Part shown: one piece after another, positions 1 through 28,738 of the stretch | Layout of the letters: each line of letters starts with the position of its first letter | Position numbering within the stretch: position 1 is the stretch's first letter | Virus record (IMG/VR): IMGVR_UViG_3300038318_000066 | Coordinates: 1-28,738 of that record | Origin: a virus | Lineage: Duplodnaviria > Caudoviricetes | Direction: 5' to 3' (one strand) | Length of the DNA stretch: 28,738 nt | Made by a program: the position numbers and the translations under genes | The notes under the pieces: model-generated | Told to the model about the DNA's origin: nothing | The model's input: only the letters and a program-made list of their open reading frames with translations | Database searches by the model: none

Positions 1-1
1 T

Positions 2-133
2 CCTAGACCCCTTGATGAAATACTAGACAGTTTATACAAAGAAAAGGAAATGATGACTGATGAAGAAATGCTAAATCAAGTTAAGGTATTAAATAGATTA
101 TTTGGTGGAACTGTAACAACTTGTAATTCTTAA
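2..133 (+). CDS. 3' end of a probable tail assembly chaperone (partial)
   Basis: Open frame ...PRPLDEILDSLYKEKEMMTDEEMLNQVKVLNRLFGGTVTTCNS*. The 'EEML..VK.LN..FGG' ending and the position upstream of the tape measure gene fit a tail chaperone. Confidence 0.55.
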   Translation, partial: PRPLDEILDSLYKEKEMMTDEEMLNQVKVLNRLFGGTVTTCNS

Positions 134-180
134 GGATATTTTATATTATAAAAGTATAAAATATTATTAGGGGTGATAAT

Positions 181-489
181 ATGGGATTGTATGGTTCGCC
201 AGATACAGGGAATTTATACACAGAAGAAAAACCGATAAAGAAGAAAAGAAAGTTGAAATTCAATGTACAGGCTGTAGTTTTAATAATTCTATATCTGATA
301 ATGCTTTGGGCGGCAGAGGATAAGTATTATATGACAATATCTTATATTGGTGTAATGTCGATTGTTTATTTTTTAGTTTATTTTATTAAGATGATAATTA
401 AATTATTTAGAAAAGAAAGCGTTAATAGTGAGGTAATACGGCTATTAATTGCCACTGGCTTGATTATAATATGTTTGGTTTTAAGTTGA
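181..489 (+). CDS. Small membrane protein (moron-like)
   Basis: 102 aa with three hydrophobic segments; RBS AGGGGTG; possible own promoter (TTGTAA-17-TATTAT, 121-149) and own terminator. Confidence 0.7.
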   Translation: MGLYGSPDTGNLYTEEKPIKKKRKLKFNVQAVVLIILYLIMLWAAEDKYYMTISYIGVMSIVYFLVYFIKMIIKLFRKESVNSEVIRLLIATGLIIICLVLS

Positions 490-504
490 AAATATAAAAA
501 ATAG

Positions 505-535
505 CAAAAGCATCTATAAAATAGGTGCTTTTTTT
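505..535 (+). terminator. Rho-independent terminator
   Basis: AAAAGCATCTAT-aaa-ATAGGTGCTTTT followed by a T tract. Confidence 0.8.
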
Positions 536-545
536 AATGCCTCAA

Positions 546-586
546 AAGGAGGTGGATATATGGCTAAGAGTAAGCCCACTAATTAG
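546..586 (+). pseudogene. Vestigial original 5' end of the tape measure gene (MAKSKPTN*)
   Basis: Strong RBS AAAGGAGGTG, then ATG GCT AAG AGT AA at 560, which parallels MSKSN at 1721. It stops after 8 codons at the cassette edge. Confidence 0.6.
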
Positions 587-746
587 AAGTAGGCTTTTGA
601 TACTCTTTTAAAACCAATTCAATCCCTCTATCAAGTAACTTAGACATAGGTATCATTGTTTGCTCTGACAACTCTTTCAGTTTTAAGAAAAGTTGGGCGT
701 CTACAGCATTTGAAATTGGAGTTCTGTTTTTTAAACCTCTACTCAC
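579..746 (-). CDS. Ribbon-helix-helix DNA-binding protein (55 aa; missing from the ORF track)
   Basis: GTG start with RBS GAGGTG; MSRGLKNRTPISNAVDAQLFLKLKELSEQTMIPMSKLLDRGIELVLKEYQKPTSN shows an RHH pattern. Confidence 0.8.
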   Translation of the reverse strand: MSRGLKNRTPISNAVDAQLFLKLKELSEQTMIPMSKLLDRGIELVLKEYQKPTSN

Positions 747-787
747 ATTTATCACCTCAACTTTATTATAATATATATTGTTAATAC

Positions 788-816
788 TTGCAACTACAAG
801 TAGTTAATGGTATAAT
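788..816 (+). promoter_or_regulatory. SigA-type promoter of the endonuclease gene with a palindromic operator
   Basis: TTGCAA-17-TATAAT; palindrome AACTAC-aa-GTAGTT (792-805) overlaps the -35 box and spacer; lies in the divergent RHH/endonuclease intergenic region. Confidence 0.65.
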
Positions 817-836
817 ATAGTTAAGGAGTTGAAAGT

Positions 837-1679
837 ATGGAATATAGAAAAGAATTGATGGAAAATAAAATGGTGGTATATGCTATCATTAATAAAATAA
901 ACAATAAAAAATATATAGGAATTACAACTAATTCATTTGCTGAAAGATACCCTCATGGAATAAGGGCGCACCATAACCCGCATTTAAAAAAGTCGGTTAA
1001 TAAATACGGGCAAGATAATTTTAAAGTTACATTACTCGAAAAGAATGTAGAAGATATGAAAACCTTATGCAAATTGGAAATGAAATATATAGAAGAATAT
1101 GATACTTGCAATAAAGATAAAGGATATAATAAGTCTTTGGGCGGATATGGTGTACGACAAACGGAGAGAAGTAAAGAACATTGCAAGAACCTTAGTAGAG
1201 CTAAAAAAGGCATTAATCCATTGGCGAGTTATACACCTGAACAAATGGCAACAAGAAATGCAAAAATAAGCAAAGCATTTAAAGGCAAAAATAATCCTAG
1301 ATACGGAATGACAAAAGACAAATTGGAGCCTGAGACATTAGAAAAATTAAGACAAGCCTCTTTAGGTAAAAATAATCCTATGTATGGTAAAAATATTAAA
1401 GATTATATGACAGAAGAAGCATATGATGAATGGAAGAAAAATGTAGCTCGAAAGGGAAAAGAAAACGGTAGAGCGAGAGAAACTGTAATAATTTATAAGA
1501 ACAAAAAATATAAATTTGATTATGCACAAGAGGGGATAAATTACTTTAAGGGCAAAGGCGAATTCATAACAAGAAGTTGGTTTTATCGAGGTGTTAACGA
1601 TAATTATAAACATATATTTCAATTTGTAGGGTATATAGAAGATTATAAAAAATTCACAGAAAATGAAATTGCTATCTAA
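837..1679 (+). CDS. Free-standing GIY-YIG homing endonuclease with NUMOD3-type repeats
   Basis: VVYAIINKINNKKYIGIT...R...E.KYI...GYN catalytic domain; repeats KISKAFKGKNNPRYG and KLRQASLGKNNPMYG; RBS AAGGAG. Confidence 0.9.
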   Translation: MEYRKELMENKMVVYAIINKINNKKYIGITTNSFAERYPHGIRAHHNPHLKKSVNKYGQDNFKVTLLEKNVEDMKTLCKLEMKYIEEYDTCNKDKGYNKSLGGYGVRQTERSKEHCKNLSRAKKGINPLASYTPEQMATRNAKISKAFKGKNNPRYGMTKDKLEPETLEKLRQASLGKNNPMYGKNIKDYMTEEAYDEWKKNVARKGKENGRARETVIIYKNKKYKFDYAQEGINYFKGKGEFITRSWFYRGVNDNYKHIFQFVGYIEDYKKFTENEIAI

Positions 1680-1694
1680 AAGGATAGCTTTTTT
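1671..1694 (+). terminator. Rho-independent terminator after the endonuclease gene
   Basis: GCTATCT-aaaa-GGATAGC-TTTTTT. Confidence 0.7.
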
Positions 1695-1720
1695 ATTTGG
1701 AAAGAGGGTGGTTTTGCACT

Positions 1721-4160
1721 ATGAGTAAATCTAACTTTATAGTGCGCTGAAAACCGTGGTGGAGCGGATTTTAGTGGAATATCAAGAGAAATCAATAAGA
1801 CCCAAAAACGATTAAAAGGTTTCAAAAATAATATAAATGGTACTTTTAAAACAATAGGCAAACTAACAGGATTAGCAATTGGAGCAAAGGCTCTTGTGGA
1901 TTTTGGAAAACAATCAATTCAAGTAGCATCGGACTTGACCGAAGTACAGAACGTAGTAGACGTAACTTTTGGATCTATGGCCAAAGAGGTCAATGAATTT
2001 GCAAGTTCAGCCACTAAAGAATTTGGTTTATCGGAACTATCGGCGAAGAAATTTACATCTACAATGGGAGCAATGCTAAAGAGTTCTGGTATATCTGGAA
2101 CACAGGCTAAAGATATGTCTATAGAGGTAGCAAAGCTTACTGCAGACATGGCCAGCTTTTATAATTTAGATCATGATGAAGCATTTCAAAAAATACAGTC
2201 CGGTATAAGCGGTGAAACGGAGCCTTTAAAACGTCTTGGTATTAATATGAACGTGGCTAACCTGGAAGCTTACAATTTATCGCAGGGAATAACTAAAGCT
2301 TGGAAAGACATGACGCAAGCAGAGCAGGTGCTAACGAGATATAATTACCTGATGCATGTATCTGCTGACGCACAAGGAGATTTTGCAAGAAACACAGGAA
2401 CATGGGCGAATCAAACTAAATTACTAAAAGAGCAATGGCAAGAGTTCATGGGACTGATAGGAAACGCCATTATTGAGGTCTTATTACCATTTGTAAAAGC
2501 TCTTAATAAAGTCTTGGAAATAGTAAATAAAGTATTGCATAAGATAGGCGAATTATATTCTGCAATAACTGGCAAGAATCTTGTAGCTGAATCTAACAGT
2601 GCAATAACAGATACAGCAGATGAAGCTGCAGATTCCGAAGTAGATCTTTCTAAGGGTATAGACAAAGCTTCTAAAGCCGCAAAACGAGCACTAGCACCAT
2701 TTGATGAACTTAATGTACTTCAAGGAGGTTTAGCCAATGGTGACGGACTAGGTGGAAGCGGATTAAATGTTGGTTCTATTGGAGGACTGACAAGTGATAT
2801 ATCCGAAGCAGGAAGCGGAGTAAAAGGACTTAAAAAGGAGTTTGAGGACTTCTTTTTTATATTGGATAATTTTGATAAAAGGGGTTTCTTTAAGGAGCTG
2901 GTAAAGGCTCCCGAAGTTGAACAAGCTACGGTTCCGGTTTTAGATGATAAGGAATTTCAAACTTCAAAGCAGAGATATTTAACACCTGTTCCGGCACCGT
3001 CTTTTTCTCCTGCATTTGCTCCAAGAATGGCATTAGAACAATACTTACAATCTAAAAGTCAGTATCAAGAAACTGTAAAGGCTCCCGAAGTTGAACAAGC
3101 TACGGTTCCGGTTTTAGATGCAGAGACGTATTTTGTACCTTCTTTGGAGGGTGCCAAATTAAGCTATTTGTTAGCAAAAGAATACATCAAAGCCATAACG
3201 GTTCCTATTGTGATTCCGTCTATCGATACAGAAACCTATTTTACTCCTTCTTTGGAAAATACTAAATTGAACTATCAAACGGCGATAGAGTATATAAGGG
3301 GTATAACGGCCCCTACGCTTTTACCCGTGGGGATAGCTTTTGCCACTTTGTTTAGCGGAATTTCAACAAATGCTGCTGAATGGAAGCAAAATTTAATAAT
3401 GCAGTTTGGTGAATTAGTTACAAATATTTCCTTTAACGCAGGACAGTTAAAGGAAGCGGTGGTGCAAAATATAGCAGAGTGGACAACATCAACGCAGGCA
3501 TCTATAAGTAAATGGGGAATAGCTGTAGCGGCGGCAGGTTTAGCAGCGGCGACAAATTTCACTTATAATTTTAATGAAGCGTTAAACACAACCGCAAATA
3601 ACATTTCTGATTGGATTAATACTACGAGCGGAAATATCGCAGAGTGGGGAAGAGGTATGCTATCGACGGCTGCAGAAACAGCAAGAGGCATAGTAAAGAA
3701 TATTTCAGGTGGACTTGAAACAGCGTGGATGAATTTTAAGAACGCTTTATCTGCTATGGGAGAAAAAATTAAAGGCAGTTTCCGACCAAATTACGGCATA
3801 AGTACAGTTGAGACTATAGGCATTACAACTTCGATAGTAGGAAATATGTTTAAAGCTATGTCGGGGAATTTTAAAACTTTAGGAGTGCCCGGTTTAGCCA
3901 CAGGAGCCGTAATCCCGCCAAACAGTGAATTCTTGGCTGTCCTTGGAGACCAGAAATCCGGAACGAACATAGAAACGCCGGAACGATTGCTAAGACAGAT
4001 TGTAAGAGAAGAACTTGGGGACGCAGGGCGATATCAAATGCCTGACACGCAAATAAATATGTATTTAGATGATGATATTATAGGCAGAGCTGTAGTCGCG
4101 TGGATAGATAAACAAGTTGCTCGTTCGGGCGAATTGCCATTTTCATTAGGAGAGCTCTAA
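1721..4160 (+). CDS. Tail tape measure protein; 5' end interrupted by a 10-nt insert with a stop (809 aa if bypassed)
   Basis: Typical TMP motifs (ASDLTEVQNVVDVTFG, DMASFYN, SGISGETEPLKRLGI, LATGAVIPPNSEFLAVLGDQ). RBS + ATG at 1721 gives MSKSNFIVR*, and the long frame reads RGGADFSG... from 1755. The ORF track starts at an internal GTG (1896). Confidence 0.85.
2901..3120 (+). repeat. Perfect 46-bp direct repeat inside the TMP gene
   Basis: GTAAAGGCTCCCGAAGTTGAACAAGCTACGGTTCCGGTTTTAGATG at 2901-2946 and 3075-3120 (VKAPEVEQATVPVLD twice). Confidence 0.95.
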
Positions 4161-4188
4161 GATGATTTTTCCGCATTTTAGAGCTCTC
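4150..4188. terminator. Hairpin between convergent genes
   Basis: GAGAGCTCTAAGATG...CATTTTAGAGCTCTC forms a 15-bp stem with one G-U pair; no clear U tract. Confidence 0.55.
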
Positions 4189-4315
4189 AATACAAATCAT
4201 CTTTGAGTTCGTTGTCATTTTCGGCATGCTTATTTAACTTAGATTTAACGTCGCTTTCAATTTTTCCGAAGTCTACTGTCTTAATGTATTCTTTGAATTC
4301 GGTATAGTCCTTCAT
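4187..4315 (-). CDS. Small antisense moron protein (42 aa; missing from the ORF track)
   Basis: RBS GAAAGGAGG + ATG; MKDYTEFKEYIKTVDFGKIESDVKSKLNKHAENDNELKDDLY. Confidence 0.6.
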   Translation of the reverse strand: MKDYTEFKEYIKTVDFGKIESDVKSKLNKHAENDNELKDDLY

Positions 4316-4417
4316 ATGCAGCCTCCTTTCTCAATTATTTTAGAATCATTACTGCAATATAGAGATTATACCATATGAGACATAGTTTGTAAAAATAAAT
4401 AGAAAACAGGTGATAAC

Positions 4418-4783
4418 ATGGCAGATTTTATAAAATTAAATGGCATATGGGTGCCTACTCCTGCCTCTTTTGATTGGCAGATGTCAGACCTTGATTCATC
4501 AGCTGAGAGGTCTGCATCCGGCTATGTAATCAGGGAGAGAATTAGAAGCGGAGTGAGGAAGACAACATTTAACTGGTCAAGTATGGCAGATATGGAGAAG
4601 TTCTATAATTTTATAAAGATCTTGGAACAACTTCCGCCTGAATTTGAAATGATGTTTCCTGATGCCACCGGCGAAATACTAACAAAGACAATGTATAGGG
4701 CTGATGTAACGGCTAATATGTACAAATATGCAGACAATAAAAGCTATTGGAAAGACCTAAAAACAAGTTTCGTAGAGGTGTAG
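4418..4783 (+). CDS. Distal tail (Dit-like) protein
   Basis: Follows the TMP gene; motif P.P..F.W..SDLDS.AERSASG...RERIR typical of small clostridial phage tail proteins. Confidence 0.7.
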   Translation: MADFIKLNGIWVPTPASFDWQMSDLDSSAERSASGYVIRERIRSGVRKTTFNWSSMADMEKFYNFIKILEQLPPEFEMMFPDATGEILTKTMYRADVTANMYKYADNKSYWKDLKTSFVEV

Positions 4784-4785
4784 AC

Positions 4786-7506
4786 ATGATAAATACAACG
4801 CAAGAGTGGAAAGATAACATCTACAACAGCAATGCAGAAAAACGAATAAGAATATCTGTAGGCGATACTGTACTAACCGATGATGATATACAGGGAAAAC
4901 TTGAAATACAAGAAACTTGTACAAGCTCAAAGGATATAAAAATCGGCAGTTGTATTGCATCTAACTTGAAATTTAATCTAACAAACAAAGGTCAATCCAT
5001 AGACTTCCTGAATAATGAAATATCGGTTGAAGTTGGATTAAAGACAGGAGCTGAATTTGAATACATCCCGATGGGAATTTTCAGAGTTGATGAAATAGAC
5101 GATAAGGACGAACGAGTGTATACAATCACTGCAAGAGACAGAATGAAACTGTTTGATAAGGATTGCAGTGATTTTTTAATGTCAAGGACGTACCCGATTA
5201 CTTTGTCTGATTTGTTGCATCAGCTATGCGTATACGTAGGTGTGCAGCTCGAAAACACATCTATCATAAATGGAAACTATCAGGTAGACGATAATTTTGC
5301 CACCATGAGCATAACAGGGCAGCAGATACTTGCGTGGATTGGTGAGGTATCTGCAAGCTTTATAAATGTCAATAGATATGGCAAGCTTGTATTTAAGACC
5401 TTTACACCTGTTACTAATAACGTAACTGATAGAGACTACATAGACATTACGGCCGCAAAATATACAGTGCCTAAAATAACTCGGGTACAGGCAGGAGTAA
5501 AGGAAGATGACTTAGGTATAATAGTAGGAACAGGAAACATAACCTACAGCATAATAAATAATCCTCTGCTATATACAATGTCAGAAGCACAAATTGCACC
5601 AGCATTGCAAAATATATTGACACGATTACAAACTATACCTGTATATACTCCCACTAAATTGTACGGTAAGGGTAATCCAGCTGTAGAAACAGGCGATATA
5701 ATAAGCGTTTCTACAGTCAAAAGACAAGCCATTGACATATTAGTCATGGATAGGAAATTTGTGTATCAAAAGTCATTTAGAGACACATACGAAAGTTTTG
5801 GAACGCAGGCAGTTGGAGAAAAGAGGATTGTCCAAAGTAACATTATTCAATTAAAAGGAAAATTCAATATTCTAACAAGAACTCTTGACGAAAACACTTT
5901 ACGATTAGGAGACGTAGAGAGAGGATATAACGAGATATCACAAACTGTAGACGGTACTGTATCAGAGATTAGTGATATACATGGAAACATCAATGAAATT
6001 ACGCAAGATGTTAGTAATTTTAAAGTTGAAATAAACAACAAAGTAGAGCAGATAGAGTTAACCCCTGGCCCTCCTGGTAAGGATGGTCCTCAAGGACTTC
6101 CTGGAACGCCTGGCGTGGATGGCGAGACCTATTATACATGGATAAAATACGCCGACACTCCAGTATCTGGTATGAGTGATGACGCTACTGGAAAAATATA
6201 TATGGGAATTGCTGTAAATAAAGTAACTCCTAATGAATCAACTAACTATAGTGACTATACATGGAGCCTGACTAAAGGTGAACAAGGTGTTCCGGGACAG
6301 AAAGGTACAGACGGTAAAACAACATATACATGGGTAAAGTATGCTGATACTCCTAAAACAGGAATGTCAGATAATCCGACCGGAAAACTGTATATAGGTT
6401 TAGCGTTTAATAAAATGACGCAGACAGAATCAACTAATTATGGCGATTATGCTTGGAGTTTGATGCCGCAAAATATAGACATTGACGGGATTGTAGATGG
6501 CAAATTGACAAGCTACTATACAAAAACCGAAACAAACAGTCAGATAAATCAGGCTACAGATTCAATAAATTTGTCTGTAGACACCAAAATAAGCACAGCT
6601 ACAACAACAATCAATCGTCGAACAGATGAAATATTAAAAAGCTATAGTACAACACAGGAAATGAATTCAGCAATAGAACTCAAAGGTGCAGAAATAGATT
6701 TATCAGTATCTAAAAAAGTATTAGGGACATATTACCAGTCGGTACAACCCCAAAATCCAAAAGTAGGCGAGTTTTGGTATAATCCAGGTATAGATTTTAC
6801 AGTAGATAATTTGAATATGACTGTTAATGAAATGACTATGACAGTTGATAGTTTGGTGTTTACACCAAGCGCCTTAAAACGCTGGAATGGATCTAAATGG
6901 GAAGAAGCAAAAGATACCGAGACAAGCAGAAGCATAGGCGAATTAAATATAAAAGCTGGTAGTATAGAATTAAGAGTTGCAGAGACGGAAAAGAATTTAG
7001 ATGCTGTAAAAATAAACATGTCTGAAATAAAACTAACTACAGACAGTATAACTTTGCGTGTATCAGAGACAGAACAAGGCGTAAATGATGTTAAAAATAA
7101 GGTAACTGAAATAAAACTAACTACAGACAGTATAACCGCTGCTGTAAATGCCGCAAAATTAACATTTGACGATAGTTTTGGCTTGACTATCAAGAATGGC
7201 GGCTTTCGTATATTAGGCAATGGTAATGTGGAATTATTAAAAACTACAGGTGGGCATCTTGAAATGTTGGGATATTTACAGACAGGTACAGGGCAGGATG
7301 CAGTTAAAATAGATAATACAGGCATATATTTTAATACTAATGATGTATGGGATACGAGAATTAAAAGAAATGGCACAGGAATTATGATACAGTCAGACGG
7401 CAGTATTTCTTTTAATAATCTATTTGGACGTAGTTGCAGTTGGACGGCTATAAATATAAATGGTACATTCCATACCTTTTTATCCGGTGGTGCTTTAGTA
7501 ATATAA
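4786..7506 (+). CDS. Large tail / host-specificity protein (Tal-like N-terminus, collagen-like segments, repeats)
   Basis: ATG 4786 after GAGGTG; baseplate-hub-like N-terminus (IGSCIAS, YIPMGIF.VD, ARDRM..FD); GXY triplets; two TW(I/V)KYADTP..GMSD repeats; coiled-coil region. Confidence 0.8.
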   Translation: MINTTQEWKDNIYNSNAEKRIRISVGDTVLTDDDIQGKLEIQETCTSSKDIKIGSCIASNLKFNLTNKGQSIDFLNNEISVEVGLKTGAEFEYIPMGIFRVDEIDDKDERVYTITARDRMKLFDKDCSDFLMSRTYPITLSDLLHQLCVYVGVQLENTSIINGNYQVDDNFATMSITGQQILAWIGEVSASFINVNRYGKLVFKTFTPVTNNVTDRDYIDITAAKYTVPKITRVQAGVKEDDLGIIVGTGNITYSIINNPLLYTMSEAQIAPALQNILTRLQTIPVYTPTKLYGKGNPAVETGDIISVSTVKRQAIDILVMDRKFVYQKSFRDTYESFGTQAVGEKRIVQSNIIQLKGKFNILTRTLDENTLRLGDVERGYNEISQTVDGTVSEISDIHGNINEITQDVSNFKVEINNKVEQIELTPGPPGKDGPQGLPGTPGVDGETYYTWIKYADTPVSGMSDDATGKIYMGIAVNKVTPNESTNYSDYTWSLTKGEQGVPGQKGTDGKTTYTWVKYADTPKTGMSDNPTGKLYIGLAFNKMTQTESTNYGDYAWSLMPQNIDIDGIVDGKLTSYYTKTETNSQINQATDSINLSVDTKISTATTTINRRTDEILKSYSTTQEMNSAIELKGAEIDLSVSKKVLGTYYQSVQPQNPKVGEFWYNPGIDFTVDNLNMTVNEMTMTVDSLVFTPSALKRWNGSKWEEAKDTETSRSIGELNIKAGSIELRVAETEKNLDAVKINMSEIKLTTDSITLRVSETEQGVNDVKNKVTEIKLTTDSITAAVNAAKLTFDDSFGLTIKNGGFRILGNGNVELLKTTGGHLEMLGYLQTGTGQDAVKIDNTGIYFNTNDVWDTRIKRNGTGIMIQSDGSISFNNLFGRSCSWTAININGTFHTFLSGGALVI

Positions 7507-7516
7507 GGAGTCATAT

Positions 7517-7891
7517 ATGAAATTAAGAGAATTAATAAAAGTAAAAGATAGTCTTACAAATTTTGCAAATATAAGGCTATCAAGTGCACAAGATAACTAC
7601 AATGTATTTAAATTGTACAAGCAGGCAGAAGATGAAATAACTAATTACAACGCACAAAGAGATAAAATCATAATAGAATACGGAGAAAAAGACAGTGAAG
7701 GAAATGTTTCTGTACAGCAAAATAATCCGAATTTTGATAACGTAATACAGGCTATTGTAGAACTTGAGGATTTAGATATCAAAATTAAATTTGAAAAAAT
7801 ATCTGTAAAATCAAGTGAGTTAAATTTGTCTGCTGTAGATATTTTTAATTTAGAAAATTTTGGATTAATTGAAATAAAGGAAGGCGATTAA
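7517..7891 (+). CDS. Phage tail-region hypothetical protein
   Basis: RBS AAGGAG; 124 aa helical protein following the tail protein. Confidence 0.7.
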   Translation: MKLRELIKVKDSLTNFANIRLSSAQDNYNVFKLYKQAEDEITNYNAQRDKIIIEYGEKDSEGNVSVQQNNPNFDNVIQAIVELEDLDIKIKFEKISVKSSELNLSAVDIFNLENFGLIEIKEGD

Positions 7892-8220
7892 ATGGCGATT
7901 GAAAGAATATATGGCATACAATAGAATTTTTTATGCCGACACAGGAGAAAGGGGACCCCGCATTGGCACGGGTAGTCGCTAATATTTTCGGCATGGTATA
8001 TATGTATGCACCCGACAATCGAGCATAAGGATAGGAGTGATGGATATGTCATTAGATTTACAAGAAATTTTAGGGACAGATTCTGGTAAAAATGCTTTTT
8101 ATAAAGCAGATGGAAATATTGTCTATTAATAATATGGTACCAAGTTTTACTGTACAATACACGTGTTACACGCAGAATACTCCAGCAGATTTTATTTATA
8201 CTGTAGTATTAAACGATTAA
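7892..8220 (+). pseudogene. Collapsed remnants of 2-3 tail-fibre paralogues
   Basis: Short starts MAIERIYG (7892), MAYNRIFYADTGE (7911) and MSLDLQEILGTDSGKNAFYKADGN (8046, with RBS) resemble the N-terminus of the 8236 gene; orphan out-of-frame C-termini end at about 8027 and 8220. Confidence 0.65.
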
Positions 8221-8235
8221 TTGGAGGTCGATATT

Positions 8236-8673
8236 ATGGAATTGGAAAAAATCTTAGGTACAGATACAGGAAAAGAAGCTTTTTTTAAAACAGACAGAAA
8301 TTTTATACAATTGGATACCTTAGTTGGATTAGGTGGAGTTATCGAAAGTGGAAGTAACGCAAGTGGTAATTATATTAAATTTGCAGATGGCACTCTTTTA
8401 TGCACTTATAACGCAACGGTAACAGACCAAGCAATTACAGATGCTTGGGGTAGTATGTTTACGGGCAGGAGAACATGGAGCTATCCAGCTAGCTTTATCT
8501 CGTCGCCTTCTGTAATTGCATCAATTTTCAGATGGGGCACACAGGCGAGCTTCGGTTCTTGTTGGGCTAACGGCGCGACAGCTGCTGTTATGCGAGTATA
8601 TGATATATCGGCTAGAGCAATTGGAGAATCTACTATTCTTGGTTTTGTTGCAATTGGGAGGTGGAAAGCATGA
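8236..8673 (+). CDS. Short tail fibre / receptor-binding protein (gp53-like C-terminal domain)
   Basis: RBS GGAGG, ATG 8236; ESGSNASGNYIKFADGTLLC...W.YP..F...P.V...AIGRWK is a tail-fibre C-terminal signature. Confidence 0.8.
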   Translation: MELEKILGTDTGKEAFFKTDRNFIQLDTLVGLGGVIESGSNASGNYIKFADGTLLCTYNATVTDQAITDAWGSMFTGRRTWSYPASFISSPSVIASIFRWGTQASFGSCWANGATAAVMRVYDISARAIGESTILGFVAIGRWKA

Positions 8674-8942
8674 TTGATTTAATTGAAACACCACAAAGAG
8701 CAGACTTTAAAGCAGAATACATTGTAAATAATGACATATTGACAGTAAAAATTAATGACGTAACAGAAACCTTTGATTTTACAGGACTTGCAGAGGGTGT
8801 AGCGGAAGAAATAGCAGTAGAAACCTTGCCGATTAACCCTATTATAAGTGCTGAAAAAATAGGTGAAACTGTTAATATTAAAGTAATCAGATTTTACGGA
8901 CAAGATGAAAAGGGATTATTCGAGGGGGGACAACATGACTAA
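8670..8942 (+). CDS. Tail fibre-associated protein
   Basis: ATGA overlap with the fibre gene; RBS GGAGG; acidic 90 aa. Confidence 0.65.
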   Translation: MIDLIETPQRADFKAEYIVNNDILTVKINDVTETFDFTGLAEGVAEEIAVETLPINPIISAEKIGETVNIKVIRFYGQDEKGLFEGGQHD

Positions 8943-9069
8943 AATTATATGGAAAACTCAAGAAGAAATTGAAGCTGAAAAGAATGCACCAAAAGAGCCG
9001 ACAACGGAAGAAAGACTACAACAAGCAGAAGATACTATATTATTTTTATTAATGAATGGAGGCATATAA
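8935..9069 (+). CDS. Small XkdW-like protein (44 aa; missing from the ORF track)
   Basis: MTKIIWKTQEEIEAEKNAPKEPTTEERLQQAEDTILFLLMNGGI; the P..PT.EERL...E motif is typical after fibre genes. Confidence 0.65.
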   Translation: MTKIIWKTQEEIEAEKNAPKEPTTEERLQQAEDTILFLLMNGGI

Positions 9070-9071
9070 TT

Positions 9072-9206
9072 ATGGTATACGGATTTTTATTAAATATGTG
9101 GATTATGAAAAGAATTGATGAAGTTTATTTAACTTCTATGGTTAGTCTTAACAGAATAACTGAAGCAGAAAAACAAATGATACTTGCAACACCGCAATTG
9201 TCTTAG
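9072..9206 (+). CDS. Small XkdX-like protein (44 aa; missing from the ORF track)
   Basis: RBS GGAGG; MVYGFLLNMWIMKRIDEVYLTSMVSLNRITEAEKQMILATPQLS with a V...RIT..E...I pattern. Confidence 0.65.
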   Translation: MVYGFLLNMWIMKRIDEVYLTSMVSLNRITEAEKQMILATPQLS

Positions 9207-9252
9207 GGAACAAAAGAAAAATTTGGCGGAATAAAATAAACATTTAAGAATA

Positions 9253-9273
9253 AGACTAAATAGGTCTTTTTTA
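9253..9273 (+). terminator. Weak terminator
   Basis: AAGAC-taaatag-GTCTT-TTTT. Confidence 0.5.
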
Positions 9274-9292
9274 TTTGAAGGGAAGTGATTTT

Positions 9293-9538
9293 GTGTTCAT
9301 TGGGATTAAGTTTTATTCCGGCATGCATTGGGTTGGGCGGAAAGGAACTACAGTTAGTAGATTGCCTATAGGATATTCACCTAAAAGAAAAATTTATTTT
9401 AAGGGGTATGGTGATAATAATTTAGAGATTCTTTTCACTATAAATCCAAAAGGTCATATAATTTTAAATAGCTCCGGGGGTGCAATAGACAATGTAAATG
9501 CTCATGTTGTTTTTATTGCATCAGAGGATGAACTTTGA
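9293..9538 (+). CDS. Small protein resembling an isolated receptor-binding head domain
   Basis: GTTVSRLPIGYSPKRKIYF...I.P.G.I resembles the 'T.I.TLP.GYRP' beta-head motif; flanked by terminators; start uncertain (9275 or 9293). Confidence 0.45.
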   Translation: MFIGIKFYSGMHWVGRKGTTVSRLPIGYSPKRKIYFKGYGDNNLEILFTINPKGHIILNSSGGAIDNVNAHVVFIASEDEL

Positions 9539-9556
9539 AAAAAGCTTAATATTTAG

Positions 9557-9580
9557 AGCTTATTAAATAGGCTCTTTTTT
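9557..9580 (+). terminator. Rho-independent terminator
   Basis: GAGCTTATT-a-AATAGGCTC-TTTTTT. Confidence 0.65.
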
Positions 9581-9618
9581 AATGCAAGAAAACTTTAGCA
9601 ACGATTAGGCGGTGAGAC

Positions 9619-9909
9619 ATGAGCATAGAATTAACCATGCTGATATCAGTAGTGTCTGTAGCATTTGCGGTTTATGCAGGCATAAACAATATGAGAAGAA
9701 ACAGCACAGCAGACATAAAAAAAGACGCTGTTGAGATGGCAACAATAAACGTAAAATTAGACACAATCGGCAGGGGCGTAGATGATATAAAACTAGAACA
9801 AAAAACTATAAATAAAGATATTAAAGATTTAAGTAACAGAGTTTTGAAAGTTGAGGAATCAGCAAAATCAGCTCATCACAGGATTGATGATATAATTGAA
9901 AGGAGTTAA
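9619..9909 (+). CDS. Lysis-module membrane protein (single TM + coiled coil)
   Basis: N-terminal TM segment, coiled coil and C-terminal VEESAKSAHHRID; directly upstream of the holin. Confidence 0.75.
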   Translation: MSIELTMLISVVSVAFAVYAGINNMRRNSTADIKKDAVEMATINVKLDTIGRGVDDIKLEQKTINKDIKDLSNRVLKVEESAKSAHHRIDDIIERS

Positions 9910-9913
9910 AAAT

Positions 9914-10204
9914 ATGGATATGGAATTACTAAAAGAATTTATTAAGCCAGAGGTATTAATATTAATACCAGTGCTTTACTTAATAGGAATAATGCTTAAA
10001 AACACTACTTTAATTAAGGACAAGTTTATACCGCTTGTTTTAGGACTTGCAGGCATTATATTAGCTGTTGTGTGGATATTAGCAACAAAAGGCACCGACA
10101 ACATTTATATGGCTATATTTACAGCTATAACACAGGGTATACTATGTGCAGGAGCTAGTGTGTATGTGAATGAATTGTTTAAGCAAGGAGCTAAAAATGA
10201 GTAG
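9914..10204 (+). CDS. Holin
   Basis: Three TM segments; IKPE.LILIPVLY.IG...K...IKDKFIP..L...AITQGIL.AG..VY.N pattern; RBS AAGGAG. Confidence 0.85.
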   Translation: MDMELLKEFIKPEVLILIPVLYLIGIMLKNTTLIKDKFIPLVLGLAGIILAVVWILATKGTDNIYMAIFTAITQGILCAGASVYVNELFKQGAKNE

Positions 10205-10769
10205 AATATTTGAAGGGGCTTGCAGGATATCAAGCCCCTTCGGGGCACGTGCCTTAGGCAACGATTACAGATTTCACAAAGGTATTGATTTTGTTGGAAT
10301 AGACAGTAAAAATATTATTTCTCCTACTAACGGGAAAATTATTTCCTCCCAGATTATTACGGATAAAAATAATCTTACATGGGAATGGGGAAATTACGTC
10401 AAGATGGATGATTTAAATGGCTTTTGGCTGTTTTTTTGTCACTTGTCTAAGAGATGTGTAACAGTGGGGCAAACTGTCGCTAAAGGTCAAATAATCGGTG
10501 TAGAAGGGCAAACTGGATATAGCTTTGGCAGTCATCTGCATTTTGAGGTTAGAAAAAAATCAGACAATGTATCAATTGACCCTAATGAATATTTTAAGAT
10601 ATTAGATGAATGGGAGAAAAAACATGAAATGAATATAAATCAAGCTTTAAAAATACTAAAAGATAATAACATAATAAGCAACGTTGGGCCGTGGAAAACG
10701 ACAATTGAAACAGGAAAGTATTTAGAAACGCTTATTATAAATATGGCTAAAAAATTATCCCGGGTGTAA
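10197..10769 (+). CDS. Endolysin, M23 peptidase family
   Basis: ISSPFG.R...HKGID...GNYV...HL...G.TGYS.G.HLHFEV (HxxxD and HxH zinc motifs); follows the holin. Confidence 0.9.
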   Translation: MSRIFEGACRISSPFGARALGNDYRFHKGIDFVGIDSKNIISPTNGKIISSQIITDKNNLTWEWGNYVKMDDLNGFWLFFCHLSKRCVTVGQTVAKGQIIGVEGQTGYSFGSHLHFEVRKKSDNVSIDPNEYFKILDEWEKKHEMNINQALKILKDNNIISNVGPWKTTIETGKYLETLIINMAKKLSRV

Positions 10770-10781
10770 TGCCCGGGATAT
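10756..10781. terminator. Bidirectional terminator at the convergence of late and leftward genes
   Basis: TATCCCGGG-tgtaatg-CCCGGGATA. Confidence 0.75.
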
Positions 10782-10782
10782 T

Positions 10783-10962
10783 TCACCTGCACAGCTCATC
10801 CAATGACACCGACAAGGCATCAGCCAGTTTGATGGCAGTTTGAATTTTGAAATTTACGTCCTTGCTTTCGATGTCCTCTATCGTTCGGGTAGGAACACCG
10901 GAGAGCTGGGACAATTGGGAGATGGTGAGTTTTCGGTCAGTTCTTAGCTTTTTTAGGTTCAT
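10783..10962 (-). CDS. XRE/Cro-type helix-turn-helix regulator
   Basis: MNLKKLRTDRKLTISQLSQLSGVPTRTIEDIES...AIKLADALSVSLDELC. Confidence 0.9.
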   Translation of the reverse strand: MNLKKLRTDRKLTISQLSQLSGVPTRTIEDIESKDVNFKIQTAIKLADALSVSLDELCR

Positions 10963-11226
10963 TTTTCTTACCTGCCTTATATTCATTTTCGTACCAGTTT
11001 AAAAAATCACCGTATAGCTTTTCTTCGGCAGTTTTTCGTGCTTTTATAGCATCATCTTTTTTATCAAATCGTCCTAAGAAGTATTTTTTGCCTTGAAATT
11101 CTATACGAGCAACATATTTTTTCCATTGTAATCGACGGTTGTTTTAATCATTTCATAATTGTCATTATCGTGGAAATTCAAAAATACAGTATTTCCACCA
11201 TTATAATTAGTAATTATTTTTTTCAT
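10937..11226 (-). pseudogene. Out-of-frame fusion: short ORF (MKKIITNYNGG..., 11226-11101) joined to a headless AP2-domain remnant
   Basis: A second frame reads WKKYVARIEFQGKKYFLGRFDKKDDAIKARKTAEEKLYG (AP2-type DNA-binding motif) with no start codon. Confidence 0.65.
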
Positions 11227-11277
11227 TTTTTCTCCTTTTTTCCCGGTTTTATGGTTGACCGGGAAACCAAATTTTTT

Positions 11278-11514
11278 CTAGTAAATAAGTTCGAGCCTAT
11301 CTTCATAAGCTTCATTCATATACCAGTTCACAATGTCATCGGGTCCAGTGCTGTCTTTTTCATACAGCTCCATGAAGTTTTCAAGCTGTGCGTCTGTCAG
11401 TTCAAATTTGTCTGCGTTTACTCCCATCTCTCTGTGGACTACCCACATGATGTGACCTTTCAATGTGATGTGGTCTATTCCCATAGTAGTTGGTGTGATT
11501 TGAATTGCTTTCAT
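11278..11514 (-). CDS. Hypothetical early protein (78 aa)
   Basis: RBS AAGGAGG, ATG at 11514 (MKAIQITPTT...); the longer ORF-track start overlaps the upstream gene. Confidence 0.7.
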   Translation of the reverse strand: MKAIQITPTTMGIDHITLKGHIMWVVHREMGVNADKFELTDAQLENFMELYEKDSTGPDDIVNWYMNEAYEDRLELIY

Positions 11515-11566
11515 TATATCCTCCTTATTCTCCCGGCTTTGTTGGTAGCTGGGGACCATATTTTTT

Positions 11567-12244
11567 CTACCAAGTATGTTGTCTGGTTTTCTTTGCCGTA
11601 CCATCCGGCATTGCATATAGATGGACGATATCGGTACTGCATTCTTCGCTTGGATCGTTGCAATCATCTGTCCAGTGTGAAAGCTCTTGAGGCTTTCCGG
11701 TTTTCTTTGCTGTTGCGAATATCTCTGCAACTCTTTTTTCTTCTTTTTTTTCTCTTTCAACCTTTGCTGCTGCCTTTGCTTCATTGATTGGGTTTACATA
11801 TTCACAAGCCTCTTGGTATGTGAATTCATGTCCCAGTATTTCTTCTGCTTCATCTTTCAATTTCGTAGTGTATCCAACTTCTCTTGTCAATCCTAACTCT
11901 CCAAGAAGTTCTCTTTCAACCTTTCCCGATACATTCCAAGTTGGAAATCCGTCATGGTCTTTGTATATGAGTTCGAATTTCTTTTCACCACTCAGATATG
12001 CTCTTCTGAGTTCTTTTTCTTCTTTTGCTGCCTTCGCTTCTTCTTCTGCTATTTTTCTGTCCTGTTTTTCTTTTATTCTTTTTACTTCCTCGAGTATTTC
12101 TGGTTTATTTTCTTTGATTTCTTTGTCTATAGCTGGGGTAATTCCCTTTGGGGAATGTACTTCCAAACCTTCAACGCCGTTTCTAACTCCGTACCTGATA
12201 CTGAATTTTTTAATCAATTCGTTTACTCTTGCTTCTCCTAACAT
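11567..12244 (-). CDS. Hypothetical early protein (225 aa)
   Basis: RBS GGAGG, ATG at 12244; first gene after a consensus promoter. Confidence 0.75.
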   Translation of the reverse strand: MLGEARVNELIKKFSIRYGVRNGVEGLEVHSPKGITPAIDKEIKENKPEILEEVKRIKEKQDRKIAEEEAKAAKEEKELRRAYLSGEKKFELIYKDHDGFPTWNVSGKVERELLGELGLTREVGYTTKLKDEAEEILGHEFTYQEACEYVNPINEAKAAAKVEREKKEEKRVAEIFATAKKTGKPQELSHWTDDCNDPSEECSTDIVHLYAMPDGTAKKTRQHTW

Positions 12245-12275
12245 TTTATTTCCTCCATGTTTTATTTTATGATTC

Positions 12276-12304
12276 ATTATACCACGGTCGACCGTGTATG
12301 TCAA
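12276..12304 (-). promoter_or_regulatory. Consensus SigA promoter with a 14-bp palindromic spacer
   Basis: Minus strand TTGACA-17-TATAAT; the spacer contains CACGGTCGACCGTG (12283-12296); upstream A tracts. Confidence 0.9.
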
Positions 12305-12423
12305 TACCTTTTTTAAAGTTTTTTTAAATTATTTTTTTTGTTGGGATTGCAAGGACTGTAGTAATTATATAAATTTACAGGGCAGCCGGTCATTATACCG
12401 TAAACTCTTTCACCGTTACTGAA

Positions 12424-12475
12424 AACTTATAAAAAGTTATAAATATATGTTGACTTTTATAACTTTTTATAAGTT
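12424..12475. repeat. Perfect 20-bp inverted repeat (operator-like)
   Basis: AACTTATAAAAAGTTATAAA (12424-12443) and TTTATAACTTTTTATAAGTT (12456-12475) flank a TTGACT hexamer. Confidence 0.85.
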
Positions 12476-12512
12476 ATTTTTAACAGTCAATTACCCTCTT
12501 CAAAAAATTTAT

Positions 12513-12694
12513 CTGAAAATATTCAGCAAAAACTATTGACATACTGAATTAAATCAGTATAATATAATTATAGCTGAAATAATTCAGCAAATCAAAAGGA
12601 CTTCCTGAATACTTTCTATATAATATGTGGTGAGATACTATTATAATAGATTATTTTCAGTGAATTGTCAATAAATTTTGCTGAATTATTTCAA
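12513..12694. promoter_or_regulatory. Lysis-lysogeny-type switch: six CTGAA-N4-TTCAG-like operators and convergent promoters
   Basis: Operators at 12513, 12544, 12574, 12605, 12647 and 12681; rightward TTGACA-16-TATAAT (12536-12563); leftward TTGACA-17-TATTAT (12671-12643). Confidence 0.8.
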
Positions 12695-12746
12695 CAAAAC
12701 TATATTTTTTATTCGACAAAATGTCAGAAAGGAGTGCAATGGATTA

Positions 12747-12932
12747 ATGAATGAATTTGAAAAGGCAGTAAGAAAGGCATTAATTGACAAGGATATGAAG
12801 CTTACTGACTTGGCTGATGCTATTGGAATAAGTCTAACTTATTTATATGACATTCTTAATGGTAACAGAAAAGCAGAGCATCAGAAGAAAAAAATTATTG
12901 AAATTCTTGAACTTCAAGAAGATTTTGATTAA
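12747..12932 (+). CDS. Cro-like HTH regulator
   Basis: MNEFEKAVRKALIDKDMKLTDLADAIGISLTYLYDILNGNR; first rightward gene after the operators. Confidence 0.85.
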   Translation: MNEFEKAVRKALIDKDMKLTDLADAIGISLTYLYDILNGNRKAEHQKKKIIEILELQEDFD

Positions 12933-12956
12933 GAAAGGAGAAGTGAAAAATGAGTT

Positions 12957-13310
12957 TTGCAGATAGATAATCTAAAAGAAGAAATAGCAATCTGTAAAAT
13001 TGTAGTAAAAGAACTTGCTGTACTGGTAAAGAAATATGAAAAGCAGGTTGATAAAGAAAAAGAGAAAGAGAAAAAACTACAACGGTATGAAGATTTGGAA
13101 CAGGCGCGGGAAGCTTATGGATTTGGAGAAATTACAAAACAGGAATTTGAAAAATTGCAAGATTACTTTGATTGCAAGGAACAAAACAAAACTGTAAAAG
13201 AATTGTATTTACAATACATAGAGAAGGAATACAGGCTTGAAAAGAAGAACTTATCAGATTTGGAAAAAGAGTTGTTTAAAGAAGAGTTAGTAAGTATTGC
13301 AAGAAGTTAA
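12957..13310 (+). CDS. Hypothetical coiled-coil protein (start damaged or uncertain)
   Basis: The RBS is positioned for ATG 12950 (MSFADR*), which is out of frame with this TTG-started ORF. Confidence 0.55.
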   Translation: MQIDNLKEEIAICKIVVKELAVLVKKYEKQVDKEKEKEKKLQRYEDLEQAREAYGFGEITKQEFEKLQDYFDCKEQNKTVKELYLQYIEKEYRLEKKNLSDLEKELFKEELVSIARS

Positions 13311-13328
13311 GAGAATAGGAGGCACAGT

Positions 13329-13517
13329 ATGAAATTTAGCGCAGCGAAATTTAAAAAGGATAAACGGTTCAGAAGATTACTGGACGATAAGCACCTTGAA
13401 GCGCTTGACGGTCGTGAGGTTATAGACGAACAGATTGATTACGAAGTTGACGGTAAAGAGTTTTATATATACCCGGTTGTACCGGAGTGGTGTGAGGAGG
13501 CACAGGATGGAGATTGA
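13329..13517 (+). CDS. Hypothetical protein
   Basis: RBS AGGAGG; 62 aa. Confidence 0.7.
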   Translation: MKFSAAKFKKDKRFRRLLDDKHLEALDGREVIDEQIDYEVDGKEFYIYPVVPEWCEEAQDGD

Positions 13518-13776
13518 AAAAGCAATAAAGTTATTAAAAGCGGATAAAGATTTAATTAGTAGAAAAGTTACAAGACATACTTTTTACGAATATGAAGAAG
13601 CAGTCCAAGCACTTGAAAAACAGATACCATATCAACCATCAGAAATTGATTGTGTAAATGAAGAAAACAACATTTTAGATGGATATTGTAAGTGTAATAA
13701 ATTAGTAGATTCACGAATGAAATATTGTCGTTTGTGCGGTCAAAAATTAGACTGGGAGGTAGAAACGGATGAATGA
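13507..13776 (+). CDS. Phage zinc-ribbon protein
   Basis: RBS GAGGAGG, ATG 13507; ALEKQIP...CKC...YCRLCGQKLDW. Confidence 0.75.
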   Translation: MEIEKAIKLLKADKDLISRKVTRHTFYEYEEAVQALEKQIPYQPSEIDCVNEENNILDGYCKCNKLVDSRMKYCRLCGQKLDWEVETDE

Positions 13777-14146
13777 TATAGAAAAGCTAATTGAATATAT
13801 AAAAGACCACAGCAATAATTATTTAGGTTCAAAGGCAACATTAAAAGAAATAGAAATCTTTGAATATATGTATGATTTGCTTATTGGAACACTTGAAAAA
13901 CAATTAAACGGTGGTTGGATTCCTGTAGACGAAAACCCGCCGTTGACAATCGAAGAACTAAAGCAGATGAACTATCAACCGATATGGATACAAAATATTA
14001 ATTCTGAAATTGGTTTAGATGGTTGGGGGATTTTCAGAGCAGCACAAGTTAAGCAGATAGCAAATTGCCAATGCGAAGCAAATATAAGCTATTATATGAA
14101 GGATTACGGTAGAAAATGGCTTGCTTACAGGAGGAAACCAAATTGA
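13769..14146 (+). CDS. Hypothetical phage protein (probably chimeric)
   Basis: LEKQLNGGWIPVDE joined to NPPLTIEELKQM...YGRKWLAYRRKP. Confidence 0.65.
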   Translation: MNDIEKLIEYIKDHSNNYLGSKATLKEIEIFEYMYDLLIGTLEKQLNGGWIPVDENPPLTIEELKQMNYQPIWIQNINSEIGLDGWGIFRAAQVKQIANCQCEANISYYMKDYGRKWLAYRRKPN

Positions 14147-14256
14147 TTAAGGGATTTTGGGACAAGCTTACAGATGATCAGGAGTACATAAGACTTAAAT
14201 TAGGACTAGCTTTGGTATTGATAATCATAGGGATGATGCTGGATGGGAGGATGTAA
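14143..14256 (+). CDS. Small single-TM protein (37 aa; missing from the ORF track)
   Basis: RBS AGGAGG, TTG start; MIKGFWDKLTDDQEYIRLKLGLALVLIIIGMMLDGRM. Confidence 0.55.
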   Translation: MIKGFWDKLTDDQEYIRLKLGLALVLIIIGMMLDGRM

Positions 14257-14258
14257 AA

Positions 14259-14510
14259 TTGAAAAGACATGCTAACGAATTTTTAAGGACAAGTTCTGGC
14301 AGATTAGCTGGCTCCGGAATGAACGAAGATAGATATGATGATGAATCAATGCCATCAGGATCTACATATTCTGGTCAGCCTATACTTACAAAAGAATATG
14401 TAGACTACATGAAAAAAATAGAAGAAGAACAACCTGTTACAACTTACAAATTAACTAAAGAGGAAATGGAAGAATATTTAAAGAAATTTAAAAAAGGAGT
14501 GATTTCATGA
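14259..14510 (+). CDS. Hypothetical protein
   Basis: RBS GGAGG; 83 aa; coupled to its neighbours. Confidence 0.65.
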   Translation: MKRHANEFLRTSSGRLAGSGMNEDRYDDESMPSGSTYSGQPILTKEYVDYMKKIEEEQPVTTYKLTKEEMEEYLKKFKKGVIS

Positions 14511-14632
14511 ATGTAGCTGAAGCTATACCCTATAAAAACTATAAGGAAAAATTTGCAATAGTGATGCAAGAATTAATGAAAAACAGATATGTAGAAGTTT
14601 GGGACAGGCATATTTATTCAGCTAAAAAATAG
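14507..14632 (+). CDS. Small hypothetical protein (41 aa; missing from the ORF track)
   Basis: RBS AAGGAG, ATGA overlap; MNVAEAIPYKNYKEKFAIVMQELMKNRYVEVWDRHIYSAKK. Confidence 0.55.
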   Translation: MNVAEAIPYKNYKEKFAIVMQELMKNRYVEVWDRHIYSAKK

Positions 14633-14641
14633 GAGGTAAAC

Positions 14642-15004
14642 ATGGAAAAACAATGCCGAACGTGTGTGTTTAACACAAAAAAAGAAAGTTGTAAGATTTT
14701 AGTCGAAAGAATCGAAAAAGATTGTTGGGCTTGGGCGGACGAGGTGGAATATCAGAGACGAAAAACTGACATTGAAGCATATAAAACAAGATTTGATGTT
14801 GATTTATCTAAATTTGAAACAATTCGTGAAAAGCTTGATGGTAGTTTCGTAGATTTATATGAAGAAGGTTTAAGCGATATAAAAATAGCAAAGATATTGA
14901 AATTAAATCATAACACTGTCGGAAATTATAGAAGAAAGTTAGGACTAAAAACGCAAAGAGAAAGAAAAAAAGAGCCTGCGGCAACAGGAACGGCACAAAA
15001 ATAA
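14642..15004 (+). CDS. Cys-rich N-terminus + C-terminal HTH protein
   Basis: CRTC...C...C followed by LYEEGLSDIKIAKILKLNHNTVGNYRRKLGL. Confidence 0.75.
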   Translation: MEKQCRTCVFNTKKESCKILVERIEKDCWAWADEVEYQRRKTDIEAYKTRFDVDLSKFETIREKLDGSFVDLYEEGLSDIKIAKILKLNHNTVGNYRRKLGLKTQRERKKEPAATGTAQK

Positions 15005-15055
15005 CTAACTAAGATAAGTATAACAGATAATAAAAAAATTGCAAGGAGAAAAGCT

Positions 15056-15124
15056 ATGGAAATTAAAGGTTTTAAAGGATTTAACGATAAATTACTAGGA
15101 GGCGCGAAATGTATAAATGCTTAG
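15056..15124 (+). pseudogene. Truncated gene start (MEIKGFKGFNDKL...)
   Basis: RBS AAGGAG; resembles the start of the common phage 'KG(F/Y)KGF..DL.C' proteins and ends after 22 codons. Confidence 0.55.
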
Positions 15125-15543
15125 ATTGTGGACAACTCTTTGAAACTCCTAAAGAGTACATTGAAGAAGAAAAGATTTACGAAGGTTGCCCTGACAGAGA
15201 GTGCCGAGGAGCATATTTGAAAGCTTTTAAATGCTCATATTGTGAAGATTACAAACTGTATGATGAAATCTATGGAGATATGTGCATTGAATGTGCAGAA
15301 AAGGAATATACGGACAGACTTGGGCTTAAATATCTTGACAGTCACAAAGAAAGTTATCTTGATTTTTATGGAGTGGAGCAGGTTGACAGAGACTTAAAGG
15401 CTAACTTGATAGAAGTTTTAGAAAAAGATTATCAGTCAAAAATTGATATGGATACTGACTGGAATCACAAATTGAAAGACCTAAAGGAATACATACTAAA
15501 TGATATGGACGAATGGGTTAAATTTTTGAAGGAGGAAATTTAA
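15109..15543 (+). CDS. Cys-rich hypothetical protein
   Basis: RBS AGGAGG; several CxxC pairs. Confidence 0.7.
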   Translation: MYKCLDCGQLFETPKEYIEEEKIYEGCPDRECRGAYLKAFKCSYCEDYKLYDEIYGDMCIECAEKEYTDRLGLKYLDSHKESYLDFYGVEQVDRDLKANLIEVLEKDYQSKIDMDTDWNHKLKDLKEYILNDMDEWVKFLKEEI

Positions 15544-15633
15544 TGGCTACTGAAAAATACGGAGATTTGCAAATTGATGATTACAGTATAAATGATACGG
15601 GCGATATTTATGAAATTTTAAAGGAGGACAAAA

Positions 15634-16113
15634 ATGAACTTATACGAATTAACAGGAGCTTACCTGAAACTACAGAATTTGATTGAATCAGGAGAAGTAA
15701 CAGAGGATGATATCGAATCTATAAGCGATACAATCGACATTAAGGCAGAAAATTATGCCAAGGTTATAAAGAACCAAGAGGGCAATATAAATGCCCTTAA
15801 AACTGAAATAAACAGGCTTACGGATAAGAAAAAGTCTATAGAAAATAATATTGACCGTATGAAAGAAAGCCTTAAAGATTCCATGATTACGACAGGCAAG
15901 GAAAGAATTAAGACAGATTTATTTAATATCAGTGTGGCGAATAATCCACCAGCCTTAAAAATTACCAATGAAAGTATAATACCTAAATCATATTTTACAA
16001 CTGAAACTATTAAAAAATTGGACAAAGCGAGATTAAAAGAAGATTTAAAAACAGGGAATATATTTGTCAATGGCGCGGAATTAACAGCAGGAAAGAGGTT
16101 GAGGATTAAATGA
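15634..16113 (+). CDS. Siphovirus Gp157-family protein
   Basis: MNLYELT...KAENYAKVIKN.E.....LK.EI.RL..KKK...KIKT.LF...V.NNPP...LDK..LK..LK.G..V.GAEL. Confidence 0.9.
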   Translation: MNLYELTGAYLKLQNLIESGEVTEDDIESISDTIDIKAENYAKVIKNQEGNINALKTEINRLTDKKKSIENNIDRMKESLKDSMITTGKERIKTDLFNISVANNPPALKITNESIIPKSYFTTETIKKLDKARLKEDLKTGNIFVNGAELTAGKRLRIK

Positions 16114-16599
16114 GCAAAGCATTACTTTTAATGGGCGAATCAGGAAGTGGCAAAACTACCTCTATGAGAAATTTAGATCCTAAAGAAACGTATTATATCG
16201 ACTGTGATAAAGATGAGGCGGAGCAAAGAAAAGGGCTATGACAAGTGGATAGACCTTGCGCAGTGCATCTGGGATTTAGTGGACCATGCTTACGCTTTTA
16301 GGGATGATTTAACTTTAATATTCCTAGCACATACCCAAACAGAAAGAGATGAGACTGGATATACATTTACTAAGGTTAAAACATCTGGTAGGAAGCTAGA
16401 TAAGATTTGTTTAGAAAGTAAATTTAGCATTGTATTAGTCGCTAAAAAAAGTGGTGATAGATACATATTTGAGACACAAGCAAATAATAGCACTGCTAAA
16501 TCACCTATGGGAATGTTCACAGAATTAGAGGTTGAAAATGATATTACAAAAATTATAGAAGCTATGGAGGAAAATATAAATGATGAACTTAACAATTAA
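16110..16599 (+). pseudogene. AAA-type (Sak4-like) phage ATPase with an internal deletion and frameshift
   Basis: MSKALLLMGESGSGKTTSMRNLDPKETYYIDCDK (Walker A) stops at 16241; the C-terminal half (MRRSKEKGYDKW...AHTQ...AKSPMGMF) is in another frame; the Walker B segment is absent. Confidence 0.8.
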
Positions 16600-16954
16600 T
16601 ATTCAAGCACCAGAACTAGCGCACGCAATTGAAACACTCGCAATCGCAATAGGTTGCACAGTGGACAAAATAGGAGTAGGAGAAGCAATAAAAGAAGCGG
16701 TGGATCAAGGATCTACAAAAGAAACAGAAGAACCTGAAACAACTCCTGATGCAGACATGGTTGAAAATGAAGATCCGCCATTTGAAATTAAACCGATAAC
16801 AATTGAACAGGTAAGAGAAGCTTTTGTAGCTAAAAATTCAAAAGCGAACGCTCCAAAGCTTAAGGCTATACTCAAAAAGTATAAAGTAGCTAAAGTTACG
16901 GACCTACCAGAAGAAAACTTTGAAGATGTATTAAAAAAGCTGGAGGAGATCTAA
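16580..16954 (+). CDS. Conserved hypothetical protein preceding DUF2800
   Basis: C-terminal IT.EQVR......K..LK.ILKKY.V.KVTDL.EE.F motif. Confidence 0.75.
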   Translation: MMNLTINIQAPELAHAIETLAIAIGCTVDKIGVGEAIKEAVDQGSTKETEEPETTPDADMVENEDPPFEIKPITIEQVREAFVAKNSKANAPKLKAILKKYKVAKVTDLPEENFEDVLKKLEEI

Positions 16955-16955
16955 G

Positions 16956-18125
16956 ATGGCTAAACATGCTTTATTAGGCGCTTCATCAGCGGCTCGGTGG
17001 CTTAATTGCACACCGAGTGCCAGGCTGACAGAAAAGATAGAAGATACTATCAGCGAATATGCAGCTGAAGGTACTTTAGCACATAGCATCGGAGAAATGC
17101 TTTTAAGAATAGAACTTGGAGGTAATGACGGAGCTGATGTAGCAGAATTTGAGGAATTCTTAAAAGAAACAAGAAATAATAAACTTTACTATGAAGGAAT
17201 GGTTGATGAAGTTGAAGATTATACAGGTTATGTTATGGAACAGTATAACGCAGCACTAGCAAAGACTAAAGATGCAAAGATATTTCTTGAAGAAAAGCTG
17301 GATTATAGCACTTATGTTCCTTCCGGCTTTGGTACTGGAGACTGTATCATTATAGCAGATGGTGAAATGGAGATTATAGATTTAAAATTTGGTAAGGGTG
17401 TAGAGGTTAGCCCGGTTGACAATCCACAGCTAAAGCTATATGCACTTGGGGCTTATGAGAAATACAGCTTTATCTATGGAATAGAAAAAATAAAAATGAC
17501 TATAGCGCAGGTAAGACTTAACAACATATCATCATCAGACATCAGTGCTGAAATGCTGGAGGAATGGGCGGAGAATGTAGTAAAGCCCAAAGCCAAGCTT
17601 GCTTATGCTGGCAAAGGCGAACAAGTGCCTGGTGAATGGTGCACATTCTGCAAAGTAAAAGCTACATGTTCAGCCAGAGCTACTGCAAACATAGCGTTTT
17701 ATTCAGCTCACAGTGATAGAGATAAAAAGTTATTAGATATTGTTGAAATAGCTGAAATATTAGGCATGGCTAATGAACTTAAAAAATGGGCGGATGATAT
17801 ACAAGCCTATGCCCTTGAAACTGCTCTTGAAGGAACTAAATATCCTGGATGGAAATTAGTTGAAGGTAGAAGTAATAGAAAAATAACTGATGAAGATGCA
17901 TTAGCTACTAAACTTATGGCTGAAGGTTATAAGGAAAATAAAATTTATAAACCTAAGACATTAGAAGGCATTACAGCACTTGAAAAAGTTGTAGGTAAAA
18001 AGAAATTCGCAGAGCTTGCTGCAGGTCTTATAGACAAGCCACCTGGAAAACCTACACTTGTATCAGAGGATGATAATCGTCCTGAGCTTGACAGCATAGA
18101 AACAGAATTTGATTTTATAAATTAG
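16956..18125 (+). CDS. DUF2800-family Cas4-like/PD-(D/E)xK nuclease
   Basis: HALL.ASSA.RWLNC.PS, AAEGTLAH, GFGTGDCII, IIDLKFGKG, NPQL.LYALG, WC.FCK....C. Confidence 0.9.
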   Translation: MAKHALLGASSAARWLNCTPSARLTEKIEDTISEYAAEGTLAHSIGEMLLRIELGGNDGADVAEFEEFLKETRNNKLYYEGMVDEVEDYTGYVMEQYNAALAKTKDAKIFLEEKLDYSTYVPSGFGTGDCIIIADGEMEIIDLKFGKGVEVSPVDNPQLKLYALGAYEKYSFIYGIEKIKMTIAQVRLNNISSSDISAEMLEEWAENVVKPKAKLAYAGKGEQVPGEWCTFCKVKATCSARATANIAFYSAHSDRDKKLLDIVEIAEILGMANELKKWADDIQAYALETALEGTKYPGWKLVEGRSNRKITDEDALATKLMAEGYKENKIYKPKTLEGITALEKVVGKKKFAELAAGLIDKPPGKPTLVSEDDNRPELDSIETEFDFIN

Positions 18126-18137
18126 AAGGAGGAAGAA

Positions 18138-18605
18138 ATGAAGTTTGAAAAGTTTGTTAAAAGCTTGGGTGTCCATGGTGTAATTCATGAGAGACCTAAT
18201 GGTGAAAGATGGATAAGCGGTATGTGGGAAACTATGAAAATACCTGAAAATGCTACTGGCATTATGGCCAAAACTATTTCTAAAATGCCGGTTACAATTG
18301 AAAGCTTTATTAACTATGAGCATTCAGCTGTACCCTGTGAGTTATTTAGAGCTTATATGCCTGAAGGTGATTCGGGTATTAAGGACTGTATTAGGATTTT
18401 CAAGAGTTCTGACAATCAATTTGAATGCGGTATTAGAAACAATGATTATGCATTAATTGAAAAATCTGATGTGGTTGAAATGTATATTGGAATTAATAAC
18501 GATACATTCGAAGAAGAGCCGCAAGCAATTCTGATTAAAAGATTTATCACAGATATAAAGGATCCCGAGCTGGTAGGCTTAATTCTACCGTATAAGTGGG
18601 AGTAA
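18138..18605 (+). CDS. Hypothetical protein
   Basis: RBS AAGGAGG; 155 aa. Confidence 0.75.
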   Translation: MKFEKFVKSLGVHGVIHERPNGERWISGMWETMKIPENATGIMAKTISKMPVTIESFINYEHSAVPCELFRAYMPEGDSGIKDCIRIFKSSDNQFECGIRNNDYALIEKSDVVEMYIGINNDTFEEEPQAILIKRFITDIKDPELVGLILPYKWE

Positions 18606-18608
18606 ATT

Positions 18609-18806
18609 ATGTGTGAATATAAACTTTGGGGTGATACATACCAAATAAAACGGGATCCGACAACTAGAAATAAGTTCTACTGTGTCATGCAGAATCCATT
18701 TAATAAGACTGCTCATGACACAGTTGTCCTATGGTCAACAGGTATTAAGGCAATGAAAAACAAAATAAACAGACAATATAAAGAATTTAAAAAGGAAGGT
18801 AAATAA
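18609..18806 (+). CDS. Hypothetical protein
   Basis: RBS GGGAG; 65 aa; fills the operon gap. Confidence 0.6.
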   Translation: MCEYKLWGDTYQIKRDPTTRNKFYCVMQNPFNKTAHDTVVLWSTGIKAMKNKINRQYKEFKKEGK

Positions 18807-18807
18807 C

Positions 18808-19392
18808 ATGAAAGCAGTATTAAAAAATGAAACTAAAGTAGTAACAGGAAAGGTAAGATTATCTTACGCAAATATATTTGAACCAAAGAGCATCAATGGA
18901 AGTGATCCAAAGTATTCTGTATCTCTTATTATACCAAAGGCAGAAAAGCAACAAATAAAAGTTATAGAAGAAGCTATTGAGAATGCAAAACAAAGAGATA
19001 AAACTAAATTAGTTAATAAGAGTGGTAAAATTCCAGCTAATATTAAAACACCTCTTCGTGATGGGGATGAAGATAGACCTGATGATGAAAACTATGCTGA
19101 TTGCTATTTTATAAATGCAAATAGCACAAAGGCACCTGCAGTAGTAGGTTTAAAAAAAGATATAGCCACAGGCAAGGCAATTCCTCTTGGCAGTGATGAT
19201 GTATATAGTGGGTGTTATGCAAGAGTATCTGTAAACTTCTATGGATTTAATACAAATGGAAATATAGGAATAGCTTGTGGACTTGGTAATATTCAAAAGG
19301 TTGATGATGGTGAGAGATTAGGTGGGGGATCAAGCGCAGAAGACGATTTCGAATTCGAGGAAGTTGATGCAGAAGATGATTTCTTAAGTTAG
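18808..19392 (+). CDS. DUF2815-family single-stranded DNA-binding protein
   Basis: VRLSYANIFEP, KYSVSLIIPK, PLRDGD, VYSGCYARVS, GIACGLGNIQK..DGERLGG and an acidic tail. Confidence 0.9.
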   Translation: MKAVLKNETKVVTGKVRLSYANIFEPKSINGSDPKYSVSLIIPKAEKQQIKVIEEAIENAKQRDKTKLVNKSGKIPANIKTPLRDGDEDRPDDENYADCYFINANSTKAPAVVGLKKDIATGKAIPLGSDDVYSGCYARVSVNFYGFNTNGNIGIACGLGNIQKVDDGERLGGGSSAEDDFEFEEVDAEDDFLS

Positions 19393-19404
19393 GACGTGAG
19401 GTAA

Positions 19405-21381
19405 ATGCGACATTATCTAGGAATAGATATTGAAACTTATAGTGATGAAAATTTAAAGGAAGTTGGCGTATATAAATACGTCAACTCTCCTAACTTTATG
19501 ATTTTATTATTTGCATATGCTTTTGATGATGAGGATGTAATAGTTGTTGACTTGGCTTCTGGTGAAGAGCTTCCTGAAAGAGTATTAAGGGCTTTAACGG
19601 ATAAAAGCGTAATCAAAACAGCTTTCAATGCACAATTTGAAAGAGTTTGTATTAATAAGTTTTATGGGCTTAATACAATAAATTGGGAATGCACAATGAT
19701 AAAATCATGGTCATTAGGTTTCCCTGGAAGTCTTGACAAAGTTGGAGAAATAATAGGACTTCCACAGGATCAGAAAAAGTTATGGACAGGTAAAAACCTT
19801 ATAAGGATATTCTCTGTACCGCACAAGACAACCTCAAAAGAACAGGTTAGTTTAATGCCTCATACATATAGAGTTCTACCTGAAGACAGACCAACTGAAT
19901 GGGAGCAGTTTAAGGAATATTGTGGCCAAGACGTTGTTACTGAAAGAGCAATAAGAAAAAAACTTAATATGTTTCCGGAAATACCGGCTGAAAATAAACT
20001 GTATCAATTGGATCAGGCTATCAATGACCGCGGAGTAATGATAGATTTACAAATGGCTCAAGCTGCTATTGATATAGATACGGAACAAACTAACAGACTT
20101 ACATCAGAGTATCAGGAAGTTACAGGTCTACCTAATCCTAACAGCTTAACGGATCTTAAAAAATTTATTAAAGATAAAACTGGAAAAAGTGTTTCTTCAA
20201 TTACTAAAAACAATATGCAAGAGCTTCAAGAGAAAGCAAAAGACTATCCAGATATATTAAGAGCTCTAGAGATAAGACAAATGCTATCTAAAACATCCAT
20301 ATCAAAATATAAAAAAATGTTAGAAGTAACATGTGATGATGATAGAGCTAGGGGCTTATTACAGTTTTACGGCGCAAGTAATACAGGGAGATGGGCTGGT
20401 AGATTAATTCAAGTTCAGAACCTACCACAAAATCATATTAAGGACCTAGATACAGCAAGAAAAATTGTTAAAACTGGTGATTTAGACTTTTTAGAAATGA
20501 TGTATGACAATCCTTCTGATATATTAAGTCAATGCATTAGACCTGCTATAATACCACGTCCTGGATATAAATTTGCTGTAGCAGATTTCAGCGCAATTGA
20601 AGCAAGAGTGATTGCTTGGTTTGCTGGTGAGAAGTGGCGATTAGATGTATTTAAGGGCCATGGAAAAATATATGAAGCTTCAGCTGCTCAAATGTTTAAA
20701 GTACCAATTGAGTCTATTCATAAGGGGGATTCTTTAAGACAAAAGGGTAAAATAGCAGAACTTGCGCTGGGTTATCAAGGTGGCAAAGGCGCATTAATAT
20801 CGATGGGGGCTCTTAAAATGGGCTTAAATGAATCAGAGTTACCAGAACTAGTTAATCAATGGCGAGCTTCTAATACAAAGATAGTTAAGTTTTGGTATGA
20901 CACGGAAGCAGCTGTTATAGAAGCCGTAGAAAATAGAACAACAGTAAAGATTAAAAATAATTTAAAAGCTATTTATAAAAGTGGAATGTTATTTTTAGAA
21001 CTTCCAAGCGGTAGAAGATTGGCTTACGTGAAACCTAAAATAGTAGATCACGACAAATTTATGGGTAAAAAGAAAATAATATTTCAAGGCGTGGACTCAA
21101 AAACATATCAGTGGAAAGATTCTGATACCTATGGAGGTAAACTCGTTGAAAATATAGTACAGGCTACCGCTAGGGATTGTTTAGCTCATAGTATGCTGAA
21201 GCTTGATGAGGCTGGTTATAAGATTGTAATGCATGTTCACGATGAGGTTATTATCGAAATAGAAAAAGACAGGAATGAGCTTGAAACAATAACCGAAATA
21301 ATGGGACAAGAGATTCCCTGGGCAAGAGGGCTACCATTAAGGGCGGATGGTTATGAATGCGAATATTATCAAAAGGACTAG
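19405..21381 (+). CDS. polA: Family A DNA polymerase with a 3'-5' exonuclease domain
   Basis: DIET, NAQFE and YC.QD exonuclease motifs; TGRWAG; motif A DFSAIEAR; motif B RQKGKIAELALGY; motif C HVHDE. Confidence 0.95.
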   Translation: MRHYLGIDIETYSDENLKEVGVYKYVNSPNFMILLFAYAFDDEDVIVVDLASGEELPERVLRALTDKSVIKTAFNAQFERVCINKFYGLNTINWECTMIKSWSLGFPGSLDKVGEIIGLPQDQKKLWTGKNLIRIFSVPHKTTSKEQVSLMPHTYRVLPEDRPTEWEQFKEYCGQDVVTERAIRKKLNMFPEIPAENKLYQLDQAINDRGVMIDLQMAQAAIDIDTEQTNRLTSEYQEVTGLPNPNSLTDLKKFIKDKTGKSVSSITKNNMQELQEKAKDYPDILRALEIRQMLSKTSISKYKKMLEVTCDDDRARGLLQFYGASNTGRWAGRLIQVQNLPQNHIKDLDTARKIVKTGDLDFLEMMYDNPSDILSQCIRPAIIPRPGYKFAVADFSAIEARVIAWFAGEKWRLDVFKGHGKIYEASAAQMFKVPIESIHKGDSLRQKGKIAELALGYQGGKGALISMGALKMGLNESELPELVNQWRASNTKIVKFWYDTEAAVIEAVENRTTVKIKNNLKAIYKSGMLFLELPSGRRLAYVKPKIVDHDKFMGKKKIIFQGVDSKTYQWKDSDTYGGKLVENIVQATARDCLAHSMLKLDEAGYKIVMHVHDEVIIEIEKDRNELETITEIMGQEIPWARGLPLRADGYECEYYQKD

Positions 21382-21392
21382 GTGGTGAGACA

Positions 21393-23825
21393 TTGGAAAC
21401 TGATAAAGCTACTAACAAAAAAACAGATACAAGCAGAAAAATATTCATTGCTACAGGAAAAAGCAAGACCGAAGTAAAATGGAAAAATGTTCAGATATCC
21501 TATGAATCCCTCCTTGAGAAATTAAAAGTAACTACTAGAACTAGAGAGACTTTTAATGAATATAAGAAAATGTCTAAATCACAAAGAGACAGTATTAAGG
21601 ATGTTGGCGGTTTTGTAGGTGGAAGCTTAAAAGAGGGTAGACGTAAAGCAGAAAATCTGGCTAACAGGAGCTTAATAACCCTTGACCTTGACAATGTAGA
21701 TGTTGCAGTATCGGATTTATGGGACAGCATAACAATGCTTAACGATTTTGAAATTGTTATATATTCAACTCATAGTCATGAGCCTAAAAATCCAAGATTA
21801 AGATTAATAATACCTCTTGAAAGAGTAGTACTTCCTGACGAATATGAAGCAGTTAGTAGAAAGCTTGCTGAAGAAATAGGAATTGATATGTTTGATGATA
21901 CAACATATCAACCACATAGATTAATGTATTGGCCAAGTACTTCATCAGATGGGGAGTTTATATATAAAAGACAGGAAGGTCCTTGGCTTAATCCAGATGA
22001 AGTTCTAGATAAATATTTAGACTGGAAGGACGTTTCATTCTGGCCAGTAAGCTCTAGGCAATCAGTAAGAATTAACGCACAGATAAAAAAGCAGGAGGAT
22101 CCTCTAACTAAAAAGGGAATAATAGGCGCTTTCTGCAGGACTTACAGTATCGAAGAAGCAATAGAAAAGTATTTATCAGAGATTTATGCACCTACTAATA
22201 ATCCAGGGCGTTACACATATATAGAGGGCTCTACAGTGGGTGGATTGGTGACATACGAGGATAAGTTTGCATATAGCCATCATGGCACGGACCCAATAAG
22301 CGGGATGCTATGTAATGCATTTGACTTGGTAAGAATACATAAGTTTGGTGCAAGGGATGAAGATGCTAAACCTGATACACCAGTAAATAGGATGCCTAGC
22401 TTTACGGCAATGAGTGAATTTGCCGCAGAAGATGAAACTGTAAAAATGACCGTAGGATCTGAAAAACTTGAAGAGGCTATGGATGAATTCGGAGATTTAG
22501 ATGAAGATCCAGACATGGAGTGGATGAAACAGCTTGCCTATGATAATAAGATGAACCTCCGAAACACAATAGACAATGCGGTAATTATTTTAGAAAATGA
22601 TCCACGAACTAAAGACAAGCTTATTTACAATGACTTTTCCAACCGTGCCATAATTACTGGAAAGCTTCCATGGACGGAAAAAGGATATAGGCGTGATTGG
22701 TGTGATGATGATGATGCCGGTGTACGATATTTTTTAGAAAATAGTTATAATCTGACAGGCGCAGGTAAAATAGCCGATGCTATATCAATAGTATACCAAA
22801 AACACAAAATACACCCCGTAAGGGAATACCTTAATAGTTTAACCTGGGATGGTACTAGAAGAGTTGAAACACTCCTAACTGATTATTTAGGCGCTGAAGA
22901 TAACATATATACAAGAGCAGTTATAAGAACGCATCTGACAGCGGCTGTAGCACGTATAATGCGCCCTGGTTGCAAGTATGATACTATGCTCACTCTTACA
23001 GGTCCGCAGGGTATAGGCAAGAGTACATTCATAAGGTTATTAGGCAAAGATTGGTTTAATGATAGCTTGGATACGGTTAAAGGTAAGGAAGCTTATGAAC
23101 AGCTGCAAGGTAGTTGGTTAATAGAAATGGGAGAACTTACAGCAACAAGAAAATCTGATATCGAGGCAACAAAACTATTTTTAAGTAAGGCTGAAGATAT
23201 TTACAGGGTGGCTTATGGCAGGAGAACTTCCCGTTTTCCACGTCAATGTATATTCTGGGGTACTTCTAATGACCCACATTTTTTAAGAGATAAGACGGGA
23301 GATAGAAGACATTGGCCTGTTGATTGTGGCATTCTGATTCCTATAAAAGATGTATTTAAAGACTTAAAGAAAGAAGTTGACCAGATTTGGGCTGAAGCTG
23401 TTTACTTGTATAATTCAGGGCATAAATTATATCTTACAGGCGAAGAAGCTGATGAAGCTATCAAGCAACAAAAGGCACATGCGGAGGATAGCCCGAAGAC
23501 TGGTTTAATAGAGGGGTACCTTAATAAGGAATATCCTGCAAATTGGGATGAGATGAATTTGTTTGAAAGGAGAACATGGCTTGATGGTGAGAATGATGAT
23601 TTCGGAGCTGTGGCAAGTGAGAATACTATCAAGAAATATAAAACATGTGTGATGGAAATTTGGTGTGAACTATTTAAAGGAGATCCAAAAGCTTTAACAC
23701 CGATTTTAAGCAGAGAGATAAATGATATTTTACGAGGATTGGATGGTTGGGAACCAGCAACAAGTAGTTTAAGATTTGGAAAAATATACGGAACTCAAAG
23801 GGCATATATGCGTCAACAGAGTTGA
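21393..23825 (+). CDS. Primase-helicase with a virulence-associated E (VirE) domain
   Basis: N-terminal prim-pol-like LDLD...STHSH...RLR; Walker A GPQGIGKST; WLIEMGE; PRQCIFWGTSN...D.TGDRR. Probable TTG start at 21393. Confidence 0.92.
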   Translation: METDKATNKKTDTSRKIFIATGKSKTEVKWKNVQISYESLLEKLKVTTRTRETFNEYKKMSKSQRDSIKDVGGFVGGSLKEGRRKAENLANRSLITLDLDNVDVAVSDLWDSITMLNDFEIVIYSTHSHEPKNPRLRLIIPLERVVLPDEYEAVSRKLAEEIGIDMFDDTTYQPHRLMYWPSTSSDGEFIYKRQEGPWLNPDEVLDKYLDWKDVSFWPVSSRQSVRINAQIKKQEDPLTKKGIIGAFCRTYSIEEAIEKYLSEIYAPTNNPGRYTYIEGSTVGGLVTYEDKFAYSHHGTDPISGMLCNAFDLVRIHKFGARDEDAKPDTPVNRMPSFTAMSEFAAEDETVKMTVGSEKLEEAMDEFGDLDEDPDMEWMKQLAYDNKMNLRNTIDNAVIILENDPRTKDKLIYNDFSNRAIITGKLPWTEKGYRRDWCDDDDAGVRYFLENSYNLTGAGKIADAISIVYQKHKIHPVREYLNSLTWDGTRRVETLLTDYLGAEDNIYTRAVIRTHLTAAVARIMRPGCKYDTMLTLTGPQGIGKSTFIRLLGKDWFNDSLDTVKGKEAYEQLQGSWLIEMGELTATRKSDIEATKLFLSKAEDIYRVAYGRRTSRFPRQCIFWGTSNDPHFLRDKTGDRRHWPVDCGILIPIKDVFKDLKKEVDQIWAEAVYLYNSGHKLYLTGEEADEAIKQQKAHAEDSPKTGLIEGYLNKEYPANWDEMNLFERRTWLDGENDDFGAVASENTIKKYKTCVMEIWCELFKGDPKALTPILSREINDILRGLDGWEPATSSLRFGKIYGTQRAYMRQQS

Positions 23826-24081
23826 AAAGATTCTGTTGACACCAAAAATTCTGTTGACACCTAAACGTCAACAATGTCAACAGACGTCAACAGAAAATTT
23901 TGATTTTGTTGACACCTTAAAGTAAGTAACTGCAATAGGTTGAATGCTAACGTCAACAATGTCAACAGAATATATTTAAAAGAGGTAAAAATATAAATTA
24001 GGCGCGTATACGTATATATATATGTACCTAATATATAGGGTTTAGGGTATGTAAGGAAATTCTGTTGACGTTGTTGACACC
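23811..24081. repeat. Iteron-like array, probable replication origin
   Basis: 11 copies of GTCAAC/GTTGAC in both orientations around an AT-rich core, immediately after the primase-helicase gene. Confidence 0.75.
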
Positions 24082-24132
24082 CCATAAAAACCGCCTTGTA
24101 TGATATTCAACAGGAAGGATATTTATACAGAT

Positions 24133-24426
24133 ATGTTAGAGAGTAAAATTGAAAGAAAATTAAGAATACAAGTTAAGGCTATCGGAGGTAAAGCCTTTAA
24201 GTTTTCTTCACCAGGTAACAATGGATTGCCGGACAGGCTTGTTCTCTATAGAGGCAAAAGCTATTTTGTAGAAACTAAAAAGCCAGGTGAAAATTTAAGG
24301 CCGCTTCAAAGAGCTGTAAAAAGGCAGTTTAAAAAATTGGGTTTTGAGGTGTACAAAGTTGACCAGCTTGAACTTGTAGAAAAATTTATTGAAGAGGTGT
24401 TGCTGAATGAAGTTCATACCACATGA
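24133..24426 (+). CDS. VRR-NUC domain nuclease
   Basis: MLESKIE...GG.AFKF.SPG.NG.PDRLVL.....FVE.K.PG..LRPLQ. Confidence 0.92.
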   Translation: MLESKIERKLRIQVKAIGGKAFKFSSPGNNGLPDRLVLYRGKSYFVETKKPGENLRPLQRAVKRQFKKLGFEVYKVDQLELVEKFIEEVLLNEVHTT

Positions 24427-25756
24427 CTATCAGAAAATCGCAATTGAGTTTGCCTTAGAGCATCCAGCTTCAGGTTTATTCTTAGATATGGGTATGGGCA
24501 AGACTGTATCATCCCTGACTGTTATTGAAGAACTTAAAAACAATTACCTGGAAGATGTTAAAGCTTTAGTCATAGCACCAAAGAGAGTGGCTGAAGATAC
24601 CTGGCCAAATGAACATTTAAAGTGGGACCATCTTAAGAACCTTAAGATAGTAAAGATTATGGGTACACCTGCAGAGAGACAGAAAGTCTTAAAACAGGAA
24701 GGCGATATTTACATAATAACAAGGGATAACCTTGCATGGCTTGTTGATTTACTGGGGACAAAGTGGGATTTTAATATAGTAATTGTGGATGAGCTTTCAG
24801 GCTTTAAGTCAAATAAAAGTGTTAGATTTAAAAAGTTAAGGAAAGTAAGACCAAAAGTGCAAAGGATGATAGGTCTTACAGGAACACCAGCACCAAATGG
24901 CTATGAGGACCTTTGGGCGCAGATATATTTATTAGACAGAGGGGAGAGACTTGGAAAAACTATAACTGAATTTAGACGAAGATATTTCATAACACTTTAT
25001 AGACATGGTTACAATGAGTATGAGTTAAGAGATGGGGCCAAAGATGAAATTGATGCAGCTATAGGAGATATATGTATAAGCATGAAAGCAAAAGATTATC
25101 TGAAACTTAAAGAGCCTTTATACATTAATCGCATAGCTAAGTTAAGTAAAAAAGAGTTCGAACTGTATAAGACAATGGAACGTGATGCAGTTCTTGAGAT
25201 AGATGAAGAAGATATAACAGCACTTAATGCTGCAGCTGTATCAAATAAATTATTACAGCTGGCAAATGGTGCGGTTTATACGGAAGATAGAGATGTTATC
25301 CGGATACATGATAAAAAACTTGATGTCCTTGACGAATTGATTGAAGAGGCAAATGGTGAACCGGTGTTAGTTTTCTACAACTTCAAACATGACAAGGATA
25401 GGATCATCAAGAAATTTGGGAAAGACGTCAGGGTCCTGGATACTGATCAAGATATAAAAGACTGGAATGCAGGGAAGATTAAAATATTTCTGGCACATCC
25501 AGCTTCAGCTGGACATGGACTAAACCTACAGGCTGGCGGTCATATAGTGATTTGGTTTGGACTTAACTGGAGCCTGGAGTTGTATCAACAGGCAAATGCA
25601 AGACTGAACAGACAAGGGCAGACAGAAATTGTAAGAATATATCATATCATAACTGAAAATACGATTGATGAAAGAGTGCTGGAAGTTTTAAAAGGTAAGA
25701 ATGTAAGACAAGAAGAGTTGTTAAGAAAATTAAAAGCTGAAATTAAAGTGAGGTAG
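24407..25756 (+). CDS. SNF2-family helicase
   Basis: LDMGMGKT, DELS, GLTGTP, HPASAGHGLNLQ, QANARL.RQGQ. Confidence 0.95.
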   Translation: MKFIPHDYQKIAIEFALEHPASGLFLDMGMGKTVSSLTVIEELKNNYLEDVKALVIAPKRVAEDTWPNEHLKWDHLKNLKIVKIMGTPAERQKVLKQEGDIYIITRDNLAWLVDLLGTKWDFNIVIVDELSGFKSNKSVRFKKLRKVRPKVQRMIGLTGTPAPNGYEDLWAQIYLLDRGERLGKTITEFRRRYFITLYRHGYNEYELRDGAKDEIDAAIGDICISMKAKDYLKLKEPLYINRIAKLSKKEFELYKTMERDAVLEIDEEDITALNAAAVSNKLLQLANGAVYTEDRDVIRIHDKKLDVLDELIEEANGEPVLVFYNFKHDKDRIIKKFGKDVRVLDTDQDIKDWNAGKIKIFLAHPASAGHGLNLQAGGHIVIWFGLNWSLELYQQANARLNRQGQTEIVRIYHIITENTIDERVLEVLKGKNVRQEELLRKLKAEIKVR

Positions 25757-25759
25757 AAA

Positions 25760-25984
25760 ATGAATGATATAGAATTAGCACTAGAAGATTTAGACACATT
25801 AGTTGAAATTGCAAGACAACACATGAAGCTTACCCCTGAAGAAGTAATTTGCATTAGGTGGCACATGGGGGCATTTGATGAAAAGAGCAATTGGAAATAT
25901 TACAGTAAAGCAGTTAATCAGTACCCTAATGTTTTATGGACACATACCGCTGATATGATTGTATCACAGATATCGGGGGTGTAG
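25760..25984 (+). pseudogene. C-terminal remnant of an HD-domain protein fused to a short leader
   Basis: LTPEEVICIRWHMG...LWTHTADM; the N-terminal H...HD metal motif is absent. Confidence 0.6.
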
Positions 25985-26689
25985 ATGATGAAAATATTAG
26001 TGGCTTGTGAAGAAAGTCAAGCGGTGACAATAGAGTTAAGAAAGTTAGGGCATGAAGCATACAGTTGCGACATCGAGCCATGCAGTGGTGGTCACCCGGA
26101 ATGGCATTTACAACAAGATGTTTTGAAAGTTTTATCTCCGAGTGACAACGGATATGGATATAAAAATTATATTAACTTCACTACCATGGACGGAACATAT
26201 CATATTTTGAAGGAAAAATGGGACATGATTATAGCGTTCCCGCCGTGTACATATCTTTCTGTATCTGGAAACAGATGGTTTAATGTTGAAAAATACGGAG
26301 ATAAAGCAATCCAAAGAAAAACAGAAAGACAGAAAGCAATTAAATTCTTTATGATGTTTGCAAATGCGGATTGTCAAAGAATCGCAATAGAGAACCCTGT
26401 TGGAGTAATGTCAACTGAATGGAGAAAGCCGGACCAAATTATCCAACCTTATATGTTTGGGGAAGCCGCAGAGAAAAAAACATGCCTATGGCTAAATGGA
26501 CTTCCACTGCTAAAGCCTACAAACATAGTTGAACCACCGCCAAGAAAAGTATTTGACAGTGGTAAATCAATGCCTGAATGGTATGCAAATCTATGGAGAC
26601 TACCTTCAAAAGAAAGAGCAAGTATACGAAGTAAAACATTTCCTGGAATAGCAAAAGCAATGGCTGAACAATGGGGAGGGATTAAATAA
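25985..26689 (+). CDS. DNA cytosine-5 methyltransferase-like protein
   Basis: KILVACEES (degenerate motif I), SCDI, FPPCT (catalytic PC), IENP, QPYMFG, KKTCLWL. Confidence 0.75.
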   Translation: MMKILVACEESQAVTIELRKLGHEAYSCDIEPCSGGHPEWHLQQDVLKVLSPSDNGYGYKNYINFTTMDGTYHILKEKWDMIIAFPPCTYLSVSGNRWFNVEKYGDKAIQRKTERQKAIKFFMMFANADCQRIAIENPVGVMSTEWRKPDQIIQPYMFGEAAEKKTCLWLNGLPLLKPTNIVEPPPRKVFDSGKSMPEWYANLWRLPSKERASIRSKTFPGIAKAMAEQWGGIK

Positions 26690-26971
26690 TGAAACCGATT
26701 AGAACAAAAACATCAAATAGAACTTATACAGGTGAAGGTTGCTTACCGCTTCCTGCTACAGTAATTCAATTTAGTGATGGGAAGATTGCAACAGAAACTT
26801 GTTTTGAATTGGTTGCAGCTAACAGAAGAAGAAATTCTTTGTATTCGTTATCACATGGGTGCTTATGAAAAGGATGCTTGGGATTACTTTGATAGGGCAA
26901 TCAGAAAATATGAAACAGTTCTTTGGACACATACAGCAGACATGGTTGCTTCAAAAGTTAAAGGGGTGTAA
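26689..26971 (+). pseudogene. Out-of-frame fusion: MKPIRTKTSN... start joined to a second HD-domain C-terminal remnant
   Basis: The ORF from ATG 26689 stops at 26868; another frame gives LTEEEILCIRYHMG...LWTHTADM. Confidence 0.65.
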
Positions 26972-26974
26972 TGG

Positions 26975-27253
26975 ATGGAATATCTTATAGAAAAAAGAAA
27001 AGAAGTATTGAATGCAATAGAACCAATATGTAATGTTTTTAATATTAAAGATTATGACTATGAGATAAAAGAAACAGGACAAAGAGAAACATTAAGGATT
27101 GGAAATGTGAGAATTGCTTGTTCGTGTAACTCTATAAGTGCAGTAATTGATGAATTAATAGGTTACATCTTCATAGTCAGATGGTGTAAAAATAGATCCT
27201 TAGGAACGTTTAGTACACAATGTAAAAATGTGATAAGGCGATATTGGTTTTAA
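26975..27253 (+). CDS. Hypothetical protein
   Basis: RBS AGGGGTG; 92 aa. Confidence 0.7.
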   Translation: MEYLIEKRKEVLNAIEPICNVFNIKDYDYEIKETGQRETLRIGNVRIACSCNSISAVIDELIGYIFIVRWCKNRSLGTFSTQCKNVIRRYWF

Positions 27254-27382
27254 GTGGTAGTGGCTCAAGATAAAAGAGGGGTTCAAGGTGGAGGATTTGA
27301 AGAAGAACACCTATACGATTACGCTGATGAATTAGAAGTTATTGGCAACATACACGATAACCCAGAACTAATGGAGGTGCAA
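27254..27382 (+). pseudogene. YopX-family C-terminal remnant
   Basis: LEVIGNIHDNPELME is the hallmark YopX end; here it is in frame with the next gene. Confidence 0.65.
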
Positions 27383-27796
27383 ATGCTTACAGATGAGCAT
27401 AAAGAAAAAATAAAATATCTAAGTCAGTTAAAATATATCGACAGAGGTATCGACAGAAAAATATCCGAAATGGATAAATGGAAATGCAGGGCAACTAATA
27501 TAACAACTATATTATCAGGTATGCCGAGGGGCAATACAATAGATAAAATAAGCGATTGTGTGGCTAATATTGCCGATCTAAACACGGAGATTGACAGAGA
27601 AATTGACAAGTTAGTTGACATAAGGAAAGAAATTAAATGCAAGATTAATGCTATCGAGGATGATAGACTTAGAAATATTTTGATAGACAGGTACTTGTAT
27701 TATATGACTTGGGAAGAAATTGCTTATAAAAACTTTTATAGTTGGCAGCATGTGTACAGATTACATGAGAAGGCACTTGATTTAATAAATATATAA
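27383..27796 (+). CDS. Late transcriptional activator (ArpU/RinA/DUF1492-like)
   Basis: RBS GGAGGTG; K.YLSQ...ID..I...LSGMPRG...R.IL..RY....WEEIA....YS.QHV.RLH.KAL; last early gene. Confidence 0.85.
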   Translation: MLTDEHKEKIKYLSQLKYIDRGIDRKISEMDKWKCRATNITTILSGMPRGNTIDKISDCVANIADLNTEIDREIDKLVDIRKEIKCKINAIEDDRLRNILIDRYLYYMTWEEIAYKNFYSWQHVYRLHEKALDLINI

Positions 27797-27877
27797 TGTG
27801 ATAGAATGCGAGTATTGTAAGTGATATTATGGTAGATGTAGAAGAATAGGCATACAGTTTTTCATTTTAACTTCCTT

Positions 27878-27910
27878 AAAAGAGACATTGAAATATAGTG
27901 TCTCTTTTTT
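27878..27910 (+). terminator. Rho-independent terminator
   Basis: AAAAGAGACATT-gaaatat-AGTGTCTCTTTTTT. Confidence 0.8.
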
Positions 27911-28010
27911 AATTAAGAATTAATTGTATTGCGCCTGTGGGCAGAGTTCATTTTAGATTGATAAATACACTATTTAAAAATTGATATATTTATGATAGAG
28001 GGAGGTCCTA

Positions 28011-28178
28011 ATGACAATAGGAGAATATATAAAAGCAACAGATAGAAATACATATAATAAATTATTAAAGCTGTGCAATTTTAAAATTAAAAAGCCTATT
28101 GTATTAGGTGATAGTGTGGAAAATCCTATGAAGCATGACAGCTATAAGAGGGTGGGCAGGAGAGTAAGGCAGAAGTAA
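28011..28178 (+). CDS. Small basic protein (55 aa; missing from the ORF track)
   Basis: RBS GGAGG; MTIGEYIKATDRNTYNKLLKLC...MKHDSYKRVGRRVRQK. Confidence 0.6.
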   Translation: MTIGEYIKATDRNTYNKLLKLCNFKIKKPIVLGDSVENPMKHDSYKRVGRRVRQK

Positions 28179-28196
28179 TTGATAAGCAGGTGTGAT

Positions 28197-28508
28197 ATGG
28201 CAAGAGAGTTTGCTAAGAAGTTTTATAATAGTAAGCAATGGATTAAGTGTAGAGAGTTATATAAGCAGTCAGTAAACAGATTGTGTGAGAGATGTCTGAA
28301 GAGAGGCAAGTATGTATTAGGTGACGAAGTGCATCATAAGATACATCTATCGCCTAATAATATAAATAATCCTGATATAACTTTATCATTTGAAAACTTG
28401 GAACTTCTTTGTTCATCATGTCATTCAAAGGAGCACATGAGTAAGTATGATGTAGTTAGAGATGATGTTATGTTTGATAGTAATGGTAACTTAGTTAGGA
28501 GTGAGTAG
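28197..28508 (+). CDS. Terminase-associated HNH endonuclease
   Basis: FYNSKQW..CR...LCERC...EVHH...NLELLC..CH..EH; position at the start of the late region, typical of cos phages. Confidence 0.9.
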   Translation: MAREFAKKFYNSKQWIKCRELYKQSVNRLCERCLKRGKYVLGDEVHHKIHLSPNNINNPDITLSFENLELLCSSCHSKEHMSKYDVVRDDVMFDSNGNLVRSE

Positions 28509-28510
28509 GT

Positions 28511-28714
28511 ATGGATAATATTAAAACATTAAGAAAGTTGATTGACGAAGATGCTATTACTTTCATGAAAGCAAATGAAAAGAATTATGATATTCAATTA
28601 AAATCTTTTGTAGATATGAATAATACAGTAAACATTAACGGTCAAGAGTATGTTTGTGGTATTGACTTAGCAGAATGCAAAGATATGACTGTCTACAGTC
28701 CCCCCTATAAATAA
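28511..28714 (+). CDS. Hypothetical protein
   Basis: RBS AGGAGTGAG; 67 aa. Confidence 0.55.
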   Translation: MDNIKTLRKLIDEDAITFMKANEKNYDIQLKSFVDMNNTVNINGQEYVCGIDLAECKDMTVYSPPYK

Positions 28715-28738
28715 AACAGGGAATCACTGAGCGAATAC

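Follow-up and report, generated by a model that had tools for sequence, protein, structure and literature searches.

To our knowledge, natural programmed bypassing is represented by few examples: gene 60 and its kin, Hau3, and the byps of yeast mitochondria. The MobA/gene 60 system of T4-like phages (genes 39/60) comes closest to the locus described here, in that an intron-free homing nuclease moves with a coding-gap insert in an essential neighbouring gene; the two also share matched take-off and landing codons, a stop codon after take-off, support from a stem-loop, and an insert that outlives the nuclease (10.1101/2022.08.31.505936). The terminase gene of Streptomyces phage Hau3 is described as having, as here, a short frame-breaking insert in an essential phage gene that is crossed by bypassing (PMC10732093). 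According to that source, the 10-nt Hau3 bypass works in E. coli with a stop codon in the A site; it is triggered by a rare UUA codon and read as regulation, and the word 'homing' does not occur in the main text.

The seg GIY-YIG endonucleases of T4 are, like the nuclease here, described as encoded by intergenic genes beside a conserved target gene. Their cut sites are reported to be hundreds to thousands of bp distant, and the genes are said to be mostly promoter-less (PMC2988022), whereas the site proposed here is less than 100 bp away, in a target with a putatively recoded insert. In fungal mitochondrial mORFs (Allomyces atp6, Glomus) the nuclease is described as supplying a replacement gene piece and leaving the native piece dead, which is also the arrangement here; the mORFs replace the 3' end in frame (PMC3630166), whereas here the 5' end is replaced and recoding would be needed. 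A 2016 review states that no in-frame stop-hop was then known in nature (PMC5009743).

The window, a stretch of 28,738 nucleotides from a virus of the Caudoviricetes, contains a tape measure (TMP) gene whose start is broken by ten extra bases. We propose that the RHH gene, the GIY-YIG nuclease and this insert-broken start form a mobile cassette, that the nuclease likely cuts the intact start of rivals, that the insert likely immunises the element, and that ribosomes hop across it. We regard this reading as fairly probable. The features concerned are as follows.

506-535, plus strand: terminator-like hairpin ahead of the original TMP start, in the host-phage part (z -3.1).
545-586, plus strand: dead TMP start, comprising its native ribosome site and an ATG GCT AAG AGT that reads on into the cassette as MAKSKPTN*; left junction.
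572-596, no strand assigned: hairpin at the left end of the cassette, containing the RHH stop codon.
579-755, minus strand: RHH (Arc-like) gene (Pfam RHH_3, E 3e-16; PHROG 3180).
765-816, no strand assigned: back-to-back sigma-A-type promoters with a common palindromic -35 TTGCAA (788-793).
792-805: candidate operator AACTAC-AA-GTAGTT.
837-1679, plus strand: GIY-YIG endonuclease with NUMOD3 motifs, 280 aa (Pfam).
1671-1696, plus strand: terminator-like hairpin overlapping the nuclease stop codon, the terminator proper spanning 1671-1688.
1704-1710, plus strand: cassette-borne ribosome site of the live TMP start, GAGGGTG, of the same type as in other cassette alleles.
1715-1746, plus strand: start-codon hairpin, 1715-1723 paired with 1738-1746, ending in the take-off codon.
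1721-1747, plus strand: replacement TMP codons 1-9, MSKSNFIVR, the last (CGC, 1745-1747) being the predicted take-off codon.
1748-1757, plus strand: 10-nt insert TGA AAAC CGT, comprising a stop codon, a spacer and the predicted landing codon (1755-1757).
1758-4160, plus strand: body of the tape measure gene, resuming at GGADFS.

The dead start has a ribosome site, AAAGGAGGTG, at 545-554, followed by ATG at 560, and reads MAKSKPTN* to 586. It aligns with the live TMP start of three cassette-less relatives (L027, L004 and L003), and a hairpin in the same arrangement also precedes the live start of L027 and L004; none of 200 shuffles folds as well as the hairpin at 506-532. A dead start is recognisable in four of the 11 aligned cassette left ends and, on these alignments, is not a fixed part of the cassette. 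The left-end hairpin at 572-596 is probably a two-way terminator. The live start at 1721 reads MSKSNFIVR* and is broken by 10 nt (CGC-TGA-AAAC-CGT), which begin 68 nt past the nuclease stop. The sequence-only reading had described a dead and a live TMP start around a divergent RHH gene and a GIY-YIG/NUMOD3 endonuclease, nothing else lying between them, and about 70 bp from endonuclease stop to insert. The start positions, open reading frames and Pfam matches confirm this for the window, where these are the only two protein-coding genes between the starts; two other loci (L038 and L049) have an additional 72-aa ORF. The TMP then runs on in the +1 frame, extending 797 codons beyond the conserved Asp and ending where that of the cassette-less L001 ends; identity to L001 resumes at 1788-1801, the right junction. 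With its own stop codon and terminator and no Rfam intron match, the locus has the anatomy of a free-standing intronless homing element.

The insert is real. Contigs of run X1 span it with no difference (two contig records); X1 is possibly the window's own source, so its agreement argues only against an assembly slip. Stronger support comes from two relatives with other 10-nt inserts at the same codon, and together these observations rule out an assembly error.

The nuclease has a GIY-YIG domain above the Pfam cut-off (PF01541) and two stretches of NUMOD3 (PF07460, E 1.3e-7), which are C-terminal DNA-binding modules. All seven catalytic-site positions (Tyr, Tyr-x-Gly, Arg, His, Glu, Asn) are kept in 50 of 53 homologues, and the window nuclease retains its own. 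These residues match I-TevI positions, in an alignment that is weak by sequence (E 0.045), and the catalytic domain has a pN/pS of 0.12-0.21. Domain and modules point to a GIY-YIG homing endonuclease, and the junctions suggest that it cleaves the nuclease-less allele. The RHH gene probably starts at the GTG at 746; its relatives start MSRGL or MNRGL. The TTGCAA and the rightward TATAAT are invariant in all nine aligned loci, and the promoter spacer type tracks the RHH β-strand type. The RHH protein is predicted as the likely repressor of the shared promoter. In L053 and L056 the nuclease is present without an RHH gene.

The distribution of these elements was compared across 44 distinct TMP alleles. 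Nuclease and insert occur together in 12 of these, the nuclease with an intact start in none, the insert without a full nuclease in two, and an intact start without nuclease in 30 (Fisher p 4e-9, with kinship not corrected for); one locus-finding search pattern is biased towards intact and +1 alleles, and related samples supplied many of the loci. The sequence-only reading, which had the nuclease cutting the intact start and the insert conferring self-immunity, had proposed looking for co-occurrence of insert and cassette and for a direct join in cassette-less relatives. Both were found, the first as 12/12 against 0/30 and the second in that MAKSNFIVRGGADF reads without a break, and its interpretation is supported overall. 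The cassette-end words tested are present in none of 31 intact alleles. L005, L007/L008 and L171 are insert alleles without a full nuclease, yet they keep its last codons. The strict link between nuclease and insert, and the cassette anatomy, are evident from these comparisons.

Five pairs of invaded and uninvaded loci (W/L001, L032/L083, L037/L074, L056/L060 and L053/L061), 87-99% alike over 300 nt, have right junctions 0-35 nt past the Asp codon or insert region. One TMP body bears +1, +5 and +6 inserts, the same insert occurs on different TMP bodies, and invaded alleles are interspersed in the TMP tree, a patchy distribution with co-conversion of flanks. Read from these phylogenetic patterns, the cassette has passed from one TMP lineage to another. 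The basal resolution of the nuclease tree (11 rows) is too poor for the insert types to be put in order; the nucleases of L032 (+10) and L036 (+5) are almost identical.

Insert lengths are +1, +4, +5, +6, +7, +8 and +10 nt, in all three frames and all in the codons R-G-G-A. Most inserts duplicate an Arg codon around TGA, and a CGN codon recurs in seven of the eight types that add 4 nt or more, in the same form in L033, L171 and the X5 contig. Varied lengths in all frames, with a duplicated Arg around TGA, fit ribosome hopping better than one frameshift; a single +1 frameshift as the general rule is ruled out, because the inserts fall in three frames. Take-off and landing codons are matched around a stop in the window (CGC-TGA...CGT), the exceptions being L036, whose landing codon is unmatched (AGT), and the +4 alleles, which have no stop after take-off. 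The CGG/CGT and CGA/CGY take-off/landing pairs do not match at the third base, and in G001 separate tRNAs decode their two members. Use of TGA as a sense codon was rejected, since it leaves the out-of-frame alleles unexplained; one of 13 counted window genes ends in TGA. In the +1 alleles an internal Shine-Dalgarno before GCC-UGA is only modestly stronger (-8.4 to -12.9 kcal/mol) than the intact-allele mean (-8.1).

The codons flanking the insert stay KSNFIVR and GG[AG]DF, with silent changes. Among nine distinct leaders, codons KSNFIV show 106 silent against 8 replacement pairwise changes; this silent variation could be older than the inserts. Of 15 insert alleles, 12 have a TMP body that stays open until a stop at 527-887 codons or the end of the contig; the other three have a later break, L012 through a stop after 16 codons, L056 through a 1-nt indel close to codon 585 and L040 at an assembly gap.

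The live start also carries a covarying hairpin, new in this analysis, in which the region of the start codon pairs with codons F-I-V-R and changes on the two sides compensate each other. Aligned insert alleles pair in 91% of cells, against 49% in 16 intact alleles; none of 500 shuffles scores as high, and slid registers give 26-60%. Nine changes are two-sided, and the Val wobble pair shows all four Watson-Crick types. L009/L012 have the hairpin in a shifted register, with two of six pairs in the fixed one. In hop alleles the conserved stem lies 5' of the take-off codon and ends in it, and the only alleles predicted to form a stem across the stop are four of the five +1 alleles.

The hairpin buries the AUG, and so could be only a brake on initiation. 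This suits a reading in which insert and hairpin are recoded but act as a dimmer of TMP output riding with the cassette (for example against read-through from the cassette promoter), the nuclease cutting elsewhere or silent changes in the replacement codons blocking its action. The cassette does carry a promoter-like site, and three alleles have retained the insert after nuclease loss. However, a terminator separates nuclease from TMP, the seven insert lengths all lie between the two junctions within four codons, and the bypass is also kept after MobA loss in T4 relatives (10.1101/2022.08.31.505936); we consider a dimmer unlikely.

It is distinctly unlikely that translation truly stops early and a shortened TMP arises by re-initiation at a downstream or overlapping start. 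A GTG does overlap the stop in several +1 alleles and provides the called start of 8 of 120 TMP homologues (MPDFS or MEPDFS), and in the window there is a GTG at 1896 that has a weak AAGG. Nevertheless, the overlapping GTG is absent from L037 and from all +4 to +10 alleles, and later starts vary in position and lack ribosome sites, no downstream in-frame start with a ribosome site being common to the insert alleles. The silent changes on either side of the insert, which keep both flanking peptides, also argue against re-initiation, as does the N-terminal strand, which is structural in 80alpha (PMC11661146).

It is very improbable that the inserts were left by error-prone repair of self-inflicted cuts, in dead TMP genes of decaying prophages: the later breaks in L012 and L056 and the resemblance of the +4 insert to a short duplication would fit, but not the mostly open TMP bodies, the sharing of one insert by different bodies, or a covarying hairpin that dead genes would not keep. 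Loss of the extra bases ahead of translation, whether through RNA splicing or through slippage, either transcriptional or in the DNA between repeated CG, finds a precedent in nuclease-bearing introns of TMP genes (PMC10055350), and in L171 of the present set, but is highly doubtful given inserts of just 1-10 nt, a stop that comes before the A run, no Rfam intron match in 1-4500, and a joined form in no X1 contig, although contigs drop rare variants. A group I or II intron was likewise rejected, the interval containing an antisense RHH gene and terminators and having no Rfam match.

Wider searches were also run. A pattern search of 401 genomes of G001's class matched 36, with similar numbers in reversed controls, and none of 29 new loci passed the TMP-start filter; a profile search across 401 genomes of its phylum recovered G001 alone. 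Matches in two further searches were unrelated DNA in 7 of 13 and 5 of 10 cases. Annotated phages contained no TMP relatives above 60%, and RNA runs X6 and X7 gave no transcript coverage of the insert.

In the hopping cassette that we favour, the enzyme would recognise conserved TMP codons ~4-15, as the left junction lies at ATG GCN AAR and the right one at GAY TTY or immediately beyond it. Since the cassette must return the TMP start, the replacement would rebuild its own target; and because the amino acids are too conserved for silent escape, the added bases would alter its spacing instead. The ribosome would pause while Arg-9 occupies the P site and UGA the A site, the hairpin would close up in its wake, and the peptidyl-tRNA would pair anew with the second Arg codon (CGT), 10 nt further along, to make FIVR-GGADF. 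The same push would yield a +1 shift at GCC-UGA in the +1 alleles. A low hop efficiency should be enough, since the virion needs few TMP copies; in 80alpha there are three per virion, and TMP N-termini bind the tail completion protein (PMC11661146).

The cassette would work like T4 MobA/gene 60 without being a member, and the lack of an intact start in any of the 12 nuclease carriers fits the proposed protection by the insert. MobA/gene 60 targets a topoisomerase with a 50-nt bypass, whereas here a GIY-YIG nuclease accompanies a tail gene of a Firmicutes-type siphophage; the target is the tape measure gene, not that of the large topoisomerase II subunit, and the upstream piece is four codons. 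The gene is split there into two proteins with added tails, whereas here its start is replaced, and the gap is 20-50 nt there against 1-10 nt, in any frame, here. In gene 60 the take-off codon lies in the 5' arm of a stem-loop and a mini Shine-Dalgarno precedes the landing codon, an arrangement that this locus does not show. With take-off at codon 9, the peptide here is too short for the nascent-peptide signal of gene 60. Unlike MobA, the cassette has its own promoter and an RHH gene.

The present results go beyond the sequence-only reading in finding at least seven insert lengths, a covarying hairpin before the insert, and movement of the cassette between TMP lineages. They also explain mis-called TMP starts, with 8 of 120 homologues beginning in the +1 frame and at least 11 at later starts, some maybe from truncated contigs. 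The family is a natural allelic series, with one site, seven gap lengths, all frames and a compensating hairpin of less than 45 nt, in which the push that mRNA pairing to the rear of the ribosome is proposed to give becomes directly testable without a nascent-peptide signal. We give an even chance to the broader view that a second family of homing elements, independent of the first, gains self-immunity through ribosome hopping, here in minimal form: a start-codon hairpin would drive hops of 1-10 nt at codons 9-12 of a tail gene. One of these would be a natural in-frame stop-hop in which CGG-UGA-CGU is decoded as a single Arg, and the prophage, having its own promoter and RHH switch, may also turn the nuclease against incoming related phages. 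If true, immunity through a recoded insert would be a repeated strategy of intron-free homing nucleases.

The live start of the tape measure protein (TMP) gene in the window reads ATG AGT AAA TCT AAC TTT ATA GTG CGC TGA AAA C CGT GGT GGA GCG GAT. An unbroken NFIVRGG-type motif opens 85 of the 120 TMP homologues listed; set against these, the window has the 10-nt insert that the sequence-only reading had claimed, and its tenth codon is a stop. The Arg codon CGC is seldom used in the window, making up 4 of its 5217 codons. All the elements named in that reading were found where it placed them:

560: dead TMP start
579-755, minus strand: RHH gene
837-1679, plus strand: GIY-YIG/NUMOD3 nuclease gene
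1721: live TMP start
1748-1757: 10-nt insert

Inserts also occur in related loci (L-numbers), and they represent all three frames.

Inserts in TMP starts (size; sequence; source)
+10; CGC TGA AAAC CGT; window
+10; CGG TGA ATAA CGT; L032
+10; CGC TGA CTTT CGC; L033
+8; CGC TGA CA CGC; contig of sequencing run X5, read off a 30-letter loose end
+7; CGG TGA T CGG; L171
+6; CGG TGA CGT; L005, L006, L049
+5; CGC TG AGT; L036
+4; CGA A CGY; L034, L040, L056
+1; GCC T GAC, lying three codons further on; L007/8, L009, L012, L037, L053

Their common feature is an Arg codon repeated around a variable middle that mostly opens with TGA. Judged from the sequences, a repeated Arg codon around a TGA-led middle is the pattern of a take-off and landing site. 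Re-pairing of the peptidyl-tRNA at the second Arg would restore the wild-type protein exactly; in L036 and the +1 class it would require a first-position mismatch. In the +1 alleles (e.g. L009:3997-4018) the extra base creates a GCCTGA that can pair with a downstream TCAGGC or TCGGGC; the resulting hairpin covers the stop and is disrupted in L037. This hairpin may aid the shift, or may reflect a template-switching origin.

In the KSNFIV leader of the 12 nuclease alleles, six third positions, one second position and no first position vary, with 106 silent against 8 replacement changes in pairwise comparison. On the 3' side of the insert GG[AG]DFS is preserved in the new frame. In 12 of the 15 insert alleles the TMP body then stays open as far as a stop at 527-887 codons or the end of the contig; L012, L040 and L056 have later breaks. 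Beyond the insert, the insert alleles have no in-frame start with a ribosome site in common. It is likely that TMP is recoded to full length.

The anatomy of insert and cassette is as originally described; a hairpin at the start codon had escaped that description. The AUG, and the bases between it and the ribosome site, pair with the codons F-I-V-R, and the stem terminates in the take-off codon. Mean folding energy of the leader is -9.6 kcal/mol in 15 insert alleles versus -4.2 in 31 intact ones. In a fixed register, 91% of cells are paired in the 10 gap-free insert alleles, with 9 two-sided changes, compared with 26-60% in slid controls and 49% in the 16 of 31 intact alleles picked for equal length (no excess over shuffles); because the register derives from the same sequences and kin share changes, shuffle counts should not be read as probabilities. 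C-G, G-C, U-A and A-U all occur at the Val wobble pair of the insert alleles, and the GCAC/GTGC pairing of the window recurs in L171, which stood outside the alignment. The stem would form only once the ribosome is leaving the start; the 5' stem-loop of T4 gene 60 has been proposed to act likewise. The start-codon hairpin may also slow initiation.

TMP starts were gathered by scanning for TMP and for the nuclease and by matching DNA patterns; 153 loci plus the window collapsed to 46 distinct alleles. Of these 44 were counted, the intact L004 and the insert-bearing L012 being left out because their upstream DNA is too short. Insert and nuclease occur together in 12 alleles (window counted), an insert without a full nuclease in two, an intact start without nuclease in 30, and an intact start with nuclease in none. 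The association has p 4e-9, uncorrected for kinship and with one collecting pattern favouring intact and +1 alleles. The predicted co-occurrence among relatives is thus borne out. Four close nuclease loci (L038, L039, L041, L042) stop short of TMP.

Insert alleles without a full nuclease are relics. In L005 the 3' end of the nuclease gene persists behind an IS200/IscB-like insertion (L005:2084-3870), which we take to consist of two ORFs inside that gene, one IS200 transposase-like and one IscB-like; just this 3' end and the +6 insert remain. L007/L008 retain the last nuclease codons, and in L171, found after the count, the end of RHH is fused to that of the nuclease. The cassette there is deleted, and TMP is interrupted again near codon 155 (L171:2690-3655), probably by an intron, which holds a second, distant GIY-YIG ORF (285 aa, 28% identity). 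In L012 a stop lies 16 codons into the TMP body, and the DNA directly before the TMP ribosome site (L012:1-110) resembles the 3' end of a group II intron.

Window and L001 are 96% alike over 1-245 and again from 1788; the stretch in between is different DNA. Five TMP bodies exist in an invaded and an intact version (87-99% alike over 300 nt); in such pairs the differences end 0-35 nt past the Asp codon. In the TMP tree, some long branches of which are unsure, invaded rows are interspersed with intact ones. Dead starts align up to ATG GCN AAR with the native starts of differing intact relatives (window with L027, L049 with L001, L039 with L074, L038 with L060), and are worn away in seven other left ends. 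The cassette is almost certainly a mobile unit. If the junctions stem from break repair, the break would lie between them, within the insert-bearing codons; the nuclease probably cuts the TMP start, with the insert conferring immunity. Between the tail chaperone and TMP lies a small membrane-protein moron (181-489), whose MGLYGSPD start is conserved and whose body is exchanged among relatives (34% to L001, 57% to L003); its first codons contain the left crossover with L001.

The nuclease family is tight, with about 65 clusters at 48-83% identity, beyond which identity falls to <40%. Y15, Y26, G28, R37, H46, E81 and N98 align with I-TevI residues that we take to be catalytic, the set being complete in 50 of 53 homologues, and rough counts give pN/pS of 0.12-0.21. 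One -35 is common to both divergent promoters. Across 12 RHH loci the promoter spacer tracks the RHH β-strand type: RTPISNA goes with AACTACAAGTAGTT in all four cases and R[VI]RIGNA with AACTTATAGC in all seven, one locus being intermediate. This suggests that the spacer may be an operator; linkage alone could produce the same pattern. The RHH gene is absent from L053 and L056. An extra 72-aa ORF lies between promoter and nuclease, overlapping the nuclease start, in L049 (2283-2501) and L038 (310-528); its tail alone remains in L053.

The window is a complete 28.7-kb virus record. Tail genes, including TMP (PHROG 1535), lie at the left end, followed by holin, M23 lysin, HTH repressor, DNA polymerase A, VapE, SNF2 and HNH genes. 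The gap separating TMP from the tail gene that follows it holds a 42-aa ORF without family match (4190-4315, minus strand). Since TMP relatives occur in Tepidimicrobium, Sedimentibacter, Paratissierella and Anaerosalibacter genomes, some on contigs >200 kb, prophages of anaerobic Firmicutes are likely to belong to the family.

The cassette resembles MobA/gene 60 in its working (10.1101/2022.08.31.505936), its inserts share a short gap with the Hau3 terminase bypass (PMC10732093), and it has a replacement gene piece in common with the mORFs of fungal mitochondria (PMC3630166); other literature consulted was PMC5009743, PMC2988022, PMC10055350, PMC11661146 and 10.1101/2024.12.09.627546. It falls outside MobA/gene 60 proper, from which it differs in its target gene, in not splitting that gene and in how the cassette is built. 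None of the papers listed by the literature searches, which covered few subscription journals, describes a bypass tied to a nuclease at the start of a tape measure gene. The original observation is real, not chance, and richer than initially described. The whole model, in which a mobile nuclease cassette would combine cutting, insert immunity and ribosome hopping, seems on balance likely.

Follow-up and report, generated by a model that had tools for sequence, protein, structure and literature searches.

How a phage might make its tape measure protein (TMP) when the gene is stopped, and then thrown out of frame, after nine codons is the question raised by the DNA analyzed here. The window, as we call the whole stretch of 28,738 nucleotides, comprises positions 1 to 28,738 of the IMG/VR virus record IMGVR_UViG_3300038318_000066 (Caudoviricetes), and its TMP gene lies on the + strand. 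By our reading of the sequence, the RBS-like GAGGGTGGT at 1704-1712 (Shine-Dalgarno [SD] energy, -7.8 kcal/mol) precedes ATG 1721, the start of a 9-codon mini-ORF whose last codon, CGC (1745-47), stands directly before TGA (1748-50); RBS and mini-ORF together occupy 1704..1747. The coding gap of 10 nt that follows (1748..1757) is made up of this stop, AAAC (1751-54), and the putative landing codon, CGT (1755-57), after which the resumed TMP frame extends over 1758..4160. This +1 frame has no stop between 1743 and 4160, and its first ATG, GTG, or TTG is GTG1896. The long frame encodes a TMP (PHROG 1535, E 2e-88), and a hop over the gap is predicted to yield a product of 809 aa. An earlier note had described this layout of insert and frames at 1721-1757, with the 809-aa product and GTG1896 as the first start, and had proposed that ribosomes hop from CGC to CGT; the layout is borne out by the sequence.

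We could rule out an assembly error as the origin of the 10 nt. Two Logan contigs from run X1, spanning 1293-1771 and 1742-2600, carry the insert with 0 differences at a depth of 12-13, as a read check proposed with the original observation would have it; X1 is the probable source sample and hence no independent sample. The accompanying prediction, that homologues would read NFIVRGGADF without a break, held as well. Six of seven homologous loci read M-x-K-S/N-N-F-I-V-R-G-G-x-D uninterrupted, and alignment to homologues left a surplus of exactly 10 bases at the window site. The seventh locus, L005, has a different break, of +1.

The insert stands at the end of a cassette that runs, in order, through a ribbon-helix-helix gene, a GIY-YIG endonuclease, a new RBS, and a replacement TMP 5′ end. 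Upstream of it lies a stub of the recipient's native TMP start (509..571, + strand), with a terminator-like hairpin, an AGGAGG RBS, and ATG560; the cassette truncated this start after 4 codons, leaving the stub at 560-568. A contig from run X5 matches the window over 400-568 and then continues into an intact SNFIVRGGLD, and the same upstream context as that of the window stub is found ahead of intact TMP starts in L003 and L007. The ribbon-helix-helix gene (579..746, - strand; Pfam RHH_3, E 3e-16) is divergent from the endonuclease gene; a similar reverse-strand ORF was seen by eye in L009, and none is present in L005. Overlapping divergent sigma-70-like promoters, recognized by consensus only, lie at 765..816 (+ strand, 788-816; - strand, 793-765), each with 10/12 consensus matches. 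The endonuclease itself (837..1679, + strand) is free-standing, intact, and 280 aa long, with Pfam GIY-YIG and NUMOD3 domains and a match to the PHROG 314 homing endonucleases (E 4e-26). Its residues Y26-I27-G28, R37, E81, and N98 are invariant across 58 homologues, and R37, E81, and N98 are putative catalytic residues by analogy with I-TevI. An intrinsic-terminator-like hairpin with a T-run (1671..1696, + strand) separates the endonuclease from the TMP RBS; the terminator scan found 2 over both strands, against 0.4 expected in shuffles. The cassette has promoter-like sites, terminator-like sites, and an RBS of its own.

A sibling, L001, lacks the nuclease and has an intact TMP start, and its 99% identity to the window begins at about 1788-1801. 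Because L001 is without the nuclease and is 99% identical only downstream (from 1788), the cassette evidently supplied the new RBS and about the first 25 TMP codons, and codons of the resumed frame are cassette derived to ~1801. The element has the traits of a free-standing GIY-YIG cassette, namely an intact domain with NUMOD repeats, optional presence, and co-conversion of its flank. An Rfam search of 400-2200 gave no match to a group I, group II, or other intron family and returned two weak snoRNA/leader matches below threshold. Among cultured phages, 19 of 50,697 records matched the nuclease, all at <60% identity and thus none a close homologue, and a sequence search of the PDB with the nuclease alignment gave no match.

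Several features of neighboring and more distant DNA were recorded along the way. Between the tail chaperones and the TMP gene, at window positions 181-489 and in the same slot in L001-L007, lies a gene for a variable membrane protein whose N-terminal MGLYGSPD motif is constant; this gene is inverted in L006. L009 has a second GIY-YIG-like ORF (L009:22-1005) upstream of its tail assembly chaperone genes. The TMP gene contains an exact direct repeat of 46 nt (2901-2946 and 3075-3120), common to the window and L001. At about 10970-14960 several blocks of the window are missing from the sibling record G402, including ORFs without a Pfam match (for example, 11170-11787 and 11784-12272). The claim that the core genes are intact stands for the core tail, lysis, and replication genes, which look whole, but a Sak4-like gene (16109-16599) has a frameshifting deletion of 172 nt relative to G402 and is the one pseudogene of the window. 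This deletion lies just before ~16590, where the match to G402 stops; the window continues with an exonuclease/SSB/Pol A replication module.

We then looked across related loci. Searching with the nuclease alignment yielded 17 loci of ≥70% nuclease identity, 3 of which end within the nuclease; all of the 14 that reach the TMP start are broken there. Motif and nuclease scans together returned at least 319 sequences, which reduce to at least 50 distinct TMP 5′ ends (34 intact and 16 broken). One of the motif scans gave at least 120 loci, and 40 of the listed 120 have short flanks. Among the matches listed, the nuclease is present at 12 of the 16 broken ends and at 0 of the 34 intact ones (Fisher p 1.5e-8 for these matches, a value that is overstated, the alleles being related). 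By eye, three of the four broken ends without the nuclease keep its last codons, and the fourth has only 111 nt of flank; breaks thus outlast loss of the nuclease. A motif scan of 401 genomes matched 12, and among the 11 matches listed only the known L112 was a TMP start; a further viral scan gave 5 contigs, none new to the set. In L126 (1-1300) an IS200/IS605-like element, with HNH/IscB-like and TnpA-like ORFs as judged by eye, replaces most of the nuclease; the nuclease 3′ remnant and a +6 break are retained. A contig of run X8, with a cassette-like 3′ end over window positions 1648-1699 at a depth of 710, stops just beyond the ATG, before the gap, and was excluded from the counts. Of the RNA runs consulted, X5 gave contigs that leave the gap uncovered, and X9 gave no match to the window.

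Six intact/broken pairs have near-identical TMP genes downstream of the break (window/L001, L009/L012, L005/L014, L112/L119, L103/L262, and L102/L307), and a single TMP background bears +1, +5, and +6 cassettes. A shared downstream TMP in such pairs is the pattern expected from homing with short co-conversion. That the nuclease would cut the cassette-free allele and spare its own is something that we infer solely from the 14/14 and 0/34 pattern.

The breaks cluster at codons 9-12 and form an allelic series, so that the search for relatives sharing the insert, suggested in the earlier note, did find breaks at the same spot, but with sizes that vary from 1 to 10 nt. In one class, inserts of +4, +6, +7, +8, or +10, mostly with UGA first, lie between two CGN (Arg) codons. 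The +10 alleles are those of the window (CGC to CGT), L009 (CGG to CGT), and L099 (CGC to CGC). L138 has a +7 insert (CGG to CGG), L091 and L092 have in-frame +6 inserts (CGG-TGA-CGT), and L015, L090, L106, and L112 have +4 inserts (CGA-A-CGY), with ACG rather than a stop as the A-site codon. A +8 allele (CGC to CGC) was read in the loose end of a contig, X7, from another study; gaps of 4, 6, 7, and 10 nt make up 10 of the 11 Arg-class alleles. The +5 allele of L102, close to a contig end, has no CGN landing codon. A second class consists of five +1 alleles with GCC-TGA-C three codons later, behind an SD-like AGR-GGN-GGN and with no matched landing codon; a loose end from run X3 shows this form as well. 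Downstream of its break, the TMP frame of L138 stops after about 165 codons and is followed by a different GIY-YIG-like ORF (L138:1905-2819), possibly marking an intron in the TMP gene. Within the 111 nt that precede the TMP ATG in L274, a +1 allele, sequence just before the RBS resembles the 3′ end of a group II intron.

CGC and CGT are both decoded by tRNA-Arg ICG, so the window's codons for take-off and landing are read by one tRNA, as originally pointed out, and a slow A-site codon, TGA, follows the take-off codon. Such same-tRNA matching does not extend to all relatives. The codons for take-off and landing are identical in L099, L138, and X7, but 7 of the 11 Arg-class alleles match by wobble only (CGG to CGT in 3 and CGA to CGY in 4), and separate ACG, TCG, and CCG tRNAs are encoded in the MAG to which L112 belongs; the +1 class is unmatched. 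Matched flanking codons are also a product of small tandem duplication. TGA follows the take-off codon in 7 of 11 Arg-class alleles, the window's among them, and in 5/5 +1 alleles, and all 12 stops in this position are TGA, the least used stop, which terminates 2 of the 13 window genes counted. Reassignment of TGA is unsupported, given that it ends these genes and that the +6 TMP frames are open under table 11 (633 codons).

RNA folding predictions gave a second feature that the broken alleles have in common. In the window, predicted hairpin 1 (1716..1745, + strand) pairs the spacer and AUG with codons 5-9 and ends on the take-off codon's first base. Pairing of the spacer and AUG with codons 6-10 is predicted in 16/16 broken alleles among the matches listed; the hairpin reaches, or runs towards, the take-off codon, with compensatory changes, and in the Arg class the stem ends at that codon or adjoining it. 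For the same listed matches, the AUG has a pairing probability of ≥0.98 in 14 of 16 broken alleles, the remaining two being at 0.57 and 0.82, versus 0.00-0.81 in the 34 intact ones, and the minimum free energy is lower in broken than in intact alleles (p 1.5e-7, again overstated by the relatedness of alleles). In an ungapped alignment of 10 alleles, 95% of cells were paired, double changes numbered 9, and one pair shows all four Watson-Crick forms; this count took in 10 of 13 sequences, with L094, L106, and L138 left out for differences in loop length or register. The covariation score was reached by 0/500 shuffles, and slid registers gave 29-64%; hairpin 1 was derived from the tested sequences themselves, and one control thereby leans its way. 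When arms were swapped among 12 haplotypes, an analysis that spans all 16 broken alleles with the L094/L274 register shifted by 3, own-allele pairing was 29/36 versus 16.3 when permuted. The conserved RNA structure near the take-off codon is thus the covarying hairpin 1, for which a stimulatory role is proposed. Hairpin-assisted initiation just 3′ of the stem was rejected on inspection, the long frame having no start codon there.

Predicted hairpin 2 (1746..1775, + strand) encloses the stop and the landing codon and resembles a take-off stem-loop. Its region, 1695-1790, has a z score of -2.19, and similar folds are predicted for the other two +10 alleles and 4/5 of the +1 alleles. An alternative, longer fold (1708-1756, + strand) pairs the 3′ part of the insert with the RBS spacer and leaves 1746-49 bulged.

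If ribosomes simply terminated at UGA, re-initiation or fresh initiation at an internal start such as GTG1896 would produce an N-terminally shortened TMP. The burial of the AUG in a predicted hairpin would suit this explanation, as does the presence in every broken allele of an in-frame ATG, GTG, or TTG at native codons 21-56 (21, 39, 53, 56). These positions differ among alleles, however, and they are no closer than in intact alleles; their SD energies are weak, at 0 to -5.6 versus -7.8 to -12 at the AUG. Both the mini-ORF and the codons from the gap to the internal start are also conserved as protein. Since the motif scans select for KSNFIVR codons, we counted conservation on the 12 nuclease-bearing alleles alone: all 7 KSNFIVR codons vary synonymously, with one K-to-R change, and the residues D, F, S, and I beyond the gap are invariant. 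In phage 80alpha, three TMP copies are described as joining the tail completion protein in a sheet through their N-termini (10.1101/2024.12.10.627806), and by analogy only, such a sheet may be why an N-terminal strand is needed. On balance, we regard an internal start as unlikely.

Slightly less likely still is that the breaks are scars of self-cutting and repair, and that cassette phages, being defective, depend on a co-infecting relative for TMP. Several inserts do resemble short duplications, the intact sibling allele turns up in runs X2 and X3, both from the same study, and the Sak4-like pseudogene of the window and the TMP frame of L138, ending near a GIY-YIG gene, would be in keeping with decay. 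The TMP frames are nevertheless long (counted from the Asp codon, 797 codons in the window and in its sibling), with differences that are mostly synonymous in 7/7 pairs; the breaks persist once the nuclease is lost, and random scars would not always set TGA beside a covarying hairpin.

The window allele might instead be read by an RF2-like +1 frameshift at UGA, with three added residues and no 10-nt hop, the +1 frame being open through the insert. For the five related alleles of net +1 at GCC-UGA-C a +1 shift is the best reading, and a shifty stop is the better account of that class: with SD-like purines, a P-site codon, and then UGA-C, it resembles the RF2 site in layout, although GCC, unlike CUU, is poor at +1 re-pairing. 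In the window, CGC would be unable to re-pair at GCU. Landing codons occur in all three frames, the +6 and +8 alleles landing in frames other than +1, and in L009 the landing frame contains a TAA immediately ahead of CGT; because this TAA blocks the landing frame, a plain +1 slip at the L009 UGA is excluded. Three-frame landing and the L009 TAA favor a slide with codon re-pairing rather than a fixed +1 slip, which we judge improbable for the window. In the in-frame +6 alleles, UGA may instead be read through. Removal of the insert from the RNA, as a micro-intron or by cutting and ligation at a bulged hairpin, is the least probable explanation, in spite of the predicted fold with bulged 1746-49 and of spliced nuclease introns known from TMP genes (PMC10055350), for 400-2200 matched no Rfam intron family and gaps of 1-10 nt with differing folds would offer no common substrate.

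The proposed ribosomal hop is strongly supported by these comparisons. The best explanation, to which we assign a probability of about 0.7, is that the 10 nt end a GIY-YIG cassette that replaced the TMP start, that they likely shield the gene from the nuclease, and that ribosomes likely hop over them. The earlier note had thus proposed a reading that comparison backs but had overlooked the nuclease cassette and the covarying AUG hairpin; limiting TMP yield, which it gave as a further effect of the hop, is unsupported as a purpose, and shielding is likelier. In the mechanism that we propose, the targets of the nuclease would be intact TMP genes, cut near codons 8-15, into which the cassette would be copied by repair. 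The protein motif at these codons is nearly invariant, so the gene would be unable to drift away from the nuclease site, and any insert of 1-10 nt would spoil the site or its spacing. A ribosome translating the cassette allele would stall with UGA in its A site and peptidyl-tRNA-Arg paired to CGC; the peptidyl-tRNA would let go of its codon, and the ribosome would slide 10 nt, re-pair at CGU, and resume translation. Even infrequent hopping would be enough, since few TMP copies (three in phage 80alpha) go into a tail.

Hairpin 1 might zip up behind the ribosome, hide the AUG against loading of a trailing ribosome, or both, and its role may be merely to thin out initiation. A pushing role is uncertain because the predicted hairpin overlaps the take-off codon, with its loop starting about 18 nt upstream, whereas the 5′ stem-loop of T4 is placed 26 nt upstream (10.1101/2024.12.09.627546). 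More tentatively, at somewhat short of even odds, a start-burying hairpin that ends near a weak P-site codon, 9-12 codons on, may be what drives short jumps into all frames.

The system appears to work like the T4 mobA/gene 60 element, reportedly the subject of Bonocora 2011, without belonging to that family. Both have a free-standing nuclease upstream, a cassette that gives the target a new N-terminus, and an insert in a conserved coding stretch that is retained after nuclease loss; both have a take-off codon, a stop, and a wobble-matched landing codon, with stem-loops at and 5′ of the take-off codon. The T4 insert blocks MobA nicking and travels with MobA, and the T4-type homologues all lie in topoisomerase genes, the authors knowing of no similar bypassing in other phages (10.1101/2022.08.31.505936). 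Here the target is the TMP gene rather than that for a type II topoisomerase large subunit, and the nuclease is GIY-YIG/NUMOD3 where MobA is HNH; the two systems have no sequence homology. The gap is 10 nt in the window and 1-10 nt at one variable site across the series, versus 50 nt in T4, and lacks a G-rich mini-SD; the nascent chain, from a 9-codon ORF1, has 9 residues (9-12 in the series), versus 46. The 5′ hairpin here holds the start codon and covaries, whereas that of T4 is reported not to be conserved between clades. In T4, stem-loops folding behind the ribosome are described as promoting sliding, which trailing ribosomes impair (PMC11194080). The window is known from sequence, and T4 gene 60 is its bench-studied counterpart.

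Streptomyces phage phiHau3 offers another parallel, a frame-breaking insert of 10 nt in an essential virion-assembly gene that is absent from relatives. Its UUA-led terminase bypass has been followed by junction mass spectrometry in E. coli, and a 5′ stem-loop and SD are proposed as stimulators (PMC10732093). There a hungry UUA is the trigger and the proposed role is regulatory, whereas the inserts here start with TGA or ACG, are mostly UGA led, and are nuclease borne; the word "homing" is absent from the main text of the phiHau3 paper. The +6 alleles, with matched codons around a stop, resemble synthetic stop hops, in which 9 nt are read for one residue, and a 2016 review knew of no natural in-frame case (PMC5009743). 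Interruption of TMP genes by nucleases in the form of introns is common (PMC10055350). A literature search, which covered few subscription papers, found no report of bypassing in a TMP gene or of this cassette.

Programmed bypassing in bacteria has so far rested on T4 gene 60, its topoisomerase homologues, and phiHau3, and published accounts describe as open both how the T4 gap arose and what powers sliding. The TMP locus offers, in <60 nt at one site, a natural allelic series of a putative +1 shift, a stop hop in frame, and hops of 4-10 nt, which could test whether pairing of the exiting mRNA, or exclusion of trailing ribosomes, suffices to drive a hop. TMP genes of this kind will be annotated as pseudogenes or with truncated starts. 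If the start-burying hairpin does act as a single module, jumps of 1, 4, 5, 6, 7, 8, or 10 nt would proceed without a nascent-peptide signal, the +6 alleles would be the first natural in-frame stop hop, and +1 frameshifting and bypassing would be one continuum at one site. Homing endonucleases would then have a tunable means of destroying their own target within an essential gene while the protein stays unchanged, and the locus shows a possible route by which a free-standing nuclease may enter an invariant coding motif with neither an intron nor an intein.
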